From positions 114,459-178,458 of the forward strand of contig CAYOQS010000003.1 in the NCBI GenBank assembly GCA_964406185.1: a DNA stretch of 64,000 nucleotides, given 5' to 3'. Shown one piece after another: positions 1-64,000 of this stretch. Under the pieces are notes generated by a model that saw only the letters and a program-made list of their open reading frames with translations, did no database searches and was not told the origin of the DNA. The position numbers were made by a program, and so were the translations under genes. Each line of letters begins with the position of its first letter. Within the stretch, counting starts at the first letter, position 1. The DNA is from an uncultured Methanosarcinales archaeon (GTDB taxonomy: Archaea; Nanobdellota; Nanobdellia; Woesearchaeales; UBA11576).

Positions 1-1
1 C

Positions 2-286
2 TTAAGCTTACCTTCAGGTTCGGGAATCATGTCAAGAATTGCAGGTTATAATTACACAATACTATCTTTCAAAAATGCCTTAAAAACTGGCGATACAGTC
101 TATTATTTCCACCCTTATGAAATTGGAAATCCGCCAGATATAAAAATACCCAATCTTAAAACACGAATCTTCATGAGAAGAATGGGAGAAAATTATTTCT
201 TCATGTTGCAAAAAATAATCAAACGCTATAAAGGCAGTTTCATCTGTGGAGAAGAACTTCTAGAGAGAAATCTGAGCAACGGATAA
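2..286 (+). CDS. hypothetical protein, 3' part of an ORF open to the window edge
   Basis: Frame is open from nt 2 to TAA 284-286 (track ORF starts at ATG 29). No motif recognised. Lies in the low-GC block. Confidence 0.3.
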   Translation, partial: LSLPSGSGIMSRIAGYNYTILSFKNALKTGDTVYYFHPYEIGNPPDIKIPNLKTRIFMRRMGENYFFMLQKIIKRYKGSFICGEELLERNLSNG

Positions 287-288
287 AA

Positions 289-1443
289 CTATCTCTTACT
301 CTTAATAAAGAGAACATTCTTATTTGAAAAATGTAAATCAGGATAATCGTTCATAACTATAATCGCATCTATTTTATCAGCACAGTCCAAATCTAAATAT
401 TTTAAGCCAAGATCGGACAATTCTTTTTGGGAATAAAGAGGATCAAAACAAAAAACATCATAACCGCGTTTCTCCAATAAACGAATAAAAGGGATAGACC
501 TGGTGTATGCAGTCTCCTTAACACCTTCTCGGTAACTAACGCCGACAACAAGAATTTTACCCCCTTTTGTCATTTCTTTAATCGCATCAGCATAATAAAA
601 TATCATCTCATCGTTTATTCTCCGAGCCGTTTCGATTAGGGGAACATCAAAATAATTTATAAGAAACCAAGGATAAACAGGTATACAGTGACCCCCCACA
701 TTTCCCGGAAAATGCAGATTACAAAATTGATGACGGGTCTTTTCTTGAACCTCGGCATAATCTATGCCCTTTGAATTACACACTTTCAGAATTTCGTTTG
801 CAAGGGCTATATTCACATCCCTATAAATCCCTTCGGCAACTTTTATCATCTCCGCCGTTTCTGCGTTGGATACCAAATCAACCTTTTTGTTAAATCTAGC
901 ATACAAATCAAAAGCTTTTTTTCCACTTTCTCTATCTATTCCACCCACAACCTTTGGAAAATCCATATAGCGGGAAATCGATCTGCCCGTCATAATTCTT
1001 TCAGGAGAGTAAGCCAAATTATAATTCTTTCCTGAAGCATCAAGAATGGGTTTAATGACCCTATTAGTTGAACCAGGAGGTAAAGTTGTCTCAAGAACGA
1101 CCAGATTACCATCATCAATAATGCCAGCAATTCTTCTGGTCGCAGATCTCAATATAGAAAAATCAGGCCGCTTCTCATCATCAATAAACAACGGAACAAT
1201 CATCAGGTAAGCTTCACATTCTTTTGCATCCGAATAATCAGTGGTTGCCTTAAAGTTATTACCTACTTGACGCTTAAGTATCTCGGTGAGACCTTCTTCT
1301 TCGGGTATAGGGTTCTGTTTCCTGTTTATCAAATCTACCCTTTCAGCATCTAAATCAATGCCCGTAACATTCAATCCTGCCTCAGCCATCACTGCTGCTA
1401 GAGGCAAACCAGCTTTGCCAAGCCCAATCACGGCAACTTTCAA
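289..1443 (-). CDS. nucleotide-sugar dehydrogenase, UDP-ManNAc/UDP-glucose dehydrogenase family (WecC/Cap5O-like)
   Basis: Rossmann start KVAVIGLGKAGLPLA, catalytic Cys region GGHCIPVYP, family-typical length. Start moved to TTG 1443, directly after the upstream stop at 1445; the longest ORF to 1500 overlaps the upstream gene. Confidence 0.8.
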   Translation of the reverse strand: MKVAVIGLGKAGLPLAAVMAEAGLNVTGIDLDAERVDLINRKQNPIPEEEGLTEILKRQVGNNFKATTDYSDAKECEAYLMIVPLFIDDEKRPDFSILRSATRRIAGIIDDGNLVVLETTLPPGSTNRVIKPILDASGKNYNLAYSPERIMTGRSISRYMDFPKVVGGIDRESGKKAFDLYARFNKKVDLVSNAETAEMIKVAEGIYRDVNIALANEILKVCNSKGIDYAEVQEKTRHQFCNLHFPGNVGGHCIPVYPWFLINYFDVPLIETARRINDEMIFYYADAIKEMTKGGKILVVGVSYREGVKETAYTRSIPFIRLLEKRGYDVFCFDPLYSQKELSDLGLKYLDLDCADKIDAIIVMNDYPDLHFSNKNVLFIKSKR

Positions 1444-1444
1444 C

Positions 1445-2428
1445 TTAATCCTCTCCGGAAGAAATAATCCTTTTGGCAAGTTCAAGAGCAACAAGGCCAT
1501 CTTCCCCTTTCACAAGTGGCTTTGTATCATTTTTAACGCAGTCAACAAAATGCTCAAGTTCAGCCAACAGAGGTTCTTTCTTTTGTATGAAAAATTTAGT
1601 CATCTTCCCTTCTAGAACTCCGTTTATCGCTGGAAAAGTCGATGTTGAACCATTTAGCAAGGCATTCTCGTGAAAGTATATATCCTGAGTAATATAATTC
1701 ACTATGAACATCCCTTTCTCCCCTGTTATCGCCAGGTTTCGTATCTTTGTCGGGGTCAACCAATCCACACTCAAGGTACATATGGTCCCATTATCCAAAC
1801 GAACAAGAGCTTTGACCAAATCCTCATGAGATGAGTTTATCTTCTTATCAAGTTCCGAACTAATTTTCTTGACTTCCGATCCGGTTATATATCTCATAAT
1901 ATCCAAATCATGGACTGCCAAGTCAATAACAACACCAACATCACGAATTCGCGCAGGAAATGGACCAACCCTATTGATATCGATCTTAAAGACCCTTCCG
2001 AGTTCATCATTAGATAAGCGCCTCTTAAGTTCCCGAATAGCAGGATTAAATCTTTCAATATGTCCAATAAGTAATTTTATGCCTTTCCTTTCAGCAAAAT
2101 CAATTATTTCCTGCGCATCTTTAACATCAGACGCTATTGGCTTCTCAAGCAAAATATCCACGCCCTTAGATATTACATCTAAAGCGACATTCTTATGCAA
2201 TTCTGTCGGGACAACTACAGAGATAAGATCAATCTTTTCTGTGCAAAGCATATCTGTATAATTAGTATAAGCTTTACAACCATATTTCTTGGCTAATTTT
2301 CTAACGAGAACCGCATCAGGATCAGCGATAGCAACAAGATTAGTATCTTCCATGTCCGCGTATATACGGGCATGATTCTTACCCATCGACCCCACACCAA
2401 TAACTGCAGCATTAAGCATAAATAACAC
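1445..2428 (-). CDS. Gfo/Idh/MocA NAD-dependent oxidoreductase, WbpB-like (candidate UDP-GlcNAcA 3-dehydrogenase)
   Basis: N-terminal AAVIGVGSMGKNHARIY, LLEKPIA motif, about 325 aa. Sits beside DegT aminotransferase and acetyltransferase genes. Confidence 0.7.
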   Translation of the reverse strand: MLFMLNAAVIGVGSMGKNHARIYADMEDTNLVAIADPDAVLVRKLAKKYGCKAYTNYTDMLCTEKIDLISVVVPTELHKNVALDVISKGVDILLEKPIASDVKDAQEIIDFAERKGIKLLIGHIERFNPAIRELKRRLSNDELGRVFKIDINRVGPFPARIRDVGVVIDLAVHDLDIMRYITGSEVKKISSELDKKINSSHEDLVKALVRLDNGTICTLSVDWLTPTKIRNLAITGEKGMFIVNYITQDIYFHENALLNGSTSTFPAINGVLEGKMTKFFIQKKEPLLAELEHFVDCVKNDTKPLVKGEDGLVALELAKRIISSGED

Positions 2429-2460
2429 CCGAATATTGAAACAAGAATAAACCAGTCACT

Positions 2461-3318
2461 TTATAAAAGTTTGGTTTTCAATTTGAGAAGATTATCCAAT
2501 AGAACCGCCACAGTCATCGGCCCAACCCCTCCGGGTACAGGCGTAATATGACTTGCCTTTTTCTTCACACCCTCAAAATCTACATCGCCAAATATCCTAT
2601 TTTTCTTTCGAGAAATACCAACATCAACAACAATCACCCCTTCTTTAACCATTTCGGAAGTAATCAAACCCCGTATACCGACAGCAGTCACGATAATATC
2701 CGCTTTTTTTGTGATAGATTCCAAGTTCTTCGTAAACTTATGACAAACAGTAACGGTAGCCAACTCATTAATCATCATAAGAGCCAAGGGCTTTCCCACC
2801 AAAACACCATTATTAACAATAACAACATTACTGCCTTTAACATCTATATTGTATTCGCGCAATAATCTTATGATACCTTTGGGTGTTGCGGGCTGAATGT
2901 TTTCATTCACCCCTATAAGCCTGCCAAGATTGTATGATGTCAGCCCATCAACATCTTTTGATGGAAGGATGGAATCTAAAATGTCCCTTACACATATATG
3001 TCTCGGTAAAGGAAGCTGGACCAAAATACCTGAAACATCTTCATCATTATTCAAAGAAGAAATTTTAGACTTCAGAGACTCCCCAGATACTTCAGAATTA
3101 AAACGAATCAACTCAAATCCAACACCAATTATTTCACAAGCCTCTTTTTTTTTCCTGACATAAATTTCAGAAGCAGGATTATCACCTACCAGAATAACTG
3201 CGAGCTTCACCTTCAAGCCCTGCGCCACTTTAGTCTTTAAATCTTCTAAAATTCTGTCAGCCACAGTCTTTCCATCAAGCAATATTGGCCTATCAATCGC
3301 TGCAAAATACATAATCAA
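2461..3318 (-). CDS. folD: bifunctional methylenetetrahydrofolate dehydrogenase/cyclohydrolase FolD
   Basis: Hallmark blocks ILDGKTVADRI, VGDNPASEIYVRKK and HITPVPGGVGPMTVAVLL. Confidence 0.9.
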   Translation of the reverse strand: MIMYFAAIDRPILLDGKTVADRILEDLKTKVAQGLKVKLAVILVGDNPASEIYVRKKKEACEIIGVGFELIRFNSEVSGESLKSKISSLNNDEDVSGILVQLPLPRHICVRDILDSILPSKDVDGLTSYNLGRLIGVNENIQPATPKGIIRLLREYNIDVKGSNVVIVNNGVLVGKPLALMMINELATVTVCHKFTKNLESITKKADIIVTAVGIRGLITSEMVKEGVIVVDVGISRKKNRIFGDVDFEGVKKKASHITPVPGGVGPMTVAVLLDNLLKLKTKLL

Positions 3319-3331
3319 ACACCCATAATAT

Positions 3332-3910
3332 TTATCTGCATTCTATTTTACCATCCTCTGTAAATATATAATCGACTTTAATGTCATGTTTCTCTACTGG
3401 AACTTTATCCAAAATCTGAAAACTGTAAGCCAAACCTAACTTAGGAATACCCACATTCCTTAAAAACTTATCATAATAACCGCCACCCCTGCCTAAGCGA
3501 TTACCACATACGTCGAAAGCGATAGCTGGAAGAATCACCAAGTCCATCTGCTCGATTGAACCAATAGGGGACTCTGGTTTCGGATTCATTATACCAAATG
3601 CTCCCTTAACCAGATTTTTTTCAGACCTACAAAGTTCGCGAACAGCCAATTTTGATTCTGCCACATCAATAACAGGTAAAAACACACTTTTTCCCGAAGA
3701 AAGTGCAAAACGGATTAAAGAACAGGTATCTACCTCATTACCTTTTGGATAATACAACAGAACATTTTTGGCATCTTTAAAAAATCTTTCCTGAGTTATT
3801 TTTTCAGTAGCTGCCTTTGAACGTGCGGCAACAAAAGAGGCGTGCAAACTTCTCCTTCTTGACCCAATCTCAATTCTAATCATTTCTTTAGTACTCAACT
3901 TATTGTCCAT
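3332..3910 (-). CDS. 5-formyltetrahydrofolate cyclo-ligase (MTHFS)
   Basis: LPAIAFD..GNRLGRGGGYYD motif. Start set at ATG 3910; the upstream part of the long track ORF overlaps the end of the DegT gene. Confidence 0.8.
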   Translation of the reverse strand: MDNKLSTKEMIRIEIGSRRRSLHASFVAARSKAATEKITQERFFKDAKNVLLYYPKGNEVDTCSLIRFALSSGKSVFLPVIDVAESKLAVRELCRSEKNLVKGAFGIMNPKPESPIGSIEQMDLVILPAIAFDVCGNRLGRGGGYYDKFLRNVGIPKLGLAYSFQILDKVPVEKHDIKVDYIFTEDGKIECR

Positions 3911-3938
3911 GTGAACCTCGCAAAAAACCTTAATTAAT

Positions 3939-5039
3939 CTACTTGATATTGCCAAAAGTTTTAAAGACCTGAATAATCTTAGATATTTCTTTTTCTCCCA
4001 CCCCTGGATGAACAGGTAATGAAAAAACTTCCCCGGCAGCATTCTCTGCAATAAGAAAATCACCACTTTTATATCCTTGCTTTCTAAAAAACGGATGCAA
4101 GTGGAGAGGCTTAGGATAGAAAACACCAAAGCCAACACCATTATCCTTAAGGTAAGCAGCCAATCCCTCCCGGATCTTTGAATCTACCCTAACAGTATAT
4201 TGATGAAAAACATGCTTACGACAGGGCAGTATTTTCGGAGTCCTCAACCAATCCAATGAAGACAGCCCATCTGTCAAAAGTTCAGCGTTTCTTATCCTTT
4301 TTGAAGTGAAATCATCAAGACGCTTCAATTGCTCCAAAGCAATCGCTGCCTGTAAATCCATCATACGATAATTGTATCCAAGATCATGATATTCATAACG
4401 GGTCTGTTCTGACTGGCCATGATGCCTGAACCGTTTAGCAAGTTCCGCGATTTCAGGGTTATCTGTTGTCAATATCCCCCCTTCTCCCGACATCATGTTC
4501 TTTGTCGCATAAAAAGAAAAAGCAGCCACTTCTCCAAAAGACCCTGCCTTTTTACCGTTGAACTCCGCACCGTGAGCCTGACAGGCATCTTCAACCAACA
4601 CCAAATCATTATCATCAGCAATCTCTCTCAATGCCTTAACATCTGCCACCTGGCCGAACAAGTCAACAAAAAGGATGGCTTTAGTCTTTTCTGTGATTGC
4701 CGCCTTTACTTTTCCTGGGTCGATGTTAAAAGACTCTTCATCTATATCAACAAAGACGGTTCTTGCATTCTGCATAATTATGGAATTAGCGGTGGCGACA
4801 AACGTAAACGGGGTAGTAATAACCTCATCTCCCTGCTTTATCCCTGCAGAATACATCGAACAATGAAGTGCTGCAGTCCCGCTGTTTACCGCGACAGCGT
4901 ATTTTGTACCACAAAAATCTGCAAATCTTTCCTCAAGCTCCTTAACCCTCACCCCTTGGGCAAGCATTCCAGAATCAATTACCTTTGAAACCGCTTCTTT
5001 TTCCTCAAATCCAATAAATGGTTTCGCAATGGGTATCAT
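3939..5039 (-). CDS. DegT/DnrJ/EryC1/StrS-family PLP aminotransferase (WbpE-like sugar 3-aminotransferase)
   Basis: MIPIAKPFIGFEEKEAV start, DEVITTPFTFVAT, FSFYATKN (PLP-Lys region), about 366 aa. Confidence 0.85.
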   Translation of the reverse strand: MIPIAKPFIGFEEKEAVSKVIDSGMLAQGVRVKELEERFADFCGTKYAVAVNSGTAALHCSMYSAGIKQGDEVITTPFTFVATANSIIMQNARTVFVDIDEESFNIDPGKVKAAITEKTKAILFVDLFGQVADVKALREIADDNDLVLVEDACQAHGAEFNGKKAGSFGEVAAFSFYATKNMMSGEGGILTTDNPEIAELAKRFRHHGQSEQTRYEYHDLGYNYRMMDLQAAIALEQLKRLDDFTSKRIRNAELLTDGLSSLDWLRTPKILPCRKHVFHQYTVRVDSKIREGLAAYLKDNGVGFGVFYPKPLHLHPFFRKQGYKSGDFLIAENAAGEVFSLPVHPGVGEKEISKIIQVFKTFGNIK

Positions 5040-5040
5040 T

Positions 5041-5658
5041 TTATCCTTTTACACTCTCAAAAATATTCTTGTCTATAAAATATTCCTTTCCGCATGAATC
5101 ACAGATCATGAATACCTGTTCTTCTTTTTTTTCTTTCAAAATCATGCGGCCCGCGCAAACACAGACAAACCCCCTAAGCCTTGCAGGATTTCCGTATACC
5201 AAACCATAATCAGGCACAGATTTTGTAACTACAGACCCTGCACCGACCAATGCAAAACACCCTATAGTTATGCCGCTGACAATCGTAGAGTTCGCTCCCA
5301 AGGAGGCTCCGTGCTTTACCAACGTTTCTGATAATTCCCAATCCTTATCCTTTGCTGTCGCACCTGTCTTAAGATTTCCATCAGGACTAATGGACCTGGG
5401 CAGCTTATCATTGGTGAAACAAACATGCGGCCCGACAAAAACGCCATCTTCAATTTTGACTCCCTGATATATAGATACATTATTTTGAATCTTTACATTA
5501 TTTCCTATCTTAACACCAGCACAAACGTATACGTTTTTGGACAGGACACAATCATCTCCAATAATCGCTTTCTCTCTTACCTGTGCTTGATGCCAAATCT
5601 TGGAATTCTTGCCGATTTCAGCATCTTTCGACACATCTGCAGTTGGGTGTATCATCAT
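5041..5658 (-). CDS. hexapeptide-repeat (left-handed beta-helix) N-acetyltransferase, WbpD-like
   Basis: Repeating IGxxxxI pattern ([39 protein letters not shown]). Cys-rich C-terminus CVCAG..CDSCG. ATG 5658 chosen because the upstream gene stops at 5675. Confidence 0.75.
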
Positions 5659-5674
5659 TTTCACTAAATTTGTA

Positions 5675-6997
5675 TCAAACTTTTCCAACACCGAAATACT
5701 CGAACCCAAATGACTTCAGCATGTCGGGGTCGTAGATGTTCCTGCCGTCAAATATCACAGGGATGTTAAGCATAGACTTTATCTCTGCGAAATCAGGGGC
5801 CCTGAACACATCCCATTCGGTCACTAGCGCCAGACCATCTGCACCCTTAAGTGTTTCGTATTTAGTGTTTGAGAAACTTACCTTATCACCGAAAACCCTC
5901 TTCGTGTTCTCCATCGCCTTGGGATCGTAAGCATTAACCTCTGCGCCCTTTTCAAGAAGATAATCTATTATATATATCGCTGCGGACTCCCTGACATCGT
6001 CAGTCCTGGGCTTGAAAGAAAGACCCCACAACGCAATCCTCTTACCCTTCAACCCCCCTTTTGAAGAGTAGAAAGCATCCATCTTCCCTGCAAGATAAAG
6101 CTTCTGGGCATTGTTGACCTCGTCCACCGCCCTCAATATCTTGGGTGAGTAACCTCTTTCTGACGAAGCCGACATCAACCCCCGTATGTCCTTAGGGAAA
6201 CAACTTCCACCATAACCTACACTTGGAAAATAGAACTCCCAACCTATCCTGGAATCAGAACAGACCCCCTCCCTCACCTCGGATATGTCACCTCCGAATG
6301 CGTCACAGATGTTTGCAGCCTCGTTTATGAAAGAAATCTTAGTAGCAAGACAGGAATTCGCTATTATCTTTGTAAGCTCGGCATTGATCGGCTTCATGAA
6401 TATCAGCTTGCCTCGCTTCAGGGCAAATGGATGGTACAGCTGCTCCATCACACTGCGGGCATCATCAGAATCAGCACCTATTACTATACGGTCAGGACTC
6501 TCAAAATCCTTGATCGCGCGACCCTCCTTCATGAACTCAGGATTTGAGACCACATCAAACCTTGCAGAAGAGCCTGAAAGTTCGGAGGAAACCAATTCCC
6601 TGACCAGCTTATTCGTGCCGGGCGGAACCGTGCTCTTGATGACAACCACCTTATATCCTGAAAGCCGGTTCAGCTCCCGGCCTATGCTCCTGGCAACATC
6701 CTTGACATATTTCAGGTTGAACGAGCCGTCATCGCTCTGTGGAGTGCCAACAGCGATAAAGTAGACATCAGACTCCTTCAGAGCTGAAGAAAGATCTGTC
6801 GTGAATGAAATCTTCTCACTGCCGGAATTGGTTATGATATCTGACAGACCCGGCTCGTAAATAGGTATGACGCCTTTTTTGAGAGATTCTATCTTATCAG
6901 GGTCTATGTCAACGCAAGTGACGGAATGGCCGAACTTGGCAAAAACAGCACCTATCGTCAGACCCACATAACCTGTCCCAATAACCGCAATCCGCAT
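5675..6997 (-). CDS. UDP-glucose/GDP-mannose dehydrogenase family protein (UDP-glucose or UDP-GlcNAc 6-dehydrogenase, WbpA-like)
   Basis: [13 protein letters not shown] Rossmann start, GGSCFPKD active-site Cys, full three-domain length. Start at ATG 6997. Confidence 0.85.
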
Positions 6998-7063
6998 CAA
7001 ACCACCAACATCAGGACAAAAACAAGGCATATAAAAACCTTGCTCCCAAAAAACACAAAAACC

Positions 7064-7070
7064 TTATAAA
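7064..7070 (+). promoter_or_regulatory. TATA box for the 5S rRNA gene
   Basis: TTATAAA lies about 27 nt upstream of the 5S 5' end. Confidence 0.5.
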
Positions 7071-7091
7071 CAACCTCAAAATCCCAGAGTA

Positions 7092-7207
7092 TTGGACGGC
7101 CATAGTGGCTTGGTTACACCGGTACCCATTCCGAACACCGAAGTTAAGCAAGCCTACGTTTGGTGCAGTACTAGCCTTTAGGTTGGGAAACACCAAAAGC
7201 TGTCCCC
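7092..7207 (+). rRNA. rrf: 5S ribosomal RNA, not linked to 16S/23S in this window
   Basis: GGCCATAGTGGC...CCGGTACCCATTCCGAACACCGAAGTTAAGC core. Terminal helix GGACGGC (7094-7100) pairs with GCTGTCC (7199-7205). Confidence 0.9.
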
Positions 7208-7227
7208 TTTTCATAATTCTCAGAAAT

Positions 7228-8088
7228 TCAACAGGTATTCTCCAGTCTGGCCAAGAAAAAGCCCTGTGTCCCTGTCTTATCAGGCCATAAGCGCCTGCAC
7301 AGCCCTGTCCTGCCAGTGGTGCCTTTTTCGCCCAAATCAAGGCCTGTAGAGACCAGCTTCACAGAAAGGTTGTCCAGGGCCCATCCTATCACTTCTTCGT
7401 TTTCCTCCGGCTCCAGGGAGCACGTGCTGTAGACCAAAGCTCCAGATGGCTTCAGGACCTGAACAGCCGCCCTCAGAAGAGACTTCTGCAGCTTGGCCTG
7501 CTCTTTCACACCTTCCAACGATCTCTTGTCAAACCACCCAGGATCAGCCACGAAATTACCAGAGCAGGGAGCATCAAGAAGCACCTTATCAAAAATAACC
7601 CCAAAGTCCTGAGCATGAGCAGCATCCTTCTGATAGACAAGGCAATCCTTAACACCACAGCGCTCAAGATTATTCTTCAAAGCCCGCAACCTCGAAGCAT
7701 TGCTGTCAAGCGCAATTATGGTGCCCTGGTTCTTCATGTACTGGGCAATCTGAGTGGTCTTTGAGCCAGGCGCAGCAGCCATGTCAAGAACACATTCTCC
7801 CTTTTCAGGAGATAACACCCGGACAGGCAGCTGTGAAGCGGCCTCCTGGATGTAAAAGTAGCCATGCAGATACTCAGCAGTCGAGCTCAGGGAGAAGTCT
7901 GCCTCTGCCCAGTAGCCATGGTCAGTGAAAGGGACTTTCTCAAGCCTAACCTTCTTCTTTTTCAGACGCCTGACAAGAACATCTTCAGCAATCTTCAAAG
8001 TGTTTATACGAATGCACTGCCTGAGCTGGACCTTTTCAGGATCAATATCGTGGCCGAGCTCTTTGTAACGCCTCAGGAAGAAGTTCAT
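7228..8088 (-). CDS. NOL1/NOP2/Sun-family RNA cytosine-C5 methyltransferase
   Basis: SAM motif DMAAAPGSKT; catalytic Cys motifs DAPCSG and VYSTCS. Confidence 0.85.
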   Translation of the reverse strand: MNFFLRRYKELGHDIDPEKVQLRQCIRINTLKIAEDVLVRRLKKKKVRLEKVPFTDHGYWAEADFSLSSTAEYLHGYFYIQEAASQLPVRVLSPEKGECVLDMAAAPGSKTTQIAQYMKNQGTIIALDSNASRLRALKNNLERCGVKDCLVYQKDAAHAQDFGVIFDKVLLDAPCSGNFVADPGWFDKRSLEGVKEQAKLQKSLLRAAVQVLKPSGALVYSTCSLEPEENEEVIGWALDNLSVKLVSTGLDLGEKGTTGRTGLCRRLWPDKTGTQGFFLARLENTC

Positions 8089-8993
8089 TTTCGCATCCAG
8101 TCAACAGTACGTCTCAAACCTTCATCAAGCGAGTACTTTATCACAAACCCTTCTTCTTTTAATTTAGATATATCACCGTATGAACGCACAATATCGCCTG
8201 CCCTCGCAGAAGCATATATAATCTCAGAATCGGATCGCGAAATTCTGATAATCCCCTTCGCCAAATCATTAATAGATGTCTCCATACCCGTCCCGACATT
8301 ATATATTCCCACAAGGCTTTCAAGCGCGAGAACACAAACCCGAATCACATCCTTCACATATATGAAATCCCTTGTCTGCTCACCATCACCAAAAATAGTT
8401 ATTGGCCCATCATCCAGCGCCTTGCTGATGAATATAGGGATCGCTGCTGCGTACTGACTCTCAGGATCCTGTCTGGGACCGAATACGTTGAAAAACCTCA
8501 AACAACAAGTCTCAATCTTGCCCTCTTTCTGGTATTTTGACATAAGCTCCTCTGCCTTAAGCTTGGATTCCGCATAAGGGCTCTTAGGGTCCGGAATCAT
8601 GGATTCTTTCTTCGGAAGGACAGGAGAATCACCATATACTGCGCACGAACTTGAGAAAATGACTTTTTTCACACCATTCTTTTCTGCAGCTTTCAGCACG
8701 TTATCTGTACCCATCACATTCACTGCAGAGCATTCCCCAGGATGCTTTACCGACTCTGGCACGCTGATGAATGCCGCAAGATGAAAAACATAATCGCAAC
8801 CATTCATGGCCTTATCTAGGGTCTCAAAATCGGTTACATTTCCTTTGATAAATGTATGCCTCAAACTTTTCAGATTATCTTCAGACCCTGTTGAAAGATT
8901 GTCCAGGACAGTCACATCCGCCTCATCATGAAAATGTTCAACAATATGACTGCCAATAAACCCTGCACCCCCTGTAACCAATATCTTCATCAC
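8085..8993 (-). CDS. NAD-dependent sugar epimerase/dehydratase (UDP-glucose/GlcNAc 4-epimerase-like)
   Basis: MKILVTGGAGFIGSH and catalytic YxxxK (YAESK). Overlaps the downstream gene by 4 nt. Confidence 0.8.
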   Translation of the reverse strand: MMKILVTGGAGFIGSHIVEHFHDEADVTVLDNLSTGSEDNLKSLRHTFIKGNVTDFETLDKAMNGCDYVFHLAAFISVPESVKHPGECSAVNVMGTDNVLKAAEKNGVKKVIFSSSCAVYGDSPVLPKKESMIPDPKSPYAESKLKAEELMSKYQKEGKIETCCLRFFNVFGPRQDPESQYAAAIPIFISKALDDGPITIFGDGEQTRDFIYVKDVIRVCVLALESLVGIYNVGTGMETSINDLAKGIIRISRSDSEIIYASARAGDIVRSYGDISKLKEEGFVIKYSLDEGLRRTVDWMRK

Positions 8994-9583
8994 AAACCCG
9001 CCTCCACATCAACCTGCTGAACGGCTGCGGATTTCTTCTGGTTTATTAAACTGTTTATCCGCTCACACTTCTCCTTTGCCTTGCTCACGAACTGCACCTT
9101 GATTTCTTTCTCCTCTGTGCCTGTCAGCTCGACAGTGATGTCACCAAGACTGGAGGGAGAGTACTCCCTGAAATTGACCCTGATGATGTTTGTGACAGGC
9201 GTCGACCTCGTGATCTTGAAGAAGCTACCGTACGAATAAGCGAGGTTGTTGCCATCGAAGACCAGCTCATAAGAGGTCAATGAGAGCGTGCTGAAGAAAG
9301 CCAGGACAAGCATCAATCCTGATAGGACAACAAAAGCCCGAAAGCCCCACAACAAAGGTATGCCGAAGAAACCGAACGCCTCTGCAAAAGGGTTGGACCC
9401 TGCGAGGTGCTGAACGAGATAGAAAGCGCCCACCAAAGCCGCGATGAAAAAAACAGCCTTTCCCATATTCAGCAGGTACGCGGAAATGAGACTCGGAGAT
9501 ACGACAATCCGCTCCTCTTGGGACGCGCCCTCAGGCGTTCCCTGCGGATATTGCTGTTGAGCTTGTTGAGCGTCCATCCTCAT
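8990..9583 (-). CDS. membrane protein with bacterial-PH-like (YdbT/bPH_2-type) C-terminal region
   Basis: Gln-rich N-terminus and two hydrophobic helices, then LAYSYGSFFKITRSTPVTNIIRVNF. Family assignment is tentative. Confidence 0.4.
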   Translation of the reverse strand: MRMDAQQAQQQYPQGTPEGASQEERIVVSPSLISAYLLNMGKAVFFIAALVGAFYLVQHLAGSNPFAEAFGFFGIPLLWGFRAFVVLSGLMLVLAFFSTLSLTSYELVFDGNNLAYSYGSFFKITRSTPVTNIIRVNFREYSPSSLGDITVELTGTEEKEIKVQFVSKAKEKCERINSLINQKKSAAVQQVDVEAGL

Positions 9584-9593
9584 CAGTCCAGTC

Positions 9594-10724
9594 TCATAAT
9601 TCTATCGTAATCTCGCCAGTCTTTGTGTCTATGCCTTTTATCATCTTATGACCCTTAAACATCTCCTTTATCTCCTTCCAAGATTTCTGGCTCTTCTCCT
9701 CATTAATCTCGGCGATGACCCGCTCTATGAGCTGGTAGTTCTCGTATATGAACTCTGCCTTGCGCTGGTTCTCCTCTGCAGACCTCTCAAGACCATCGAT
9801 GCGAAGCCTCTGCTGGCGGATCACCTCCTCCACCTTATCAAGTTTGGTCTTCGCAGCCTTCTCTGCAGTGTCGATGTCCTTCTTCTCTATCTTCTCTGTA
9901 AGTACACTGTCAAGGGCAGAGTTGAAAGTGTCTGCACTTGTCTGTTGGAATGACCTGTAGAATTCTAATCCAAAAGGAACTATATCTTTTATCTGGCCTT
10001 CGGCAAACTTGTAGATAGTGGGAGAAAGTTCTTTATCCCTGATTGCTTGTATTGCTTCGTGAAGGGAGGAGATCTCCTTATCAGAAAGCTGGGCAGGCTT
10101 CAGGTTCTTGTCAATCCCTGCGAGAAGGCAGAGCTCCTCTGCATAGACACCTCCAAGACCAAGCTCTATGGCAAGAGCCTTGACCAGGCTCTCCTTCTGC
10201 GACCTGTGGAGAAGATTAGTCAGGTCATCTTTATCGATCGTTAGGAAGTTGAACTCCTTAGCAGGATACGTGTAAGTCTCACCGGGCTTGACAGAACGGT
10301 CCTTCCACTCCTGCCTCTCAAGCACTGAAAGGATCTTCCTTTCCTCATCGCAGAGGATGATGTTGCCCTTGCTGAAAAGCTCGATCATAAGAATAAATTT
10401 CGCGTCCTTAGTCTCGAACATGAACTCAACGATCCGCTCAAAACCAAGCTGCCTGACACTCCTGAGGCGGGCGTTCTTCAGCTTCCTCCTCAAGTAAAGA
10501 CAGAAGCCCGGCGGCTTCTCAGGCACATCCCCCTTGTTAGAAGCGATGTATATCATACTTCCAAGCACACAACGCAGGATCCTCTTGCCCTTACCAGGAA
10601 TATGAAGCTGAATGATGAGCTCTTCCCTCCCTATCTGATATATCTGCTCCACCTTTGCGCTCAAGAGCTCCTGGAACTCCCTGGCCAAATAGTGCAGCTC
10701 AAGTGAGGAAATCTCTGATTTCAT
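9594..10724 (-). CDS. NFACT-N (FbpA/RqcH/Rqc2-like) protein lacking the NFACT-R domain
   Basis: N-terminus SLELHYLAREFQELL..KVEQIYQIGREELIIQLH, HhH-like LGLGGVYAEELCLLAGID, coiled coil. ORF ends at 376 aa. Confidence 0.65.
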   Translation of the reverse strand: MKSEISSLELHYLAREFQELLSAKVEQIYQIGREELIIQLHIPGKGKRILRCVLGSMIYIASNKGDVPEKPPGFCLYLRRKLKNARLRSVRQLGFERIVEFMFETKDAKFILMIELFSKGNIILCDEERKILSVLERQEWKDRSVKPGETYTYPAKEFNFLTIDKDDLTNLLHRSQKESLVKALAIELGLGGVYAEELCLLAGIDKNLKPAQLSDKEISSLHEAIQAIRDKELSPTIYKFAEGQIKDIVPFGLEFYRSFQQTSADTFNSALDSVLTEKIEKKDIDTAEKAAKTKLDKVEEVIRQQRLRIDGLERSAEENQRKAEFIYENYQLIERVIAEINEEKSQKSWKEIKEMFKGHKMIKGIDTKTGEITIEL

Positions 10725-10806
10725 AAGAGAACCAAAAGAGAAGTAGTATATAAAAGGTATTGGGAAACAAGGTCAAAGAATCAACAAAAAAAAAGTTTAA
10801 AAAAAA

Positions 10807-11859
10807 TTATTCCTGTTCCCCGACAGGTTCAGGTATGTACAAGACCTCTATATTAGCATCCTTCTTCAGCTGCTCGACATAAAGCGGGACCGCCTGCGCC
10901 TGCTTCTGCGTGCGGATCAGCTCCTCAATAGAAGCGCGCTGCTCCTCAAGTGTCTGCTCCTTAGGAAGACGAAGGATCACATGGTATCCGAACTGGGTCT
11001 GGACCGGCTCTGCAGTGAATGCATACTCCTCAAGACCAAAAGCTGCCTGCTCGAAAGCAGGGACCATCTGACCCCTGCCGAACTCGCCAAGATCGCCCAT
11101 GTTCTGCACTGCAGACGGGTCGATAGACTTCTCAGAAGCCATACTGCCGAACTCAGTCTCGATCTCATTCAGCGAAAAGCCCTTAAGCTCCTCAATGATG
11201 TCCAAGGCCTCATCTTCAGACTCGACAAGGATGTGCATCGCGTGTATCCTGGAATCATAGAAGCTCTCGACATCCTCATCAGTCACCTTTATCTTGTCAA
11301 ACACTGTCTGGTCAAGCAGAGCATTGATCTTCAGCTGCTTGCCATAAAGCTCCTCAAGGAACTCCCTGCTTATGTTCTGCTCAGCAAGCCGCTCATCAAG
11401 CTGCTCAGGAGTCACACCTGCCTGCATCATGGCATTCTCGATCTCTGCCTGGACATCTGCCTGAGTCACGTTCACACCCTGGCGGTCAGCCTCCTGAAGA
11501 AGGAGGACCTCATTGATCGTCTGGTTAAGAAGAGTTGCCTTAGTGATGAACTGCCTGTACTCCACAGGAACGCGATCGTACTGCTCATCAAGGTAATCCA
11601 TAGTGATCGGCTCGCCATTCACTGTAGCGGCGATATCTCCCTGCCTCTGCAGCCTCATCTCGCCAGACTTTGAAGCAAGATAGATCAAACCTGCAACTAC
11701 CGCGACAAGCACAACAAAAACTACCGCGCCGAAAACGTACTGACGGGTATCCTTCTTCTTCCGACCGCCCTTATGCGGAGCATGAGCATGATGCGTCTTT
11801 GCGCCTTTCTTCTTTCCATGTTTCTTTTTCGCCAAACATATCCCCTCCAAAAAAATCAT
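10807..11859 (-). CDS. membrane-anchored parvulin-type peptidyl-prolyl isomerase (PrsA/SurA-like)
   Basis: Basic tail KKKHGKKKGAKTHHAHAPHKGGRKKK, a TM helix, SurA-N-like region, parvulin core ending FGYHVILRL. Confidence 0.7.
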   Translation of the reverse strand: MIFLEGICLAKKKHGKKKGAKTHHAHAPHKGGRKKKDTRQYVFGAVVFVVLVAVVAGLIYLASKSGEMRLQRQGDIAATVNGEPITMDYLDEQYDRVPVEYRQFITKATLLNQTINEVLLLQEADRQGVNVTQADVQAEIENAMMQAGVTPEQLDERLAEQNISREFLEELYGKQLKINALLDQTVFDKIKVTDEDVESFYDSRIHAMHILVESEDEALDIIEELKGFSLNEIETEFGSMASEKSIDPSAVQNMGDLGEFGRGQMVPAFEQAAFGLEEYAFTAEPVQTQFGYHVILRLPKEQTLEEQRASIEELIRTQKQAQAVPLYVEQLKKDANIEVLYIPEPVGEQE

Positions 11860-12023
11860 ATCTGAAATGCAAAAAACCTGAACACTTGAAAATTGAAGGC
11901 GTTCTATATAAAATTATTGCTATGTCTCGGAACAAAAAGCCTGCAGAAAAAGGGTTTGAAAAATCTTCGTCCCCCTGAGGTTATAATAAAGTTTTAAATG
12001 GTTACAGACAGACAGAAAAAGCC

Positions 12024-13352
12024 ATGGCGCGCGACATAATCGTAGGAAGACTGGAATCCGACAGGGAGAAATACGGAACAAAAGGCATAGTCCTTCTCGG
12101 CAAGCAATACGTAAAGATGGGCAGGGTCACCAGCCTGTCGAACAGGATATACCTTGATGTAGCAGGCGCTCACGTGATGTTCATCTGCGGAAAAAGAGGA
12201 GGCGGAAAGTCATACACTATGGGCACAATAGCAGAAGGCATGGCAGACCTCCCCCCCGACGTAAAGCAGAACCTCAGCTTCATATTCCTCGACACCATGG
12301 GAGTATACTGGACCATGAAATACCCCAACAAGAAAGACGAAGACCTGCTCGAACAATGGGGATTCAAACCGAAAGGCCTCGACATAATCATCTACACGCC
12401 GAAAGAGTATTACGAGACATATAAAGAGCAAGGCATACCCACAGACAGGCCGTTCTCGATCAAACCATCAGAGCTGGACGCCACAGACTGGTGCTCAGCA
12501 TTTGACCTAAGCCCGAACGAGCCGATGGGCATACTCATAGAAAGGGTAATACACCAGTTGAGGAAAACACAAGGAGACTACGACGTAGACGCGATGGTCC
12601 AGGCAGTACAGCAGGACATAAGATCAGAGCAGAAGACAAAAGACGCGCTGGAGAACCGGCTCAGGAGCACAGAAGCATGGGGCGTGTTCGACATAAAAGG
12701 CACACCGCTCAACGAGCTCGCAGCGCCCGGCCAGGTCACGATACTCGACGTCAGCTGCTACGCCACGATGCCGGGCGGGTGGAAGATAAAATACCTGATA
12801 GTCGGACTTGTCTCGCAGAAACTGTTCCTCCAAAGGATGACAGCAAGGAAAAAAGAAGAATACGACATGGTGCACAGCACGATAGACTACTTCTCAACAG
12901 AAGACGTGGCAAAAAAGAAACAGGAGATGCCTCTCGTATGGCTGGTCATCGACGAAGCTCACGAGTTCCTGCCCAAAGAAGAGGCTGACGCGAACGCAGC
13001 AACAATGCCACTGATAACGATAATGCGAGAGGGAAGGCAGCCAGGAATCAGCCTCATACTGGCGACACAGCAGCCAGGAAAGATACACACAGATGTGATG
13101 ACACAAAGCGACATCGTGCTATCGCACCGCATAACTGCGCGCATGGATGTAGATGCCCTAGGTCTGTTGACGCAATCATATATGAGGGAAGGGCTGACAC
13201 AGGCAGTAGACAACCTGCCCCGGGTTAAAGGTGCAGGAGTCATCTTCGACGACTCGAACGAAAAGCTGTACCCCATGCGAGTCAGGCCCCGCTTCACATG
13301 GCACGGCGGAGAATCACCATCAGCGGTCAAGATAAAGAAAGAAGAGTTCTGA
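12024..13352 (+). CDS. HerA/FtsK-like P-loop ATPase (COG0433/DUF87 type)
   Basis: Walker A GKRGGGKSYT and Walker B LVWLVIDEAHEF. TATA TTTTAAAT at 11992-11999 lies 27 nt before the ATG. No NurA-like partner nearby. Confidence 0.65.
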   Translation: MARDIIVGRLESDREKYGTKGIVLLGKQYVKMGRVTSLSNRIYLDVAGAHVMFICGKRGGGKSYTMGTIAEGMADLPPDVKQNLSFIFLDTMGVYWTMKYPNKKDEDLLEQWGFKPKGLDIIIYTPKEYYETYKEQGIPTDRPFSIKPSELDATDWCSAFDLSPNEPMGILIERVIHQLRKTQGDYDVDAMVQAVQQDIRSEQKTKDALENRLRSTEAWGVFDIKGTPLNELAAPGQVTILDVSCYATMPGGWKIKYLIVGLVSQKLFLQRMTARKKEEYDMVHSTIDYFSTEDVAKKKQEMPLVWLVIDEAHEFLPKEEADANAATMPLITIMREGRQPGISLILATQQPGKIHTDVMTQSDIVLSHRITARMDVDALGLLTQSYMREGLTQAVDNLPRVKGAGVIFDDSNEKLYPMRVRPRFTWHGGESPSAVKIKKEEF

Positions 13353-13527
13353 ACGGCATCATACGCCAAAATACGCAGTAAATCTTCCGACCAGACCGGA
13401 AAAAAAACAGCAGAAAAGCCTTTTTCTGAAAATCCCTACAGCAGAACCGGAAACATTGCGCTCACGCCGGCAGAAATCCGCTTTTTCATGGGAAGCACAT
13501 ATTAAGGAAGAAAACAAACATAACAAC

Positions 13528-13890
13528 ATGGTTTTCAGCAAAAGCTTTCCAAGAGAAATACAAGGAAGCAACTGGCCAAAATGGGAAGAGATATTCCTCT
13601 CAGCACAAGAGGAACGCGAAAGAGAGCAGGTGGCAAGACAGGAGAACCTGTTCCTCATCCGGCAATGCCTTGCGGACGCCCGCAACGTGCTGAAAGATGA
13701 GAAGATGATGGACATGCAAAGCCACGTACTCTCTGTCGCGCTGGCACTCTTCAGGAAAAGAGCGAGCCACTCGGTCTTCTACAAGGAAGAGAGATGCCAG
13801 GAGAAATTCCTCAAGTACTGGGGAAAGAAATTCCCAAAGCCAGCAGAGAAGAAAGAGACGAAAAAAGCAAAGAAGACAAAGAAGAAATAG
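13528..13890 (+). CDS. hypothetical protein with Lys-rich C-terminal tail
   Basis: ATG 13528 sits about 27 nt after an ATATTAAGG box. No motif recognised. Tail is KKETKKAKKTKKK. Confidence 0.4.
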   Translation: MVFSKSFPREIQGSNWPKWEEIFLSAQEEREREQVARQENLFLIRQCLADARNVLKDEKMMDMQSHVLSVALALFRKRASHSVFYKEERCQEKFLKYWGKKFPKPAEKKETKKAKKTKKK

Positions 13891-13945
13891 CTTCCGAAAT
13901 CATTTATTATTTTATTTTTTATTTGTTAAGCTGTTATCGGCATCA

Positions 13946-14100
13946 CTACCACGCTGCTAGAGGTTAAATAGGCGTTCTAACTGCTGTTTAAACTGACCGT
14001 GCTTGCGCAATACATCAAGAACTTTGTTGAGTGCAACCCTTTCCACAGTCATAAGGCAAGGACGCGCACAAAGCGGCGTTAGTGCTGCCTGACCGAGCTG
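13946..14100. repeat. conserved intergenic element, copy A (homologous to 53193-53330)
   Basis: Shares ordered blocks with copy B: CCACGCTGCTA, ACCGTGCTTGC exactly 47 nt later, CTTGCGCAAT, GTGCARCC, CACWGT, GGACRCGCAC, AGCGGCG. Confidence 0.7.
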
Positions 14101-14111
14101 AACAAATACTT

Positions 14112-14375
14112 TTATTTCTTCTTCCTGCCTGACCTGCGTTTCGAGCGCTTCTTTACAGGACTCTTCACAAGATCCGGAGACATCTCAAGCTGGGCCTCGA
14201 TAGGCGCCTGCGTCATGGAAACTATGGACGCCACAAACATCAGGGCAAAGACAAAACCCAGAGCGAAAGCCCAATCCTGGCCTATCCGCCCACTGTAGAT
14301 GATAGAGATAAGAAAACCAAGCATAGCGACAAGCATGAAACTTGACTTCAACGGAGCAACCTTCCACTTAGCCAT
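14112..14375 (-). CDS. small membrane protein (87 aa) with basic C-terminal tail
   Basis: MAKWKV start at ATG 14375, two hydrophobic helices, tail KKRSKRRSGRKKK. Confidence 0.45.
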   Translation of the reverse strand: MAKWKVAPLKSSFMLVAMLGFLISIIYSGRIGQDWAFALGFVFALMFVASIVSMTQAPIEAQLEMSPDLVKSPVKKRSKRRSGRKKK

Positions 14376-14454
14376 AATGAACACCTCTTTTTGACATTTG
14401 ACAACCAATAAGCAGCAGGCATTTATAAAGGTTTTTACAGAAAATAACCACACA

Positions 14455-15591
14455 TCAAACCTTAAGCATGAACTCATCCAGCCTGTCCTTCATCTCTTCT
14501 CGTCTTTTCTGATGCTCTGCGAGGAAAGTATTCAGCTTATCTATAAGAATCTGCTTCAGCTCGCCGCTCAGCAAACTGCCTGACCTGTAGTCATCATAAA
14601 CACGCTTCAGCTTCTCATCATCCTCTTCAAAGAACGTCAGCCACTGATAAGCAACATCGATGTCAGGATCGCCTCCGGATTTCCTGTGCTCCTCCACAGT
14701 ATCCCTGCCTCCTGAGAAAGCATACTTATTGATCTTCTTCTTCACGGTCTTAGGGTCATCGGTCAGATATATGGCGACCCCCGTAGATGAAGAAAGCTTC
14801 CCATCCTCTGACATGCCTGCAAGCCCCGGAAGGAACCTTGACTGGACAGACGCCGGCTTGGGATAACCCAGTTTAGGTATAACATCCCGCGTCACCCTGA
14901 AATGCGGGTCCTGGTCTATAGCGTGAGGGATCAGACAGGCCATCTTCTTTTTCTTTATGACCGAAGGGAGGAATGCCGGCACTGCCTGCATAGAAGTGAA
15001 GAATATCATGCCGATATTCGTATCATTCGTGAAACCGAATACAGACTTCACTGTCGAGAACGTAATCTTCTTGGCCACCTTGATCGCTTCAGGATACATC
15101 ACACCCGCGTGCTTGGTGTCTATTATGAAATGGGTCTTCTCAGGATCGAAGCCGAGCGCTGCAACATCCAACATGTTGTCATAAAGATGCTCCTGTATCT
15201 CCTCATAAGAACGCTCCTTCTTCAGCATGAACTTCTCATCATCAGTGAACTGGAAATAAAGATCCACATCCAGCCTTTCCTGGAGCCATTTTGTGAACAT
15301 CCAGACCATAGCATGACCCATGTGGATCGGACCTGAAGGCCCGCAGCCAGTGTACAAGAAAAGGTTCTTGCCTTTCTCATACTCCTTCAATGCAAACTCA
15401 AGATCCCTCTGGGCAAAGAATATCCCCCTCTTCAGGAAATGGTGCAGTTCTCCTGTGTGTTTCTCCAGCCTCTTGAGAAGATCATCATCTATCTTGGATA
15501 CACCAAACTCTTTTATCAGCTTATCATAATCGATATTTCCTTTAACTTCCCAAGGGGTCACAACACCTGCCAAAAAAATCACCAGAACCAA
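14455..15591 (-). CDS. trpS: tryptophanyl-tRNA synthetase (archaeal/eukaryal type)
   Basis: TPWEV..DYDKLIKEFG N-terminus, HIGH-type GPIHMGH, KMSKS-type KLSSS. Confidence 0.85.
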   Translation of the reverse strand: MVLVIFLAGVVTPWEVKGNIDYDKLIKEFGVSKIDDDLLKRLEKHTGELHHFLKRGIFFAQRDLEFALKEYEKGKNLFLYTGCGPSGPIHMGHAMVWMFTKWLQERLDVDLYFQFTDDEKFMLKKERSYEEIQEHLYDNMLDVAALGFDPEKTHFIIDTKHAGVMYPEAIKVAKKITFSTVKSVFGFTNDTNIGMIFFTSMQAVPAFLPSVIKKKKMACLIPHAIDQDPHFRVTRDVIPKLGYPKPASVQSRFLPGLAGMSEDGKLSSSTGVAIYLTDDPKTVKKKINKYAFSGGRDTVEEHRKSGGDPDIDVAYQWLTFFEEDDEKLKRVYDDYRSGSLLSGELKQILIDKLNTFLAEHQKRREEMKDRLDEFMLKV

Positions 15592-15632
15592 TACCTATAT
15601 CTTTTCTTTATAAACTTAACCTTGCTATAACC

Positions 15633-16088
15633 TCACCCCAACCAATTGTTGACCACTTCCAGCGCTTTCTCCCGGTCCTTAGGATACGCTGCCATGCTCA
15701 TCCTGATGTGAAAGCAGTCGCCAGAGTCTGTAAGGCAGCACTTATTTTCCTTAAATAGCTTCTGCCTGTCGAGGCGTATGAAGAAATTGAGCCCTTCATC
15801 AAGCCTGGACTCCAGCTGAGAACGAAGCAGGTTGATGTTCCCCTCAGACAGAGATCCCTTGAGGTGCTGCAGGAACCTGTTCGTGTGGCGCTCCTTAGTA
15901 AGGGTCAGCTCGAGTATAACTATCTTCCTCTCATCGAAGCCCCAGGCATTGGTGCGCTTGATCGACAGCTTCTCCTGCTCAAGGTCAAAAGGGACCAGCC
16001 CAGCAAGAGCTTCGGCAATCCTATCCGTGTCCTCACCGTCATCCTCATAAGAGAAGACAGAAAGTTTGATGTTGTGTACTAGTTTCAT
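15633..16088 (-). CDS. DUF54/COG1325-type RNA-binding protein (predicted exosome-associated subunit)
   Basis: About 150 aa with start MKLVHNIKLSVFSYEDD and overall pattern of the archaeal DUF54 family. Assigned from memory only. Confidence 0.5.
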   Translation of the reverse strand: MKLVHNIKLSVFSYEDDGEDTDRIAEALAGLVPFDLEQEKLSIKRTNAWGFDERKIVILELTLTKERHTNRFLQHLKGSLSEGNINLLRSQLESRLDEGLNFFIRLDRQKLFKENKCCLTDSGDCFHIRMSMAAYPKDREKALEVVNNWLG

Positions 16089-16095
16089 TTTCCAT

Positions 16096-16268
16096 AGCCA
16101 CAGCCTGCTCCGGTTTTATATCAATCAGTTAATAAAACCTCTCGCGCCGCCGGCTCGCGCTTAGATCCATTTTCTGAATACGAGGCATCCCCGTAGGGGT
16201 CATCCCCCTGCCTCGTCCGCATAATCTTCTACTGAGCGCTACGTATGTTGGCGGCTACGGCTGTGGCT
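16096..16268. repeat. 10-bp long-range inverted repeat enclosing nested GC-rich hairpins (structured element in a divergent promoter region)
   Basis: AGCCACAGCC (16096-16105) pairs with GGCTGTGGCT (16259-16268). Inner stem CGAGGCA (16181-16187) pairs with TGCCTCG (16209-16215), with CCCC/GGGG alternatives inside. Confidence 0.5.
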
Positions 16269-16316
16269 TTGCTGATAAACGAATGATTTAAATAAGTTTA
16301 GGGGTGCAATCGCTTT

Positions 16317-17240
16317 ATGAAACACTCTCTATCTATCACGCTTATACTTGTGGCAGTGTTCTTCCTCTCACAGGTCGTGGGGCTTGCCGTCACGAACCAG
16401 TACATAGCAGAGAAGACAGTGAATGAGACCACCGGCGAAGTGGTCAATGTCACATATTCAGAGCTGCCGTTCGACATGCAGCGGCCAAAGGTAGAAGAGT
16501 CAAAATCCTACCTGTTCATACTGGGAGCAGTGCTCATAGGCACACTGCTCGTCCTGCTGCTGATACGGCTGAGAGGATTCAGGATATGGAAGTTCTGGTT
16601 CTTCCTGTCAGTAGCGTTGTGCCTGACGATAGCGTTCTACGCATTCCTCTCCAAGCTAGGAGTGATCGGGCCTTTCCTCGCAGTAGGGCTGGCGGTAGGG
16701 CTTGCGATATGGAAGATATACCATCCCAACTTTATAGTGCACAACATCAGCGAGGTATTTGTCTATGGCGGACTGGCAGCGATATTCGTACCGATAATGA
16801 ACATATACGCGATAGTCATACTCCTCGTGCTGATATCAGTATACGACATGATAGCGGTCTGGCAGAGCAAGCACATGGTCAAGATGGCAAAGTTCCAGAC
16901 AGAATCAAAAGTCTTCGCAGGACTATCCATACCCTACAGGCTGCCGAAAAGATCAGAACACGCAAAGAATGTCAAGCCGACAAAAAGAAAATCCAGGATA
17001 AAAGAGAAAGAGATAAAGAGCGCCATTCTCGGCGGAGGAGACATCGGATTCCCGCTCCTGTTCGCAGGAGTGCTAATGAAATCAGTCGGTTTCCTAAAAG
17101 TCCTGATAGTCCCTGTCGTGGTGGCTTTCGCACTCTTCCTGCTGCTGTACTTCGCAAAGAAAGACCGGTTCTACCCTGCGATGCCGTTCATAACCGCAGG
17201 ATGCTTCGCAGGATACGGGCTGCTCATGCTCATCGCATAA
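16317..17240 (+). CDS. presenilin/signal-peptide-peptidase-like intramembrane aspartyl protease (A22 family)
   Basis: YD motif (SVYDMIAVW), GxGD motif (LGGGDIGFP) and PAL-like motif (YPAMPFI) in a multi-TM protein. TATA GATTTAAATAA lies about 27 nt upstream. Confidence 0.8.
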   Translation: MKHSLSITLILVAVFFLSQVVGLAVTNQYIAEKTVNETTGEVVNVTYSELPFDMQRPKVEESKSYLFILGAVLIGTLLVLLLIRLRGFRIWKFWFFLSVALCLTIAFYAFLSKLGVIGPFLAVGLAVGLAIWKIYHPNFIVHNISEVFVYGGLAAIFVPIMNIYAIVILLVLISVYDMIAVWQSKHMVKMAKFQTESKVFAGLSIPYRLPKRSEHAKNVKPTKRKSRIKEKEIKSAILGGGDIGFPLLFAGVLMKSVGFLKVLIVPVVVAFALFLLLYFAKKDRFYPAMPFITAGCFAGYGLLMLIA

Positions 17241-17269
17241 GCCATATGATCCATCCCGCAAGGGACTGT

Positions 17270-17533
17270 TCAAGTCCTCTCAAGACGCTTCTTCAGCTCA
17301 GGATTGATATTATGAGACCAGGTAATGCCCTTCAGGCTCACACCTATCTTGTTGCTCTCCTCAAGATAAGCAAGGATCTGCATCAGGGTATTGTGGTTTA
17401 CCTGTTTAGGCAGCCGCTTCTTCAGCTCAGGTATTGACAGGTAAGCGCCTTCATCGTCCTCAAGGACCGCCTCGACCATCAGAATGGTGTTGAGTGTCGG
17501 TGAGTGCAGGTTGGCAGACCCCTTCTTCGTCAT
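17270..17533 (-). CDS. small winged-helix-like protein (87 aa), function unknown
   Basis: Compact ORF with an LSIPELKKRLPKQVNHNTLMQILAYLEESNKI helix-turn-helix-like segment. Confidence 0.45.
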   Translation of the reverse strand: MTKKGSANLHSPTLNTILMVEAVLEDDEGAYLSIPELKKRLPKQVNHNTLMQILAYLEESNKIGVSLKGITWSHNINPELKKRLERT

Positions 17534-17600
17534 ATGAATAACCTCCAGTTACATATGTGTAAAAAATCGTTATATTAAAACCTTGCGGTCTTGAGCAAAG

Positions 17601-17608
17601 ATTTAAAA
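17601..17608 (+). promoter_or_regulatory. TATA box for SRP RNA
   Basis: ATTTAAAA lies about 27 nt upstream of GGGCAGGC at 17632. Confidence 0.55.
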
Positions 17609-17631
17609 GAGAGCTTGTCATCAGCTCCTGC

Positions 17632-17945
17632 GGGCAGGCTAGGCCGGGAGGTTAGTCGTCTCCTGTAACCATCAACCGACTTACGTTGGGGCTGAAGCCT
17701 GGAGAGAGGCATGTCCAGGATCTTCTGGTCTTGGTCTGGACGATGATACTCTGTCCCCAGGGACTGGCCTTACCGGGAACCGGGTCACGCGCAGAATATC
17801 TGCGGCAAAACGCCTGCGCGCCCGAGAGGCTGGGAACAGAGCAGCCCTAACCGGCAAGGTCGGTGCTCTGGGGGTAGCGGAGTTGAGGAAGGATCAGGGT
17901 CCACCAGCAGGCCTTGGGCGTGCTCATCTTCGGGTGTGCCTGCCT
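17632..17945 (+). ncRNA. signal recognition particle RNA (archaeal 7S/SRP RNA)
   Basis: 5' GGGCAGGCTAGGCCGGGAGGTTAGTCGTCTCCTGTAACC pairs with 3' GGGTGTGCCTGCC. Helix-8-like CTG-GGAA-CAG-AGCAGCC with a GNAR tetraloop. About 314 nt, followed by a T-run. Confidence 0.85.
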
Positions 17946-17965
17946 TCTCTTTTTTCTTATTTTTC
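17946..17965 (+). terminator. oligo-T termination signal after SRP RNA
   Basis: TTCTCTTTTTTCTTATTTTT. Confidence 0.5.
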
Positions 17966-18061
17966 CGTGAAAAATACGGTGCTTTATAAATAAAAGTATA
18001 TAATTTATAAAAAAATAAAGAAAAAAAAGCAAACTTTTAAATATGATAAGGTGCCCATATT

Positions 18062-18178
18062 ATGTTTGCGATGCCATCTAGCAAAATGAATGGACACTGG
18101 CACAACAGGAATATAGACATTTTGCTAAATGGAGATGTCTTCACCGGCGTCTTTACAAAATACCCAATTATGCGCTAA
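18062..18178 (+). CDS. candidate small ORF (38 aa) at the head of the RelA/SpoT-like transcription unit
   Basis: ATG lies about 22 nt after TATA TTTTAAATAT (18035-18044). Product MFAMPSSKMNGHWHNRNIDILLNGDVFTGVFTKYPIMR. Mutually exclusive with 18129-18380. Confidence 0.25.
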   Translation: MFAMPSSKMNGHWHNRNIDILLNGDVFTGVFTKYPIMR

Positions 18179-18380
18179 CAAAGCCCTACGCCAAAACGGA
18201 CGGGGACTTTGTTGCGCGGGCTATCAATTCTGGTGTAACAAGGTCCTTGTCATAGTGCTAGGCTTCACGACGTATAACACCAACCACGGCAACAAGAGCA
18301 AGGGAAAAGCAATACAAGAGGAAACCAAAAAAAAAACGAAAGGAAACGGAAATCCAGGTGTTGAGAGATGGAGGCAATAG
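18129..18380 (+). CDS. candidate small ORF (83 aa) whose stop overlaps the RelA/SpoT-like start
   Basis: Stop TAG 18378-18380 overlaps ATG 18368 by 13 nt (coupling-like). Cys cluster CCAGYQFWC and a Lys-rich tail. No homology recognised. Confidence 0.3.
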   Translation: MEMSSPASLQNTQLCANKALRQNGRGLCCAGYQFWCNKVLVIVLGFTTYNTNHGNKSKGKAIQEETKKKTKGNGNPGVERWRQ

Positions 18381-19210
18381 CAGAAGCAGAGCAGCTCTAC
18401 CCACAAACGGTGGAGAGAACAAGACCCAGACTGGTTCCAGTCCCTGACACAGACCGAGCGCCCACAATAGATGCAATCCTCGGCTACGAGGTCAAGGTCG
18501 ACTTCAGCGACGCATCCAGACGACATGACCAGCTAAGCGAGCTTGTAGAAGAAGCAAGACAGGCACTGTCCGCAGACCCTAACACAGACACTACAAGGAT
18601 AGAGCAGGACATAGAAGCAATACTTCTCGACGATGCAAAAGGACTGGACGACTTCGCAAAAGTGTTCGTCAACTCCCTGATGCCCGAATACGAGGACAAA
18701 GCAGGCACCTGCGGACTGGCAGGTATGAGATATCACAACACATACTCAGGAGATATGGGCCTTATGCTCTTCAAGACAAGGATAAAACGAGGGAGAAACA
18801 CGCTGGCAAAAGCTTTCAGGAAATCTTGTTTCGCTCAGGAAGATGCAAGAGAAATGCTCGCCAAGTACGAACAGGATCCTGACAACAAAGACCAGCACCC
18901 ATACCAGCTCGAACCGGAAACCCAGACCGTGAGATATAAGATAGGCGACACCTCGGCAGCAAGAGCCCTTTTCGAGACAGAAGACGGAATAGAGAGGATG
19001 AGGGCATGGATATACCTGCACCCAGAGATGGAAGTGCTTTCAGAAGAGGACAAGGACAAGCCCACCTACAAGGCAAGACACCTGCAGATCAGATACCAAG
19101 GAGTCGTCAGAGAAGTCCAGCTCATGACAGCAGAAGCGGAAAGGATATCCATAGACGACGGATACCACGGACCCCAGAAGAACGACGTTGCATGCCATGC
19201 CCGACGCTGA
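18368..19210 (+). CDS. RelA/SpoT (RSH) synthetase-fold nucleotidyltransferase, small-alarmone-synthetase/toxSAS-like
   Basis: Four ordered blocks match RelQ-type SAS by eye: TRIKRGRNTLAKAFRKS, IGDTSAARAL, TYKARHLQIRY, REVQLMT..GYHGPQK. There is also an acidic ~110-aa N-terminal extension. Confidence 0.6.
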   Translation: MEAIAEAEQLYPQTVERTRPRLVPVPDTDRAPTIDAILGYEVKVDFSDASRRHDQLSELVEEARQALSADPNTDTTRIEQDIEAILLDDAKGLDDFAKVFVNSLMPEYEDKAGTCGLAGMRYHNTYSGDMGLMLFKTRIKRGRNTLAKAFRKSCFAQEDAREMLAKYEQDPDNKDQHPYQLEPETQTVRYKIGDTSAARALFETEDGIERMRAWIYLHPEMEVLSEEDKDKPTYKARHLQIRYQGVVREVQLMTAEAERISIDDGYHGPQKNDVACHARR

Positions 19211-19281
19211 GGCAACCCACAAAATTTTTTCTTAACGTATCCCATCAACATTTATAAAGAACCGGCTTTCTTAATACAGGC

Positions 19282-20088
19282 ATGGAACTCACACCAGAAC
19301 AGCAGAAAGCCATAGAACAACAGAAAGCGCAATGCATATTCTGCCAGATAATAGAAGGAAAAGTTCCCAGCAAGAAAGTCTATGAAGACGCTCGGCTTCT
19401 GGGGATCCTCGACATAAACCCTGCTTCCGGAGGGCACGTGCTGCTCATGCCTAAAGAGCACTACCCAATCATGCCACTCATACCCCCCGACACATTCAAA
19501 CACATGTTCTCAAAACTCAAAGATATAGACCAGTGCGTGAAGCAAGCCCTGCTCTGCAAGGAGACAACAGTCCTGATAGCCAACGGAGCGGCAGCAGGGC
19601 AGCAAAGCACACACTTCATGCTCCACATAATACCACGCGAAGGAGGGGACGGACTGGACATGCTCGACCTCAAAGGGAAAGAAGCACCAGAAGAAGAGAC
19701 AAAAGAAGTTATGGAAAAGACCGCGCCAGCGCTGAAAGCCATACTAGGCAGAAACCTCCCGGCTCTGGGTTATACAGAAGCCACGGGCGATGCGGGGGGT
19801 GAACCAGAAGTGCCGCAGGACCTAACAAAAGAACAACTCCTCCAGATAATCGACAGCAACCCCCAGCTGAAAGACATAATAACGCAAAAGCCGGACCAGT
19901 TCAAGCAGCTGGTGCCCAGGCACCCACAGCTGAGCCAGATATTCAAGAAATTTGACCTCGACGATATAATCAAGGAAGTCACAGGAAAAGAGCCTGACAT
20001 GCCCGACAGCAAAGTTCAGGACCCGGAAAAAAAGGAGAAAGAAGGGAAGAAGCCAGGCAAGCTGAGCCTGGACGGAGCGCTGAAATGA
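19282..20088 (+). CDS. HIT-fold protein with degenerate histidine triad and NPQL-repeat (STI1-like) C-terminal extension
   Basis: CIFCQIIEGKVPSKKVYED..GHVLLMPKEH. The triad region reads GQQSTHFMLHIIPR, with the middle His replaced by Met. TATA 19251-19258 lies 27 nt before the ATG. Confidence 0.75.
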   Translation: MELTPEQQKAIEQQKAQCIFCQIIEGKVPSKKVYEDARLLGILDINPASGGHVLLMPKEHYPIMPLIPPDTFKHMFSKLKDIDQCVKQALLCKETTVLIANGAAAGQQSTHFMLHIIPREGGDGLDMLDLKGKEAPEEETKEVMEKTAPALKAILGRNLPALGYTEATGDAGGEPEVPQDLTKEQLLQIIDSNPQLKDIITQKPDQFKQLVPRHPQLSQIFKKFDLDDIIKEVTGKEPDMPDSKVQDPEKKEKEGKKPGKLSLDGALK

Positions 20089-20762
20089 AAGAAGGATGCA
20101 AGCACTGCGAAACCCTGGAAAAAAAGGAGAACATCCTATATGAGGATGATAAGTTCGCAGCACTGATACCAGCGAAACCCGCTACAAAAGGCCACATCCA
20201 GCTAATATCCAAAGAGCACGCAGAGACCATGCAGGATCTGGACGGCAAAGATGTCGAGCACGCATGGTACGCGGCCAGCTTCACAGCAACAGCGCTGTTC
20301 GAGAACCTCCAGGCGCAAGGCACCAATCTCATCGTCAACACAGGCAGTGAGATGAAGAAAGGAGGGCACTTCCACATAGACGTGCTGGCAAGGTACAACG
20401 AGGACGGGCTAAACCTCCTCTGGCAGCCCAAAAAGCTGGGAGAGGACGAGATGAAGAAGTTACAGGCAAAGATCAAGGACAAGTGCGACATGATAGGCGT
20501 CGAGAGGAAAGAGAAAGAGGTCCTCGACCTTGACAGAAAGCCTGAAAAGATAGAATCCGGTGAAGAGAAGGCTCCTGAAGACTGGAAGAAGGAAACTGGC
20601 GAGGAAAGCCCGAAGGAAAAGAATAGCAGGAAGACAGAAGAAGGAGCAGATGAAAAAAAGCCGAAAAAGCAAGAAAAAGAGACCGGAAAAACAGGCAAGA
20701 AGAAAAAGAAGAAAGAACCAGAGGAAAGCTACCTCATCAGGCAGCTAAGGAGGATACCTTAG
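20085..20762 (+). CDS. HIT-fold protein (HxHxD variant) with long Lys/Glu-rich tail
   Basis: KGHIQLISKEH..GGHFHIDVLAR. ATGA overlap with the upstream HIT gene. Tail of about 90 aa is K/E-rich. Confidence 0.7.
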   Translation: MKEGCKHCETLEKKENILYEDDKFAALIPAKPATKGHIQLISKEHAETMQDLDGKDVEHAWYAASFTATALFENLQAQGTNLIVNTGSEMKKGGHFHIDVLARYNEDGLNLLWQPKKLGEDEMKKLQAKIKDKCDMIGVERKEKEVLDLDRKPEKIESGEEKAPEDWKKETGEESPKEKNSRKTEEGADEKKPKKQEKETGKTGKKKKKKEPEESYLIRQLRRIP

Positions 20763-20789
20763 TGCTAAAACCGACATCGCAGAACCATC

Positions 20790-23453
20790 TTATTCTACAA
20801 GGATCGCAGGCTTGCCAGGCAGGGCATTTCCGGCCTTAGAGCTGTCGCTGTCCTCAGCCTTCACGACGACAACCTCTGCACCAAACTCATCTGAGAACAT
20901 ATTCTTATTCTTATCAAGGGCGTCAAATTCCTCATCCTGGGAAGTGACAGTATCAGGTATCTTAGAGCGGTCCTTGACAAGCCTCGGCACCAGTTTTGAT
21001 ATCTCCTTGCCATGCTCCCCATCCATACAGGACTTGATCAGAGCACCCACATCATGGGTCTCCTCAAGACCCTTCTTCAGCTTACATACAACATCATACT
21101 TCCAGGCATCAGCCACCAGAAAGGTTATACGCTTAGGATCCTCTATCGAGGCCAGTTTCAGTATGTCACGCACATCACCTATAGAAGCGCGCGCGGCGCC
21201 CTCAGAAGCCTCAGCAGCAAGATCTATCCTGCTCTCATCAGGCTCTGGCCAGGACTCAAGAGAGACAAACGGCTTGTTGCCGATCATCTCCCAGAACTCC
21301 TCAGCAAGATGAGGGCATACAGGAGAGAGCAATCTTATGAAAGACTCCATGTCCTCTTTTGAGCAACCCTCCTCGACGCAATAGAACATCTCCTTGAGCT
21401 TGATCACCGCAAGATTATACCTGAGATCAAGGATGTCGTCGGTATACTCCTTTATCAGACGGTTGAACCTGCTCTGGCCCAGAGCGCTCATCCTACCCGG
21501 CTTGAAGTCCTGGACACAAGAGATTATACGGTTCACGAAACGCAGGCTGCCATTGATGCCTGCTTCACTCCACTCCAGGTCCTTGTCAGGAGATGCTATC
21601 GATACCAGGAAAAGCCTGGCTGTATCGATGCCATGAGTCCTGCTGATCTCCTCAGGCAACACCACGTTCCCTCTGGATTTTGACATAACAACGCCTTCCT
21701 TGTGCAACATGCCCTGATGAAATACCTTTGAAAACGGCTCGTCAAACTCTATCATACCCATATCCTTAAGGGCCTTGGTAAAGAAACGAGCGTAGATAAG
21801 ATGCATGCAGGCATGCTCAGCCCCACCGATGTAAAGGTCCACAGGCATCCAGTAATCGGCCTTGGCAGGTTCAAATGGTTCATCACTGTTAAGGTTATCA
21901 GTATATCTCAGGAAGTACCAGCTTGAATCAAAGAAAGTGTCCATGGTGTCAGTCTCACGACGGGCAGGCTTGTTACACTTAGGGCATTTACACTTCACGA
22001 AAGACTCGCTGGTCTCAAGAGGATTACCCTCACCGAACTTGATATCATCAGGCAACAGGACAGGAAGCTGGTCGTAAGGAACAGGCACAGCACCGCAATC
22101 ATCACAGTAGATTATCGGAATCGGAGTGCCCCAGTAACGCTGCCTGGAGACAAGCCAGTCACGCAGCTTGAAATTAGTTGTAGCCTTGCCCCAGCCCTTC
22201 TCCTCTGCAAATTCAGTTATGTCAGCCATCGCGTCATGGTTGTCCATGCCATCGAAATCACCGCTGTTCACAAGCACCCCGCGGTCCACATAAGCCCTGG
22301 CCATCCTGGCAGGGTCAAGCTCGTAATCCGGTGGAGATATCACCACCCTGACAGGCAGGCCATACTTCCTGGCAAACTCAAAATCGCGCTGGTCATGAGC
22401 AGGAACAGCCATCACAGCCCCTGTACCATACTCGTAAAGCGCGTAATCCGCAACCCACAACGGGCACTTTTCGCCAGTAAAACGATTCATGAAATACTTG
22501 CCCAGAAACATGCCTGTCTTAGGCTTACCCTCTGCAGTACGCTCGATACTGGACATCGATTTTACCTGCTTTACGAAGTCCTTGGCATCCTTCTCCAAAG
22601 GGGTATCCTTAGTTAATTCAGTTACGAGAGGGTGTTCTGCAGCAAGGACAAGGTATGTTATGCCATACACAGTATCAGGCCTTGTGGTGAACGTGCTTAT
22701 CGTCTGGCCTGTCTCAGAACCATCCTCATTGACGATCTTAAAGTCTAGCAGAGTGCCTGTACTCTTGCCAATCCAGTTCTCCTGCATGATCTTAGTTCTT
22801 TTAGGCCAATCAATTCTACTATGCCCTTCCAGAAGTTCATCAGCATATTTTGTCTGTTTTATGAACCACTGTTCTATGTCTCTAGCCTCGACTTCAGTAT
22901 CCTCGTGCCTCCAACACTTACCGTCATGAACCTGCTCGTTAGCAAGTACTGTATTACACTTAGGACACCAGTTTACGGATGATGATTTACGGTATACAAG
23001 CCCTTTCTCCATGAATTTCAGGAAGAAGAACTGGTTCCACCGGTAATAATCAGGATCAGATGTCCTGAGCATCCTGTCCCAGTCATAGCTCAGGCCGAGC
23101 TCCTTCTGCTGCCTGATGAAATTCGCTATCGAGCTATCGGTATACTCCTTTGGCTGCGTCCCTGCCTTTATCGCGGCGTTCTCAGCAGGCAGGCCAAAAG
23201 AATCATAACCCATAGGGTATATAACATCAGAACCGGTCATACGCTTGAATCTGGCATAGATATCACCTATAGTGTAGTTGAAAGCATGGCCCATATGCAG
23301 ACCTGATCCTGACGGATAAGGAAACATCTCAAGCACATAGAACTTATCCTTGCCTGACTTAGTAGCCTGGAATGCCTTGGCATCCTCCCATCTCTTCTGC
23401 CACTTCTTCTGGACCGAATCGAAATCAATCTTAATGTCTGCCATGAAAACCAC
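20790..23453 (-). CDS. leuS: leucyl-tRNA synthetase
   Basis: HIGH-type SGSGLHMGHAFNY, KMSKS-type VMSKSRGN, Zn Cys clusters, editing domain. Start may be ATG 23444 (MADIKIDF). Confidence 0.9.
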   Translation of the reverse strand: MVFMADIKIDFDSVQKKWQKRWEDAKAFQATKSGKDKFYVLEMFPYPSGSGLHMGHAFNYTIGDIYARFKRMTGSDVIYPMGYDSFGLPAENAAIKAGTQPKEYTDSSIANFIRQQKELGLSYDWDRMLRTSDPDYYRWNQFFFLKFMEKGLVYRKSSSVNWCPKCNTVLANEQVHDGKCWRHEDTEVEARDIEQWFIKQTKYADELLEGHSRIDWPKRTKIMQENWIGKSTGTLLDFKIVNEDGSETGQTISTFTTRPDTVYGITYLVLAAEHPLVTELTKDTPLEKDAKDFVKQVKSMSSIERTAEGKPKTGMFLGKYFMNRFTGEKCPLWVADYALYEYGTGAVMAVPAHDQRDFEFARKYGLPVRVVISPPDYELDPARMARAYVDRGVLVNSGDFDGMDNHDAMADITEFAEEKGWGKATTNFKLRDWLVSRQRYWGTPIPIIYCDDCGAVPVPYDQLPVLLPDDIKFGEGNPLETSESFVKCKCPKCNKPARRETDTMDTFFDSSWYFLRYTDNLNSDEPFEPAKADYWMPVDLYIGGAEHACMHLIYARFFTKALKDMGMIEFDEPFSKVFHQGMLHKEGVVMSKSRGNVVLPEEISRTHGIDTARLFLVSIASPDKDLEWSEAGINGSLRFVNRIISCVQDFKPGRMSALGQSRFNRLIKEYTDDILDLRYNLAVIKLKEMFYCVEEGCSKEDMESFIRLLSPVCPHLAEEFWEMIGNKPFVSLESWPEPDESRIDLAAEASEGAARASIGDVRDILKLASIEDPKRITFLVADAWKYDVVCKLKKGLEETHDVGALIKSCMDGEHGKEISKLVPRLVKDRSKIPDTVTSQDEEFDALDKNKNMFSDEFGAEVVVVKAEDSDSSKAGNALPGKPAILVE

Positions 23454-23552
23454 GAACCTACCGATGTAATATATAATTTTTCGCCATGGATTACGGAACT
23501 ATAACAAAATAGGACACAAAAAAAAAGACAAAAAGACACATCAACCCCTGGC

Positions 23553-24722
23553 TCAAGATCTTTCAAGCCTTTCAGAAAGGCCGTCTGTGAGCTTCTGCTG
23601 GGTGTCTGTGCTGACCAGTATCGTCCTCTCGTCGATCTCAGCATATGCAAGCCTGCCCTTCAGCTTAAGCTCTTTCAGGTATGCGTAGAAGGAAGTCCTG
23701 CCGCAGAGCTGCTTCTCATTCACGACAATCTCCTCCACCTCTTTTGTCGAATACTTACTCTCACCTACGAGATCAAGTATGAACTTGAGCACATAACCCT
23801 TCCTGTTGGGCATCACCCGGGACATGATATGGCGCTGGAAAGGCGTGCTGGGACTAACCTGCTGGACAACCGGCTGCTGGAACACCTGTGATTGCTGAGC
23901 AGGTTGCGGCCGCGACTGAAGAGGGGTCATTTCAGGCTCTTGTGATGCGTGTCTCGGCCTTTCAGCTATAGCTCTCAGCTCCTTTATCTGCTCTGAAAGC
24001 TCACTTTTTGCCTGTAAAATGCGAGATTCTGCAAAATCGTGTGATTTTTCAAGCTCTTCCTTTGCTGAGACAAGCTCCTGCTGTACTGATGAGAGGCTTG
24101 ACTTAAGCTCGCCATTCTCATGCTGAAGACCATTTACGAGCTCTCTCAGCTTAGAATATGCTTCAAGCCAGTTCTTCTGTATCCTTGTGATATCCTGCTT
24201 CAGATCCTCTTCTTTAGCTTTCTGGCGTTCCAGATGGGTCGAGAGGTAATCTATCCAGGTCTTCAGGCGTCTGATATCTTCTTCTGAGGCTTCCTGGTGT
24301 TCCTTAAGCCTGCTGTGGAACTCACTTTTCAACCCCTCCCTGTGCTCAGAAATCGCTTCAGAGAGCTCCTGGTGCTTGTTTTTTACCTCCTCAGCCGTCC
24401 TGGCAGCTATTTCTGACACCTGGGAGTGTCCTGACCTGAGCTCGTGGTGGGAAGTGTGTAATTTCTGGTGGTTTTCTGTGATTTTTTCGTATTTTTCAGA
24501 TAATCTTGAACTGTGCTCTGAAAGCCGCTGGTTAGACCTATTTAAATAGTCGATCCATTGGCCTATCCTCTCAACCTCCTGCTGGTTGGAGTCTATCTTC
24601 CTGTTGACCTCACCCATATCAGTCTTGATCTGAGCGAAAGCCTGTGCTAGTTGTTCCGAGAAAGTGATGAACCTTCTTTCAAGATCCTTCCTCCTGTTCC
24701 CCTTCAAAATATCAAAAGCCAT
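23553..24722 (-). CDS. long coiled-coil protein with C-terminal winged-helix DNA-binding-like domain
   Basis: About 290 aa of heptad-rich helix, a Gln/Pro linker, then KGYVLKFILDLVGESKYSTKEVEEIV..FYAYLKELKLKGRLAY. GAGG sits 8-10 nt before the ATG. Confidence 0.55.
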   Translation of the reverse strand: MAFDILKGNRRKDLERRFITFSEQLAQAFAQIKTDMGEVNRKIDSNQQEVERIGQWIDYLNRSNQRLSEHSSRLSEKYEKITENHQKLHTSHHELRSGHSQVSEIAARTAEEVKNKHQELSEAISEHREGLKSEFHSRLKEHQEASEEDIRRLKTWIDYLSTHLERQKAKEEDLKQDITRIQKNWLEAYSKLRELVNGLQHENGELKSSLSSVQQELVSAKEELEKSHDFAESRILQAKSELSEQIKELRAIAERPRHASQEPEMTPLQSRPQPAQQSQVFQQPVVQQVSPSTPFQRHIMSRVMPNRKGYVLKFILDLVGESKYSTKEVEEIVVNEKQLCGRTSFYAYLKELKLKGRLAYAEIDERTILVSTDTQQKLTDGLSERLERS

Positions 24723-24774
24723 CAGATCACCCTCATTTTTGAGATGGAAACCATTGAAATATTTAAATCTTGCT

Positions 24775-25078
24775 GTTCAGTTCGTGTTCAGTACGTACCG
24801 GATTCGGACTTTTTAGGGTGGCTTTTTTTCGTATTAAAAGAGCTATGAAACGCTTTTTCGGGTTCAGTACGAACCTGAACCTGAACTGAATTCACGACGG
24901 ATACGTACCTGGAAAGAGACTGGAAAATTAGTTTCTCGACGAGAAAACATATCAGGTAAATATCAGGCAGGTACGGTACGGAGCAGGTCCGAACCTGCCC
25001 GAACCAGGTCAGAAGGCCTGAAACAACTGAATTCGGGCTTCTGAGGCGAGTGCGAACCGGGGACGAACCAGGTACGGG
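24775..25078. repeat. cluster of short repeats (GTTCAG/CTGAAC, CGAACCNG x5, GGTACG)
   Basis: GTTCAG at 24775, 24786 and 24862. CGAACC at 24870, 24990, 25000, 25053 and 25064. CAGGTACGG occurs twice. Confidence 0.7.
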
Positions 25079-25172
25079 TCCGAGAAAAAAAGATGATGCG
25101 GTGGATCACGGGCGGATCATCGGAAAGGATAACAGGATATCGAGAGGAAAGAAAGAGCAGATTGATCAGAGA

Positions 25173-25247
25173 GATAATATATATTTCAACAAAGTTATTT
25201 TATCATAGTTTTTTTCTAATGATTCTTTCTGAACATATATTTTTGAG
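25173..25247. other. AT-rich core between two repeat clusters (possible unwinding element)
   Basis: GATAATATATATTTCAACAAAGTTATTTTATCATAGTTTTTTTCTAATGATTCTTTCTGAACATATATTTTT. Confidence 0.4.
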
Positions 25248-25283
25248 TTGAAGTAATGGTCGGAACATCATGATGATCTGATC

Positions 25284-25606
25284 GAAGTGAGACGAGTGGG
25301 AGGGGGTCGAGAAAGGCTACAAAAAACAAAGCAAAAATACGGAAGTGAGACACAGGAATAACGGGCCCGAATCTCTGATATCGGAAAATTGCCTAAAAAT
25401 CACTAAAAAACAGCTGAAAGTGAGCGGTTTTGCCCAGTAAAAATCTTTCAGGAAGCATGAAAAGCCACCAAAAATGTCCCTAACTGCCTGAAAGTGAGGG
25501 TCAAAACAGAGAAGAATAATAAAAATACACGATAGTGAGGCAAAAACAGCAGAAATAGGCTATAAATAGCTCGAAACAGGGAAATAAGTGCCTGAAAGAC
25601 TGAGAC
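25284..25606 (+). repeat. six same-strand copies of GA(A)AGTGAG(R) with 42-84 bp spacing
   Basis: Copies at 25284, 25342, 25414, 25487, 25531 and 25591. Two are preceded by AAAAATAC and three by CTG. Confidence 0.7.
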
Positions 25607-25662
25607 AGTAGAAAAAAAGACTAAAGTATTTTAGCAAAAAATATTAGCAATAGCCTACTGGA

Positions 25663-25860
25663 TCAGAACTTCTTGAACTGAGAGGCCGTGTCTATCAGCT
25701 CCACATGACCCATAAGCTGCTGCCTACAGCAGTATCTCTCAATGCCCAGGTTGTCAAGAACCTTCTTCACAGACTCCCCTTTGGCCACCCTCTCCTGGAA
25801 ATCCTCCCAGAGGTGCGCTATGGGCTTGCCACAGCTCCAGCATCTTATCGGAATAATCAT
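25663..25860 (-). CDS. rpoN: DNA-directed RNA polymerase subunit N (Rpo10)
   Basis: MIIPIRCWSCGKPI zinc motif, 65 aa, last gene of the r-protein/RNAP cluster. Confidence 0.9.
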   Translation of the reverse strand: MIIPIRCWSCGKPIAHLWEDFQERVAKGESVKKVLDNLGIERYCCRQQLMGHVELIDTASQFKKF

Positions 25861-25936
25861 ATTTTTTCACCTGTATCGATGGATAAGCGCAAAAAAAGTG
25901 AGCAGAAGCGTGATATTCCCTGCTCAGTTTATCTGC

Positions 25937-26350
25937 TCACCTATATGATTTCTGCCTCTTGGCACGGGCCTTGGAATCGTTAGGCTTGCGCGTCTCCTTA
26001 TACCTTGTATCAGCGACAAGCAACGCCCTGTCGTAATCCAGCAGCTTCCTACGGACCTTCTCACCGCCGAACTCAGAAAGCGCCTTGCCCATCGCCTGCC
26101 TCACAGCATCGACCTGCGACATCACACCACCACCATGGACGTTGATATCCATACTGACCTTGGACGCCACATCCCCAACCAGGAGCAAAGGCTCCATTAT
26201 CCTTATCCTGGCAAGCTTAGGCTCCCATGCGTCAAGCATCCGGCCATTCACCCTGACAAGACCATTGCCTGGATGAAGTGTGAGCCTAGCAACGCTCTTC
26301 TTCCTGGTCCCTGATGTATTGATAACCTTTGATTTAGTCAACATTACCAC
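25937..26350 (-). CDS. rps9: 30S ribosomal protein S9 (uS9)
   Basis: GGGVMSQVDAVRQAMGKAL and C-terminal KARAKRQKSYR. Confidence 0.9.
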   Translation of the reverse strand: MVMLTKSKVINTSGTRKKSVARLTLHPGNGLVRVNGRMLDAWEPKLARIRIMEPLLLVGDVASKVSMDINVHGGGVMSQVDAVRQAMGKALSEFGGEKVRRKLLDYDRALLVADTRYKETRKPNDSKARAKRQKSYR

Positions 26351-26750
26351 CTAAAAGCCTTGAGATCTCCTTGACAGAGACACTATTAATCATAAGCTTG
26401 GAAGCATCGGCCTCCTTGAAATCCTCTGCCTTCTGGTCCTTGAACTGCTCAGGAACACCAATCCAGCACTTTATGCCCTTCAAAGCATCCCTACCCCGAG
26501 GCTTCTTGTAAGGAAGCATATCCCTGATCATCCTCTTAAGTAGTCTGTCAGGATTCCTGATGTAATGTGGGCCCTTGGACCAGGTCCTTCTCGCAAGGTT
26601 CTGCCTGTACCTGGCAAGCACCTTCTGCCTGCTGCCGGATATCACTGCCTGCTCTGCATTGACTATATCAATCCGTTCACCGAGCAGGGCCTTCTTCGCG
26701 ACAATGGCCCCAAGCCTTCCTACAATCTTATTCTTGGCATCTACCAGCAT
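26334..26750 (-). CDS. rpl13: 50S ribosomal protein L13 (uL13)
   Basis: DAKNKIVGRLGAIVAKK..; synteny between L18e and S9. Confidence 0.9.
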   Translation of the reverse strand: MLVDAKNKIVGRLGAIVAKKALLGERIDIVNAEQAVISGSRQKVLARYRQNLARRTWSKGPHYIRNPDRLLKRMIRDMLPYKKPRGRDALKGIKCWIGVPEQFKDQKAEDFKEADASKLMINSVSVKEISRLLGGNVD

Positions 26751-26811
26751 TTTGAATATCCCTTGATCATTTAATCCTTAAATCCCTTGATAAACCTATA
26801 AACCTATTCTT

Positions 26812-27177
26812 TCAGCCTAATATCCGTATATCTGACGGCTTAAGGTCCTTCTTCATCAGCTCGCTTATGCTCAGCACATCACAGTCCTGCTTCTTCAGCT
26901 TCTCCAACGCACCGTCAGAGAACGCAAACGCGGCGATAGTGACCTTATGCTTGAGAAGACCGGAACCAAGCACCTTGCCAGGAACAACAACAGTTTCGCT
27001 ATCCTTGGTGAAATGGTCTATCCTTGACAGGTTAACAGCACGCCTATTCCTCGCAGGTCTCTCTAGATCAACCGCAAGCCTCTTCCAAAACTGGGAAGAG
27101 TCCTGTATTGCCTTTCTCTTCAGCTCCGCCACCAGGTTCTTCAGGTGCGGATTTGTCGGACCTGTTCTCTTTGACAT
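26812..27177 (-). CDS. rpl18e: 50S ribosomal protein L18e
   Basis: MSKRTGPTNPHLKNLVAELKRKA..VVVPGKVLGSG; synteny. Confidence 0.85.
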   Translation of the reverse strand: MSKRTGPTNPHLKNLVAELKRKAIQDSSQFWKRLAVDLERPARNRRAVNLSRIDHFTKDSETVVVPGKVLGSGLLKHKVTIAAFAFSDGALEKLKKQDCDVLSISELMKKDLKPSDIRILG

Positions 27178-27269
27178 CTTGGTTTACATCCAGTACGGTA
27201 TGTAAAAGTTCGGAAGGTTAATAACAGTCCGAACCCGGTTTTCCCGTCTTGAAAACATTTAAACATGAA

Positions 27270-27460
27270 TGTGGGGGACGGGTATATCGGCTGTGGCCGA
27301 AGAGCTTCGCCCTCCGCCAAACGCTTTCGAACCCGCGCAGGCACTAAGCCACTAGGCTTCTGAAGCTCGGGCCAAAACCCTGGAAACATGATTTCCGCTG
27401 CCTCAACCTAGCCCGTCTGGTCCACATGATGACTGTGTTTGACCACTCCGGCACCCCCAC
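27270..27460 (-). tRNA. tRNA-Leu (anticodon GAG) with three introns (D-loop about 21 nt, canonical 37/38 43 nt, T-loop/T-stem junction 42 nt)
   Basis: Acceptor GTGGGGG/CCCCCAC, A73, D region TGCCGGAGTGGTCAAA..CGG. Anticodon arm CTAGG-TTGAGG|intron|G-CCTAG has a hand-checked hBHBh' fold. Variable arm TGGCTTAGTGCC. T arm GCGGG-TTCGAAA|intron|CCCGT. Confidence 0.8.
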
Positions 27461-27502
27461 AGATCAACATGATCAGGGGAATCGCTGAAATTTAAATGGA
27501 GG

Positions 27503-28291
27503 TCATTTGATGAGCTTCACTACTTCATCACACTTCTTCTGAATAATCTCAACAGCTGTTGAGACGATGTCCTTGACGTCAAGCTGACCCCAGCTCTCAA
27601 CAGTGAAAACAAAGTCAGTGCCTGACTCGTTAAGCTTTATATGATCAGGATCGACATCTGCACAAGCGCCACATAGATGGCACCTCAGCACGTTATCCTT
27701 GTTTATCGTCAACTCCTTGTTCTTGACAGAGTAAACATCAACAGGGCATGAATCCGCAACCGCCTTCGGATTCTTGACGCCTTTCTTGATATCGATGGCG
27801 GGCTTGTACTTGTAAAAAGCCAAAGCAGGCGACCACTTTGAATGGTCCTTGCCCCTGCCAAGAACAGCAGTGGCCTCAAGCTCAAGCGTATGGCCCTTGA
27901 TCAGCTTCACCACAGGCATCTTAGGATGAACAGGGACAACTTTAGGGTCGTTGGACTTCATATCTGAAGCATAGACATAGCCCGGCCCCTTAGCCTTCAG
28001 CGTGAACATCAACTGGCATTTAGAGCAACCCTCACCCTTGCAGGTGCACTCCTCCGGAAGATTGTAAGCCTTGAGATCCGTTGAAAGAGGAACCAGTCCC
28101 AACCTGTGCGCGATTATCTCGTCATAAAGCACGGAGCTGTTCTTCCTGAACTCGACATCCTCAATAGCCATAGTAGGGACCTCATCGATGATTGTCTTCC
28201 TTAGCATATTTGCGAACGCAGGATTAGCTCCTTTGAGCAGGAATACAACCCTGTTCTGCTTCTTGTCATGATCAACCAGTTCAACTTCCAT
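27503..28291 (-). CDS. rpoD: DNA-directed RNA polymerase subunit D (Rpo3)
   Basis: Dimerisation-domain pattern, Cys clusters CTCKGEGCSKC and CPVDV..CHLCGAC; synteny after S11. Confidence 0.9.
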   Translation of the reverse strand: MEVELVDHDKKQNRVVFLLKGANPAFANMLRKTIIDEVPTMAIEDVEFRKNSSVLYDEIIAHRLGLVPLSTDLKAYNLPEECTCKGEGCSKCQLMFTLKAKGPGYVYASDMKSNDPKVVPVHPKMPVVKLIKGHTLELEATAVLGRGKDHSKWSPALAFYKYKPAIDIKKGVKNPKAVADSCPVDVYSVKNKELTINKDNVLRCHLCGACADVDPDHIKLNESGTDFVFTVESWGQLDVKDIVSTAVEIIQKKCDEVVKLIK

Positions 28292-28297
28292 TTTCGA

Positions 28298-28807
28298 TCA
28301 GACTCTCCTGCCCCGCCTGCCGCCTTTCTTCCTGCATCCGTCGTGCGGCACTGGGGTCACGTCCTGGATAACACCGATCTTCAAGCCCATCCTGGACAGG
28401 GCCCTGACTGCAGCCTGAGCCCCAGGACCGGGAGAACTCGGACCTGAATGGCCTCCAGGCGCCCTTATCTTAACATGTATACCTGAAATGCCCCTTTCAG
28501 TAGCCAGCTCAGCAGCCCTCTTGGCAGCTATCATCGCAGCTGTCGGGCTTGACTCCATGCGGTCAGCCTTCACGACCTGCCCGCCCGAAGTCCTGGCGAT
28601 AGACTCTGTACCAGTAATATCAGTGATGTGGATTATCGTATTGTTGAAAGATGAATATATGTGACAGATCCCCCAACGAAGAGGCTTCCTCTCATACCTC
28701 GGTCGGTCCCGTGACTGAGGTTTCGGAGCTCCTTTATTGAACTCTCTTTTAGGAGGTTCTTTACGTACACCTTTTGCGCTTTCCTGTCTCTGGTTCTCCT
28801 CAGCCAT
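28298..28807 (-). CDS. rps11: 30S ribosomal protein S11 (uS11) with about 40-aa basic N-terminal extension
   Basis: [19 protein letters not shown] core, C-terminal [16 protein letters not shown]. Confidence 0.9.
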
Positions 28808-28813
28808 CTTTAT

Positions 28814-29491
28814 TCATCTTCCTTCATCTTTCTTAGGCCTGCCTTCCTTCTTGCCAGGTCCTTTCCTGGAAGTATCCTTCCTCGCATGCCCTTTCTTCAG
28901 ACCTGCCTTACCACCCTTGGACCTGGGCTTATCTTCGCCGACAACCATCTCCTTCTCCTGCTTCTCCTTAGCCAACCGGGAAGCGACCCTTTCGGGATGT
29001 TCAGGATCGTCAAGAGAAGATGTCTGCTTGAAACTGATAAGCACCTCCTCCTTAAGAGGGACAAGATATGAAGGGGATGTTATTATCCTGTCACCAACGC
29101 TTATATGCTCATGCGTGATGAACTGCCTGGCCTGCTTCACACTATTCGCAAGGTTCTTCTTATACACGATAGTCTGGAGCCTGCGCTCAAGCACGTCACG
29201 AAGAGATATGGAAAGTATAGCGTCGAGACCTGCCTCAGGAGAGAGAAGACCATACCTTCTCAGCCTGTTCAGAAGCAACTCCTTCTCCTTCTCAGCCTGG
29301 GCTCCCGGAAGAGTGACGAGCTTCTTGGCCTGCGCAGAAGCGGACCTCAAGAAGGATACCATGCGCCATATCTCTGTCTTGTTCTTGAAGCCGTACTCTG
29401 CCATGAGCTTCTTCTCCTCATCTATCCGCTCTCTCTGCCACGGATGGCCCGGAGCCGAATAATTCTTCCTATGCTTTTTTGGATCTCCCAT
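28814..29491 (-). CDS. rps4: 30S ribosomal protein S4 (uS4) with about 50-aa Lys/Gly-rich C-terminal extension
   Basis: MGDPKKHRKNYSAPGHPWQRERIDEE start, S4 RNA-binding domain, tail KGGKAGLKKGHARKDTSRKGPGKKEGRPKKDEGR. Confidence 0.9.
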   Translation of the reverse strand: MGDPKKHRKNYSAPGHPWQRERIDEEKKLMAEYGFKNKTEIWRMVSFLRSASAQAKKLVTLPGAQAEKEKELLLNRLRRYGLLSPEAGLDAILSISLRDVLERRLQTIVYKKNLANSVKQARQFITHEHISVGDRIITSPSYLVPLKEEVLISFKQTSSLDDPEHPERVASRLAKEKQEKEMVVGEDKPRSKGGKAGLKKGHARKDTSRKGPGKKEGRPKKDEGR

Positions 29492-29538
29492 CTTGAACCA
29501 TCAAACCTTATCTGATAATTGATCGTAACTGATCGCAA

Positions 29539-30051
29539 TCATTTCTTGCCGCCCTTTGCGCCGCCCTTGGCCGGCTGGGACTTCTTCCTCTGCACACCAA
29601 GCGAGGCCTTGCCTTTCTTCTTCCTGAAATTGCCTTTGGTCCTCTGACCCCTCACAGTGAGGCCTGACATGTGCCTGACACCCCTGTAAGAGCGGATCAT
29701 CTTCATGCGCTTGAGATCATTCTCTATCTGCCATCTCAGGTCAGCGCCGAGAAGATGCTTATCATCACCGGTCTCTATATCCTTCCTCCTGTTCAGCATC
29801 CACACAGGGATTCCAAACTTGGCAGGATTCTTGATGATATCATTGAGCCTCTGCACCTCTTGAGCGCTAAGCTCTCCTGTCTTCTTGGTGCTGTCGATAT
29901 TCGAGAACGTACACACAGCATTAGCGAGCATGAAATTAACACCTTTAATCTTGTTAAGAGCGTTGTATAACGGTTTCGCGCCCTCAAGATCAGTGTCAGC
30001 TACCCTGACTATATGCCTGTATCCTTTCTTGACCTGATTATCTTCTGCCAT
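29539..30051 (-). CDS. rps13: 30S ribosomal protein S13 (uS13)
   Basis: YRHIVRVADTDLEGAKPLYNALNKIKGV..RGVRHMSGLTVRGQRTK. Confidence 0.9.
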   Translation of the reverse strand: MAEDNQVKKGYRHIVRVADTDLEGAKPLYNALNKIKGVNFMLANAVCTFSNIDSTKKTGELSAQEVQRLNDIIKNPAKFGIPVWMLNRRKDIETGDDKHLLGADLRWQIENDLKRMKMIRSYRGVRHMSGLTVRGQRTKGNFRKKKGKASLGVQRKKSQPAKGGAKGGKK

Positions 30052-30248
30052 TTTATCATTAAACGCGTAAATGAATCTTTCCCGGCATCTATAGACTTAG
30101 AACGCAGTTTTTAACCAAAAAACTTGATTAAAACCCTAAACGCGCCCAAAAAGCCTTTGAACTCGGGTCATTCAATGCCAATCCGAAATTCCGGATCATA
30201 TATAAAGCTATTGGAAACTTCTGAAAACGGTGCAACGGCAAAAAAAAG

Positions 30249-30376
30249 GGCGGTAGCCGGGACTTCCAAGCGAAAACCTTGATGCTTTCCGCGATTTGAA
30301 CCCGGACTGGAAGATGACTGCACCATTTCATCAGGTCCCACAGTCTTCTGTGCTGCCAGATTACACCACTACCGCC
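30249..30376 (-). tRNA. tRNA-His (anticodon GTG) with genomically encoded G-1 and two introns (37/38, 22 nt; T-loop/T-stem junction, 32 nt)
   Basis: G(-1)-GCGGTAG..CTACCGC-C. Anticodon arm GAAGA-CTGTGG|intron|A-TCTTC has a canonical hBHBh' fold worked out by hand. T arm CCGGG-TTCAAAT|32 nt|CCCGG. T8 run downstream and TTTATAA box upstream. Confidence 0.85.
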
Positions 30377-30512
30377 ATATGACCGGTTAAATGGTGCAGA
30401 GACATTCTCTTATAAAGGTTTTGCTTGACTTCCAAGCTTTTTCCATAAAATAAAGTTACATATATGTAATAAAAAAGTATAAAGGAACCAACGGAAGAAT
30501 CACGTAAAAAGG

Positions 30513-31055
30513 TCATGCAGAGCCTTCCAACCTCTTCTGCCTGCTCTCCCAGACGAGATCGCGAACCTTGTAGATAACATACGGAGCGCTGAAGCTCACA
30601 AGGTAGACAATACTCAAAATCCAGGGGTTATGAGGGTTGGGATTATTTATAACATCATTGAAACGGTTGGAAACCGTAGTCATGAAAAAAACGATCACCA
30701 ACGCAATAGCCGGAGTGAAAATTCCTGCAGCGATATGATGCCGCTGGTCCACATGCTCAATATCCTTAAGGATAACATGGAAAAGGTAACCGAAAACAAA
30801 ACCAACGATGCCAAGGATGACATACAACTGAACAGAATTCAGGATCATAAGAAAAGGCAGAAGAGCCACGGTCAGTATGAAATTTCCGATGATAGCAACG
30901 AAAAGACCGACCCAGTAAATCATAGGATGCGTGGACGCGACATAATGAGCATGCTTCTCCCTCTTCTCGTCGGAATAAAGAAGATGCATAGTCTTCGCTA
31001 TCTCATCCTCTGTCCACCCCTTTTCCAGCAACCTGTGCTTCAGACTCTTCGGCAT
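30513..31055 (-). CDS. membrane protein (4 TM) with N-terminal LLEKGWTEDEI helical motif
   Basis: Hydrophobic segments. The N-terminal motif recurs in the cytoplasmic tail of the 61330-62850 product. Confidence 0.5.
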   Translation of the reverse strand: MPKSLKHRLLEKGWTEDEIAKTMHLLYSDEKREKHAHYVASTHPMIYWVGLFVAIIGNFILTVALLPFLMILNSVQLYVILGIVGFVFGYLFHVILKDIEHVDQRHHIAAGIFTPAIALVIVFFMTTVSNRFNDVINNPNPHNPWILSIVYLVSFSAPYVIYKVRDLVWESRQKRLEGSA

Positions 31056-31129
31056 AGGATCGCAGAAGAGAAGAGCATTAATAAAGGTTTCTCAGGATCT
31101 GCCGGACAAGTTCACAAGAATGAACGCTT

Positions 31130-31591
31130 TCACTCACTCTCAGGCTCTATCATCCCCTGGACATGCGCGAAGAATTCCTTGGTACGCTTGAAATAATCAG
31201 TGATGTTATCGATATCGATCTTGATGACCTCCTCATCCACCACCACAGTCATGGTCACGTGACGCCTGAACTCACACGCACGGGTGAAGTCCGCCTTGCT
31301 TATCTTCCTGAAACGCATGAAAAGGTCAGCGAATTCCGGCAGAAACTCGTCATCAGGATAGATCTCCTTGATCAGGTTAGCCTTAGGTATAGGAGCTGTA
31401 GGCAGCTCATCGAGCTCGCCCTTCTCCTTGAGATGCTCAAGAACCGCTGTGAAAGTGAAATCGACAGCATTGATGAGACGGTCGATGATGTGCTTGAGCA
31501 CATCACAGGTACGAGTATACTTCAGACTCACGAAAATAAGATGGTCTGCCCTCTTAAGCTCCTCATTCGCCTCGTCCAGGTAATCATTCAT
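31130..31591 (-). CDS. hypothetical helical protein, tandem paralog 2
   Basis: Shares EFRRHVTMTVVVDEEVIKIDIDNITDYFKRTKEFF with the upstream paralog's EFARKDKFVICDDDYACDVVSVEDMKNYLFKARLF. Confidence 0.5.
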   Translation of the reverse strand: MNDYLDEANEELKRADHLIFVSLKYTRTCDVLKHIIDRLINAVDFTFTAVLEHLKEKGELDELPTAPIPKANLIKEIYPDDEFLPEFADLFMRFRKISKADFTRACEFRRHVTMTVVVDEEVIKIDIDNITDYFKRTKEFFAHVQGMIEPESE

Positions 31592-32046
31592 CTTGCTATC
31601 TCCCTGCTGCCAAACTCCGCCTCTGCCTTCTCAACAAAGAGACGCGCCTTAAATAAATAGTTTTTCATATCCTCAACAGATACCACATCACATGCATAAT
31701 CATCATCACATATAACAAACTTGTCCTTCCTGGCAAACTCGACAGGGCTCTCCTCATGCTCCCTGATGATATCCTGTAACCTGTCAAGCAGACCCACATC
31801 CTCTTCAGTGAAGCCCAGACCCGCAGCTTCACGCCTGAAACGTTCGATCCCGTCCGCACCATCACGGCCCACAAGCGCAAAAACACTGCTCAAAAGTGCA
31901 GTAAACAGGTCCTCAGAGACAGCCAGAATCAGCTTAGGATCCTCGACAAGAGGATATGTGCTGTTCAGCATGTGCTCAGCAACATCCAAGCTCCTCCTCG
32001 CCCGGCGCATACTGTCCTGAGAGTCCATCACCTTTATCAAATGCAT
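31588..32046 (-). CDS. hypothetical helical protein, tandem paralog 1
   Basis: 4-nt overlap with paralog 2 and the same architecture. Confidence 0.5.
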   Translation of the reverse strand: MHLIKVMDSQDSMRRARRSLDVAEHMLNSTYPLVEDPKLILAVSEDLFTALLSSVFALVGRDGADGIERFRREAAGLGFTEEDVGLLDRLQDIIREHEESPVEFARKDKFVICDDDYACDVVSVEDMKNYLFKARLFVEKAEAEFGSREIAR

Positions 32047-32061
32047 ATAATATAAATAGAT

Positions 32062-32400
32062 TTAGTTTTGAAGAGACATAATCGCAGCGGCAAGGTCTCC
32101 ATCATTCTCATCTATGGCCTTCCTGGCATCTTCTTCAGACACCCCTGCCTGATCCATGACAGTCTTAACATCCTCCTCGCTTATCTCCGGCCCTGAAGAG
32201 AGAGGTCGCTCGTGAATATCGCCAGTCACCTGAATGGTATCCTGCCCCATCATATTCACCTTTGCGACCTGAGGATCTGTTATGACAAGTTCGCTGTCAG
32301 GAGTGCGGATAATCACTTCGGTAGCAGGGATATCCACCTGCTGAATACCCATCCTCTTCATCATCTGCTGCATCTTCCGAGGATTCATACCAGGCATCAT
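32062..32400 (-). CDS. nac: nascent polypeptide-associated complex protein (NAC alpha-type, with UBA domain)
   Basis: MNPRKMQQMMKRMGI start, NAC beta-barrel region, C-terminal UBA-like EEDARKAIDENDGDLAAAIMSL. Confidence 0.85.
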   Translation of the reverse strand: MMPGMNPRKMQQMMKRMGIQQVDIPATEVIIRTPDSELVITDPQVAKVNMMGQDTIQVTGDIHERPLSSGPEISEEDVKTVMDQAGVSEEDARKAIDENDGDLAAAIMSLQN

Positions 32401-32576
32401 TTTAGACCGAGCAGGGCATAACCCTGGATGTGGAGAAATATAACAAGAATCATGACGATAGCAGAAAGTATGACAACATGACCCGGCTTGAGCTCAACAT
32501 TAGAAGTGTAATCATCAAAATACCTTGTCAGACCGCCCATACCAGACGGAAGATTGACCTTGTTCTGCCTTGCCAT
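32397..32576 (-). CDS. preprotein translocase subunit Sec61-beta (archaeal SecG), 59 aa
   Basis: MARQNKVNLPSGMGGLTRYFDD plus a C-terminal TM helix. ATG 32576 lies 27 nt from the TATA at 32602-32610 (minus strand). Confidence 0.7.
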   Translation of the reverse strand: MARQNKVNLPSGMGGLTRYFDDYTSNVELKPGHVVILSAIVMILVIFLHIQGYALLGLK

Positions 32577-32636
32577 ATTAGAAGTTGGGAGAAATGAGGA
32601 ATATATAAAGGTTGTGGGAGAGCAAAAGGGATAATC

Positions 32637-32644
32637 TTTTAAAT
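32637..32644 (+). promoter_or_regulatory. TATA box for RNase P RNA
   Basis: TTTTAAAT lies about 27 nt before the P1 helix start. Confidence 0.55.
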
Positions 32645-32667
32645 GACAGGAAAGAGAGAAAGTGTTG

Positions 32668-32996
32668 TAGGACTGCAATTTGACAATTGGAAACCCGGCC
32701 TTGGCCGTGTTGCTAAGGAAAGTCCGCCCACTTATGTGGCCACTCACGGAAGTGAGGCAGGGAAACCTGCGGCAACAGCTCAGAAACGAAACCCCCTCAT
32801 GGGAGGATGATGGACGCGAAGTCCCGGGCGACCGGGACGAGATAACCTCCGGACGTTCCTTGAGGAAAGGATTAAACGGCTAGCCCTGGCCTGTGCAAGT
32901 CTTTACGACGCTAAGTATAATGTCAAAACAGACCATCGCACTCGAGCTTGACTCTTGTGTTCGGGTCTGACAGAAGGCGGCTTACTGCAGTCCGAC
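32668..32996 (+). ncRNA. rnpB: RNase P RNA (archaeal type A-like)
   Basis: P1 GGACTGCA (32670-32677) pairs with TGCAGTCC (32986-32993). CR-I GGAAAGTCCGCCCAC and CR-V ACAGAAGGCGGCTTAC. T-run follows. Confidence 0.85.
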
Positions 32997-33000
32997 GCTT

Positions 33001-33012
33001 TCTTTTTGTTTT
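33001..33012 (+). terminator. oligo-T signal after RNase P RNA
   Basis: TCTTTTTGTTTT. Confidence 0.5.
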
Positions 33013-33202
33013 AGGGCATATAACATTAATCTAGACAAAGAACCAATAATATGATCAGCCTTCACCAAGGAAAAAATGGCATGATTTTCTGGGAACTAAG
33101 CGCGTGTTAGAAGCGAGGCAAAGTTCGTGCAGGGAGCAGAAAGGATTTTACATATCTTTGAATAGTCTGAGTATATTGAATGCTTAGACACACTTCAAAC
33201 TG

Positions 33203-34330
33203 TCACTTCTCCCTCTCGAAGACGAGGATGGAGAACTCCTCCTTGCCCTGCATCACAAGGAACTTGCCTTTCAGCGAGAAGTTATGGCGCTGGGCGTGCT
33301 TCAGGATCTGCGAATAGTTCTTGGTGAGAAGGACGATTCGGCCATCAGGCTTCAATATGAAGTCAGCAGTATAGAACAGTTCCTGGAACTGCTTCTCGAT
33401 ACCCTTCTCTGTAAGGAGGCGAGAGACCTTCGGCGGATTGGAGACTATGCGATCAACAGAATGCTTCTCGAACTTCGTGTCAAGCCACTCCACATCCATC
33501 CGGGTAAAGTTGACCTGCTTGTTAACGCCGGCGATCTTCGCGTTCTTCTCTGCAGAACGGACGTGCCGGTGCTGGGAATCAGAAGCGATGACCCCCTTCA
33601 GCTCCTTGTCAAAACTGTCGTGCTTAGCGAAAAAAGCATCAAAATCAAAATCCTTCATCTGAGGGAAATCAAGGAAAGCGAAACGATCCTTGTTGTAGAA
33701 ATTAACAGGCTTGCCGGTCGCATAGAAAGCTGCCTCGACAGCAACAGTGCCTGAATGCGCGAAAGGATCCAGCATCGTCATGCCTTTCTTATATCCTGCG
33801 AGACGGACGAGAGAGTAGGCGACAGTCGCCTTTATGCTGTCAGCCAGGGCAAAAACGCGGTAGTTGCGCTTGCTCAGGTCAAAACCGGCAAAGTCAATCC
33901 CGAAATAGAACATGTTGCCCAGGACATAGACGAAGAAAGGTACGTCAGCATCCTCAAGGTCAACCTTGGCGCCGTACTTCTCATGGATCACCTCGCCGAC
34001 AAGACGCTCGGACTCCATAGTATCAACATCATCATTATCAACAATCCTGCTCCGAACCGCGAAAGAGCAGCCCTTGAGCCAGGCAGACAGGTCCAGCTTC
34101 TTCACCTCGGGAAGGACATCCTCTATCCTGCTGAGTTCGCACGACACCAAAAGATGCACCACCTTGATCGCCGACTGTGAACGGTAACAAAGAGTGCAAA
34201 GATCCTCAATCCCATCAGCGTCGAACAATGCGACAGAACGTTCAAGCTCACAATCCTTCCTGATGACTTCCTTGACCTCTTTTGCAGAGACTGCCTCAAG
34301 ACCAGGGTGAGTAATTATCGCTCCTCTCAT
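33203..34330 (-). CDS. THUMP-domain RNA methyltransferase (Trm14/TrmN or RlmL-like, N2-G type)
   Basis: N-terminal THUMP-like region, SAM fold DPFAHSGTVAVEAA, catalytic IVSNPP. Confidence 0.7.
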   Translation of the reverse strand: MRGAIITHPGLEAVSAKEVKEVIRKDCELERSVALFDADGIEDLCTLCYRSQSAIKVVHLLVSCELSRIEDVLPEVKKLDLSAWLKGCSFAVRSRIVDNDDVDTMESERLVGEVIHEKYGAKVDLEDADVPFFVYVLGNMFYFGIDFAGFDLSKRNYRVFALADSIKATVAYSLVRLAGYKKGMTMLDPFAHSGTVAVEAAFYATGKPVNFYNKDRFAFLDFPQMKDFDFDAFFAKHDSFDKELKGVIASDSQHRHVRSAEKNAKIAGVNKQVNFTRMDVEWLDTKFEKHSVDRIVSNPPKVSRLLTEKGIEKQFQELFYTADFILKPDGRIVLLTKNYSQILKHAQRHNFSLKGKFLVMQGKEEFSILVFEREK

Positions 34331-34336
34331 TTTGAC

Positions 34337-36817
34337 TCAGTCTTCACTCGCCAGCTTAGCAGCGTCCATCAGCCTGTCACCCTGCCCCAGCCTCATTATG
34401 CGCACGCCCTGCGTGACCCTGCCGATGACAGATATCTGCTTGACAGAAGTCCTTATGATTATCCCCTGATGCGATATGAGCATCACCTCATCGTCGTCAG
34501 TCACTGTCCTGACAGCAACGACCCTGCCGTTCCGCTCAGAACAGATGATGTTCTTCACACCTACACCGCCCCGCCTGATAAGCCGATACTCAGAGATGTC
34601 CGTCCTCTTACCGTAACCATTCTCGGTCACGGTCAGCAATGTCTTCTCCTCATCAGATATCACCATCCCGATGACAGAATCTACCCCCTTGAGAGTCACT
34701 CCCCTGACTCCCGCGGCAGTACGGCCCATAGGCCTGATATCCTGCTCAGAGAAACGCACAGCCATACCATCCCTTGTAGCTATGATGATGTTCTGCCTGC
34801 CGTCAGTGAGAGCAACCTCCACAAGCTCATCACCAGCCCTTATGTTTATAGCTGCGATACCTCCCCTCCTCGGCCTTGAAAACGCCTCCAGAGAAGTCTT
34901 CTTTACCAAGCCATTCTTAGTGCACATCACTATGTAATGCTGGTCATCGAACTGCGTAACAGATACAAATGTCTTCAGAGACTCGTCCTTCTTGAGCCTT
35001 AGAAGGTTCACTATGGCCTTGCCCTTGGACTGGCGAGACCCCTCAGGGATCTCATAAACCTTCAGCCAATGCACCCTGCCCTTATCTGTAAAGAAAAGCA
35101 CATCAGAATGGGTCGAGGCTATGAAAAGATGCTCAACAAAATCCTCATCTTTCGTCGACGCGCCGATGACACCCCTGCCTCCACGTGCCTGCTTACGATA
35201 AGTGTCTGCAGGAAGGCGCTTGATATAACCCGCGTGAGTTATAGTCACGACCATATCCTCCTCCTCGATAAGGTCCTGCACAGACAATTCCTCCTCGATA
35301 GCAGCACCGATCTCAGTCCTCCTGGAGTCACCATACCTGTCCTTCATCTCAGAAAGCTCAGCCTTGATTATGTCAAGTATCCTCTGCTCAGAACCGAGTA
35401 TATCCTTCAGCTCTGCGATAAGCTCAAGCAGAGACTTATGCTCCTCCCGTATCTTCTCCTGCTCCAAAGAGGCAAGCTTCTGCAGGCGCATGTCAAGAAT
35501 AGCCTTAGCCTGCACTTCGGTAAGTGAATAATCAGACACCAATATGGAACGCGCGGTCACGACATCCTTAGACTGCTTGATCTTCTGCACCACGTTATCA
35601 ATATCATCCAAAGCCTTGATCAGACCCTCAATTATGTGGGCGCGATCCTCAGCCTTCTTCAGGTCGAACTGCGTCCTCCTGCGGACTACCTCCCGCCTGT
35701 GGTCCACAAAGCACCTAATCAATTCAGGAAGGTTGAGAAGCTTAGGCTCATTCTTCACAAGCGCAAGGAATATTATGCCGAAAGTGGACTCCATCCTGGT
35801 GTGCTTGTAAAGCTGGTTGAGAACTATCTCAGGAGTAGCCTCTGACTTAAGCTCGATCACGACACGCATCCCCTTCTTGTCAGACTCGTCCCTGATATCA
35901 TGGATGCCTGTTATGCTCTTGCTCCTCACCAGATCGGCTATCTGCTCTATAAGAGCTGCTTTATTCACCTGGTAAGGGATCTCTGTTATTATTATCGCAT
36001 CCCTCTTCTTGACAGTATCAAAATCAGCACGCGCCCTGATCTTCAGCTTTCCCCGGCCTGTCCGGTAAGCCTCACGTATCCCTGCGGAACCGCAGATGAT
36101 CCCTGCAGTAGGGAAGTCAGGACCCTTTATGTGCTGCATCAACTCATCAGCGGAGATATCAGGATTGTCGATGAAAGCGACCGTGCCGTCGATAACCTCA
36201 TCCATGTTATGCGGCGGGATGTTGGTGGCCATGCCTACAGCTATGCCTGAGCTGCCGTTCACCAGAAGGTTAGGTATCTTGCACGGCAGGACGACTGGCT
36301 CCTCAAGCTCACCATCGAAGTTCGGCTGGAAATCAACAGTCTCCTTATTTATGTCCTCAAGTATCTCCTCTGAAACCTTAGAGAGACGGGCCTCAGTATA
36401 TCTCATGGCGGCAGCAGAATCACCGTCGACAGAACCGAAATTGCCCTGACCCTGTATCAGAGGGTAGCGCAAAGAGAAGTCCTGCGCCATCCTGACCATG
36501 GTATCATAAGCAGCAGAGTCGCCGTGAGGGTGGTACTTACCCAGAACTTCACCGACGATCCTCGCTGACTTCTTGAACGGCTTGTTCGAGAACATCCCAA
36601 GCTCGTTCATCGCAAAAAGAACCCTTCGGTGGACAGGCTTGAAGCCGTCACGCACGTCAGGCAGGGCACGGCCGACGATCACAGACATAGAATAATCAAG
36701 ATAAGACCTCTTGATCTCGTCCTCCACAACAGTGGGAACAATGCTTTCCGCGACAGTCTTCTTCATGTCTTCACTGGGAGCTTCTGCTGATTTTCCTTCT
36801 GTCATTTTCGTATCCAA
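34337..36817 (-). CDS. gyrA: DNA gyrase subunit A
   Basis: [11 protein letters not shown] active-site Tyr block, GKYHPHGD, C-terminal beta-pinwheel repeats. No gyrB adjacent. Confidence 0.9.
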
Positions 36818-36981
36818 ACCCTATAGAAACTGGTATTCAGGAAATCAGGGGCATTTATATTTGTTTTGTTTTTAAAATGCCTCCAGAAGCCCTGAAAATG
36901 CAGAATATGGGTTTTTTAGGTCTGAGAAATCACCCATCTGAAGGGCTGAAAAACAGGCTAAAGCAAAAGGATAAAACAAAC

Positions 36982-37146
36982 CTAAACAGTCCTCTTGACC
37001 TCCTTAAGAACGTGTTCCTTGACCCTAAAACTCCTTCCACAATAAACACAACGCTTGCTCTTACCTGAAAGCATCCTTGTGTCTGTATGGTACATCATAT
37101 CATGCCCGCAACCAGGGCATTTAAGAAGAAAATAGAAACGCGCCAT
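36982..37146 (-). CDS. small zinc-ribbon protein (54 aa), DUF1922-like
   Basis: MARFYFLLKCPGCGH..KRCVYCGRSF. ATG lies 1 nt after the scpB stop. Confidence 0.5.
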   Translation of the reverse strand: MARFYFLLKCPGCGHDMMYHTDTRMLSGKSKRCVYCGRSFRVKEHVLKEVKRTV

Positions 37147-37147
37147 G

Positions 37148-38392
37148 TTAAGTTTTTTCGTCTTCCTCTTCTTTCCCTTCGCCTTCTCCGCTGTCCTCTT
37201 TCCCTTCCTGCGCGAACTGACCAGGATACTCCTCTGCCTTAAGCGGGCCCTCTTCTTTGTCAGCGGCATCGCCTTCCTCAGCATCTTCATGCTCTTCCTC
37301 GCCTTCTTCAGGATGCGACGCTCCGCTCTCTTCGCCGTCTTCTTCAGACTCTTCATGCTCTTCCTTATCTTCCTCTTCTTCGCTCTCCCCATGCTTCTCT
37401 GCGGGTTTTGGGGCCAGTTGCTCTTCATCGCCCTCTATGAAATGCTCAAGCTTCGGATGCAGCTTCCTCTCTGCAAATGAAGCTTCGCCTTCCTCCTTCT
37501 CTTTCTTCTGTTCCTCCTCGAGAAGCTCCCGGGCTATACGTTTAGCTTTCTCCTCTTCGGTCTCCCCGGGCCGCGGTCCTTCACCTTCACCACCTTCTTC
37601 TGCATCTTCATCTCCTTCATCTTTCTCTTCTTCTTCCGGCTCCCCCTCTTCCGCGCCCGGCGGAGGCGACCGATAGGTCTCCAGCTCCACACCTACATGA
37701 GGTTTTGTCTTCTCAGGAAGCACATCCACATAAGGCTCAAGATCTACACTCTCGACAGAACCGCCACCATCTTCAGAATGCCCAGAAACACCAGTTATCC
37801 CCTCTTCTGCTACGTATTCGCCCTTCTTTTGCCGCCCATCCGGCTTGTCTGCTCCTTTCTCAAGCTCGCCAGCCTTCTTCTGAACAGCAACTTCGATATC
37901 CTTGAAATCGCTGAACATGTCCTTTATAGCGTCGGCATCAGGAAGGTCAAAATAATCCAGAAACTTCTGCGTGACCTTGAGCATGAAACTCCTGCCCTGC
38001 CTCTCCTTGGAGATGAAACCGAGACGCTCAAGCTCAGAAATGTGATCATAAGCCTTATTGGTCCTTATCTTGATCACATCCGACTGGAGAACCGGCTGCT
38101 TCCACGCGATGACAGAAAGGGTCTCGAGAATGGTCTTGCTAAGCTCGGTATGAGGGTTTATCTTCTGAACAGTCCTGAGGTACTTCTCCTTGACAGTAAG
38201 CTTCCAGCCATCATCCTCAGAAAGTATCATCAACGGGCTGTCCTTCTGCTCATAATCCTGCTTCAGCTCCCTGATAGTCTCCTTTATCAGGCCGGGCTCG
38301 CTGACGTGAAGAAGCTTCTGGAGCTCCCTAAGCTCGACAGTCCTGCCTGCCGAGAAAAGAATCGCCTCAACCTCTTTCTTCAGATCAGCCAT
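37148..38392 (-). CDS. scpB: segregation and condensation protein B (ScpB) with about 240-aa Glu/Gly/Lys-rich C-terminal tail
   Basis: Two winged-helix repeats: EAILFSAGRTVELRELQKLL.. and ETLSVIAWKQPVLQSDVIKIR..LERLGFI. The remainder is an acidic low-complexity tail. Confidence 0.75.
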   Translation of the reverse strand: MADLKKEVEAILFSAGRTVELRELQKLLHVSEPGLIKETIRELKQDYEQKDSPLMILSEDDGWKLTVKEKYLRTVQKINPHTELSKTILETLSVIAWKQPVLQSDVIKIRTNKAYDHISELERLGFISKERQGRSFMLKVTQKFLDYFDLPDADAIKDMFSDFKDIEVAVQKKAGELEKGADKPDGRQKKGEYVAEEGITGVSGHSEDGGGSVESVDLEPYVDVLPEKTKPHVGVELETYRSPPPGAEEGEPEEEEKDEGDEDAEEGGEGEGPRPGETEEEKAKRIARELLEEEQKKEKEEGEASFAERKLHPKLEHFIEGDEEQLAPKPAEKHGESEEEEDKEEHEESEEDGEESGASHPEEGEEEHEDAEEGDAADKEEGPLKAEEYPGQFAQEGKEDSGEGEGKEEEDEKT

Positions 38393-38446
38393 TTTATTCC
38401 CTGAACAAAATTAAAAAATTGAAAAACTGAAAAAGACACCAACAAA

Positions 38447-39076
38447 TCATGCCTGCTTCTTCGCGATGACGTAAGAATCGCCTGATTTCTCAACGATACC
38501 TGCCTTCTCGAAATTCGTGAGCAAAGCCTCCGCATTCTTCAGGGGTATACCTGTCAGCTTCGCGATCTCCTCAAGTGACCTTGGCTCCTTGAGCACGAAA
38601 TGCAGGAAGTTCCTGACAAGCACATCGGTGTTCTTACCTGCGACCTGCTCCTTGGCGGCGGAGTCTTTGAGCTTCAGGCCAAGGTCATGCATCTTAAGCA
38701 GGAAATCATTCATCAGTCCTGATACAAAATTAGCTCCCAGAGAAAGCTTCGAGGGCTGCATTATCTCGACGGACGAAGGGGTAAACTCGAAAAGGAACTT
38801 GGTGAGGGTATCAAGATCCTTAAACCATATCTCAAGCTCAGAGAAAGTCGAGAAAAGCTTTCCCTTCGCCTCTGCCTCATACGTAGATTCCGATACCACC
38901 TCTGCCCGGTCCACTTCGTTGATCCTGTCTATGACCAACTGAATGGACTCCTCGACGTATTCTTTCGGAGCCCCAAGGACCTCTATGATGACCCTTGCGA
39001 GGATGTTTCCCTTTTCCAGGCGATCCTTGTCTGAAAGCCCTTCGCTGCCTTCCTTCTTATCATCAGACCCTACCAT
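38447..39076 (-). CDS. hypothetical protein with C-terminal winged-helix-like domain
   Basis: PRSLEEIAKLTGIPLKNAEALLTNFEKAGIVEKSGDSYVI. Not ScpA-like by eye. Confidence 0.45.
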   Translation of the reverse strand: MVGSDDKKEGSEGLSDKDRLEKGNILARVIIEVLGAPKEYVEESIQLVIDRINEVDRAEVVSESTYEAEAKGKLFSTFSELEIWFKDLDTLTKFLFEFTPSSVEIMQPSKLSLGANFVSGLMNDFLLKMHDLGLKLKDSAAKEQVAGKNTDVLVRNFLHFVLKEPRSLEEIAKLTGIPLKNAEALLTNFEKAGIVEKSGDSYVIAKKQA

Positions 39077-39172
39077 AGCGGAAAAACAAAAAAAGAGGAC
39101 TGTTTATATATCTTTCTGTAGAAAAATAATGGTCAGATGTTTTAAAAAAGACCTTGTTCAAGAACTGGCCGA

Positions 39173-40240
39173 TCAGAGCCTTTTCATGAGAAGAGCGACG
39201 AGAACGAGAGCCAGAACAAGCATTATAAAATAAACTGCCAGATTCCCTGCCTTTGCAGAACTCGACATGAAAACAGTCCCTGATGTCCTGTTCCCGTCCT
39301 TCTTTTCTGCAGAAAAAAGCTTTCTTCTGCTCTCATTCTTGTGAGAGGTGTCGCCAGTCTCAGCTCCTGATGTTCGGGCAACAGAAAGGCTTCCCATGGC
39401 AGAACCCTTATCTGAAATGCTGCCCTGAGAACCTGCCCCGACATACAAAGGAACCGTGATCTCCTCAGAAGTCTTCCTTCCGGAGCGAAGGAACTTGACC
39501 TTCAGATTGTACTCACCATCATCCGCATCAACAACGTTCTCAAGGTCGAACGTGACATTCGAGAAAGAAGGTAGATTGACGGACTTCCGGTTCTGTTCGC
39601 GCTCTCCTGAGTAGCACACAGAATGACGATAGACGTAACTCCAGACATCCACCTCAAGATCATCCGGTGTAGGGTTCCGCATCACAACCCTCACCCTGAA
39701 AGGCACGCCAGGACTTACTGCAGAAGGAACATCAAGCATATCATAAGATACCTTTCCGTCATAGACGCCTGCCACTCCAACCATCTCATCCTCACAACCA
39801 TCAAACACGAGCTTCACCTCCTTCTCCTGCTCAAGACCAAGACCCTCTGCGTGTATCCTATAATCCCCACCAGGAAGACATCCTGAGAAGCCGAAGTTCG
39901 CGACCAGGTCGTAATGCATGAACCTCTCACTGAGAGGGAACTTATCCTCAGAGGATGCCTTTTTTCCGTTGCTGTCCTCTACCCAGGCATATATCGTCCG
40001 CTTCAAGGTCTTCCCCCTATACACAGAAAGCGGGACAGTCATGTTCCCATCCTGCCCGACAACATAACTCCTGTCCGCGAGTATCCTTATGAACGAAGCA
40101 TTGACATCAAAGGCATCCTTCCCTTCCACGCCGAGTTTAAGCTCTACAACATGCATCGTGTCAGCTGACGCGCGTAATACGTAAGCCAGCAGTACGATAA
40201 ATGCTATCATGGATATGCTGAAGAGTCTCATAGAAAACAA
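39173..40240 (-). CDS. secreted/surface protein with signal peptide and C-terminal TM anchor
   Basis: N-terminal hydrophobic leader, beta-rich body, C-terminal NLAVYFIMLVLALVLVALLM. Confidence 0.55.
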   Translation of the reverse strand: MFSMRLFSISMIAFIVLLAYVLRASADTMHVVELKLGVEGKDAFDVNASFIRILADRSYVVGQDGNMTVPLSVYRGKTLKRTIYAWVEDSNGKKASSEDKFPLSERFMHYDLVANFGFSGCLPGGDYRIHAEGLGLEQEKEVKLVFDGCEDEMVGVAGVYDGKVSYDMLDVPSAVSPGVPFRVRVVMRNPTPDDLEVDVWSYVYRHSVCYSGEREQNRKSVNLPSFSNVTFDLENVVDADDGEYNLKVKFLRSGRKTSEEITVPLYVGAGSQGSISDKGSAMGSLSVARTSGAETGDTSHKNESRRKLFSAEKKDGNRTSGTVFMSSSAKAGNLAVYFIMLVLALVLVALLMKRL

Positions 40241-40493
40241 TAAGGATGAAGAGCAATATATGCATTAGCAGAGAAAAAACGGATATATTGCGGACAAGAT
40301 ATCTTGATTTCCGGGAAGGCTGGATGGTATTACAACCGCCTTAAAAGTCAGCTGCAAATCAATACAGGCAGACCGCAATTATTCCGGCAAAATCCCTCTT
40401 GTCCTGCCTGTTGTCACCATTCCAGAATACTAATATAAGTTTAAATATCAAGAGGATAGTTATTCGGGAGTAGCTTAATATTGGGGGTTTATA

Positions 40494-41405
40494 ATGGGAA
40501 TCTTTGACTTTTTGAAGAAGGATAAATCAACGACTGGAGAGACAGGGATGGAACTTCCGCCGGTCCCGAATATAGAAGCTGATGAAACAAGAGGATCGAT
40601 GTTCCCTGAACTGAAAAAAGAAGAATCCCCTGAATTTCCAGACACATCCCTACCCCCTCTGCCCACAGAAGTGCCAGGAGAAGTCCCTCCAAAACCAGGC
40701 GAGGAAAAGCTTGAAGCCCCTAAAGTTAGCATACCCGAACCTCCTTCTCCAGTATCATCAAAAGCTCCTTCAAAGATAGAACCTGAACCGCTGGGTCCGC
40801 CTGCAGGACTGCCGAAAATCCCTCCAGAAATACCTGGAACGGAAGAGATAACAGAAGAGCAGAAGATGCCTGAAGAGCCCCCAGTACAGGAGATGGAAAG
40901 ACCTGAAAAGAGACCGCAACACGCAGCGAACACTTCAAAACCAGAATTCCCGACGACCCCTGAACTCCCTTCGGAAGAGACGATACCTGACAAGGTGCCG
41001 CCCCTGGAAGGCGTGCCAGAACCGCCGGAATACATGCCGGCAACGTCTGCGGGTCCCGCTCCAAAACATGCAGCAGGGAAAAGGATGCAGGAAATGCCTG
41101 AAGCGCCAGAGAGCAGACCGGAAGCGTTCCCGGCACCAGCATACACATACACTCCAGAGGAGAAACCAACACCTAAAAGAAGAGAAGCACGCGGGCCAAT
41201 ATACATAAAGACAGACACGTTCAAGGCGATAGCAGAAGACATAGAGCACATAAAATCCAGATTCACTACAGAAGATGACACGTTCACAAGAATCAATGAC
41301 GTCAAGAGCGCGCAGGACAAGAACTACGAAGCTTTCAGGCAGAAAATAGAAGATGTCCAAAGGAAACTGCTGTTCATAGACAGATCATTATTCGAGACAA
41401 GATAG
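40494..41405 (+). CDS. Pro-rich protein with C-terminal coiled-coil module (paralog trio member 1)
   Basis: About 230 aa of P/E-rich low complexity, then GPIYIKTDTFKAIAEDIEHIK..IEDVQRKLLFIDRSLF. Confidence 0.6.
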   Translation: MGIFDFLKKDKSTTGETGMELPPVPNIEADETRGSMFPELKKEESPEFPDTSLPPLPTEVPGEVPPKPGEEKLEAPKVSIPEPPSPVSSKAPSKIEPEPLGPPAGLPKIPPEIPGTEEITEEQKMPEEPPVQEMERPEKRPQHAANTSKPEFPTTPELPSEETIPDKVPPLEGVPEPPEYMPATSAGPAPKHAAGKRMQEMPEAPESRPEAFPAPAYTYTPEEKPTPKRREARGPIYIKTDTFKAIAEDIEHIKSRFTTEDDTFTRINDVKSAQDKNYEAFRQKIEDVQRKLLFIDRSLFETR

Positions 41406-41645
41406 GTGAAAAGAATGGAAAGGCAAGCACCCGTATTCGTGAAAGTAGAAGAGTACAAAGACGTGCTCGACATACTCGACCTGGTCAAGAACAAGATATC
41501 CGAAGCAAAATCCACGATGCACGAGATAAACGAGCTCAAGAACCAGGAAGACACAGAACTCGCCACATGGTCGAACGAGATAGCAGACATCGAGAGGAAG
41601 ATAGACTTCATAGACCAGACCATGCTCGAGCCGGAGAACGTATAA
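41406..41645 (+). CDS. small coiled-coil protein (paralog trio member 2)
   Basis: APVFVKVEEYKDVLDILDLVK..IADIERKIDFIDQTML aligns with the tail of member 1. GTG start directly after the upstream TAG, or ATG 41415. Confidence 0.6.
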   Translation: MKRMERQAPVFVKVEEYKDVLDILDLVKNKISEAKSTMHEINELKNQEDTELATWSNEIADIERKIDFIDQTMLEPENV

Positions 41646-41646
41646 A

Positions 41647-41988
41647 ATGCCTGAAGAAGAATACTTCGTGCAGATAAAGGATCCTGTGGATATCAGAAAG
41701 AGCCTGCTGGGAGGGTCCAAACAGATAATCCAGATGCTTCAGAGGTACGAACACATAAAGACACTCAGGACGAGGAAGCTCGAGAAGATATCAAAGCTCC
41801 GGTCCATAAACAAGGAGATAAACCTACTCACAGCAAAACTCCAGAAAGAATTCCCAGAATTCAAGATGAGAGTGGCGCTCGAAGATGATGCTCCCAGGAA
41901 AAGAAGGGCATCAGCAAGAGGAGATGACCTTGCAAAGCTCGAATCAGAACTCAAGATGATAGAGGACAAGATAGGAAGGCTTAGTTAA
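41647..41988 (+). CDS. small coiled-coil protein (paralog trio member 3, more diverged)
   Basis: EYFVQIKDPVDIRKSLLGGSKQIIQMLQ..; starts 1 nt after the upstream stop. Confidence 0.55.
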   Translation: MPEEEYFVQIKDPVDIRKSLLGGSKQIIQMLQRYEHIKTLRTRKLEKISKLRSINKEINLLTAKLQKEFPEFKMRVALEDDAPRKRRASARGDDLAKLESELKMIEDKIGRLS

Positions 41989-42021
41989 TTTTATATATCC
42001 TTTTTTCTGAACATTATCAAA

Positions 42022-42279
42022 ATGGGATTTGTGAGAATTCTGATGGCATTATCCATATTGGCTGTGCTGGCCCTTGACGGAGGACTGTTCCTGCTCACAT
42101 TAGGCCACGACCTGGAAGAGTGCACCACAGCTCTGGTGAGAGAGCAGGGTTACTCCCAAGAGAAAGCACGTGAAGGGTGCGAATTCCCTGAAATGCTTGT
42201 AAATTACAGATACTTCCTTTACGGTATCTCCGCTGTACTGATAATCCTCTTCGGCCATATCTTCAAGAAAGTCGATTAA
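42022..42279 (+). CDS. small membrane protein (85 aa, 2 TM)
   Basis: Two hydrophobic helices flanking a Cys-containing loop. Same strand and tightly spaced after the trio. Confidence 0.45.
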   Translation: MGFVRILMALSILAVLALDGGLFLLTLGHDLEECTTALVREQGYSQEKAREGCEFPEMLVNYRYFLYGISAVLIILFGHIFKKVD

Positions 42280-42280
42280 G

Positions 42281-42288
42281 TTTATATA
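42281..42288 (+). promoter_or_regulatory. TATA box for tRNA-Leu(CAA)
   Basis: TTTATATA lies about 38 nt before the tRNA 5' end. Confidence 0.45.
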
Positions 42289-42322
42289 CCAGCTCAGGCT
42301 CTCCAGATTCGCCCAAATCACT

Positions 42323-42549
42323 GAGGGGGTGCCGGAGTGGCCAAAACCGCCATGCACCTGCAGGCGGAGGCTATACGGGACAGCTTTTACTGTCCATAGG
42401 CATTAAAAGTCCAAACTCAAGTTTGGTTGAGTGCTGAGGTCTAAAACACCGATGAAGAACTCCGATGGGTCATCTGTTGGCTTAGTGCCTACCAGGGTTC
42501 AAATTGCGGCAAGCCTGCACGGTTCCGCGTGAAAGTCCCTGCCCCCTCA
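42323..42549 (+). tRNA. tRNA-Leu (candidate anticodon CAA), 227-nt gene with four inserted blocks
   Basis: Acceptor GAGGGGG/CCCCCTC, A73, D region TGCCGGAGTGGCCAAAA..CGG, variable arm TGGCTTAGTGCC and T arm CAGGG-TTCAAAT..CCCTG. All are shared with tRNA-Leu(GAG). Anticodon arm is CCAAA-CTCAAG-TTTGG (loop one nt short). Confidence 0.7.
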
Positions 42550-42562
42550 TTTTTTATTTTTT
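42550..42562 (+). terminator. oligo-T signal after tRNA-Leu(CAA)
   Basis: TTTTTTATTTTTT. Confidence 0.55.
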
Positions 42563-42725
42563 GGTGCTGTTTCCAGAAATTCTCAGAAAGAAAAAAATAA
42601 TAATCCACGACTGCGGCGAAATCTTATTTTATGTCCGGCAATCCAAGCGACCCGGATCAGGGTCATCAAGGCCGGTCCGTATCAGCACAACATTTATAAG
42701 CATGATGTTTATGGTCAAGCATACA

Positions 42726-44066
42726 ATGGCAATAGAGATATGCACTGTCGGAGGATATAACGAGGTCGGCAAGAACATGACCGCGATAAAGGTAGATGAC
42801 GAAGTCGTGATCATAGATATGGGACTTCACCTTGACCCGTACATCAAGTACACCGACGACGAAGACCTGAACAAAGAGATAAACGCGAAGACACTGACAA
42901 AGATAGGGGCGATACCAGACCTCAAACCCATAAACCAGTGGCGGAAGCAGGTCGTCGCAGTAGTGCCGACGCACGCGCACCTCGACCACGTCGGAGCGAT
43001 ACCCTACCTCTCAAACAAGTTTGACGCTGATATCATATGCACACCATTCACAGCAGAAGTGATAAAAGCTATATGCCGGGACGAAAAGATAAAGCTCGAG
43101 AATGACATCCGGGTGCTGAACCCCAACTCATCAGTGAATGTCTCTAAGAACATAAAGATAGAGTTCATCAACATAACACACTCCACACCGCAAGTCGTGA
43201 TGGTTCTCGTCCACACACCATACGGAAAGATACTCTACGGAAACGACTTCAAGTTCGACGACCACCCAGTCATCGGCAAGAAACCCAACTACGACAAGCT
43301 CAAACAGATAGGCAAAGAGGGTGACGTCATCGCGCTGATCGTGGACTCCACATACTCAAGAGACGCGCGAAAAACGCCCAGCGAGAAAGTCGCAAGGGAG
43401 ATGCTCCACGACGTGATGCTCAGCATAGAATCTGAAGGCAAAGCGGTCATAGTCACGACATTCTCATCACACCTCGCAAGGCTGCAGTCCATAATAGACT
43501 ACGGCAAAAAGATGAAAAGAAAGATCGTTTTCTTAGGCAGGAGCCTGGGCAAGTACGTAACAGCAGCAGAGAACATAGACCTTGTCAAGTTCACAAAAGA
43601 CGTCAGGCTCGCAAGGTTCAGGAAACAGGTCAATAAAGAACTCAGAAGGATAGCCAAAGACCCTTCCAAATACCTCATAGTCTGCACAGGACACCAGGGA
43701 GAGCCAAAAGCAGTGCTGTCCAGGATAGCCAACGGAGAGTTCGACTTCAAACTTTCCAAAGGGGACATAGTCATATTCAGCTGCACAGTAATACCTACCG
43801 CCCTCAACCAGTCCAACAGGGAAGTCCTTGAACAGAACCTCAAAAGAGAAGGCGCAAGGATATTCAAGGATATACACGTCAGCGGGCACGCAGCGAAAGA
43901 GGATCTCAGGGACCTTATCAACATGGTCAAGCCAGAGCACATCATACCTGCCCACGGAGACATAAACATGGCATCAGCACTGTCCCAACTCGCGATAGAG
44001 ATGGACTACAGGCTGGGAGAAGACGTGCATATAATGCAGAACGGGCAATTCCTGACGATAGAGTGA
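42726..44066 (+). CDS. rnj: archaeal RNase J (beta-CASP metallo-beta-lactamase ribonuclease)
   Basis: MAIEICTVGGYNEVGKNMTAIKV start, HxHxDH-type PTHAHLDHVGAIPYL, beta-CASP region. ATG 42726 fits TATA 42693-42699. The upstream part of the track ORF overlaps the tRNA. Confidence 0.8.
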   Translation: MAIEICTVGGYNEVGKNMTAIKVDDEVVIIDMGLHLDPYIKYTDDEDLNKEINAKTLTKIGAIPDLKPINQWRKQVVAVVPTHAHLDHVGAIPYLSNKFDADIICTPFTAEVIKAICRDEKIKLENDIRVLNPNSSVNVSKNIKIEFINITHSTPQVVMVLVHTPYGKILYGNDFKFDDHPVIGKKPNYDKLKQIGKEGDVIALIVDSTYSRDARKTPSEKVAREMLHDVMLSIESEGKAVIVTTFSSHLARLQSIIDYGKKMKRKIVFLGRSLGKYVTAAENIDLVKFTKDVRLARFRKQVNKELRRIAKDPSKYLIVCTGHQGEPKAVLSRIANGEFDFKLSKGDIVIFSCTVIPTALNQSNREVLEQNLKREGARIFKDIHVSGHAAKEDLRDLINMVKPEHIIPAHGDINMASALSQLAIEMDYRLGEDVHIMQNGQFLTIE

Positions 44067-44248
44067 TTTTTCTTGAGTTCTTTCCAACATTATCTGTCAT
44101 AGTTTTAGATACCTAATCAATAGTATGGTGGGCCTTCGGCAGAACCATACATAGATAGTTCTAAATGCGCAGACTTCCTGGTCCTGCGCAACCTACTGCT
44201 TGGGTGGGTGGTCAGGGGTCGGAAGGAGTGTGACAGCATGCTCATCAG

Positions 44249-44382
44249 AAAAAAAGGATCTGTGCCCGCTCATCAGTTACCAGCCACAACTGGTTACGCT
44301 CGGTTGACACGCAAGACCCGGTGCTATCTCGCTATACTCGATAGCACGAAAAAAAAAGGATTTGTGCCAGCTCATCAGTTAC
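44249..44382. repeat. two direct copies of a 25-nt core preceded by A7/A9 (plus strand) = shared 3' module plus T-run on the minus strand
   Basis: A7-GGATCTGTGCCCGCTCATCAGTTAC (44249-44280) and A9-GGATTTGTGCCAGCTCATCAGTTAC (44349-44382) differ at 2 positions. A third GCTCATCAG lies at 44240-44248. Confidence 0.75.
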
Positions 44383-44433
44383 TCCATCTGCCATAGAGGC
44401 ACTGGTGTTCACTTAATCATCGCTGGTAGCACT
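44358..44433 (-). ncRNA. candidate small RNA (about 75 nt) with K-turn/box C/D-like ends
   Basis: Minus-strand TATA (TTTATATAAA, 44457-44466) lies about 27 nt upstream. Terminal pairing is GUGC..CCAGC / GCUGG.CAC. GCGAUGA (C-like) and CUGA (D-like) flank it, and a T9 terminator lies at 44349-44357. Confidence 0.4.
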
Positions 44434-44538
44434 CCTCAAAGCATGGTGAGAGGCCATTTATATAAATATCTATTTTTTGCCCCTAATCAGTAGTGTCAAA
44501 ACGCAAGATTTAAATAGGGCTGTGGCTTAAAAATAAAT

Positions 44539-45267
44539 ATGGCCCAAAATGAAGAATACCAGTTCAAGAAGCTGAATGACCTTCTATGCACCTCATTCAA
44601 CAACATAAAATACGATGTGAGGGATATAAACGGCAGAATAGAGAATCTGAAGCATAATTTCGCCTCATTCTCCACAGACAGCATCAAAACGGCTTTTGAA
44701 GCCCAGACAAGACTTATACAAGAGCAACAGCAGGCCATAAACCAGCTGAGCGAGAGACTCACAGAGATCGAGAAAAGACCAGAACCATCAGTCAAGCAGC
44801 CAGCACCAGTCGTAGTGCAGAAAGGCATGACAATGGAAGACCTCAGAAAGCTGGCAAGAACAGAGAAAGCAAGCAAGAAAAAAGACAAAGCGTCTGTATA
44901 CGACATCCCGGAAGGGGAAGTCAGGATCACAAAAACACGGTTCAAGGCAAAGACAAAAGCCAAAGGGAACAGAAAACTGAACGACGAATGGGTCGAGATC
45001 ACCGGATACGGGACCGACCTCAGCGGATTCAAGCTGCATGACAAAGGAAGGAAACACACATTCAAGTTCCCGGAAGGATTCAAGATCTACGGACCTGTAA
45101 AGGTCTTCACAGGAAAGGGCAGGAACACGAACACAAAATTATACTGGGGGAGATCAAGACCTGTATGGAACGATACAGGAGACGTGGCGTCACTCAGGAA
45201 CAAGCGCAACAGGATAGTCAGCCAGGTCCTGAGCGAGCCAACATATTCTTTCAAGACCATAAAGTGA
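44539..45267 (+). CDS. coiled-coil protein with C-terminal lamin-tail domain (LTD)
   Basis: NDEWVEITGYGTDLSGFKLHDKGRKHTFKFPEGFKIYGPVKVFTGKG..VWNDTGDVASLRN matches the LTD pattern. TATA GATTTAAATAG lies 27 nt before the ATG. Confidence 0.7.
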   Translation: MAQNEEYQFKKLNDLLCTSFNNIKYDVRDINGRIENLKHNFASFSTDSIKTAFEAQTRLIQEQQQAINQLSERLTEIEKRPEPSVKQPAPVVVQKGMTMEDLRKLARTEKASKKKDKASVYDIPEGEVRITKTRFKAKTKAKGNRKLNDEWVEITGYGTDLSGFKLHDKGRKHTFKFPEGFKIYGPVKVFTGKGRNTNTKLYWGRSRPVWNDTGDVASLRNKRNRIVSQVLSEPTYSFKTIK

Positions 45268-45337
45268 TACACGGAAAGGTCATCCACGAATCGGGACGAC
45301 AAAAACAACTTAAATATTACTGCACCAATTTCTGCGC

Positions 45338-46651
45338 ATGAACGACAGGTTCGAATGCGCAAAGCCAGGAATGAGATTCGAGAAGACAGTGCTGGGGTAT
45401 CCCGGACTCGAAGCACAGGTAGAGATAATCGAAAGGCAGGGAGAATTCCCTGACGAGTCAGACACGCTCATAAAGGCCGGGCAGGTCCACTACATACTCC
45501 GCGAAGTGGTCGGCGAAGGCGGAATGGCCGTCGTCAGGAAGGCCGAGAGGATATTCACAGGAAAAGAAGAGACAGAAGCGGACGACATCCCCGGCACGGT
45601 CGCGGTTAAAAGATCATTCTGCCTCGACGAAAAACTCGAAGAGGCAATAGTCAAGGAAGCGAAGATAAACCTGGGGATATTCCACCAGCAGGTCCTCACA
45701 CCTCTGCACTTCGGATACCATAACGGAGGATACACAATAGTCATGCCATTCGTGCACTCAGACCTTGAGAAGATAATGGGCATGCACAACTTCACACCGA
45801 ACAAGGACACACCACCACAATTCTGGGACGATGACCGGTACCTCCTGCACTACAGCGGTCCTGACATGACCGGCCCTGAAAGGATAAAACGCGTACCCGA
45901 CAAGTTTGTGGGGTACTTCATCTACATGGTAGCCCGGACACTCGCGCCCCTCCACAAAGAGATGGGAATAGTCCACAGGGACATATCAGCCAACAACATA
46001 CTCGTCGAGCCCAGCACTGGAGCAATATACCTCGCAGACTTCGGAGTAGCGAAGCAGAAAGGAGAGAAGAACGTCATAATGGCAGGCAAACTCCAGTACA
46101 TATCACCCGAAGGGCTCATGACACCGCACGAGGCAGACCAGCGATCAGACCTCTACTCCCTCGGCGTAGTCGCGTACAAGATGCTCACAGGACTCGGCCC
46201 GAACGACGTGTTCACAGAGCCGGATAAAGCCACAAGCAACCAGCAGAGGATATGGCACAACATACACCAGCTCATGAAACTCTACGAGAGACAGGTACTG
46301 CCGCCGCACATACTCAACCCTGAAGTTGACAAGAAACTTTCAGGCATGGTGTGCAGGCTGCTCGCGACAGACCCTAACGACAGATACCAGTCAGCATCAG
46401 AATTCGCCAGGGACATAAAAGACAACTACCTGCATCGCGGGCCAGGGCCGACACCAGAAGGTCTCGCAGCATACCTGAAGATAGTCATGCACGGGTGGGA
46501 AAGCATGGACGATCAGGAGTTCAGTGAAGCGATAGACGAGCTCCAGTTCCTCCCGAAAAAGAAAGGCATGCCCAAGGTGTACCAGCACTTCGCGCTTACA
46601 GGTGAGACAAGGATGAGACTCGCAGACAAGGACAACCCGTCGAGAGTCTGA
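45338..46651 (+). CDS. Hanks-type serine/threonine protein kinase
   Basis: VAVKR (VAIK-like), HRDISANNILV, DFGVA, YISPE. Helical C-terminal domain. Confidence 0.8.
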   Translation: MNDRFECAKPGMRFEKTVLGYPGLEAQVEIIERQGEFPDESDTLIKAGQVHYILREVVGEGGMAVVRKAERIFTGKEETEADDIPGTVAVKRSFCLDEKLEEAIVKEAKINLGIFHQQVLTPLHFGYHNGGYTIVMPFVHSDLEKIMGMHNFTPNKDTPPQFWDDDRYLLHYSGPDMTGPERIKRVPDKFVGYFIYMVARTLAPLHKEMGIVHRDISANNILVEPSTGAIYLADFGVAKQKGEKNVIMAGKLQYISPEGLMTPHEADQRSDLYSLGVVAYKMLTGLGPNDVFTEPDKATSNQQRIWHNIHQLMKLYERQVLPPHILNPEVDKKLSGMVCRLLATDPNDRYQSASEFARDIKDNYLHRGPGPTPEGLAAYLKIVMHGWESMDDQEFSEAIDELQFLPKKKGMPKVYQHFALTGETRMRLADKDNPSRV

Positions 46652-46717
46652 ACCGCAGAAATAAAAATCCCAACCGCCCAAATGGGAGGGGCATTTACAA
46701 CAAATAATGCTATCCCG

Positions 46718-47746
46718 TCATAATATCTTGAAATCGACACATATCCTATAAGTCCTGGGAGCGTGCTGGCCGCATCTGATTGTTCTTAGAATCCTGCATC
46801 TCTTCTTGTTGCGCTTGCAAGCAGATCTTATCGTGTCTTTTGCCTCGTCGAACTTGCCAATTTCTTTGAAATCGTAAAAATGAATAATAGTGCCTTTTTT
46901 TGCTGCGGCTAACGCCGAATCCAGAAAATCTTCAGCAGATTTAGGGAGAGGCATAAGTATGCGGTTGAATTTTGTCTTGGTCAGTTCTGCGGCATGCCTT
47001 GCATCAGCGTTTATCAGAGTGACATTATCCAGCCTGTTGAGCTTCACGTTCTCGACTCCGTAGTCATGGCCCACAGGGTTCAGCTCAATACCGACAACCT
47101 CTTCGGCTTCTGTGTTCCTAGCGATCACGCACGGATAAGGGGCGCAACCTGAAAACATGACCAGGACCTTCTCGTCTTTCCTGACCTGCGCGGCGATACG
47201 CTTGCGCTCTGCAGAAAGTCGTGGGGAGAAGTATACCTTCCCGACATGAAGCCTAAGCCTTACGCCATGCTCCTTGTGGACAGTCTCCTTTGTCCTCTCA
47301 CCAGCAATGTGCTTCACAGGCTGGATGCGGAACTCAGTGCCATGGATATCAGCCTTCTTCACAACAGTCTTCACGTTCTTCTGCAGCTCCAGGATAGTCT
47401 CTGCTATGAACCGCTCTTTCTTCCTGAGTTCAGGAGGTATCTCAACTATAGCTATCGTGCCCACAACATCATATGCCCTCCTCAAGTGTTCAATCTCCTC
47501 CTTCGTGAGCTTTTCCGTAACAAGGGATCTCACAGTCTTCTTTTTCCTTGCCTTCGGCAGGGACTTCAAGTCTGTAAACTCTGCAGACGGAAATCTCTTC
47601 TTAATCCCGGACTTTTTGGTGATCGGAAAGAAGATATGCGTCCCAGTCCTCTTCAGGCGGTAATCAGTATCGAAAAGGCCTTGCTCTGTAATGAACCCCT
47701 TCACCTTCTCAGCTTGCTTCAGAAGGACCTTTACGCAAAGAACCAT
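46718..47746 (-). CDS. Trm5/Taw2 (Met-10+) family tRNA methyltransferase/wyosine-pathway enzyme
   Basis: VLVMFSGCAPYPCVIARN and VVGIELNP SAM-fold motifs; N-terminal D1-like domain. Confidence 0.7.
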   Translation of the reverse strand: MVLCVKVLLKQAEKVKGFITEQGLFDTDYRLKRTGTHIFFPITKKSGIKKRFPSAEFTDLKSLPKARKKKTVRSLVTEKLTKEEIEHLRRAYDVVGTIAIVEIPPELRKKERFIAETILELQKNVKTVVKKADIHGTEFRIQPVKHIAGERTKETVHKEHGVRLRLHVGKVYFSPRLSAERKRIAAQVRKDEKVLVMFSGCAPYPCVIARNTEAEEVVGIELNPVGHDYGVENVKLNRLDNVTLINADARHAAELTKTKFNRILMPLPKSAEDFLDSALAAAKKGTIIHFYDFKEIGKFDEAKDTIRSACKRNKKRCRILRTIRCGQHAPRTYRICVDFKIL

Positions 47747-47755
47747 ACTTTCACC

Positions 47756-48625
47756 TCACAATACCACAAGCACCACACCTGCTATCATCACCACACAAGC
47801 AGCGATCCTGTGCAGAAGGTTGTGGTCGTGAAAAATCCTGCCACCTATTATCGTCGCGACAAGAGTGCTAGTCCTCTTGACAGGAATTATCAGGGCGATC
47901 ATCGCACCAGGGATCGCGACAGCCATGTAATAGAACACGTCCGAGAAAAGCATCAGCAAAGCCACGATGAATATCAAGTGCTTCCCATTCACGAAAGCAT
48001 GCTTGATGTCCTTCAGCCCATCATACTTCAGGAACTGGATCAACACGTAATGGACAGTAAGAATCAGGAAAGTGAAAGACAGGAAAGTGTAAGGCTCAAC
48101 CTCCTTCAATATGATCTTGTCAAGCACTGCGCAAAATGAATAGAAGAAAATAGCTACGAGCATGAAAACAGAATGCTTCTTCTGGAACACCTTCCACGGC
48201 CTGATAAGACTGCTGAAATGATGGTCTGCCTGAAGCCAATACGCACCGAGCACAAGAAGAGCGACGCCCCCATACTGCATGAGTGAAGGCACCTCATGAA
48301 GAATGAAAAAGCTCAGCACGAGAAGGAATACGGGAGTAAGGTTCGTCAGAGGGGTCACCAACGATATCTCAAGATGCTTCAGAGCCTTCGAACCCAGCAA
48401 CCAGCCTACCGTCAAGGACAAAGACTTCAGATACATCAGGAACCACATCATCGCAGAGTAGCCGAAGACCATCTTAGGAAGGAAAAACAGGCTGAACAGG
48501 AAAGCAACAGAACAGGTCGCGGTAAGGTACTCCGCAGTATGCTCAAAAAGAAGTATCTTCTTGGCAACAACCTGCCTCGTGCCGAAAAACAACGCCGCAA
48601 ACAAAGTCCATATCAGCCATTCCAT
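47756..48625 (-). CDS. EamA/DMT-family transporter (10 TM)
   Basis: Two EamA-like halves. ATG 48625 lies directly after the fen stop at 48627. Confidence 0.65.
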   Translation of the reverse strand: MEWLIWTLFAALFFGTRQVVAKKILLFEHTAEYLTATCSVAFLFSLFFLPKMVFGYSAMMWFLMYLKSLSLTVGWLLGSKALKHLEISLVTPLTNLTPVFLLVLSFFILHEVPSLMQYGGVALLVLGAYWLQADHHFSSLIRPWKVFQKKHSVFMLVAIFFYSFCAVLDKIILKEVEPYTFLSFTFLILTVHYVLIQFLKYDGLKDIKHAFVNGKHLIFIVALLMLFSDVFYYMAVAIPGAMIALIIPVKRTSTLVATIIGGRIFHDHNLLHRIAACVVMIAGVVLVVL

Positions 48626-48626
48626 C

Positions 48627-49661
48627 TTACACAAACTCCCCCAGACCTTTCTGCGAAAGCTCGGACTGAGCCTTGTCAAGCTTATCAAGAGTATCATTGA
48701 CCCTCTGAAGGCTGAAACCATGCCTGTCACAGAGAACCTCAACTATCCTCTTACGGTCAGGAGACTTCCAGTCAAGAGAATAACCCTCATCCACAGGCAT
48801 CTCCCTGAAAAGACGCATGACCTCCTTCCAGCTATAATCGAAAAAATCATCCCATCCTGCCTCCTTGAAAAGGGCAGTGAAATCATCACCATGCTTCTTC
48901 ACCAGATCCAAAGCCTTCTTCGGACCTATACCCTTTACCCCACCAACATTATAGTCAGTACCCACCAGCATGCCAAGCACGATGAGTTGGTCGCGAGTAA
49001 TACCCATATGCTTGAGGTTCGGCTCAAGCTCTATCATCCTCGGACTGACGCGTTCATAAGACAGCCTGTCCTTCCTCTTCTTACGCTCAGAGATGGTAAG
49101 GTTCTGCACCATCCTCGGCACTCCGAAAAGAAGACAGTCATAATCCTGGCTTACCTCAGCAAACACCTCACCCTTCTTCACCATAAGAGCTGCCTGAGCC
49201 TCACCCTCAGAAGGGGCAAACACAACAGGAACACCCATAGCGTCAAGAAGATCAGCCGCCTCGTCAATCATGTCCCTGGTCAGGCGGGAAGTGCGCATGC
49301 TGAACTTCTTCATCCTGGCTGCATCACCTTCCTTCTTGGCCTGCTCATACTTCTCCCTGGCCTTCGCCTTGAGACCCGCGCGGCGCTCAGACTCCGCCCG
49401 CTTCAGCTCAGGAGGCTTACCGTCAAAAACAAAAACCAGCCTTATGCCATAATGCATCAGCTTGGCAGTACGATGGAACAGACCGGTAAGATGAGAAGTC
49501 ACGTTGCCATCAGAATCCATAAGAGGTGTGCCGTCAGGCTGGCGTACCGTAGAAAGGAACTGGTAAAGGATGTTGTTACCGTCCACGACAATCCTCTTAC
49601 CCTTAAGTTCAGGTATAGAAATGTCATCCTTCAGCAAAATGTCCTTTAAGTTCACACCCAT
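48627..49661 (-). CDS. fen: flap endonuclease 1 (FEN-1)
   Basis: MGVNLKDIL..GKRIVVDGNNILYQFL, XPG-I block SEGEAQAA, H3TH, C-terminal PIP-like QKGLGEFV. Confidence 0.9.
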   Translation of the reverse strand: MGVNLKDILLKDDISIPELKGKRIVVDGNNILYQFLSTVRQPDGTPLMDSDGNVTSHLTGLFHRTAKLMHYGIRLVFVFDGKPPELKRAESERRAGLKAKAREKYEQAKKEGDAARMKKFSMRTSRLTRDMIDEAADLLDAMGVPVVFAPSEGEAQAALMVKKGEVFAEVSQDYDCLLFGVPRMVQNLTISERKKRKDRLSYERVSPRMIELEPNLKHMGITRDQLIVLGMLVGTDYNVGGVKGIGPKKALDLVKKHGDDFTALFKEAGWDDFFDYSWKEVMRLFREMPVDEGYSLDWKSPDRKRIVEVLCDRHGFSLQRVNDTLDKLDKAQSELSQKGLGEFV

Positions 49662-49722
49662 AAAACAAAAACACCTCTTTTCAACATCGTCCAGACTGCC
49701 GGAAAGCAGGGAAAATCAAATA

Positions 49723-50799
49723 TCATATCCTCTTAACAAACATGTTCCGGAACTCCTTATCCAGAAGCTCCTCCGCCTTCCTGGTCAGCTCACCCACTGT
49801 CAGCAACAGTATAGGAAGCTTCTTCATCTGACCATGCACGAAAGCAGTAGACACATCACCATCATTAAGCTTTGACTTGGACCTCGCCTTACAGTAATAA
49901 TTAAGAGAGCCCACATTGCTTGGCAACTTCACCACAAAATCATACTCAACCCCTGTGCGTACGTTCTCAAACTCCACGATCTCTATACCAGAACTCTCAA
50001 AGAAGTGCCTGATCTTCTGGAAGAACTCATCATCCTCAGGAAACTCAGGCTCAGCAGGCTCAGGCTCCTGCGGGGGCTGGGCCTTCTCAAGACGCACCCT
50101 GGCATCAGTATCAATCTCAGTAGAAAAAGACACAGAAGTCTGGTACGCGAACTCAGGGACTTCACCATCCTCAAGAGGGGTCATCTTCACAGAAGTCACA
50201 GGCTTCTGGGGCTCAACACCTTCAAGGGGCGCGTCAACCTCCCTGACAAGCTCCTCTTCAGGAGCTGGCGGCTCAGGAGCAGGCCTGTCAACATCGCTGA
50301 TCGTGGCCTGCACCTCCTTTTCCGATGCACCTTTGCCCCCGGCAGAATCGCCAGCCATCCTGTTGATATACTCCTTGATAAGAGACTCAGCATCACCATC
50401 GCCCACCAAGAAATACTTCCAGAAAAGGTCAGAAGAGCCGTTCGCATTCACCTCAAGAGGAACTGCAAAATCCTTGATCTCCCTCAAGGAGACGCGCACC
50501 TGCGGGTCAAGGTCGCGGTCCCTCAACACACCCTTATCCTTCAGGAGATGAAAAGCCTTGCGATCCGCATCACCAAGCTTCTCAGCAAATCCTTCCAACG
50601 ACTTCTCCTGCCCATCACAATAATATAGAGGCGAGCCGCCCACCTTCATCGAACTTATCCTGAGCTTCTTCTGGTCAACCATCTCAGAGAGCATAGCAGA
50701 AGCGAAAAGCACATTGGTCCTGAGCTCCTTGTTGATCTGCGAAGGAAGAAGAGGCCCCTTATCCTGCACTATCTTAAGAAGGTTCTCACGGTGGTCCAT
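49723..50799 (-). CDS. winged-helix protein with acidic linker and C-terminal Mrr-like (PD-(D/E)xK) nuclease-fold domain
   Basis: N-terminal wH (KVGGSPLYY), E/P-rich linker, C-terminal VEYDFVVKL..YYCKARSK..DVSTAFVHGQ. Confidence 0.45.
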   Translation of the reverse strand: MDHRENLLKIVQDKGPLLPSQINKELRTNVLFASAMLSEMVDQKKLRISSMKVGGSPLYYCDGQEKSLEGFAEKLGDADRKAFHLLKDKGVLRDRDLDPQVRVSLREIKDFAVPLEVNANGSSDLFWKYFLVGDGDAESLIKEYINRMAGDSAGGKGASEKEVQATISDVDRPAPEPPAPEEELVREVDAPLEGVEPQKPVTSVKMTPLEDGEVPEFAYQTSVSFSTEIDTDARVRLEKAQPPQEPEPAEPEFPEDDEFFQKIRHFFESSGIEIVEFENVRTGVEYDFVVKLPSNVGSLNYYCKARSKSKLNDGDVSTAFVHGQMKKLPILLLTVGELTRKAEELLDKEFRNMFVKRI

Positions 50800-50856
50800 A
50801 GCCTTAGAATAAATGAGAATCGTATATAAAGTTTGTTGTGTTTAAAAACCGATGCC

Positions 50857-51471
50857 TCAAGGCCTGACCCAACGGATCTCATAATAAGTCACGTCACCCT
50901 CATCGTCGACGACGCCGATAAGAAGGCGCTTCTTTGTAGAATGGGCGACGCGGTTCTTCGCGGAAAAATCATACCATGTTATCTGCTCACCCTCATGTAC
51001 AGGATACACTATCCACCTCGCGTGGTCCTCACCAGGCTTGACTCCCCTGTCATAAACACGGAAGTCAGCACCAAATTTCAGAGCGGTCTTGACAATATAA
51101 CCGCGGTTGCGCATGTCCTTGAACACACAATACCTGATCCAGAAATTAGGCTCGACCTTCCTCGCCCGTCTTATAAAAGAATCGAAATCAAGGCTCTTAC
51201 CCCTACCGTCCTTCAGGTCAAGCCTCCCCTTCTCAAACAGGAAAAGAGCCTCAAGAAGAGAGAGCTGGACCTTACCATCATCAAGCACATTGCCATACCT
51301 GCTCTGGTTATAGAGCTCCCTAGCATCATCACTTGACTCAGCCAATACACGCTCGCGAGCAAACACAGCAGAAACAACAGCTTTAGGCCTCGCAGGCTCT
51401 GCAGCCTTCTCAGCCTTTGCAGCCGCTCTTGCGGTCTCTGCAGGCGCCCCGGTCTTCTTCTTCCCAGGCAT
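50857..51471 (-). CDS. endA: tRNA-splicing endonuclease EndA (single catalytic-type subunit, about 204 aa, Lys/Ala-rich N-terminal tail)
   Basis: GYIVKTALKFGADFRVYD..HARWIVYPV..AHSTKKRLLIGVVDDEGDVTYYEI. ATG 51471 lies 26 nt from TATA 51492-51501. Confidence 0.85.
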   Translation of the reverse strand: MPGKKKTGAPAETARAAAKAEKAAEPARPKAVVSAVFARERVLAESSDDARELYNQSRYGNVLDDGKVQLSLLEALFLFEKGRLDLKDGRGKSLDFDSFIRRARKVEPNFWIRYCVFKDMRNRGYIVKTALKFGADFRVYDRGVKPGEDHARWIVYPVHEGEQITWYDFSAKNRVAHSTKKRLLIGVVDDEGDVTYYEIRWVRP

Positions 51472-51561
51472 ATCCTGCAGGGATGAGAGATGATTTATAA
51501 ATGTTGCCTCGCGCCGCAATGGCACAACATATTTAAAAAGACAGAAACCAACCAGGCAATC

Positions 51562-52470
51562 ATGATCGAAATAACATTTTTAGGCACGTCAGCCATGGTG
51601 CCAACAAAAGAAAGGAACGTGACAGGCATATTCCTCAGCTACAATAACGAAGGGATACTCCTTGACTGCGGAGAGGGCACGCAGAGGCAGATGAACATCG
51701 CAGGCATAAACAGGAACCGCGTCAAAAGGATACTTGTCAGCCACTGGCACGGAGACCACGTATCAGGAATAGTCGGACTGCTGCAGACCATGGCAAACAA
51801 GGAGAACAACCCCACAGTACACATATACGGACCGAAAGGCACAGAAGAGCACGTCAAACACATGCTCAAGATGGTCATATTTGACGTGCAGATAGAGATA
51901 AAGGTGCACGAACTATTACCGAAAAAAGACGAGATGCTCAAAGCAGAAGAGACAGAAGACTACCTCATAGAATGCGCGGCGCTTGACCACAAGATACCCT
52001 GCATAGGATACAGCTTCACAGAGAAAGACCGGCTCAACATAGATACTGCAAAACAGAAGAAGCTCGGAGTGCGGGACGGCCCCCACCTCAGAAAGATCAA
52101 GGAAGGAAAGACGATCAAATACAAAGGAAACGAGATAAAACCAGAAGACATGACATACCTGGTCGAAGGGAAGAAAATCACTTACGTCGCGGACACCTCC
52201 AAATGCAAGGCGTGCATAATGCTTGCGGAAAACGCGGACCTGCTCATATCAGAATCAGTATACGCAGCAGACATGCAGGACAAGGCAGAACAGTACAAGC
52301 ACCTGACAGCAGCAGACGCTGCGACGATCGCCAGCCAAGCAGACGCGAAGAAGCTCATCCTGACACACTTCTCACAAAGGTACAAGACAGTCGAACAGAT
52401 AGAAGAAGACGCCAAGACCATATTCCCGGATACCAGATGCGCGTTCGACCTCATGAAAGTCAAAGTATGA
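51562..52470 (+). CDS. rnz: ribonuclease Z (tRNA 3' endonuclease)
   Basis: MIEITFLGTSAMVPTKERN and HWHGDH metallo-beta-lactamase motif. ATG 51562 lies 27 nt from TATA 51531-51538. Confidence 0.85.
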   Translation: MIEITFLGTSAMVPTKERNVTGIFLSYNNEGILLDCGEGTQRQMNIAGINRNRVKRILVSHWHGDHVSGIVGLLQTMANKENNPTVHIYGPKGTEEHVKHMLKMVIFDVQIEIKVHELLPKKDEMLKAEETEDYLIECAALDHKIPCIGYSFTEKDRLNIDTAKQKKLGVRDGPHLRKIKEGKTIKYKGNEIKPEDMTYLVEGKKITYVADTSKCKACIMLAENADLLISESVYAADMQDKAEQYKHLTAADAATIASQADAKKLILTHFSQRYKTVEQIEEDAKTIFPDTRCAFDLMKVKV

Positions 52471-52534
52471 CATAAATTCATTCTTGATTGATGATAAACA
52501 ATCTTTAAATAGGAATATCAAAATCACATAATCC

Positions 52535-52684
52535 ATGGCACCCCCGAGCTGGAACAGGCAGGAAAAAAACGAAGAGGAACTCTTCGAGGACAAGGTCAGA
52601 CAGCTCATGTACAAACGCAGGATAACATACCAGGAAGCCGCCCAGCTGGTCAAGAACGGCCAGAAAAGCATATTCGAATTCTGA
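52535..52684 (+). CDS. small hypothetical protein (49 aa)
   Basis: ATG lies about 27 nt after CTTTAAATAG (52503-52512). Product MAPPSWNRQEKNEEELFEDKVRQLMYKRRITYQEAAQLVKNGQKSIFEF. Confidence 0.4.
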   Translation: MAPPSWNRQEKNEEELFEDKVRQLMYKRRITYQEAAQLVKNGQKSIFEF

Positions 52685-52749
52685 AACTGACAATAGATTA
52701 TGAGCAGAACAGCACAAGGTATATAATCATCTGCGGCTTTTATCTTTGC

Positions 52750-53139
52750 ATGTCAAGGAAATCAAAAGGAATAAACGCAGAAAGGGAACTAATACACCTG
52801 TTCTGGCAGAACGGCTGGAGTGCGTGCAGGATAGCAGGAAGCGGCTCCACAAAATACCCGAGCCCGGACGTCATAGCAGGCAACAACGTAAGGAAAATCG
52901 CCATAGAATGCAAATCAACAAAAGATATCAGACAGTACTTCACCAAGAAAGAGATAGAAGAGCTCAAGGAATTCTCAAGAGTGTTCGGGGCGGAGCCATG
53001 GGTAGGGGTCAAGTTCAACAATGTCGACTGGTACTTCCTTACACTGGAAGACCTTGCCAACAACGGAGAAGGATACTCCACCAACATACCCTGCGCGAAG
53101 ACAAAAGGGTTCAGCTTCACAGAACTCGTCAGGCAGTAG
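52750..53139 (+). CDS. hjc: Holliday junction resolvase Hjc
   Basis: GINAERELIHLFWQNGWSACRIAGSG..PDVIAGN..IAIECKST (E-x-K nuclease core). Confidence 0.9.
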   Translation: MSRKSKGINAERELIHLFWQNGWSACRIAGSGSTKYPSPDVIAGNNVRKIAIECKSTKDIRQYFTKKEIEELKEFSRVFGAEPWVGVKFNNVDWYFLTLEDLANNGEGYSTNIPCAKTKGFSFTELVRQ

Positions 53140-53181
53140 ATAAAAGAGACGCGAAGAAAGATGGTGGCGGCGATGCAATAT

Positions 53182-53350
53182 GGCTGCAGCAGCCACGCTG
53201 CTATCGATTAAGTGGACATGCTAATCATTGTTGATCTCAACCGTGCTTGCAGAGCTTGCGCAATGACTAAAGCTGATGGTGAAAGTGCAGCCAATTCTCA
53301 CTGTGTTATGTTGGGACACGCACCGAGCGGCGGCTGCAGCCACGCTGCTA
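53182..53350. repeat. conserved intergenic element, copy B, bounded by a 19/22-nt direct repeat
   Basis: GGCTGCAG(CAG)CCACGCTGCTA at 53182-53203 and GGCTGCAGCCACGCTGCTA at 53332-53350. Internal blocks are shared with 13946-14100. The right repeat contains the stop codon of the K+ channel gene. Confidence 0.75.
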
Positions 53351-54352
53351 CTTACCCGGCTTGATGAAACGCAAGAACTTATTCAGGATGCTCTCCTCCG
53401 CCTCAACCTTCTTTACCTCCTTCTCGAACCTCTTCAGCTCTGCCTCCTCAGCCTTAATCTCCTTCTCCTCCTTCCTGAACTCACCAGCTATCCTGCGCTC
53501 CTCCCTCTTCTGGGAAAGGAACTCAGCATTCGACACGAAGACAAGCAGTATCGCTATGAAAACCACATTCATCACAAGCCCGATAAGGCCCTCCATGAAA
53601 AACACAACCCTTGCAGCGGTGGAGACAGGAAGTATCTCACCATAACCCGTAGTGGTAAAAGACACCATGCTGTAATACACAAAAGAAGCGAGATGAGGCT
53701 CCTTGTCCACAGATAACTTGAAAGCAGCAGGATTAGCCGGGTCGGTATATATATCATGGTACAACGAGCCGAAACCCACCACATAAAGAAGCACTATCGA
53801 AAGATATATCACAACGATAGAAAGCTGCTTCCGATGCCTGAACCAATCCCTGATGTTACGCTCTATACCCAGAACCTCAGGACAGAAGATGAAAGTGATC
53901 AGGATATAGCTCGCAAAATAGTTAGGGATTGTAAGGATGAGCCCGTAATCACCCTTCAAAGCAGAAGGCAAGGTAATACCCAGCCCTACAACAAAGAATG
54001 CGAGGATAGAATAACGGATGCCCGCTATCTTCTCACGCTCACGGATAAATGGAACTATGAAAAGGAAAAGGATAGCCATGAAAGGCACCATCAGTATCTT
54101 GGCAGTCACTCCGGACGAAGCCTCGAAATAATCAGAATAGACCCCACCAATCTTCATAGCAAACAGCAGGAAGATCATCAGAGGGATAAAGAAAAGAAGA
54201 TTATAATTCACAAGCTTCAGCAAGGATATGTCCTTCTTCCCGGACTCACTATCATGCCGGAACCTGGAAGCGGAAGGCACCCTACTCGAAACATCCTTCT
54301 TAGAACGAGAAGACTTGCGTCTATGCTTCACCCCTTTTCTCTTCTTCACCAT
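53348..54352 (-). CDS. potassium channel (6-TM-like, TTTGYGE selectivity filter, coiled-coil C-terminus)
   Basis: MVSFTTTGYGEILP pore signature. Four upstream TM helices lack an Arg-rich S4. ATG 54352 lies 27 nt from the minus-strand TATA (GTTTAAATAC). Confidence 0.8.
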   Translation of the reverse strand: MVKKRKGVKHRRKSSRSKKDVSSRVPSASRFRHDSESGKKDISLLKLVNYNLLFFIPLMIFLLFAMKIGGVYSDYFEASSGVTAKILMVPFMAILFLFIVPFIREREKIAGIRYSILAFFVVGLGITLPSALKGDYGLILTIPNYFASYILITFIFCPEVLGIERNIRDWFRHRKQLSIVVIYLSIVLLYVVGFGSLYHDIYTDPANPAAFKLSVDKEPHLASFVYYSMVSFTTTGYGEILPVSTAARVVFFMEGLIGLVMNVVFIAILLVFVSNAEFLSQKREERRIAGEFRKEEKEIKAEEAELKRFEKEVKKVEAEESILNKFLRFIKPGK

Positions 54353-54430
54353 AAAAGAACCTATAGAGCGGTCGTATTTAAACTTTATCAAAAGAAACAT
54401 TAATAAATCCTTGAAACAGCATTTCCGGAC

Positions 54431-55066
54431 ATGAAGAGGTGGATGCACAAGATAGAGGTGATAGTAGACAAGGCAATACCCCCCTGCCTCATACTCCTTC
54501 TTGTCGTCATAGTTCTCGACCTGGGATTCCACGAATTCGTGGAAAAACACCACCTGCACCCATACATAGTAGCAGCAGACTACTTCGTAATAACAGTATT
54601 CGTCATCGACCTAATATTCAAATGGATGCGGACAAGACACATACCGATGTTCCTAAGGAAATACTGGCTCGACATACTCGCAGTATTCCCATTCTTCCTG
54701 CTTTTCAGAGTTTTTGAGCTTGCGGCAGGAGCATTCTCATTCGTGGTCAGCGAAAGCACACAGACAGCGCAGTCAATACTCCACAGCGGACTTGAAGTAG
54801 AGAAAGAAGGCGCCAAGATACTCCGGGAAGGAGAGAAGTTCGTGAAAGAAGGCAGCAGGGTCGCCCGGGAGGCAGAAAAGTTCTCCAAGCTCAGCAGGTC
54901 ATCAAGGTTCATGAGATTCCTGCGCCCGATATTGCGACTGCCAAGGTTCATCAAAGGAATCCCGAAGATGATACACTTCTACGAGAAACCGCACGGCGGG
55001 CATCACGAACACGAGTTCATGCCAAAACACGACAGTAAAGGCAGACCCAAGAAAAGGAAGAAGTGA
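54431..55066 (+). CDS. stand-alone voltage-sensor-domain-like membrane protein
   Basis: S2/S3-like YFVITVFVIDLIFKW and YWLDILAVFPFF. S4-like RSSRFMRFLRPILRLPRFIK has basic residues every third position. No pore segment. Confidence 0.6.
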   Translation: MKRWMHKIEVIVDKAIPPCLILLLVVIVLDLGFHEFVEKHHLHPYIVAADYFVITVFVIDLIFKWMRTRHIPMFLRKYWLDILAVFPFFLLFRVFELAAGAFSFVVSESTQTAQSILHSGLEVEKEGAKILREGEKFVKEGSRVAREAEKFSKLSRSSRFMRFLRPILRLPRFIKGIPKMIHFYEKPHGGHHEHEFMPKHDSKGRPKKRKK

Positions 55067-55130
55067 TCTGGAAAAAAAAATCCCGGTGGGCAGCACAAAT
55101 CAGAGATCTGCCGGTCCACCAGGTGCGTGA

Positions 55131-55243
55131 AGCCCCTGGTGGGAACTGCACCCACGACCTGCTGCTTATTGCCCGTTGGGTCTGACCAACTCGAGGCAGC
55201 CGCTATCTGTAGGGCCGAGGCCTAGCTACTAAGCCACAGGGGC
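55131..55243 (-). tRNA. tRNA-like gene with inserts and a non-canonical T-loop (possible pseudogene or atypical tRNA; anticodon arm candidate GCTGC-CTCGAG..A-GCAGC)
   Basis: Acceptor GCCCCTG/CAGGGGC, D-arm start TGGCTTAGT, variable AGGTC, T stem GTGGG/CCCAC but loop TGCAGTT. Isotype unresolved. Confidence 0.4.
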
Positions 55244-55249
55244 GTATGA

Positions 55250-55405
55250 TCATAACTTCTCCAGCAGGTCCGACTTCTTAGGGAACTTCCTCTGGCACTC
55301 ACTGCAGACAGTGAACTTCTTCCCCTTCCCGTCCTTGACAACAGTCCCTATCGGCTTCTTAAGGAAAGTCTCCTGGATCCTGGACCTGCATATCGCACAC
55401 TTCAT
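55250..55405 (-). CDS. small zinc-ribbon protein (51 aa)
   Basis: MKCAICRSRIQETFLKKPIGTVVKDGKGKKFTVCSECQRKFPKKSDLLEKL with two CxxC pairs. Below the ORF-track length cutoff. Confidence 0.5.
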   Translation of the reverse strand: MKCAICRSRIQETFLKKPIGTVVKDGKGKKFTVCSECQRKFPKKSDLLEKL

Positions 55406-55519
55406 GAGAAGCGAAAATAAAGGGATAGTATTTAAATCTAATGTTACAGGTCCTGAGACTGCCTAATCGACGAGAGAACACGAAAACATTTATATATAAT
55501 CTTCGGATTAATCCACCTG

Positions 55520-56998
55520 ATGCTATCCAAAGGGCAGAAGACAGAAAAAGCCGAAAAAGAAGATTTCCTGGCCGTAAGGTCCAAGCTGACCGAGAACGGC
55601 ATCACCGTTTCTGTCAAAGGCAAAAAGTACAGAGTGGAATACCCATCAGAGATATGGAAAGCGTACTCAGCGACCAACAAAGAAGTCCTGCTCGACAACC
55701 TCTCATTCATGCAGACCTGCCACCTGGCAGCAAGCCACAAGAAGAAAGGCGCGGTGTACAACACAGCCCTGCCCTGCTTCGAGCCGTACGCATTCAAAGG
55801 CACGATGATGGACGCACCATCCACAGCGGTCATCGACCACGAGAAGACAACAGAATACCTGAAAAGATACTTCAACGCAACATTCCTTTTCTCAAGCTAC
55901 CAATCCTCAATGCCAGAGAAGAACAAGAAGAGATGGTATGACAAGACACAGCCCACAGCGATAATACTTTTCACAGCAGGAAAGGAAAGCCTGCTCAACC
56001 TGGCACTGTGCCTCGAGCTCGGCATCGTCCCCATACCGATATACATGGACGAAGAGCCGGAACTTGCAGAGTCAAAGCACAAGCAGAAGATAATCAGGCA
56101 GATAAAGGAAGAGTACGGAATAGAGGTGCACAGCATCCTCAACGAGCCCGGCAAGCTCAGGTACTGTGACCTCGACGAGGAAGAGAACAACTGGGGCGCG
56201 GGCACGCAGTTCCTAACATACGTCATGGAAGTCCTGCCGTTCGTCGATTACTTCAACGCAGACTACATACTCTTCGGCAACGAGTACAGCTGCGACGACC
56301 ACACGTACTGCAAAGAAGGTTTCAAGAGCAACTTCTGCTTCGACCAGTGCTCAGAATGGACAAGACAGCTCAACGTCCTGGCAAAGACCATGGTCGGAAA
56401 CACTGTGGAGGTAGGAAGCCTTGTCGGACCGCTGTACGAGATCGGACTGGTCAAGATACTGCACGAGAGATACCCTGAACTCGCAAAGCTGCAGATGAGC
56501 TGCTTCTCAGACACAGAAGAAGGCAAAGAAAGGATATGGTGCGGAAACTGCTCAAAATGCGCAAGGATGTTCGTGTTCTTCAAGGCATCAGGAATAGACA
56601 CAGACAGGCTCGGGTTCGAGAACAACATGTTCAACAAGCCAAGCATGAAGAACTACTCAGTGTTCGGCACCAAAGGCCTGTACAGCTACGACGTCTCAGG
56701 CCTGGGCTCGGAAGAGCAGGCGCTCGCGTTCTACATGGCAGCAGAGAGAGGAGAGAAAGGATACCTCATCGACAGGTTCAGGAAGACCAAAGCATACAGA
56801 GAGATCGCCAAGGACCCTGAAAGCGTGCGCAAGAAATACTTCTCACAATACCCCAGCGTGGCAGTCCCGTACGAGCTCCGCGAGAAGGTGATGGATATAT
56901 TCGACCAGACTTTCCAAGGCGATTTCACACCGAAAGACTTCAGGGTGAAAAAAGAAGAGGAGCAGCAGGCAGTCGGACAGGATCCTGCAAACAGATAA
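55520..56998 (+). CDS. hypothetical enzyme with PP-loop-like (adenine nucleotide alpha-hydrolase) signature
   Basis: AIILFTAGKESLLNLALCLELG resembles SGGKDS. Downstream block WCGNCSKCARMF is QueC/amidotransferase-like. The ~150-aa N-terminus is unassigned. Confidence 0.35.
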   Translation: MLSKGQKTEKAEKEDFLAVRSKLTENGITVSVKGKKYRVEYPSEIWKAYSATNKEVLLDNLSFMQTCHLAASHKKKGAVYNTALPCFEPYAFKGTMMDAPSTAVIDHEKTTEYLKRYFNATFLFSSYQSSMPEKNKKRWYDKTQPTAIILFTAGKESLLNLALCLELGIVPIPIYMDEEPELAESKHKQKIIRQIKEEYGIEVHSILNEPGKLRYCDLDEEENNWGAGTQFLTYVMEVLPFVDYFNADYILFGNEYSCDDHTYCKEGFKSNFCFDQCSEWTRQLNVLAKTMVGNTVEVGSLVGPLYEIGLVKILHERYPELAKLQMSCFSDTEEGKERIWCGNCSKCARMFVFFKASGIDTDRLGFENNMFNKPSMKNYSVFGTKGLYSYDVSGLGSEEQALAFYMAAERGEKGYLIDRFRKTKAYREIAKDPESVRKKYFSQYPSVAVPYELREKVMDIFDQTFQGDFTPKDFRVKKEEEQQAVGQDPANR

Positions 56999-57080
56999 AT
57001 CAGGTTGCAGCAGCAACACCGAACCAAAAGGGGCCCCCAAACAGTAAAAATTATTAAGAAAAGCCCGATTCTACAGATAT

Positions 57081-58841
57081 ATGGCCCGTATAGCGATAGT
57101 GAAGAAATCAGAATGCAACCCGATAGGGTGCGGAGGGTATCTCTGCGCAAAAGTCTGCCCTGTAAACAGAAAGGGAGAAGAATGCATAAAGCCAGACCCC
57201 GACATCAGGAAAGCCATGATAGATGAAGAGCTCTGCATAGGGTGCGGAATATGCCCTAACAGGTGCCCCTTCGACGCGATAGACATAATCAACCTCCCGG
57301 AAGAACTAAAACAGGAACCAATACACAGGTACGGACAGAACGGTTTCGCACTTTACTCCCTGCCCACACCAAGATTCGGCAAGGTCGTCGGAGTGCTGGG
57401 CGTCAACGGGATAGGAAAATCAACAGCCATAAAGATACTCGCGGGAGTGCTGAAGCCCAACCTCGGAAGGACAGACGGAAACGAAGCAGAATACACAGAA
57501 CTCATAGAATTCTTCAAAGGCACAGAAGCGCAGACCTTCTTCGAGAGAGTCAGGGACAGCAAGATAACGATATCCTACAAGCCACAGAACGTCGACGTGA
57601 TACCTAAAAAGTTCTCAGGCAACGTCAGGCAGCTGCTGGAGAAAGCAGACCAGAAATGCATACTCGAAAAGGTAACGCAGGCACTTGACCTGGACAAGGT
57701 GCTCGACACAGACATAAAGAAAATATCAGGCGGAGAGCTACAACGTGTCGCGATAGCCGCCACAGTCATGAAAAAAGCCAACTTCTACGTGTTCGACGAG
57801 CCCACATCATACCTCGACATAAAGCAGAGGATAAAAGTCAGCAAGTTCATAAGAGATCTTGCGGACGAAGAGACAGCAGTGCTCGTCATAGAACACGACC
57901 TGATAATACTCGACTACATCACAGACCAGGTCCACATCATGTACGGCAAAGAAGGAGGATTCGGAGTTGTAAGCCTGCCAAAGACCACAAGAGCAGGAAT
58001 AAACATCTTCCTCGAAGGATACCTCCGGGACGAAAACGTAAGGTTCAGGGACGCGCCCATAAAGTTCGAGGCGAAACCGCCCATCCAGAAAGCAGGCAAG
58101 GAAGTCCAGACAAGCTGGGAAGGGCTCAAGACAAGACTCGGCAATTTCCTCCTCAGCGCGGAAAAAGGAGAAGTGTACAAGAACGACGTCATCGGCGTGG
58201 TAGGAGAGAACGGCATAGGAAAGACGAGCTTCGTCAAGATCCTCGCAGGAGTCGACAAGACAGAGAGCGGAAAGACAGAAGGCAAGGTCAAAGTTTCATA
58301 CAAGCCCCAATATCTTGTGGCCGACGAAGACCTGGTCATGAACACGCTCGGAGAGGCGCTTGAGAAATACGAAGCACAGCTCATAAGGCCGCTAAACATA
58401 AAACCGCTGCTCATGAAGAAGCTCTCAGAGCTCAGCGGAGGAGAACTGCAGAGGGTCGCGATAGCGCACTGCCTGTCAAAGAAAGCAGACCTATACCTCC
58501 TCGACGAGCCATCAGCATACCTTGACGTGGAGCAGAGGATAAGGGTGTCCAAGATAATCGCAGACATAATGGAGAAAAGAGGGACATCAGCCATGGTAGT
58601 GGACCACGACCTCCTGTTCATAGACTACATATCAAAGAAACTGACAGTATTCGAAGGCGAGCCCGCAGTGCACGGAACAGTAAGAGGGCCGTTCGACATG
58701 CAGGAAGGAATGAACCGGTTCCTCGAAGGTCTGGACATAACACTCAGGCGGGACGAAGAATCACTGCGGCCCAGGGTGAACAAGCCAGGCAGCCAGAAAG
58801 ACCGGGAGCAGAGAAGTGCTGATAAGCTGTATTATGCGTGA
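57081..58841 (+). CDS. abce1: ABCE1 (RNase L inhibitor/Rli1) ribosome-recycling ATPase
   Basis: N-terminal double 4Fe-4S Cys clusters (CGGYLCAKVCP, CIGCGICPNRCP), two ABC cassettes with GxNGxGKS and LSGGELQR. Confidence 0.9.
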   Translation: MARIAIVKKSECNPIGCGGYLCAKVCPVNRKGEECIKPDPDIRKAMIDEELCIGCGICPNRCPFDAIDIINLPEELKQEPIHRYGQNGFALYSLPTPRFGKVVGVLGVNGIGKSTAIKILAGVLKPNLGRTDGNEAEYTELIEFFKGTEAQTFFERVRDSKITISYKPQNVDVIPKKFSGNVRQLLEKADQKCILEKVTQALDLDKVLDTDIKKISGGELQRVAIAATVMKKANFYVFDEPTSYLDIKQRIKVSKFIRDLADEETAVLVIEHDLIILDYITDQVHIMYGKEGGFGVVSLPKTTRAGINIFLEGYLRDENVRFRDAPIKFEAKPPIQKAGKEVQTSWEGLKTRLGNFLLSAEKGEVYKNDVIGVVGENGIGKTSFVKILAGVDKTESGKTEGKVKVSYKPQYLVADEDLVMNTLGEALEKYEAQLIRPLNIKPLLMKKLSELSGGELQRVAIAHCLSKKADLYLLDEPSAYLDVEQRIRVSKIIADIMEKRGTSAMVVDHDLLFIDYISKKLTVFEGEPAVHGTVRGPFDMQEGMNRFLEGLDITLRRDEESLRPRVNKPGSQKDREQRSADKLYYA

Positions 58842-58949
58842 AACAAGCTTTTTCTACATATTTGTCGGGAAAAAATCACAGAATCGATAATAATCCTGGC
58901 TTCGCCATAAAAATACAAAAAAGATCTCAGCGGCCTGGGGAAAAAAAAA

Positions 58950-59408
58950 TCATAACTTATGCCCTTTGTGGAAGAGGATGTCCTCTATCCTCTTCTGGTC
59001 ATCAGGGGAGATTTCCTTCGGCACGTACTCCTTGTTGTGAGCCTGCTCCCTCGTCGGCAGATGGATAGGCTCGCCCCAGTCAGGATCAGACTCCCAGCGA
59101 GGATAGATATGCCCGTGGACGTGGCGCACCCAGTTACAGTTTATCTGCCAGTTGATGATCTGAGGCCGCAAAACCTCCTCGATCGCCTTGCCAACCTTGA
59201 TCCAGCAGTCAATCAAAGCATGCGCTTCCTCGAACGGAACATCAGTAAGGTTTTCATGATGCTTCTTCAGGATGACCTTGACATGACCCCTCACGTAAGG
59301 GGATCCCCACACCGCGACCGCATGATCATTCTCATATATCTTCCTGTAATGCTTCTCCCAATCACAAAACTTGCACTTCATCTGAACACCACCCCCGGTC
59401 AACAGCAC
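58950..59408 (-). CDS. HIT-family nucleotide hydrolase/transferase (complete HVHGH triad)
   Basis: CKFCDWE Zn-type N-terminus, GHVKVILKKHH, NWVRHVHGHIYPRW. Confidence 0.7.
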   Translation of the reverse strand: MLLTGGGVQMKCKFCDWEKHYRKIYENDHAVAVWGSPYVRGHVKVILKKHHENLTDVPFEEAHALIDCWIKVGKAIEEVLRPQIINWQINCNWVRHVHGHIYPRWESDPDWGEPIHLPTREQAHNKEYVPKEISPDDQKRIEDILFHKGHKL

Positions 59409-59451
59409 CTAATCGTGCGTATGGCCCGCATGGCAGCCGGACTTATCCGCA

Positions 59452-59946
59452 CTACCATAACTCCTTCTTTACCCTGTCAAGCTCTCTCTTGAAGATGTCC
59501 ATCTCCCTCTTGGTCAGCGTCTTCGGCCTGAATTTCGCGCCCTTCTTCGGGATTACCGGAGGATCACCCCAATCCTTGTCCTCCTTAAAACGAGGATAGA
59601 CATTCCAGTGTATATGATGATCCCAATTGTCAAGATATTCCAGGTTGAACAGGTCAGGCTTGATCGCCTTGCCCAACGCCTTCATCACATGCACGGTGTC
59701 GTTCATGAACGAGTCCAGGGTGTTCTCATGGAGCTTCAGAAGGTCCTCCTCATGCGCCTTAGGCATGACAAGAAGATGGCCCTTATGATGCTGCCTGCCA
59801 AACATCACGACGATATGATCGTTCTCAAGCAGTATGTCCTTCTTCGCCTTTATCTTCCTGCAGAACTTGCACTCAGGATGCTCGTGAGGGTGCTGGCGCT
59901 TATGCTTGATGTATCGAAAACGCTCCTTTTTCACCATAGCCATCAC
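59452..59946 (-). CDS. HIT-family protein (HIHWN variant triad)
   Basis: CKFCRKIKAKK, GHLLVMPKAHEE, NWDHHIHWNVYPRF. Tandem paralog of the downstream gene. Confidence 0.7.
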   Translation of the reverse strand: MMAMVKKERFRYIKHKRQHPHEHPECKFCRKIKAKKDILLENDHIVVMFGRQHHKGHLLVMPKAHEEDLLKLHENTLDSFMNDTVHVMKALGKAIKPDLFNLEYLDNWDHHIHWNVYPRFKEDKDWGDPPVIPKKGAKFRPKTLTKREMDIFKRELDRVKKELW

Positions 59947-59962
59947 GAAAACAAATCAATAT

Positions 59963-60529
59963 TTAAGCATTGCCCCTGCTCTCCCCCTTCACCAGAGCAG
60001 CACCTATAAGATGCGCCACGCGCACCGGCTCAGGGATGAAAGAACGCGTAGAGGTCAACTCCACAAGCTCCCCCGCCTCATCAAATGAAATACCTGCAAA
60101 CTGGATATAGATCCTGCCGCACTTTCTCGGAGGGCCGGTACGCTCCAGGATCCTGATCTTACTATCCATCTTCAGGCGTGTCAGCACACGTTTTATGTTA
60201 TCGATGTCCGGCCTGCGGCGGACCACAACTATGACCGGTATCTTCGTCAGCCTGAAAAGCCTGTGGATGTCGATGATATTAAACCCCGCCATGTTTATGC
60301 CGTCTAGGAACATGCAGCGCAGCTGCTTCCTGAACCTCGACCTGTTGACCATCTCAGCAAGCCTTGAAGTTGAGTTAACGCCGTCAACACGCACCTTTGT
60401 CGAGACAGCGCCGTCAGGGTATTCGCCGCCACGATACACTACACCTATGACAGTAGAGTGACTGTCCCTGAACTTGTCAAAAGGAGAATCGTCAATCCCG
60501 AGTACGCGGACCTCCCTCTTCATGCTCAC
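59963..60529 (-). CDS. UPF0215/DUF99 family protein (endonuclease V-like fold)
   Basis: VLGIDDSPF..VIGVVYRGG..DGINMAGFNIIDI..PEPVRVAHLI pattern typical of archaeal DUF99. Confidence 0.6.
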   Translation of the reverse strand: MSMKREVRVLGIDDSPFDKFRDSHSTVIGVVYRGGEYPDGAVSTKVRVDGVNSTSRLAEMVNRSRFRKQLRCMFLDGINMAGFNIIDIHRLFRLTKIPVIVVVRRRPDIDNIKRVLTRLKMDSKIRILERTGPPRKCGRIYIQFAGISFDEAGELVELTSTRSFIPEPVRVAHLIGAALVKGESRGNA

Positions 60530-61320
60530 AGCTTCCTCCCGACAGTCATGAAACCTGAGTGTATGATGGACTTCGACTTCGGACGGACCTTCCGCTTCTC
60601 AACCTCCCAAGGCCTCTCAATCACCTCGACAGTGCGAAGATGTATAAGATCCTTCCTCTCAAGCATGGCATTCACAAAATCAGCCGTCTGGGTTATGGTC
60701 GGGGAATATGATATGATGAAACCACCATGCTTCAGGGCGTTCTCAGCATTGTCAAGAGCTTCCCAAGGAGCGGGCAGGTCAAGACAGACAAGATCCGCGT
60801 CCTTCTCGTCTATCCTCTCGTACATGCTTCTGTTCTTAAGAGTTATGTTATTAATGCCCAGAGACCTTATGTTCTCACGCGCGATATCAAGATGCTTCTT
60901 CTCAATCTCGTAAGAATAGATCTTACTGCAGTGCCTGGCAAGCATGATAGCAAGCGCCCCTGAGCCTGTGCCGCCCTCAACAACCTTCGAGTCACGGCCT
61001 ATGCCTGTAGAAGCAAGTATGAAACCTATATCCTTGAGCGGTATTATCTGAGGCACGCGCCTGATGCGCCTGTAATGGTCGATGAAATCCGCATCGAAGA
61101 TGTGAAACTCCTTGTTCTGGGAAGACCTCACCACACCTGTCTTCTTGAGATCTGCTTTCTTTATCGAGCCGTAAGGCGTCGAGAAATCCCTTGACAAGTC
61201 CTCTATGTAGAACCTCTTCTCCTTCACTGTAGTGACTTCCCTATCAAGATCCTCGATGTACTGCTTCTTACCCTTCCTTATCAATATCTTTGCTTTCTTC
61301 ACAGGCATGACAGAAAACAC
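60526..61320 (-). CDS. trmI: tRNA (adenine57/58-N1)-methyltransferase TrmI (GCD14 family)
   Basis: VVEGGTGSGALAIMLARH SAM motif, DLPAPWEAL, C-terminal GFMTVGRKL. Confidence 0.8.
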   Translation of the reverse strand: MFSVMPVKKAKILIRKGKKQYIEDLDREVTTVKEKRFYIEDLSRDFSTPYGSIKKADLKKTGVVRSSQNKEFHIFDADFIDHYRRIRRVPQIIPLKDIGFILASTGIGRDSKVVEGGTGSGALAIMLARHCSKIYSYEIEKKHLDIARENIRSLGINNITLKNRSMYERIDEKDADLVCLDLPAPWEALDNAENALKHGGFIISYSPTITQTADFVNAMLERKDLIHLRTVEVIERPWEVEKRKVRPKSKSIIHSGFMTVGRKL

Positions 61321-61329
61321 CCCGGATGA

Positions 61330-62850
61330 TCACTTACCTGACTTTGACCTGGCATCCTTTATCACCTGGTCGACCACGTCCTTTGGCCAGCCCTTCTCGA
61401 GCAATGCACGCCGGACCTGGGACTCCCTGAAGCCCAGGCTGTAAGCATGGAATATATACTTCTCCAGCTCCAGCTCCTTTGCGTGTGACAGCGTGATATG
61501 TGGTCTCTGCTTGGCAACCTCATCTGCAACATCCTTTACCTGACCGGGAGCGCTCTCCGGCACAGCGGTTTTTGTAGGAGCAGGTTTGGAAGCCTGTTTG
61601 GAAGAAGTTTCGGGTAAACCAGTAGGCTCCAAACCTGTCCTAGTTACAGTAGGGGGTTTTTCCAAGCGATGAAGCCTCGTCCTGTAAAGGACGACACCTC
61701 CCACGAGGAATATGACAAAAACTACAGCGAATATTATGGTCCACAGGTTGATAGGGGATTCGGGCACCTGCACCTCCTCAGGCCGGGTCTGTGAAGGTTC
61801 GGGAGCCGTCTCCGGAGCGGGCCTTGGCGTGAAAGTTGCAGGAGGCTGCTGCACCCCACCCCCGCCCGGCTGTGCAGGCTGCTCCCTCGGCCTTGGAGGA
61901 AGCAGAGGGATCGAGAGGCCCGGACGCTCATACGTCTTGAAAGTAAGCATCACAAACTCATTAGACACGTGCATGGACACCTCCACATCCCTTGCGAAGA
62001 AAGACGTCAGGCCCATGGTCTTGGTCTCGCCGAAGCTTAACTCAAAAGGCAGATAAGACTGGAGGTTCTTGAGCTCCACCTCCATAGGCTTGGCCTTCAC
62101 GACACGGAAATGATAGTCAGTACCCTTGTACTGAACCACAAGCTCATCACCATCATAAACCTGCACAGACTCGCCTTTTGCAGTAGGGGTCACATAGATA
62201 ATCTTCGGACCTCCGGCTCCGCCGCCACCGCCGCCACCGCCAGTGCCGCCCCTCCCGCCGCCTGGCGGAGTGTATGTATCCTCAGCAAGGAAGAACGAAG
62301 AGAAGTTCCTCGTAGACGCAGAGGCCACATCTCCGCTGTCGCTGGTGGACAGTGCTGCGCATGTCGACATGTCTGCCGCGCCCGTGCTGAAATCATACTC
62401 ACACTTGAGTATGACCGGCTTTGTTATGCCTGATATTGTGGAATAATCAAACGCTACAGTATAGGTCCTGTCGATAAGCTGCGCAATATCAAAAGCGTAA
62501 GCGTACTTCACACGATACCTGCCGGAGCTGACACCTATATCCCCTGAGTATGACTGGGATGCGGTGTCTACCAGCTCTGCAGTGATGTTCAGCTCAGGAT
62601 ACCCGCTCGAAGTCGCGTTTATACCGGAAATACCTATCCTGAACCTGCTGTCATTATTGTAAAGGTCAAGGTTCCACGTCGTATTAGGCAGGGTCACGTT
62701 CTCCTGGTCAGGGATGGGCAAGGTGTCTGTAGCAAGATCGTCGCCGTTCCTGGTATATACATAAGTTATGTTGTCAGCAGCGGCGAATGAAGCCATAGCC
62801 GCAGCTAGGAAGACAAATGCAAGCATAGCTGTCATGTTTTTCATGTTCAT
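61330..62850 (-). CDS. type I membrane surface protein with poly-Gly hinge and cytoplasmic helical (UBA/SHOCT-like) tail
   Basis: Signal peptide, N-glycosylation-rich ectodomain, PPGGGRGGTGGGGGGGGAGGP, TM WTIIFAVVFVIFLVGGVVLY, tail SLGFRESQVRRALLEKGWPKDVVDQVIKDA. Confidence 0.6.
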   Translation of the reverse strand: MNMKNMTAMLAFVFLAAAMASFAAADNITYVYTRNGDDLATDTLPIPDQENVTLPNTTWNLDLYNNDSRFRIGISGINATSSGYPELNITAELVDTASQSYSGDIGVSSGRYRVKYAYAFDIAQLIDRTYTVAFDYSTISGITKPVILKCEYDFSTGAADMSTCAALSTSDSGDVASASTRNFSSFFLAEDTYTPPGGGRGGTGGGGGGGGAGGPKIIYVTPTAKGESVQVYDGDELVVQYKGTDYHFRVVKAKPMEVELKNLQSYLPFELSFGETKTMGLTSFFARDVEVSMHVSNEFVMLTFKTYERPGLSIPLLPPRPREQPAQPGGGGVQQPPATFTPRPAPETAPEPSQTRPEEVQVPESPINLWTIIFAVVFVIFLVGGVVLYRTRLHRLEKPPTVTRTGLEPTGLPETSSKQASKPAPTKTAVPESAPGQVKDVADEVAKQRPHITLSHAKELELEKYIFHAYSLGFRESQVRRALLEKGWPKDVVDQVIKDARSKSGK

Positions 62851-64000
62851 TTTACGTTAAGAGTCTGGTTTATAGCTGTGAAAACCTCAAATATGTTGAC
62901 TGAAGACAACGGCCCCAGAGTCATGGCGCCGTTATCAAGGTCGAGTACGGTCAGAGTGTACTGCCCAATCTCACTCGTGTCCACAGGCTGCAGGCCGTTA
63001 AGATATGCAACTTTGTTGTTCTCATCTATCGTCGGCGTGAAGTTGCCCTCGTCAAACTGCTGAGGAGATCCTGATGGAGCGGTGATGTTGAGCAATACGT
63101 CGCTCAGGGTCTGGTTCGAAGCCACCTCAAGTGTCAGGTTCACATCCTGACCCACATAAGCCCATGACGGGCTTGCCCTGATGCTGATGAATTCAAGGGC
63201 GTAAACGCGCGGCTCGAACAAGGTATAAGTCTCGTTCTGGTTCATTATGGAGTCCGTGCACACGATGCTCATATTGTAAGTCCTGTTGTATTCCAAGCCG
63301 GAATACCCGACGATATGCGCCGTGGTGTGAGTAGTGCCTGAAGTCACAGGAGTTCCAGTACCGTCTATGACAAAACTGCAGTCAGCAGGCTCATGGGTAC
63401 TGATGTTGGCAGTGAAAGAGTTGCCCACAACTATGCGTGTCGGAGAGTGAATCGTCAGCTGAGGAGGCAGGTTGTCTATGCTGAAATTTCCGTGCTCTCT
63501 GGATTTCGTGTACTCGCTGTCAGACGCGTTGAGCCTGAGAGTGGTGTTCGCCGCCTCTGTTACGAAATCACTTGAATTCCAGTCATAGGAGGTATCGTTG
63601 AAAATGGAATCGTTTATCACATTCCAGGACGCACCACCATCCTCCGTGTACTCAAGGCTGAACCAGAGTGTCCCGTTGTCCACGTCATAAGCAGACCAGG
63701 TGATGAGTATCATACCCTTATTGTCAGTGCCTATCAACGGAGTCAGGACTGACGGCTCCTCAGGCGCGTCATTTACAGGAGTGACGTTCACGATCGCATC
63801 CCTCTCCACAGTGAAGGTGCCGTCGGTCAGCCTGAAAGTTATGTTATAAACACCATAAGCATCCCCTACAAGAGTGAAGTTGAACTCCCCCGTGGCAAGG
63901 TCGAAACTGCCTGATGAGAGGTTGAAGACGGATGAGTCGAAGACAGGCATAAGCCAGTCTATGCTGTCGCCATCCACATCATAAGCATTGCCTGACAGAG
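62847..64000 (-). CDS. large surface/adhesin-like protein with Ig/cadherin-like repeats (5' end outside the window)
   Basis: Frame stays open upstream of the track start (..LSGNAYDVDGDSIDW). PVNDAPE motif, many NxT/S sequons. 4-nt overlap with the downstream surface-protein gene. Confidence 0.6.
   Translation of the reverse strand, partial: LSGNAYDVDGDSIDWLMPVFDSSVFNLSSGSFDLATGEFNFTLVGDAYGVYNITFRLTDGTFTVERDAIVNVTPVNDAPEEPSVLTPLIGTDNKGMILITWSAYDVDNGTLWFSLEYTEDGGASWNVINDSIFNDTSYDWNSSDFVTEAANTTLRLNASDSEYTKSREHGNFSIDNLPPQLTIHSPTRIVVGNSFTANISTHEPADCSFVIDGTGTPVTSGTTHTTAHIVGYSGLEYNRTYNMSIVCTDSIMNQNETYTLFEPRVYALEFISIRASPSWAYVGQDVNLTLEVASNQTLSDVLLNITAPSGSPQQFDEGNFTPTIDENNKVAYLNGLQPVDTSEIGQYTLTVLDLDNGAMTLGPLSSVNIFEVFTAINQTLNVK

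Follow-up and report, generated by a model that had tools for sequence, protein, structure and literature searches.

Does this archaeal locus encode an enzyme of the alarmone-synthetase family, and how would such a gene be controlled? The original prediction, made on the window (the whole 64,000-nucleotide stretch of DNA that was analyzed), described a RelA/SpoT-fold (RSH) nucleotidyltransferase gene preceded by a coupled small ORF and followed by two degenerate HIT-fold genes, and read the ensemble as a candidate alarmone or toxSAS-like module. The reading that we favor, with a probability of about 0.6, is a diverged RSH pyrophosphokinase under a translation-coupled, attenuator-like leader.

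The RSH gene occupies a single chromosomal site

All features described here lie on the plus strand. The upstream boundary of the RSH locus is the SRP RNA gene (17632–17945; Rfam RF01857, 135 bits, E = 1.3e-30), which was recovered in relatives too. The ORFs of the original prediction were all found again, namely the diverged, single-domain, small-alarmone-synthetase-like RSH ORF (18368–19210, 280 aa, hereafter type A), two small ORFs upstream of it (18062–18178, 38 aa, and 18129–18380, 83 aa, the latter overlapping the RSH start by 13 nt), and the genes HIT1 (19282–20088) and HIT2 (20085–20762), which overlap by 4 nt. The same holds for the promoter-like box TTTTAAATAT (18035–18044), for the oligo-T tract 3′ of the RSH gene (19225–19230) and for a separate BRE/TATA, TTTATAAA (19251–19258), located 31 nt 5′ of the HIT1 ATG.

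The RSH gene was found at the same chromosomal site in ~22 Woesearchaeota-type lineages, in every carrier between the SRP RNA and HIT1 and among tRNA-synthetase genes, and no mobile-element or defence context was seen at the RSH locus in any carrier. RSH and HIT genes adjoin on the same strand in every locus long enough to tell, and unrelated orphan ORFs lie just 3′ of the RSH gene in three lineages. All carriers of the gene belong to one clade of Woesearchaeota-type DPANN archaea and are probably symbiotic. The premise that RSH enzymes are uncommon in archaea is outdated, RelA/SpoT annotations being reported for 41.7% of Woesearchaeota MAGs (PMC8407392).

A predicted RSH synthetase fold with conserved catalytic residues

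On its own, the window protein, annotated as hypothetical, has no Pfam match. The proposed check against PF04607 (gathering score 27 bits) gave a divided answer: the window protein did not match and its type A relatives reached at most 22.5 bits, but positional orthologues of a second type, B, passed the threshold with 32.6 and 38.7 bits. Type B proteins are annotated as RelA/SpoT, most with a precomputed PF04607 match, and are ~18–23% identical to type A.

When a 16-sequence family profile was searched against the PDB with hmmsearch, it matched the small alarmone synthetases (SAS) 3l9d (5e-9), 6fgk (1.8e-8) and 2be3 (1.9e-7), as well as 5f2v and 5ded (within E = 5e-9 to 5e-7) and RelA, Rel and SpoT structures (up to 1e-3). 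The profile motifs tRvKrgesllaKvgrk, DlsalR, tgYkavH and vrElql correspond to RVKsfesivnKlmRK, DIAGvR, GYRSlH and aEIQIRT of the solved SAS (E = 5e-9 to 2e-8), so the four RSH blocks that had been aligned by eye reflect real homology.

Structure prediction, also proposed at the outset, agreed with this assignment. An AlphaFold (AF2) model built from 16 sequences (pLDDT 87.3, pTM 0.81) was compared with the PDB by Foldseek, and the best 39 matches were all SAS, Rel or SpoT structures, RelP and RelQ included (best E = 6e-5, probability 1.0; target-normalised TM-scores 0.46–0.59). In a viral structure library, the best matches were a RelA/SpoT-family protein and Tas1. The catalytic residues examined (RxK...K, the Mg-binding Asp, the G-loop Tyr and His, and ExQ) all aligned to the SAS motifs: K140, K148, D194, Y234 and H238 are present in 28 of 28 family sequences, H267 in 27, and R138, E249 and Q251 in 26. 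Alignment and model assign the 280-aa protein to the RSH synthetase fold, with the catalytic residues kept; it is probably an active, strongly diverged, single-domain pyrophosphokinase of the SAS type.

Compared to its neighbors (57–81% identity), the RSH gene (21–56%) has evolved much faster. Types A and B, which are deeply diverged, are interleaved on the flank tree and could have been exchanged in situ like cassettes, the sole hint of mobility at this locus. Type B carries a Glu at the Arg position of the canonical DxxGxR.

A conserved leader precedes the RSH gene

The leader and RSH transcript has a BRE/TATA at 18029–18044 (GCAAAC-TTTTAAATAT), and a box of the type cGAAAnnTTTAWATA is kept in all 18 loci whose leaders were looked at in detail. 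No second TATA-like box was found between this promoter and the RSH start, the leader–RSH spacer being as short as ~30 nt in some loci, which bears out the earlier view that the RSH gene lacks its own promoter and relies on the box at 18035. A Shine-Dalgarno (SD) block, CCAGGTGTTGAGAG (18354–18367), stands directly 5′ of the RSH start and is near-identical in most loci, which indicates that translation of the RSH ORF begins behind a long 5′ leader.

The two small upstream ORFs fared differently. The frame of the 38-aa ORF is conserved, and it contains a leaderless uORF of 35 codons (18071–18178, MPSSKMNGHWHNRNIDILLNGDVFTGVFTKYPIMR followed by the stop), which the in-frame ATG at 18062 would extend to the 38-aa version. 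A leaderless ATG lies 31–35 nt downstream of the BRE/TATA in 18/18 leaders, and in each of them the sole ATG at 28–37 nt past the start of the TATA shares its frame with the TAA of strand a (see below). Across the 18 loci, this frame has no in-frame stops, compared to 53 and 46 in the remaining frames, and the uORF varies between 28 and 42 codons (11 different lengths, all in frame). Codons with single differences comprise 460 synonymous and 998 non-synonymous cases, and none of the 18 peptides contains a run of one amino acid that could serve as regulatory codons. The codon counts show weak constraint on the peptide, and RNA pairing shapes its sequence. The 83-aa frame, on the other hand, is broken in relatives (interrupted in locus L002, of different extent in L001) and was rejected as a gene; its apparent conservation is explained by the nucleotide conservation of the leader RNA.

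The leader RNA can fold in two ways. Helices were evaluated against shuffled and slid controls, which only partly remove the effect of sequence relatedness; against these, the RNAalifold hairpin P1 within the uORF (18080–18126, pairing 18080–18088 with 18118–18126) had 91.5% of cells paired, with compensatory double changes in 5 of 9 pairs (slid controls 37–50%). A second uORF hairpin with weaker support, P1b (18132–18153, pairing 18132–18139 with 18146–18153), forms in most loci at minimum free energy (69.5% of cells paired vs 34–48% in slid controls). Further downstream, strand b (CGGGGACTTTGTTGCGC, 18201–18217) is common to two competing helices. Its upstream partner, strand a (GCGCTAACAAAGCCC, 18172–18186), includes the last uORF codon and the stop TAA (18176–18178), whose position within the strand is identical in all loci; the alternative partner is strand c (AACAAGGTCCTTG, 18237–18249). 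The a:b helix is paired in 88.7% of cells (18 sequences; slid controls 37–50%) and the b:c helix in 92.3%, with double changes in 4 of 13 pairs (slid controls 38–50%). As isolated hairpins they are nearly equal in mean energy (−19.6 and −20.4 kcal/mol, respectively). In 13 of the 18 sequences, b:c is already the dominant helix at equilibrium, and a switch would therefore have to be kinetic.

No oligo-T terminator follows helix a:b or b:c in the leader sequences. In two-state in-silico folding, the SD block was unpaired to a mean of 0.28 with the leader free and 0.31 with a ribosome at the uORF stop, with no consistent change. A search of Rfam 15 over 17940–18420 matched no known riboswitch or RNA family (best E = 0.16, from chance microRNA models).

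Leader and RSH gene go together. A leader profile gave one match per RSH locus and none elsewhere in 1.33 Mb of related loci, and among 44 pattern matches in metagenomes an RSH ORF follows only the 4 with full leader context. The two occur one-to-one in ~22 lineages, never apart, and the leader is kept whether the RSH gene behind it is of type A or of type B.

The adjoining HIT pair

Both neighbors carry a PF01230 domain (HIT1, 62 bits, E = 9e-17; HIT2, 44.6 bits, E = 2e-11; cut-off 21.5), extended by a helical NPQL/HPQL-rich tail in HIT1 and by a Lys/Glu-rich tail with a conserved end motif, SYLIRQLRRIP, in HIT2. HFMLHIIPR of HIT1 and HFHIDVLAR of HIT2 both align to FHLHLIPR of 3imi, and the intact triad HxHxHxx, with its central nucleophilic His, is found in neither protein, as had been noted before. 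This degeneracy is conserved over ~80 loci. The HIT1 motif reads HxΦxH in ~72 orthologues, the nucleophile His being missing in all, whereas the central His of HIT2 occurs within the RSH-carrying clade (13 HxHxD sequences) and not outside it.

The claim that the HIT pair has a promoter of its own was confirmed, a TATA being present ~24–32 nt 5′ of the leaderless HIT1 ATG in all loci, including those that lack the RSH gene. The adjacency to the RSH gene is kept in the carriers, but the pair also occurs without an RSH gene in ~55 loci across these small archaea, in two of which (L027 and L067) HIT1 directly follows the SRP RNA. This distribution indicates that the RSH gene was inserted beside a pre-existing pair. 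Both HIT genes are neighbors of the RSH gene, and HIT1 is probably not a part of the module.

Proposed regulation and alternative explanations

The presence of a uORF in a two-way folding RNA 5′ of the RSH gene suggests that RSH expression is tied to the working of the ribosome. The BRE/TATA at 18029–18044 would drive an RSH mRNA with a ~300-nt leader, starting practically at the ATG of the 35-codon uORF. If the uORF is translated, as we infer, a ribosome at or paused on its stop codon would cover strand a and leave b to pair with c; with no ribosome there, a:b would form first during transcription. Such a choice between a:b and b:c would couple RSH expression to leader translation. A bolder version, that a genuine archaeal ribosome-sensing leader-peptide attenuator governs the RSH gene and was kept through exchange of A and B cassettes, is put forward tentatively, with the odds leaning against it. 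If true, translation status would directly control an alarmone-synthetase gene, amounting to a cis-encoded circuit akin to the stringent response, in a lineage without a RelA-type ribosome sensor.

In a toxin–antitoxin or defence module of the toxSAS type, the RSH protein would be a toxin neutralised by the uORF peptide or by the HIT proteins. The fast evolution of the gene, the interleaving of types A and B, as in cassette swapping, the orphan ORFs 3′ of it in three lineages and the small conserved ORF upstream would all fit, yet we find this improbable. The 83-aa ORF, whose overlap had been taken for toxin–antitoxin coupling, is not conserved, and the suggestion of a toxSAS-like or mobile module is at odds with the one housekeeping site in every carrier, free of mobile-element or defence context, and with a PADLOC search that returned no match for either the RSH protein or the uORF peptide. 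That peptide is weakly constrained, with RNA pairing shaping its sequence, and the HIT pair, with its separate promoter, is older than the RSH gene. Moreover, toxSAS that modify tRNA are typically basic, whereas the window protein is acidic (pI 5.05). We give similarly little credence to an RSH–HIT signalling unit, in which HIT1 or HIT2 would bind or degrade the nucleotide made by the RSH enzyme. It would agree with the same-strand adjacency and with the restriction of the HIT2 central His to the RSH-carrying clade, but this correlation is confined to a single clade and counts as one evolutionary event. The idea of the HIT proteins as partners is further contradicted by the ~55 RSH-less loci, by the separate HIT1 BRE/TATA, by the unrelated genes between RSH and HIT1 in three lineages and by the loss of the HIT1 nucleophile in all orthologues. 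HIT chemistry targets the 5′ alpha-phosphate rather than a 3′-pyrophosphate.

Two further explanations were considered. The leader might be an independent gene, coding for a small protein or acting as a dual-function small RNA, with no regulatory role for RSH; it has its own promoter, a conserved ORF and a highly structured RNA, and the two-state folding revealed no output mechanism. An independent gene would hardly be expected, however, to accompany RSH one-to-one in ~22 lineages, in front of both types and with no promoter in a spacer that shrinks to ~30 nt, and we regard it as doubtful at best. Alternatively, the RSH-fold protein could be catalytically dead or repurposed, for instance as a binding protein, as its escape from Pfam, its fast evolution and the Glu for Arg in the DxxGxR of type B might indicate. 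Against this stand the ATP/Mg and acceptor-stacking positions, which are invariant or nearly so in 28 sequences of ~20% overall identity, making a loss of activity unlikely. A diverged RSH pyrophosphokinase under an attenuator-like leader remains our preferred reading.

Discussion

An RSH lineage with intact catalytic residues has been passed on stably within one clade of tiny archaea, and its gene is tied to a dedicated, conserved leader made of a putatively translated mini-ORF and two competing folds. In the literature searched, we found neither a description of this RSH leader nor an established archaeal case of leader-peptide attenuation. The locus makes two questions directly testable: whether archaea make alarmone-type nucleotides, and whether the archaeal ribosome can act through a leader ORF to govern the gene behind it. 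The locus shows, too, that part of the RSH diversity escapes Pfam-based surveys.

Among known enzymes, SAS/Rel-type proteins are the only structural neighbors of the window RSH protein. It shares with RelQ and RelP (SAS1/SAS2; 5dec, 5ded, 6ewz, 6fgk, 3l9d, 2be3) the single-domain RSH synthetase fold and the motif order RxKxxxSxxxK, D..G/A.R, GY/Y...H, ExQ (profile E = 5e-9). It differs from them in its low identity (~11–19%), its archaeal host and lack of a Pfam match, a further ~130 aa at the N-terminus, which carry a CGxxG motif specific to the family, and ExQLMT in place of ExQxRT. The RelA/SpoT domain-containing proteins of Woesearchaeota and other DPANN archaea (PMC8407392; type B, P0017–P0040) occupy the same position behind the same leader, but the window protein, of type A, is only ~18–23% identical to them and is annotated as hypothetical. 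With the toxSAS FaRel, FaRel2, CapRel, PhRel and Tas1 (PMC7229694, PMC11782079), the locus has in common a stand-alone RSH synthetase domain, fast evolution and small neighboring ORFs; it lacks a conserved overlapping antitoxin gene and any match to a defence model, stands at a fixed housekeeping site and encodes an acidic protein. HIT1 and HIT2 share the fold and nucleotide-binding framework of the HIT/Hint family (PF01230) and of its GalT branch (HxHxQ), from which they depart by HxMxH (nucleophile lost) and HxHxD, respectively, by their conserved non-HIT C-terminal tails and by always being paired.

In bacteria, leader-peptide attenuation is a textbook mechanism. Attenuators of the trpL type and tnaC are bacterial, and in tnaC downstream events depend on a ribosome stalled at the stop codon. 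The window leader resembles them in its short 5′-end ORF and mutually exclusive helices, with a geometry in which the position of a ribosome on the leader ORF would be able to choose the helix. Its mRNA is predicted to be leaderless, like those of the polycysteine uORF attenuators of mycobacteria (bioRxiv 10.1101/834739). Unlike the bacterial attenuators, it has no regulatory amino-acid run, and neither a recognisable terminator nor a helix that sequesters the SD was found in it; it is archaeal, and it precedes the gene of an RSH enzyme instead of a biosynthetic operon.

A divergent RSH synthetase-fold enzyme in an archaeal chromosome

Taken as a single query, the 280-aa protein (18368-19210, forward strand) had no useful match in Pfam, NCBIfam or PDB, and only two close relatives, both unnamed or 'hypothetical', were found among 5.8 billion clustered proteins. 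An exhaustive profile search yielded 14 family representatives, and a profile word search with A3, the 16-sequence alignment of the RelA/SpoT homologs (RSH), added one further protein. The motifs of A3 are R-x-K-x(7)-K, D-x(4)-R, (TG)Y-x-A-x-H, V-R-E-x-Q-L and D-x-Y-H. Used as a profile, A3 matched solved small alarmone synthetases (E=5e-9 to 5e-7), with the motifs aligning block by block, and also RelA, Rel and SpoT (E up to 1e-3). The Pfam check, negative for the protein alone, gave sub-threshold PF04607 matches in nine of the 16 A3 members.

An AF2 model built from three sequences was discarded (pLDDT 53, meaningless Foldseek matches). With 16 sequences, AlphaFold reached a pLDDT of 87.3 and a pTM of 0.81, and the top 39 PDB neighbors of this model in Foldseek were all RelP, RelQ, SAS1, SAS2, RelSeq or SpoT; its top viral structural neighbors were a phage RelA/SpoT protein and Tas1. 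Across 28 family members, K140, K148, D194, Y234 and H238 are invariant, H267 is present in 27, and R138, E249 and Q251 are present in 26. From the profile matches, the structural neighbors and the retained residues, the homology that the original prediction had drawn by eye is therefore correct. The 280-aa protein is an RSH synthetase-fold enzyme that retains its active-site residues at ~20% overall identity. It is a new member, and a very divergent one, of a known superfamily, and it is predicted to be catalytically active because these residues are kept despite such divergence.

The window is part of an archaeal chromosome and carries SRP RNA (17632-17945), RNase P RNA (32670-32993) and 5S rRNA (7092-7208). 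No tRNA gene was found by ARAGORN in the whole 64 kb. The window is most closely related to Woesearchaeota/Nanoarchaeota-type metagenome-assembled genomes (MAGs). The 280-aa ORF, the 38-aa ORF (18062-18178) and the 83-aa ORF (18129-18380) were all found at their predicted positions, as were the TATA-like box at 18035-18044, the 13-nt overlap between the 83-aa ORF and the start of the 280-aa ORF, the T-run and second TATA downstream of the latter, and the 4-nt overlap of the two HIT ORFs (HIT1, 19282-20088; HIT2, 20085-20762).

A clade-specific insertion beside an older HIT pair

To collect related loci, a HIT1 alignment was searched against one genome per species, which gave 192 relatives, and 80 loci were taken from these. 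Wherever the contig extends far enough to display the neighbors, the RSH family member lies in an identical syntenic block, which runs tRNA-synthetase gene, RNA-binding protein, signal-peptide peptidase, 87-aa protein, SRP RNA, RSH, HIT1, HIT2, sometimes an HD protein, and LeuRS. The RSH family occurs only where HIT1 shares at least 57% identity with its window ortholog, and an iterated HMM detected no RSH gene in the remaining collected loci (HIT1 below 57% identity). The HIT1-HIT2 pair stands without an RSH gene in ~55 further loci, and HIT1 directly follows the SRP RNA in two loci (L027 and L067); therefore the RSH gene and its leader are a clade-specific insertion beside an older HIT pair.

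Several other genes of the block deserve mention. The 87-aa protein (17270-17533, minus strand) has no family assignment. Its gene shows the highest conservation within the block (72-81% identity), and it always adjoins the SRP RNA in divergent orientation. The class-Ib tRNA-synthetase gene (14455-15591, minus strand; PF00579) is 26-31% identical to the syntenic gene of all RSH-carrying relatives but 69% identical to its counterpart in L067, which is more distant. The window gene is a displaced paralog or else encodes an enzyme of other specificity (Trp versus Tyr). LeuRS identities are bimodal, at ~54% or ~77%. About half of the relatives have a dGTPase-like HD-domain gene (PF01966 plus HD_assoc) between HIT2 and LeuRS (L001:8361-9437, L002:8448-9494, L011:8253-9296 and others), which is missing from the window (20762-20790), where the HIT2-LeuRS gap is 27 nt.

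Pfam identified both downstream proteins as HIT domains. HIT1 (HFMLHIIPR) and HIT2 (HFHIDVLAR) were aligned to FHLHLIPR of a canonical HIT protein; therefore HIT1 is without the central nucleophilic His and HIT2 without the third His, in agreement with the degenerate triads originally described. In ~72 orthologs, the variable position of the HIT1 motif HxΦxH is M in 43, L in 25 and I, V or A in a few, and the center of the HIT2 triad varies widely. Judged from these orthologs, the degeneracy is old and conserved. The HIT1 tail has a conserved NPQ/HPQ helical segment with weak STI1-like or ubiquilin-like matches; that of HIT2 is an acidic/lysine-rich tract ending in E-S/N-Y-L-I/V-K/R-Q-L-R/K-R-I/M/V-P (SYLIRQLRRIP in the window). 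The pair is widespread in Woesearchaeota/Nanoarchaeota-type genomes (HIT loci L025-L094) and degenerate throughout, so that HIT1 and HIT2 look like a DPANN-wide pseudo-HIT pair and not like alarmone hydrolases. As predicted, the pair has its own promoter, with a BRE/TATA ~24-32 nt before the leaderless HIT1 ATG in all loci. The central His of HIT2 (window 20367-20381) is found only in RSH-carrying genomes (13 HxHxD and one ExHxD), whereas outside the clade this position is occupied by V, T, S, C, M or I, among others; this is one hint of a link to RSH, from a single clade and one evolutionary event.

Possible exchange of RSH types and the toxin-antitoxin reading

RSH genes fall into two types, which are ~20% identical and occupy equivalent positions behind a common leader. 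The window protein belongs to type A, whose members carry no annotation, whereas type B scores above the Pfam threshold and is annotated RelA/SpoT. Window 18368-19210 was compared with the RSH loci L015, L016, L017, L020, L021, L022, L024, L107, L119, L134 and L136. In the gene tree, A and B separate with 100% bootstrap support. On a tree of six flanking proteins, however, the two types are interleaved, the type A locus L005 grouping with the type B locus L020 (100%) and L003 (A) with L021 (B) (98%). The flanks are 55-81% identical and the trees are simple neighbor-joining trees, so these groupings are taken as suggestive that the RSH gene may have been replaced in situ as a cassette. Type B (L015:6056-6952, L024:6080-6949 and others) has GDxxGxE versus the canonical DxxGxR, with Glu in place of the adenine-contacting Arg, and a conserved C-terminal extension, QLVIVGNSV...VPNPxQxYxLVVP.

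The original prediction read this locus as a candidate alarmone or toxSAS-like module, with a toxin-antitoxin-like coupling of the 83-aa ORF to the RSH gene and with the adjacent HIT genes as possible partners. A toxin-antitoxin module would fit a gene that evolves far faster than its neighbors (21-56% protein identity among relatives versus 57-77% for HIT1 and 72-81% for the 87-aa protein) and that exists as two deeply split types behind one leader. It would also fit the three unrelated orphan ORFs lying between the RSH gene and HIT1 in L005 (4904-5632, 242 aa), L011 (6229-6768, 179 aa; also in L012) and L023 (3556-3924, 122 aa), which start 14-64 nt after the RSH stop in three lineages, have no detected similarity to one another and have no Pfam match. 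However, the 83-aa ORF is not kept in relatives, being 36 codons in L002 and of a different extent in L001, and its apparent amino-acid conservation reflects nucleotide conservation; a conserved overlapping partner is thus absent. Moreover, the RSH gene sits at a fixed housekeeping location beside an older HIT pair, PADLOC returned no match, and the 280-aa protein is acidic (pI 5.05). Hence, the toxin-antitoxin reading finds little support.

A conserved leader dedicated to the RSH gene

RSH genes are annotated in 41.7% of Woesearchaeota MAGs, and DPANN RSH genes have thus been noted before (PMC8407392); older surveys reported sporadic archaeal cases only (PMC3153485). The new part is the leader, a conserved leaderless upstream ORF (uORF) with competing helices that is dedicated to the RSH gene. 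Our literature search returned no archaeal leader-peptide attenuator and no account of the present element.

All 18 distinct leaders examined have a BRE/TATA box (cGAAAnnTTTAWATA), and 28-37 nt from the start of the TATA lies a single ATG, at a spacing that implies leaderless transcription. In every case it shares its frame with a TAA located within a conserved stem, and the uORF frame has no in-frame stop, versus 53 and 46 in the other two. The uORFs have 11 different lengths, from 28 to 42 codons, and all are in frame, so every indel has preserved the frame. The window has its ATG of conserved spacing at 18071, opening 35 codons, and the ATG at 18062 is an in-frame extension. The peptide itself is only weakly constrained, judging by its codon-position differences (1999, 1700 and 2309) and single changes (460 synonymous versus 998 non-synonymous). 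It does, however, almost always end in I-M/W-R just before the stop.

A small hairpin (CCGTGAAAAATACGG) lies right after the T-runs of the SRP RNA terminator, and beyond it come two palindromic TATA-like boxes spaced by ~20 nt (TTTATAAAT at 17983; ATTTATAAA at 18003). This stretch (17965-18011) is located ~40 nt 5' of the leader promoter. Most relatives keep the arrangement, which might serve as an operator or as an additional or divergent promoter.

Helices were evaluated by RNAalifold and pair counting on A6, the alignment of the 18 leaders. Inside the uORF, both methods support hairpin P1 (18080-18088 with 18118-18126), paired in 91.5% of cells and with compensatory double changes in five of its nine pairs; pair counts also support a weaker hairpin, P1b (18132-18139 with 18146-18153; 69.5% of cells versus 34-48% in slid controls). 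Strand a (18172-18186), which contains the last uORF codon and the TAA, and strand c (18237-18249) are alternative partners of strand b (18201-18217), common to two mutually exclusive helices. Helix a:b is paired in 88.7% of cells and b:c in 92.3%, versus 37-50% in slid controls. The isolated hairpins have mean energies of -19.6 (a:b) and -20.4 kcal/mol (b:c); at equilibrium b:c is favored in 13 of the 18 sequences, but a:b is transcribed first. The RSH ATG is preceded by a conserved Shine-Dalgarno (SD) block, CCAGGTGTTGAGAG, with no intervening promoter.

In 1.33 Mb of related loci, the leader profile had one match at each RSH locus and none elsewhere. When metagenomes were scanned for the a+b pattern, 44 matches came up, four of which are real leaders, each followed by an RSH ORF; the other 40 came without the uORF context or a downstream strand c and so were judged to be chance. 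The leader is specific to the RSH gene. No Rfam family matched it. In the internal loop of P1 (18088-18118), conserved GA dinucleotides at the top of the hairpin (5' ...ATG-AAnn-GA..., 3' ...A-GA-C) resemble a kink-turn or L7Ae-type motif, but the same bases also encode the conserved uORF residues MNG and xD.

A proposed ribosome-selected switch

We propose, with moderate confidence (about 0.6), that the locus encodes a probably active RSH enzyme whose expression is coupled to translation of the leader. In this scheme, translation of the uORF would select between the two helices. While a ribosome terminates or pauses at the uORF stop, strand a would be occluded and b left free to pair with c; with no ribosome at the stop, a:b would form upon transcription. 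A switch that hides the SD found no support: when the 18 full leaders were folded free, with the stop region blocked or with the 5' end blocked, no consistent effect was seen (modeled SD accessibility of 0.28 for the free leader, 0.31 with a ribosome at the stop and 0.30 with a ribosome at the 5' end). An SD-complementary strand and an a:e helix, both sought by eye, were dropped for want of RNAalifold backing. Neither competing helix is followed by an oligo-T tract. The proposed switch might instead act through termination by a factor requiring unoccupied nascent RNA, through altered stability of the RNA, or through a ligand or protein binding to P1/P1b. The uORF peptides contain no amino-acid run pointing to a specific amino-acid sensor.

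The geometry of ribosome-selected helices proposed here is the same as in bacterial leader-peptide attenuators. In the position of its stop codon, the leader is reminiscent of tnaC. The leaderless arrangement of the archaeal uORF resembles that of the mycobacterial polycysteine uORFs (bioRxiv 10.1101/834739).

Follow-up and report, generated by a model that had tools for sequence, protein, structure and literature searches.

A conserved intergenic DNA element with phased repeat modules, a candidate protein-DNA assembly site, in Woesearchaeota-like archaea

Results

A long gap without ORFs next to the cc389 gene

The window analyzed here is a 64-kb stretch of DNA, in which positions 24723-25662 (940 bp) form the longest stretch without an ORF or known RNA. 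The next longest is 515 bp and the median gap is 72.5 bp, bearing out the claim of an unusually long ORF-free spacer made in the initial annotation of this DNA. That annotation had seen no ORF of at least 60 aa in the stretch, and the longest start-to-stop ORF wholly within the gap has 52 aa. In every relative with enough sequence there is likewise an ORF-poor gap of 600-1650 bp, with rpoN on one side and cc389 followed by leuS on the other, and this synteny (rpoN-gap-cc389-leuS) is kept in the loci that span it. Along about 400 bp of the gap there are sequence blocks that are conserved while the cc389 proteins share only 30-66% identity. Judged from these comparisons, the gap is a conserved DNA element in a group of tiny DPANN (Woesearchaeota-like) archaea. 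A protein-coding gene or pseudogene was rejected based on the short ORFs, the different frames in different loci, conservation that is equal at the three codon phases and indels of ~11 bp. Similarity of the region to plasmid and phage DNA was not found, and a tRNA scan detected no tRNA.

The three-part anatomy first described for the gap was right: it consists of modules (part i), an A+T block (part ii) and a T-tract array (part iii), whose coordinates are given in Table 1 together with those of the features of the cc389 gene.

Table 1. Features of the cc389 gene and the adjoining gap (window coordinates; the gene strand is the minus strand)
Feature	Position	Strand	Description
cc389 gene	23553-24722	-	Translation: helix, linker, C-terminal winged helix-turn-helix (wHTH)
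Shine-Dalgarno-like GAGGGTGAT	24726-24734	-	Precedes cc389 ATG; conserved GGGGTG/GAGGTG columns at 3' end of alignment A2
cc389 BRE/TATA box	24760-24769	-	GATTTAAATA on gene strand; TTTAWATA conserved in 23 loci
Module M5	24772-24809	-	Consensus GTTCAG-GTTCAG-TWCGTA-CTGAAC-AC-GAACTRAAC; window variant GTCCGAATCCGGTACGTACTGAACACGAACTGAAC
M4-M5 spacer	24810-24857		Length conserved, sequence not; 72 bp in 18/22 loci, 83 bp in 3
Modules M4+M3	24858-24912	-	Gene strand CAGGTACGTATCCGTCGTGAATTC-AGTTCAG-GTTCAG-GTTCGTACTGAACC
Palindrome TTCTCG(T/A)CGAGAA	24932-24946		Perfect 13 bp, 1-nt centre; columns >90% conserved
Module M2	24970-25012	-	Two CAGGTTCG boxes 10-11 bp apart; second merges into palindrome GGTTCGGACC, then CCGTACCGWACC
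GAATTC-centred box	25017-25046		CTGAAAC..GAATTC..CGTTTYAGGCC
Module M1	25050-25084	-	Consensus palindrome CGAACC-A-GGTTCG; second CCAGGTTCGGAC 11 bp further
Part (ii), A+T block	25166-25250		Conserved sequence, AAAATA-type words, AATAT-N2-ATATT palindrome; gene strand A-rich
Part (iii)	25251-25662	-	Thirteen phased A-tracts on plus strand (T-tracts on gene strand) and CTCACTT/CTCACTA boxes
CTCACTT/CTCACTA boxes	25285-25291, 25343-25349, 25418-25424, 25492-25498, 25533-25539	-

The cc389 protein and promoter

AlphaFold models of cc389 have a single long helix at residues 10-246 (~237 residues), followed by a disordered Q/P-rich linker (residues 247-293) and a C-terminal domain predicted to be a wHTH (pLDDT 80). 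This domain belongs to no Pfam or NCBIfam family, and comparison of the cc389 sequence with PDB, Pfam and NCBIfam returned coiled-coil noise only. The nearest folds in Foldseek searches with the wHTH were PadR/MarR regulators, AspA and TubR, all of which were weak matches (E 0.007-0.09). In 22 cc389 homologs, distant ones included, the recognition helix CGRTSFYAY does not vary. The family is rare and uncharacterized; in a set of 1.84 billion proteins it has 117 representative clusters.

The cc389 TATA box resembles those situated 25-30 nt upstream of the window's SRP RNA, RNase P RNA and 5S genes. Part (i) had been described as touching the promoter of this coiled-coil and wHTH gene, and its last module indeed ends 28 bp before the TATA box. 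The distance from module M5 to the downstream TATA box is 27-28 bp in all loci, and CGTACTGAAC, which adjoins the box, is kept even at L016, the locus of a distant homolog.

Part (i) is a series of ordered modules with nearly fixed spacing

The modules of part (i), which resemble binding sites and together take up about 300 bp, are built from GGTYC/GRACC pentamers and other palindromes, and the spacings between them are nearly fixed, at 23, 40, 49-50, 53, 26, 72 and 28 bp. All of the repeats listed for this part in the initial annotation are present: GTTCAG at 24775, 24786 and 24862, CTGAAC at 24875 and 24881, and CGAACCNG at 24870, 24990, 25000, 25053 and 25064. Direct repeats are 6 or 10-11 bp apart, and the palindromes have centres of 0-5 bp. 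Modules M4 and M3 contain tandem hexamers and end in GTTC-N5-GAAC, with a distance of 25-26 bp between GAATTCAG and CTGAAC in all loci, and M1 is separated from the GAATTC sequence by 22-23 bp in 20 of 22 loci. Length changes of at least 4 bp between loci are mostly of 9-13 or 22 bp. The proximal modules are kept near the distant cc389 homologs (L025, L030 and L016). Modules are rearranged in L025 and L030, and L031 has a duplicated, inverted M4/M3 module.

In the GAATTC-centred box, CTGA..TCAG and CTAA..TTAG co-vary (pair 206/229 is AU in eight cases and GC in seven). That some palindrome pairs co-vary fits a dimeric binder but base pairing as well. An RNA gene in the gap nevertheless appears unlikely, and the particular form of this idea that we weighed, a structured non-coding RNA or a long structured 5' leader with its promoter in part (ii) and transcription through part (i), we consider quite unlikely. 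There are TATA-like ATATATATT words in part (ii), and a T-run often precedes M1; however, the putative part (ii) TATA box reads ATCGATATT in relatives of higher GC content. The segment 24772-25090 folds better than its shuffles on both strands (z of -3.6 and -5.5), which is expected for palindrome-rich DNA and so is not diagnostic of RNA. RNAalifold finds helices, with double changes in 61 cells versus 39.7 in shuffles, but the paired cells amount to 82.0% versus 79.9% after column shuffling, indicating that the pairing follows from the conserved columns. The local helices have G-U in 74 cases and A-C in 84, which amounts to no strand signature. We rejected these helices, found on both strands, as RNA structure since they are built from self-complementary repeat words. 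Further evidence against an RNA is that many palindromes (CGAACC-A-GGTTCG, GGTTC|GGACC and TTCTCG-T-CGAGAA) have centres of 0-1 nt, where RNA hairpins are impossible, that spacers are fixed in length with no conservation of sequence, and that the modules are inverted or rearranged in the loci named above. With Rfam 15, only the SRP, RNase P and 5S RNAs were found in the whole window at the gathering thresholds, all of them outside the region, and at E-values up to 10 the region itself had chance-level matches only. The long ncRNA offered earlier as an alternative is therefore unsupported, with no Rfam match, no strand-specific covariation and modules that are inverted in some lineages.

Part (iii) is a long tract of phased T-runs

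The block recovered by BLASTN between loci is part (ii), close in extent to the almost pure A/T core first placed at 25173-25247. In part (iii), CTCACTTT boxes, all pointing one way, lie among T-tracts phased at ~10.5 bp. The GA(A)AGTGAG copies noted at first were found at 25284, 25342, 25416 and 25490, with the variant GATAGTGAG at 25531 and a weak copy, GAAAGACTGAG, at ~25591. The observation that each copy is followed on the minus strand by a T-run holds, and the runs are part of the ~10.5-bp phasing. For the window, the best tract period is 10.45 bp (R = 0.78, P ~0.004). Across 18 loci, T-tract spacings peak at 10, 20-22, 30-32, 42-44 and 52-54 nt, with a phasing power of 34 vs. 19.5 ± 2.3, and 66% of the spacings between neighboring tracts fall within 1.5 nt of a multiple of 10.5, versus 33% expected. 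Comparable phasing of T-tracts was not found in the rest of the window. As in intrinsically curved DNA, A/T-tracts of at least 4 bp repeat here in helix phase (~10-11 bp), and the tract is 0.3-1.2 kb long across the relatives.

These features could reflect ordinary intergenic functions, in that part (iii) would be a multi-T-tract terminator or insulator of the highly expressed r-protein/RNAP operon and parts (i) and (ii) a promoter region under an unrelated transcription factor, without a higher-order complex. Downstream of rpoN it is the sense strand that carries the T-tracts, and the CTCACTTTTTTT word of part (iii) also occurs after a hairpin in the rpS9-rpoN interval. Neutral sites of the minus strand are in any case rich in T, and M5 is placed where archaeal activators or repressors bind. 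Still, we regard this explanation as unlikely, as termination needs neither 10.5-bp phasing nor, in genomes this streamlined (median spacer ~72 bp), 0.3-1.2 kb of DNA, and at least five fixed-spacing modules across 300 bp are more than a simple operator would comprise.

The motifs are concentrated in the gaps

The abundance of repeats in the gap exceeds chance. Within the window, four of the seven minus-strand copies of CTCACTT, two of the three copies of tandem GTYCRG-GTYCR and one of three GTTC-N5-GAAC sites per strand fall inside the gap. In 23 gaps (27.3 kb) the repeat motifs are ~20-100 times denser than in the flanks (234 kb): GGTYCGRAC occurs at 1.91 per kb versus 0.021, and CYCTCACTT at 1.17 per kb versus 0.055. 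The TTCTCG(T/A)CGAGAA palindrome has 28 copies within gaps and six in the 234 kb of flanks. The orientation of CTCACT is strict, with 31 copies on the gene strand and none on the opposite strand in the first 11 gaps.

The gap is unlikely to be an active replication origin

The layout of repeats, A+T block and repeats had been compared with that of an archaeal origin, and the gap could be the chromosomal replication origin, in which initiator boxes would be combined with bent DNA and an A+T element for unwinding. Origins often have curved DNA, as does the gap; in addition, TTC...GAA dyads loosely recall the mini-ORB TTCC...GAA, and several contigs break within the gap. The comparison found no support, however. 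The skew check that had been proposed, run on the 64-kb window, detected no switch at the gap: the cumulative GC skew is monotonic and the third-codon skew keeps its sign, with A>T and C>G on the plus strand for genes of both orientations over all 64 kb. AT3 is -0.315 to the left and -0.428 to the right of the gap (coding strand, minus genes), with sign unchanged, and there is no skew flip between the flanking operons in the other loci. ORB elements have conserved TTCC and GAA cores (PMC1904270), and ORB- or mini-ORB-like TTCC-N3-5-GGAA or TCCA-N-TGGA had no matches in 19 gaps (22.5 kb). In line with what had been noted, the window has no orc1/cdc6 candidate: by motif scan, none of its ORFs is of the Cdc6 P-loop type, and G....GK[ST] occurs among ORFs of at least 150 aa only in 12024-13352 and 57081-58841 (two Walker A sites). 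No orc1/cdc6 candidate adjoins the gap, whose conserved neighbors are rpoN and leuS. Moreover, the array keeps a fixed 28 bp to the cc389 TATA box, and any fork leaving the gap would meet the r-protein operon head-on. An active origin at the gap is unlikely, and we consider its being the chromosomal origin highly improbable.

Discussion

A proposed site of phased protein-DNA assembly next to cc389

The gap may best be read as a double-stranded DNA element at the cc389 promoter on which a large, phased protein-DNA complex assembles, an interpretation to which we give about an even chance. The initial annotation had named a complex operator or centromere-like site among its alternatives, and this is the best-supported of its proposals; along with its anatomy of the gap and its link to the cc389 promoter it stands, whereas its origin comparison and long ncRNA do not. 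The protein cc389 itself probably binds the site, although the binder could be another protein. The site would act in cc389 autoregulation and possibly in chromosome organization as well. We envisage that cc389 dimers could cooperatively occupy one helix face of the GGTYC modules, possibly with other factors, and that the curved tract and the A+T block would help the DNA to wrap or loop, giving one large nucleoprotein complex. The complex would set the transcription of cc389 and perhaps of leuS, transcription running on from the rpoN operon may also end at the T-tracts of the sense strand, and the complex may additionally serve as a fixed chromosomal attachment point. Some findings count against this assembly-site reading, among them the palindrome covariation that base pairing would also explain. 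Three spacing changes (+4, -5 and +14 bp) are not whole numbers of helical turns, and the array, at least 300 bp long, is far above what an ordinary operator needs. In addition, several of the ~11-bp changes are common to one clade, and so may be single events or duplications of 11-bp units.

Comparison with known systems

In parC/ParR of plasmid R1, tubC/TubR and the AspA site of pNOB8, helix-phased short repeats reach the promoter of the gene for a small DNA-binding protein. The gap is similar in that its phased repeats, the fixed-spacing modules M1-M5, are directly upstream of the gene for the candidate binder, cc389, and reach its promoter, as in a partition module. The domain that would bind is predicted to be a wHTH, the fold of TubR and AspA, and these two are among its nearest folds. 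The array could be a chromosomal centromere-like or anchoring site that loads a segregation or tethering complex built by cc389, with promoter regulation being secondary, a proposal with a small chance in our estimation. The array of at least 300 bp with its adjoining curved tract, its single occurrence in 64 kb, the great rarity of its motifs in the 234 kb of flanks and the predicted helix of cc389 agree with such a role. However, the Foldseek matches are weak and PadR/MarR regulators score equally, and the conserved neighborhood is without a ParA/ParM/TubZ-type NTPase gene, leuS being next in all loci. It is similarly doubtful that cc389 polymerizes along the curved tract and the phased GGTYC array to form a kinetochore-like complex at the lineage's chromosomal centromere or anchor; with such a complex, the small chromosome would be positioned or segregated although no ParA-type motor is encoded next to it. 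Unlike plasmid centromeres, the gap is chromosomal, syntenic between rpoN and leuS and without a partner NTPase gene, and unlike their binders cc389 carries its ~237-residue helix. It also differs from plasmid iteron arrays in having several box types and a separate curved tract with CTCACTTT boxes.

With archaeal oriC regions the gap shares a long intergenic region and two repeat sets around an A+T-rich block, but it has no ORB-like TTCC...GGAA core, nearby orc1/cdc6 candidate or skew switch, and its two repeat families differ and are not inverted around the block. Runs of at least four T with a period of ~10.5 bp over hundreds of bp are like the curved DNA upstream of promoters. Unlike usual phased A-tract DNA, the tract is unusually long, is conserved as a feature across the whole lineage and is interspersed with the oriented, in-phase CTCACTTT word. 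A further possible resemblance is to RacA of Bacillus subtilis, a chromosome anchor with an HTH and a coiled coil whose palindromic ram sites are clustered in one chromosomal region. In cc389, too, a DNA-binding domain is fused to a long coiled coil; however, the domain order is reversed (C-terminal wHTH), there is no sequence relationship and, unlike the ram sites, the sites in the gap are confined to one promoter-adjacent array.

Significance for DPANN archaea

The element appears to be unreported so far. Literature searches on Woesearchaeota or DPANN origins and on the motif strings returned nothing relevant, the string matches being PCR primers. The analysis also does away with an origin annotation that was tempting but probably wrong. 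The genomes of DPANN archaea are streamlined, and the regulation and organization of their chromosomes are little understood. That a locus of ~1 kb keeps its place, module order and spacing despite protein identities of only 30-66% suggests that a large assembly of protein and DNA is under strong selection. The locus offers a defined DNA target, the GTTCGTACTGAAC and GGTTCGGACC modules, plus a candidate binder, cc389. If the complex is architectural and does more than regulate, it would represent a novel type of chromosome-organizing site in archaea.

Genomic context and conservation of the gap

The window is archaeal: Rfam detects an archaeal SRP RNA, RNase P RNA and 5S rRNA within it, and the nearest relatives of its proteins are found in Woesearchaeota/Nanoarchaeota (DPANN) metagenome bins. 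No tRNA gene was found in the 64-kb window using ARAGORN. The gap, a 940-bp interval (24723-25662) between cc389, which encodes a 389-aa coiled-coil/winged-helix protein, and rpoN, the last gene of the operon rpoD-L18e-L13-S9-rpoN, is the longest stretch of the window with neither an ORF nor a known RNA. Further stretches of this kind, 396-515 bp in length, lie at 41989-42503, 44067-44538, 55067-55519 and 13716-14111, and the median spacer is 72.5 bp.

We gathered 32 loci by searching genome contigs and metagenome contigs with a cc389-homologue profile and by exact look-ups of homologues. The order rpoN-gap-cc389-leuS is kept in every fetched locus with enough DNA, with gaps of 600-1650 bp, and no conserved ORF was found in the gaps of loci with sufficient DNA. 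About 400 bp at the end of the gaps can be aligned, though the adjacent cc389 proteins are just 30-66% identical. A coding region was rejected because the aligned gaps are conserved in contiguous blocks and lack 3-nt periodicity, because indels are of about 11 bp and because reading frames differ between loci. No similarity of the gap to plasmids or phages was found.

Six independent contigs (L007, L016, L023, L024, L026, and L032) start within the gap, and at one further locus (L029, ~2660-2690) it contains about 30 nt of poly-C. Assemblies tend to break here, perhaps owing to strain variation, low complexity or a change in coverage. Elsewhere in the window, adjacent HIT-domain paralogs are encoded on the plus strand (19282-20088 and 20085-20762), at least the first with a C-terminal extension whose Pfam matches are all weak and sub-threshold; HIT genes likewise flank leuS in related loci. 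The syntenic leuS is in most loci of an 880-aa type with the PF13603 editing domain. Those of L024 (2502-5378) and L030 (2617-5499) encode 958-960 aa without this domain, and that of L008 (~6946-9825) has an identity of only 28-34%; the synthetase type may have been replaced in situ at these three loci.

An ordered array of modules at the cc389 promoter

Motifs are described in gene orientation, which is the minus strand of the window. The blocks of part (i), the section of the gap nearest cc389, are composed mostly of the pentamer GGTYC and its complement GRACC and include five repeat modules, M1-M5. The cc389 TATA box is similar to the boxes upstream of the SRP, RNase P and 5S genes of the window.

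Features of the gap and spacing of the part (i) modules
Feature	Window coordinates	Strand	Description
rpoN	25663-25860	minus	Stop bounds the gap
Part (ii)	~25166-25250		AAAATA-type words and AATAT-N2-ATATT palindrome, aligning across loci
M1	25050-25084		Consensus palindrome CGAACC-A-GGTTCG; 11 bp on, second CCAGGTTCG running into GGTTC|GGACC
GAATTC-centered box	25017-25046		
M2	24970-25012		Two CAGGTTCG boxes 10-11 bp apart; ends in GGTTCGGACC, as in M1
TTCTCG-(T/A)-CGAGAA	24932-24946		Perfect 13-bp palindrome
M3/M4	24858-24912		GAATTC-AGTTCAG-GTTCAG-GTTCGTACTGAACC
M5	24772-24809		...GTWCGTACTGAAC-AC-GAACTRAAC
cc389 TATA box	24760-24769		After M5
SD-like GAGGGTGAT			After M5 and TATA box, before cc389
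cc389	23553-24722	minus	Start bounds the gap; leuS follows
M1 to GAATTC			22-23 bp, 20/22 loci
GAATTC to M2			38-41 bp, 21/22 loci
M2 to TCTCG			46-52 bp, 18/22 loci
TCTCG to GAATTCAG			51-54 bp, 17/22 loci
GAATTCAG to CTGAAC			25-26 bp, all loci
M4 to M5			72 bp in 18 loci, 83 bp in 3
M5 to TATA			27-28 bp, all loci

Every repeat copy listed in the initial annotation was recovered, at most 2 nt from its assigned position; all six copies placed in part (iii) were located, the sixth being degenerate. The motifs are more frequent in the gap than chance predicts: of the seven minus-strand CTCACTT copies in the 64-kb window, four fall inside it, as do two of the three tandem GTYCRG-GTYCR and, for GTTC-N5-GAAC (three sites per strand in the window), one in three. 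In 23 related gaps (27.3 kb), the box types reach roughly 20-100 times their density in 234 kb of flanking sequence.

Anchor-to-anchor distances are nearly invariant in the 22 loci compared, and the inter-module spacers keep their length and not their sequence. Most spacing changes of at least 4 bp are of +9 to +13 or +22 bp, equivalent to one or two helical turns; those off helical turns are +4, -5, and +14 bp. The module spacing suggests that the conserved element is duplex DNA, to which the helical-turn changes lend supportive and not decisive weight because several of the ~11-bp changes are common to a single clade.

An RNA gene, such as the long ncRNA considered initially, was rejected as unlikely for part (i). 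RNAalifold proposes helices on either strand, and single-sequence folding beats shuffles on both (z of -3.6 and -5.5), as palindromic DNA must, so this is not telling. In a 23-sequence alignment 82.0% of cells pair vs. 79.9% with partners shuffled, so the pairing stems from conserved self-complementary words. Mismatches in local helices are equally often G-U (74) and A-C (84); a transcribed helix should show an asymmetry between them, which is missing from both strands. A center of just 0 or 1 nt prevents several of the most strongly conserved dyads from forming RNA hairpins. Moreover, L031 carries M4 in inverted, duplicated form, and in L025 and L030 the modules are rearranged as two clusters ~330 bp apart, changes that protein sites tolerate and an RNA fold does not. 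Rfam returned nothing sensible in the region at E-values up to 10.

The A+T block and the phased T-tracts

Judging by its alignment across loci, part (ii) is conserved in sequence beyond mere A+T richness. It could contain a promoter; against this, its TATA-like word reads ATCGATATT in higher-GC relatives.

In part (iii), the section toward rpoN, the first 11 gaps have 31 copies of CTCACT on the gene strand and none on the opposite strand. The box profile (55 instances, 19 loci) is tttt-AA-CC-CTCACTTT(c/t), followed by T-rich peaks about every 10 nt. Center-to-center distances of T-tracts (≥4 nt) in 18 loci peak at 10, 20-22, 30-32, 42-44, and 52-54 nt, and the power at 10.5 nt is 34 vs. 19.5 ± 2.3 in segment shuffles, none of 300 reaching 34. 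Of the neighbor spacings, 66% deviate from a multiple of 10.5 by no more than 1.5 nt (~33% expected), and 17 of the 18 loci have an in-phase fraction of 0.5 or more. In the window itself, 13 tracts are in phase across ~310 bp (period 10.45 bp, R 0.78, P ~0.004) and four of five boxes share a common phase; the remainder of the window has no such periodicity of A/T-tracts. Because phased A-tracts give rise to intrinsic curvature, we take part (iii) to be a long curved tract.

The T-runs are on the sense strand downstream of rpoN and could terminate read-through from it. Between rpS9 and rpoN (25880-25925, minus strand) the hairpin GAGCAG...CTGCTC is followed by CTCACTTTTTTT, the word and T-run also seen in the boxes of part (iii), which points to a possible link between the box and 3' ends of transcripts. 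On the plus strand of the window CTCACTT occurs just twice (24000 and 24321); both copies are antisense within cc389 and encode K-S-E, which is probably coincidence.

Strand skew and the replication-origin hypothesis

The proposal that the gap is a replication origin fared poorly. Third-codon strand asymmetry is very strong throughout the window (1-64000). On the coding strand, AT3 is +0.5 to +0.8 for plus-strand genes and -0.1 to -0.7 for minus-strand genes, so the plus strand has A>T and mostly C>G regardless of gene orientation. If the gap contained an active bidirectional origin or terminus, this skew would be inverted there; however, replication-type skew is equal in sign and similar in size on either side (minus-strand genes: AT3 -0.315 and GC3 +0.224 to the left, -0.428 and +0.186 to the right), cumulative GC skew is monotonic across the window, and no flip was found between the gap-flanking operons of other loci. 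A single replichore appears to cover the whole window, and most of its genes are co-directional with a right-to-left fork if the usual G/T-rich leading-strand rule applies. No mini-ORB-like TTCC...GGAA (core motifs from PMC1904270) occurs in 22.5 kb of gaps. A Walker A screen of window ORFs of at least 150 aa found the motif in two (12024-13352, and 57081-58841 with two sites), with no Cdc6 candidate seen. The locking of the array to the cc389 promoter also counts against an origin, which we consider very improbable. No Woesearchaeal origin is described in the literature searched.

The cc389 family

The AlphaFold model of cc389 has a single helix (residues 10-246, pLDDT above 90), a disordered Q/P-rich linker and a C-terminal winged helix (H-H-H-H-E-E-H). 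The nearest solved folds in Foldseek are PadR/MarR regulators, the pNOB8 centromere binder AspA and TubR, all weak matches (E 0.007-0.09) that establish only the fold class of this domain. It has no matching model in Pfam or NCBIfam and is rare: 1.84 billion proteins yield 117 representative clusters, and the domain is always in C-terminal position. Sequence matches of cc389 in the PDB were dismissed as coiled-coil noise.

The putative recognition helix CGRTSFYAY is invariant in 22 homologs, with overall identity down to ~30%, and the promoter-proximal GTTCGTACTGAAC-type module is retained in the most distant loci (L025, L030, and L016). Both are compatible with, and not proof of, recognition of the array by cc389. 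At L017 (2644-2746), CTCACTTTTTACTCACGAACTATC lies just upstream of a TATA-like box of a short (199-aa) homolog that has other gene neighbors, so the two word types accompany the family beyond the rpoN-leuS locus as well.

A proposed phased protein-DNA assembly site

The best-supported reading makes the gap a large site of protein-DNA assembly at the cc389 promoter, phased with the DNA helix. Directly observed are the array's conservation, enrichment and position next to the promoter, along with its order, spacing and phasing, and its size and order exceed those of an ordinary operator; its binder and function we infer. Most simply, cc389 itself would bind the phased array at its own promoter, with the curved tract and A+T block as putative architectural parts of the assembly, possibly serving as terminator or insulator too. 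The array recalls plasmid centromeres that are located at the promoter of the gene for their binder; unlike these, the cc389 locus has no partner NTPase, and a partition system was not assigned. The literature searched makes no mention of the array motifs. We place moderate confidence in the assembly-site reading; in kind, the array belongs with known phased multi-site DNA arrays, of which it is an apparently unreported form.

Follow-up and report, generated by a model that had tools for sequence, protein, structure and literature searches.

The locus at 42323-42549 raises the question of whether a gene broken by four insertions can still yield a working tRNA, and of where exactly those breaks lie. 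It is part of a 64-kb stretch of DNA from a member of the Woesearchaeota (DPANN), the whole of which is called the window here. Several tRNA elements are present as an earlier note on this DNA had read them: a 7-bp acceptor stem (GAGGGGG/CCCCCTC) with A73, the start of a D-arm (TGCCGGAGTGGCCAAA), a variable arm (TGGCTTAGTGCC) and a T-arm (CAGGG-TTCAAAT...CCCTG). Standard tools nevertheless overlook the gene; ARAGORN in default mode found 0 tRNAs in the 64-kb window, and Rfam searches (gathering and E-value thresholds, to E <= 0.5) returned no tRNA match at the locus. With its intron option on, ARAGORN called nothing in the window but a spurious tRNA-SeC within coding sequence (22112-22311). 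We find that the locus is most likely a tRNA-Leu(CAA) gene with four introns, and that it is intact and very probably functional, with its five exons separated by bulge-helix-bulge (BHB) type introns at the sites given in Table 1.

Table 1. Elements of the tRNA-Leu(CAA) locus and genes for processing factors, in window positions
Feature	Positions	Strand	Description
tRNA-Leu(CAA) gene	42323-42549	+	227 nt
TATA-box-like element TTTATATA	42281-42288	+	about 35-42 nt upstream of tRNA position 1; read from sequence
Exon 1	42323-42344	+	22 nt; tRNA positions 1-21: acceptor 5' strand, U8, G9, D-stem 5' strand, D-loop
Intron 1 (I1)	42345-42374	+	30 nt; position 21/22, D-loop/D-stem junction
Exon 2	42375-42383	+	9-nt micro-exon ACGGGACAG; positions 22-30: D-stem 3' strand, G26, anticodon-stem 27-30
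Intron 2 (I2)	42384-42414	+	31 nt; position 30/31, within anticodon-stem 5' strand
Exon 3	42415-42421	+	7-nt micro-exon ACTCAAG; positions 31-37, anticodon C34 A35 A36
Intron 3 (I3)	42422-42471	+	50 nt; canonical position 37/38; cuts after 42421 and 42471
K-turn/guide element in I3	42427-42458	+	antisense to tRNA positions 31-36
Guide TTGAGTG	42427-42433	+	part of I3 element
D'-like CTGA	42434-42437	+	part of I3 element
Hairpin GGT-CTAAAAC-ACC	42438-42450	+	part of I3 element
C'-like GAUGAAGA	42451-42458	+	part of I3 element
Exon 4	42472-42503	+	32 nt; positions 38-59: A38, anticodon-stem 3' strand TCTGT, long variable arm, T-stem 5' strand, T-loop TTCAAA
Intron 4 (I4)	42504-42535	+	32 nt; position 59/60, T-loop
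Exon 5	42536-42549	+	14 nt; positions 60-73: U60, T-stem 3' strand, acceptor 3' strand, discriminator A73
T-run TTTTTTATTTTTT	42550-42562	+	directly after A73; read from sequence
RNase P RNA	32670-32993		
EndA, tRNA-splicing endonuclease	50857-51471	-	single-unit, about 204 aa; stop codon included
RNase Z	51490-52470		

The exon borders are fixed by related genes that carry fewer introns at the same sites. Orthologues (labelled L001 and so on) come partly from the syntenic site, which is flanked by a 113-aa ORF and RNase J, and partly from elsewhere in Woesearchaeota; they have zero to four introns at the same four positions. None of the four is present in L042 and L028; L002 and L123 lack I1 and I2 and have two introns, and L001 and L003 lack I1. 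In L113, from an independent Woesearchaeota assembly, all four sites are occupied and the product is also called Leu(caa). This comparison bears out the earlier proposal of four separate insertions. Exon 1 is identical to the 5' end of orthologues without a D-loop intron, and the four genes without I1 among the closest orthologues (L001, L002, L003 and L123) read GGCCAAACGGG unbroken. Exon 2 likewise matches an unbroken stretch in L001, L002, L003, L123 and L042. The I2 site is empty in L002, L123 and L042 and occupied in L001, L003, L020, L046, L113, L155, L208 and L232; in L113, L020, L046 and the Leu(GAG) paralogue, whose anticodon stems depart from that of the reference, I2 was placed by hand. 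The I4 site is occupied in L001, L002, L003, L123, L020 and L113.

The anticodon arm is settled by the same genes. Because L002/L123 and L042 read CGGG-ACAGA-CTCAAGA-TCTGT-TGGCTTAGTGCC without a break, the true anticodon stem is ACAGA/TCTGT, the first strand of which is split by I2 in the window gene while the second lies directly upstream of the variable arm. A38 and TCTGT directly precede that arm in all orthologues, and the stem pairs 27-31/39-43 covary among them (ACAGA/TCTGT, ATAGA/TCTAT, CTGGA/TCCAG and TTCGC/GCGAA). Pairing of TCTGT with an upstream GCGGA or GCAGG was considered and dropped, since L002 shows ACAGA.

With these borders, most of the exon map first drawn for the gene has to be redrawn. 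Its fourth block (42505-42536) was correct save for an equivalent slip of 1 nt, whereas blocks 1 (42347-42364), 2 (42369-42410) and 3 (about 42427-42477) were misplaced with respect to I1, I2 and I3, as the orthologues make clear. The 6-nt anticodon loop and CCAAA/TTTGG stem reported for the gene are artefacts of these borders, CCAAA being made up of the 3' end of I2 together with A31, and TTTGG being the first bases of I3. Were the first map right, the mature tRNA would contain CGGA-CCAAACUCAAGUUUGG-UGGCUUAG, with a CCAAA/UUUGG anticodon stem and an abnormal loop of 6 nt. In the window sequence alone CCAAAC/GTTTGG can indeed pair, and removal of the four blocks leaves an 84-mer that ARAGORN accepts as an unusual tRNA, 'tRNA-?(SeC|Leu)(ca)', whose 'anticodon' has 2 bases and whose anticodon loop has 6 nt. 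However, the pairing is not conserved, L001 having TCAAA...TTAGT and L003 CCAAA...TTAGT, and L002, L123 and L042 carry the arm ACAGA-CTCAAGA-TCTGT in one piece. A scan for BHB motifs matched the corrected junctions of I2, I3 and I4, and that of I1 once one h' mismatch was allowed, but none of the junctions of blocks 1-3. The corrected map, moreover, leads to a canonical tRNA. The comparative sequences have already refuted the first exon map, to which we attach next to no credence.

Spliced in silico, the corrected gene yields an 84-mer that ARAGORN in default mode calls tRNA-Leu(caa), with a 7-nt loop (CUCAAGA) on a perfect 5-bp stem (ACAGA/UCUGU). When all 16 subsets of intron removal were tried, Leu(caa) was obtained only with all four introns out, or with I1, I2 and I4 out and the ARAGORN intron option on. 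Every stem is intact, and the conserved U8, A14, G18, G19, U33, G37, T54-T55-C56 and A58 are present. The joined exons thus fold as a canonical cloverleaf whose anticodon loop has 7 nt, as in the archaeal class of tRNAs with BHB introns. The product also has the features of a class II tRNA-Leu, namely a long variable arm (a variable region of 15 nt, TGGCTTAGTGCCTAC), A73, the leucine anticodon CAA and an extended D-loop with A14 and G18-G19, and is similar to about 100 tRNA-Leu genes of Woesearchaeota and Pacearchaeota. The assignment to tRNA-Leu(CAA) with four introns is supported; a defect in the gene, raised as a possibility in the earlier note, is not.

Each of the four junctions can adopt a BHB-type fold in which the cuts would fall in two 3-nt bulges on either side of a 4-bp central helix, with H = 4/4 and at least 4 h' pairs (one mismatch allowed), a combination that occurs at a rate of 9e-4 per position pair at random window positions. 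The h' helix has 5 pairs in I1, 5-9 in I2, 4 in I3 and 5-6 in I4. The I4 motif is a full hBHBh' (h = CAGGG/CCCTG, 5 pairs; H = TTCA/TGAA; h' = TGCGG/CCGCG, 5 pairs) with covariation in H (TTCA/TGAA versus TTCG/CGAA), and its T-loop site, 59/60, is one known from the Thermoproteales literature. In I3 (H = CTCA/TGGG; h' = TTGG/CCGA), the anticodon stem itself serves as the h helix, which is complete only after I2 has been removed; a full outer helix is found in I4 only, and in I3 once I2 is gone. I2 forms an HBh' motif (H = GGAC/GTCC; h' = TTTTA/TAAAA, 5 contiguous pairs or 9 with one mismatch), and its H helix shows a compensatory change between orthologues (GGAC/GTCC versus GGAT/ATCC). I1 has a relaxed HBh' motif (H = GGCC/GGCT; h' = CCGCC/GGCGG after one A.A mismatch), the site and H design of which recur in L113, L232, L055 and the Leu(GAG) paralogue. 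At I1 and I2 the outer exon helix is missing (h = 0-1), which counts against the four-intron reading. There is also a competing BHB-like motif (H CTAT/ATAG; h' GGACAG/CTGTCC) that would be cut after 42376 and 42401, with the loss of exon 2; strong though it is, this motif (42377-42401) was rejected as a splice pair, since it deletes the conserved exon and yields no tRNA. Of two hairpins noticed early on within the insertions, CCGCC/GGCGG is real and serves as the h' helix of I1, whereas GGACAG/CTGTCC competes with the BHB fold of I2.

A gene in this state could also be a decaying or silent pseudogene, in which insertions have piled up while another copy supplies tRNA-Leu(CAA). Its invisibility to ARAGORN and Rfam would fit such a history, as would a number of insertions unprecedented in the literature found and the decoy motif that overlaps exon 2; furthermore, the visible part of the genome is 64 kb, and a second, intron-poorer tRNA-Leu(CAA) gene could lie elsewhere. 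Yet the spliced window sequence is identical at 84 of 84 positions to spliced L001 and L002, relatives with three and two introns, whereas the introns vary in sequence, in length and in whether they occur at all, and purifying selection has therefore acted on the exons only. The marks of a pseudogene (broken stems, lost invariant nucleotides, relaxed exon constraint) are absent, every insertion lies in a BHB motif at a site shared with other genomes, and the promoter-like and terminator-like signals are conserved. In addition, two other tRNA genes found in the window, with three and two introns at comparable sites, both splice to canonical tRNAs; all tRNA genes of the window are thus multi-intron, which is therefore the normal state of this organism. 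Decay is accordingly an improbable account of the locus. Because ARAGORN and Rfam missed all three genes, the tRNA complements of Woesearchaeota MAGs are probably underestimated, which affects the completeness and "missing tRNA" claims built on them.

An assembly or binning artefact would concern the D-loop insertion above all, I1 being then chimeric or mis-assembled. No relative of I1 was detectable in any fetched sequence, and the closest orthologues, as set out above, are without it. Nonetheless, I1 occupies the D-loop intron site of L113, L232, L055, L057, L069, L074 and the Leu(GAG) paralogue in the window, and shares their H design, in which G18-G19-Y-C pairs with a GRCY that lies two nucleotides ahead of the 3' cut. 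It also leaves the exon sequence exactly intact, which a random mis-join would not do. We consider such an artefact very unlikely indeed, still more so than decay. When the four introns were compared by BLAST with the window and all loci, only I3 had relatives: over 44 nt it shares 91% identity with the canonical intron of L001 and L003. This search therefore lends no support to a mobile intron family. A metagenome scan with the 14-mer TCCAAACTCAAGTT gave about 120 loci, nearly all due to chance, three of which were real tRNA-Leu genes.

From these features we infer a maturation pathway. Transcription would start from a TATA-box promoter, for which TTTATATA is the presumptive element (a TTTAWATA element lies at a similar upstream distance in the orthologous genes of L001, L002 and L003), and would end at the T-run, a likely archaeal transcription stop. 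A scan for sigma-70 promoters and intrinsic terminators was set aside as inapplicable to archaea. RNase P and RNase Z would trim the ends, EndA would cut both 3-nt bulges of each BHB motif (eight cuts in total) and an RNA ligase would join the exons into the 84-nt class-II tRNA, with CCA, which the gene does not encode at its 3' end, added later. Given that the outer helix of I3 forms only after removal of I2, I2 would probably be excised before I3 or simultaneously with it.

The genes for EndA and RNase Z lie 8 kb downstream of the tRNA gene. The EndA protein carries the Pfam domains tRNA_int_endo_N (6.8e-16) and tRNA_int_endo (1.6e-29), and the solved structures that it matches best are the fused EndA of M. 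kandleri (5x89), N. equitans alpha and the alpha4 EndA of M. jannaschii. It is the sole EndA-like ORF of the window, and no second EndA subunit was seen in the 64 kb. Alignment to the M. jannaschii alpha4 enzyme revealed no obvious insertion. This EndA presumably removes all four introns. Relaxed motifs like those of I1 and I2 are said to require an EndA of broad specificity; in this respect the lack of an insertion, and of a second subunit in the window, weighs against the four-intron reading. The intron series among the relatives is also informative on the handling of relaxed BHB motifs by a single-unit EndA.

I3 contains a further conserved element. The hairpin ACTCAA/TTGAGT, described earlier as an alternative to the anticodon arm, proves to be real: it is the conserved guide-target helix of I3, part of a K-turn/guide layout common to 17 distinct canonical introns of Leu(CAA) genes. 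Across these 17, the K-turn has G.A in all, A.G in 16 and U as the third bulge nucleotide in all. Pairing in its hairpin stem stands at 98%, each of the 3 pairs counted shows compensatory changes, and the covariation score is 0.32, compared with 0.10 in shuffles (0/500 reach 0.32) and <= 0.083 in slid controls. Pairing in the guide-target helix is complete (100%) and includes one compensatory change (A31-U to G31-C in L069), in a duplex of only 6-7 bp, and the D'+5 nucleotide pairs with C34 in 17/17 introns. Such a conserved, covarying K-turn and guide, with D'+5 facing C34, suggests intron-guided 2'-O-methylation, a role that I3 might share with the intron of pre-tRNA-Trp.

The archaeal pre-tRNA-Trp intron is described as a box C/D guide (Clouet-d'Orval 2001; Singh 2004; as summarised in PMC7994747). 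In both introns the guide fold and the BHB fold are mutually exclusive. I3 resembles the Trp guide in that a K-turn adjoins an antisense to the anticodon loop, and its register, with D'+5 opposite C34, would fit a guide. Unlike the Trp guide, I3 has one K-turn with a single D'-like/C'-like box pair and no terminal C/D pair, forms a duplex of only 6-7 bp and belongs to a tRNA-Leu. The short introns of L012, L054, L068 and L102 have no room for a second box pair, and Rfam C/D families gave nothing in I3 beyond a chance-level sR10 match (E = 7.4). In Pyrococcus, C34 of tRNA-Leu(CAA) is a predicted target of a trans-acting C/D sRNA. Tentatively, these points can be joined in a single reading, which we regard as possible but still somewhat short of probable: I3 would be a minimal single-K-turn guide of C'/D' type that pairs in cis with positions 31-36 and directs 2'-O-methylation of C34 before BHB refolding and splicing. 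Woesearchaeota would have kept this arrangement throughout, and their tRNA-Leu(UAG) introns would hold a sister design aimed at C39. A plain alpha4-like EndA, without the known specificity loops, would then process genes with up to four introns and exons of 7-9 nt. If confirmed, the element would extend intron-guided tRNA methylation beyond tRNA-Trp.

As the earlier note had supposed, a count of four introns goes beyond the three published so far as the maximum in one archaeal tRNA gene (PMC8450103; PMC4033280), and no four-intron archaeal tRNA gene was reported in the literature searched. Since the papers found give three as the maximum, the gene is a modest record within a known phenomenon, moving the limit of archaeal tRNA gene fragmentation from three to four introns, with exons down to 7 nt, in a DPANN lineage outside Thermoproteales. 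Multiple-intron tRNA genes have been described in the Thermoproteales Pyrobaculum, Thermofilum and Caldivirga (Sugahara et al. 2007/2008, as cited in PMC4033280 and PMC8450103). There, too, small BHB or relaxed-BHB introns at canonical and non-canonical sites of one gene are removed by EndA, and standard finders miss the genes. The window gene differs in its fourth intron and its 9- and 7-nt exons. Its host is a woesearchaeon with a G+C content of about 48%, whereas Thermoproteales are hyperthermophilic crenarchaea, and the window encodes a single-unit EndA in place of the (alpha-beta)2 type with a crenarchaeal loop.

Within DPANN, Kaneta et al. (2018; PMC5829648) predicted the tRNA genes of one Woesearchaeota and one Pacearchaeota genome, and linked multiple-intron tRNA genes and incomplete tRNA sets to alpha4-type EndAs with an 'L3' loop. 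No four-intron gene is described in that set, and the window EndA has no obvious insertion by alignment to M. jannaschii EndA. A eukaryotic nuclear tRNA gene with three introns offers another parallel, in that D-arm, 37/38 and T-loop introns with BHB motifs occur in one gene; its introns are removed in order, the outer ones before the canonical one, and it has no anticodon-stem intron, where the window gene has I2. Among close relatives of the window gene, the same mature tRNA is encoded with two, three or four introns, and more distant Leu(CAA) genes of Woesearchaeota have none or one, a natural series for the study of tRNA-intron gain and loss.

The gene downstream of tRNA-Leu(CAA) encodes RNase J, whose closest homologues (67-84% identical) come, by annotation, from Woesearchaeota or Nanoarchaeota MAGs. 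The contigs encoding three of these homologues were fetched for comparison of the tRNA locus (fetched archaeal tRNA-Leu loci carry L numbers), and an orthologous tRNA was found at the same position, behind a conserved pair of small ORFs, in genes of 161 nt (L002) or 208 nt (L001 and L003). A 5'-exon pattern scan, with one genome per species, provided over 100 tRNA-Leu genes from Woesearchaeota and Pacearchaeota. The earlier note had read the locus as a gene split by four inserted blocks, with acceptor stem GAGGGGG/CCCCCTC, A73, a class-II D-arm start, the variable arm TGGCTTAGTGCC and a T-arm interrupted after TTCAAAT. All of these elements were reproduced, and the four insertions stand; the exon/intron borders, however, had to be corrected according to the orthologues (see table). 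L002 and L123 read ...GGCCAAACGGG-ACAGA-CTCAAG[intron]A-TCTGT-TGGCTTAGTGCC..., and the anticodon arm of the intronless L042, ACAGA-CTCAAGA-TCTGT, is uninterrupted; thus, the true anticodon stem is ACAGA/UCUGU with the 7-nt loop CUCAAGA, and its 3' strand directly precedes the variable arm. A 31-nt insertion splits ACAG|A in L001, L003 and the window gene, in the last of which a 30-nt insertion additionally separates GGCCAA from ACGGG. Deletion of the four blocks as first drawn yields an 84-mer that ARAGORN labels 'tRNA-?(SeC|Leu)(ca)' and draws with the 6-nt anticodon loop previously remarked upon, an oddity that the border correction explains away. The CCAAA/TTTGG stem belonging to that loop was rejected: CCAAA comprises the last four bases of intron I2 plus A31, TTTGG is bases 1-5 of I3, and the pairing is not kept in L001 or L003.

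Coordinates of tRNA genes and associated features (BHB, bulge-helix-bulge; H, central helix; h', intron helix; h, outer exon helix)
Feature	Position	Strand	Details
TATA-like element	42281-42288	+	TTTATATA; flanks tRNA-Leu(CAA)
E1 (exon)	42323-42344	+	22 nt; tRNA positions 1-21
I1 (intron)	42345-42374	+	30 nt; position 21/22; H GGCC/GGCT; h' CCGCC/GGCGG beyond one A.A mismatch; h 0
E2	42375-42383	+	9 nt; positions 22-30
I2	42384-42414	+	31 nt; position 30/31; H GGAC/GTCC; h' TTTTA/TAAAA; h 1
E3	42415-42421	+	7 nt; positions 31-37
I3	42422-42471	+	50 nt; position 37/38; H CTCA/TGGG; h' TTGG/CCGA; h 1
K-turn/guide element	42427-42458	+	inside I3; D'-like NNGA, covarying hairpin, C'-like NAU-GA
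E4	42472-42503	+	32 nt; positions 38-59
I4	42504-42535	+	32 nt; position 59/60; H TTCA/TGAA; h' 5 pairs; h 5; full hBHBh'
E5	42536-42549	+	14 nt; positions 60-73
T-run	42550-42562	+	flanks tRNA-Leu(CAA)
tRNA-Leu(GAG)	27270-27460	-	three introns; 84-nt tRNA-Leu(gag) when spliced
tRNA-Leu(GAG) introns	27417-27438; 27358-27400; 27284-27325	-	at 21/22; 37/38; 59/60
tRNA-His(GTG)	30249-30375	-	two introns; 73-nt tRNA when spliced, accepted by ARAGORN
tRNA-His(GTG) introns	30316-30337; 30263-30294	-	at 37/38; 59/60
RNase P RNA	32670-32993		Rfam
EndA, single-unit	50857-51471	-	both Pfam EndA domains
RNase Z-like gene	51490-52470	+	head-to-head with EndA

The scan for BHB motifs required a 4-bp helix H between two 3-nt bulges with the cut behind the second bulge nucleotide; the Leu(GAG) paralogue, whose canonical intron is clear-cut, served for calibration. 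H is complete (4/4) at each of the four junctions defined by homology, which upholds the count of four introns. Random position pairs in the window show H = 4 with h' of at least 4 at a rate of 9e-4; thus, four matches at pre-specified junctions are far beyond chance. Moreover, H covaries between genomes for I2 (GGAC/GTCC versus GGAT/ATCC) and I4 (TTCA/TGAA versus TTCG/CGAA). The outer helix of the I3 motif is the anticodon stem, complete only once I2 is gone. I1 and I2, with little or no outer helix, have motifs of the relaxed HBh' type. A further strong BHB-like motif at 42377-42401 (H CTAT/ATAG; 6-bp h' GGACAG/CTGTCC) overlaps the 3' end of I1, all of exon 2 and part of I2. If cut, it would remove most of exon 2, making this motif a decoy to be avoided by the splicing machinery or by the folding pathway. 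Some Woesearchaeota tRNA-Leu genes (L027, L081 and L108) contain a variable-arm intron (TGGCTTAG|...|TGCC), at an additional non-canonical position that is unoccupied in the window gene.

Spliced in silico, the window gene gives GAGGGGGTGCCGGAGTGGCCAAACGGGACAGACTCAAGATCTGTTGGCTTAGTGCCTACCAGGGTTCAAATCCCTGCCCCCTCA, which default ARAGORN folds into a normal cloverleaf and identifies as tRNA-Leu(caa). Only two of the 16 intron subsets produce this call: removal of all four introns, or removal of I1, I2 and I4 with the ARAGORN intron option. At all 84 positions the product matches L001 and L002 after splicing. By comparison, I3 and its L001/L003 counterpart share 91% identity over 44 nt, the length of I4 differs from that of its counterparts (32 versus 22-45 nt), and no relative of I1 was detected among the window and fetched loci. 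The earlier note had considered that the gene might be defective; constraint that is strong on the exons but not on the introns counts against a pseudogene, and we consider the gene very likely functional. TATA-like elements similarly precede the orthologues, some of which are also closely followed by LAGLIDADG_3 (homing-endonuclease-like) ORFs (L001, 1398-2144; L003, 1184-1744 and 5647-6732). The window has no such ORFs, and RNase J directly follows the tRNA there.

Default ARAGORN found no tRNA gene (0) across the whole 64-kb window, and Rfam gave no tRNA match there at gathering or E-value thresholds, its matches being 5S rRNA, SRP RNA and archaeal RNase P RNA. With its intron option, ARAGORN proposed a tRNA-SeC with a 105-nt intron at 22112-22311 (-), a false positive with poor stems inside protein-coding sequence. 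Searching by T-arm plus acceptor stem revealed two more hidden genes, tRNA-Leu(GAG) and tRNA-His(GTG), the latter missed by both default ARAGORN and Rfam. Both splice in silico to canonical tRNAs, bringing the window to three tRNA genes with nine introns; for comparison, the published record for a genome-wide average stands at 71 introns in 46 genes (PMC8450103). In tRNA-His(GTG), G-1 is genome-encoded and a UGAUGA motif lies within the canonical intron. At 59/60, tRNA-Leu(CAA) and tRNA-His both have T-loop introns of 32 nt that are identical at 22/32 positions, which may reflect one family spread between tRNA genes or a shared constraint of the identical T-loop.

Archaeal tRNA splicing proceeds by EndA cleavage in the BHB bulges, followed by RtcB-type ligation. 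The window encodes a single-unit EndA; among proteins of solved structure, N. equitans alpha and M. jannaschii alpha4 are some of its nearest relatives. The window enzyme carries a Lys/Ala-rich N-terminal extension of ~35 aa; relative to M. jannaschii alpha4, structure-match alignments revealed no insertion in either the catalytic Tyr-His interval or the C-terminal part, and no second EndA-like ORF was found within the 64-kb window. By analogy with known archaeal splicing, the tRNA-Leu(CAA) locus would be transcribed, the precursor ends trimmed by RNase P and RNase Z, four introns freed by eight endonuclease cuts, and five exons joined by four ligations, with CCA added. I4 would be cleavable already in the primary transcript, and I2 would probably be removed before I3 or simultaneously, because the I3 motif is full only after I2 removal. 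The proposed I2-before-I3 order resembles that of the three-intron tRNA-Ile of C. merolae, in which experiments showed the outer introns to be removed ahead of the canonical one (PMC3728597).

Among ~105 archaeal tRNA-Leu genes in a spliced alignment, roughly half are intronless, others have one to three introns, and only two have four: the window gene and L113, from Woesearchaeota MAG contig JBDRKY010000068.1. In the latter, checked by hand, the same four sites are occupied, each with H = 4, and the spliced product is likewise called Leu(caa). The papers searched agree with the ceiling given in the earlier note, 'a maximum of three introns' per gene (PMC4033280; likewise PMC8450103). No four-intron tRNA gene was found in the searchable literature, the sole return being a red alga paper with up to three introns. 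Because multiple-intron tRNAs and incomplete tRNA sets have already been reported in DPANN, including one Woesearchaeota genome (PMC5829648), the four-intron gene takes a known phenomenon to a new extreme and does not represent a new kind: it is a record within a well-known class that matters in practice for annotating the tRNAs of DPANN genomes.

One layout recurs in 17 distinct tRNA-Leu(CAA) canonical introns (including those of L001-L003, L012, L020, L046, L054, L055, L068, L069, L102, L113, L123, L155, L208 and L232): the target A31-G37, a 3-13-nt spacer, TTGAGTR, NNGA, a hairpin, a 3-nt bulge ending in U, and GA. This layout is a K-turn, with the G.A pair in 17/17 and A.G in 16/17. Pairing in the hairpin stem reaches 98%, and compensatory changes occur at 3/3 pairs counted; the covariation score is 0.32, compared with 0.10 in shuffles (0/500 reach 0.32) and no more than 0.083 in slid controls. 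TTGAGT is complementary to positions 31-36 in all 17 introns, L069 supplies the one compensatory change in the guide helix (TTGAGC facing G31), and C34 pairs with D'+5, which lies five nucleotides upstream of the D'-like box. The I3 element resembles a minimal methylation guide of the box C/D type, encoded in an intron. Known precedents are the box C/D intron of pre-tRNA-Trp, which guides C34 and U39, and, in Pyrococcus, a trans-acting C/D sRNA with C34 of tRNA-Leu(CAA) as its predicted target (PMC7994747). Here, the tRNA-Leu(CAA) I3 points at C34, and the intron of a tRNA-Leu(UAG) gene, L092, at position 39. Cis-guided formation of Cm34 is a tentative prediction, weakened by the single K-turn and by a guide duplex of only 6-7 bp, and it would fall before splicing, since the guide and BHB helices both use positions 32-35 and are thus mutually exclusive. 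In L092 (117 nt), the canonical intron contains a K-turn or K-loop whose upstream guide pairs across the 3' splice junction and places D'+5 on C39; a similar element is visible by eye in the tRNA-Leu(UAG) canonical introns of L119, L047 and L050.
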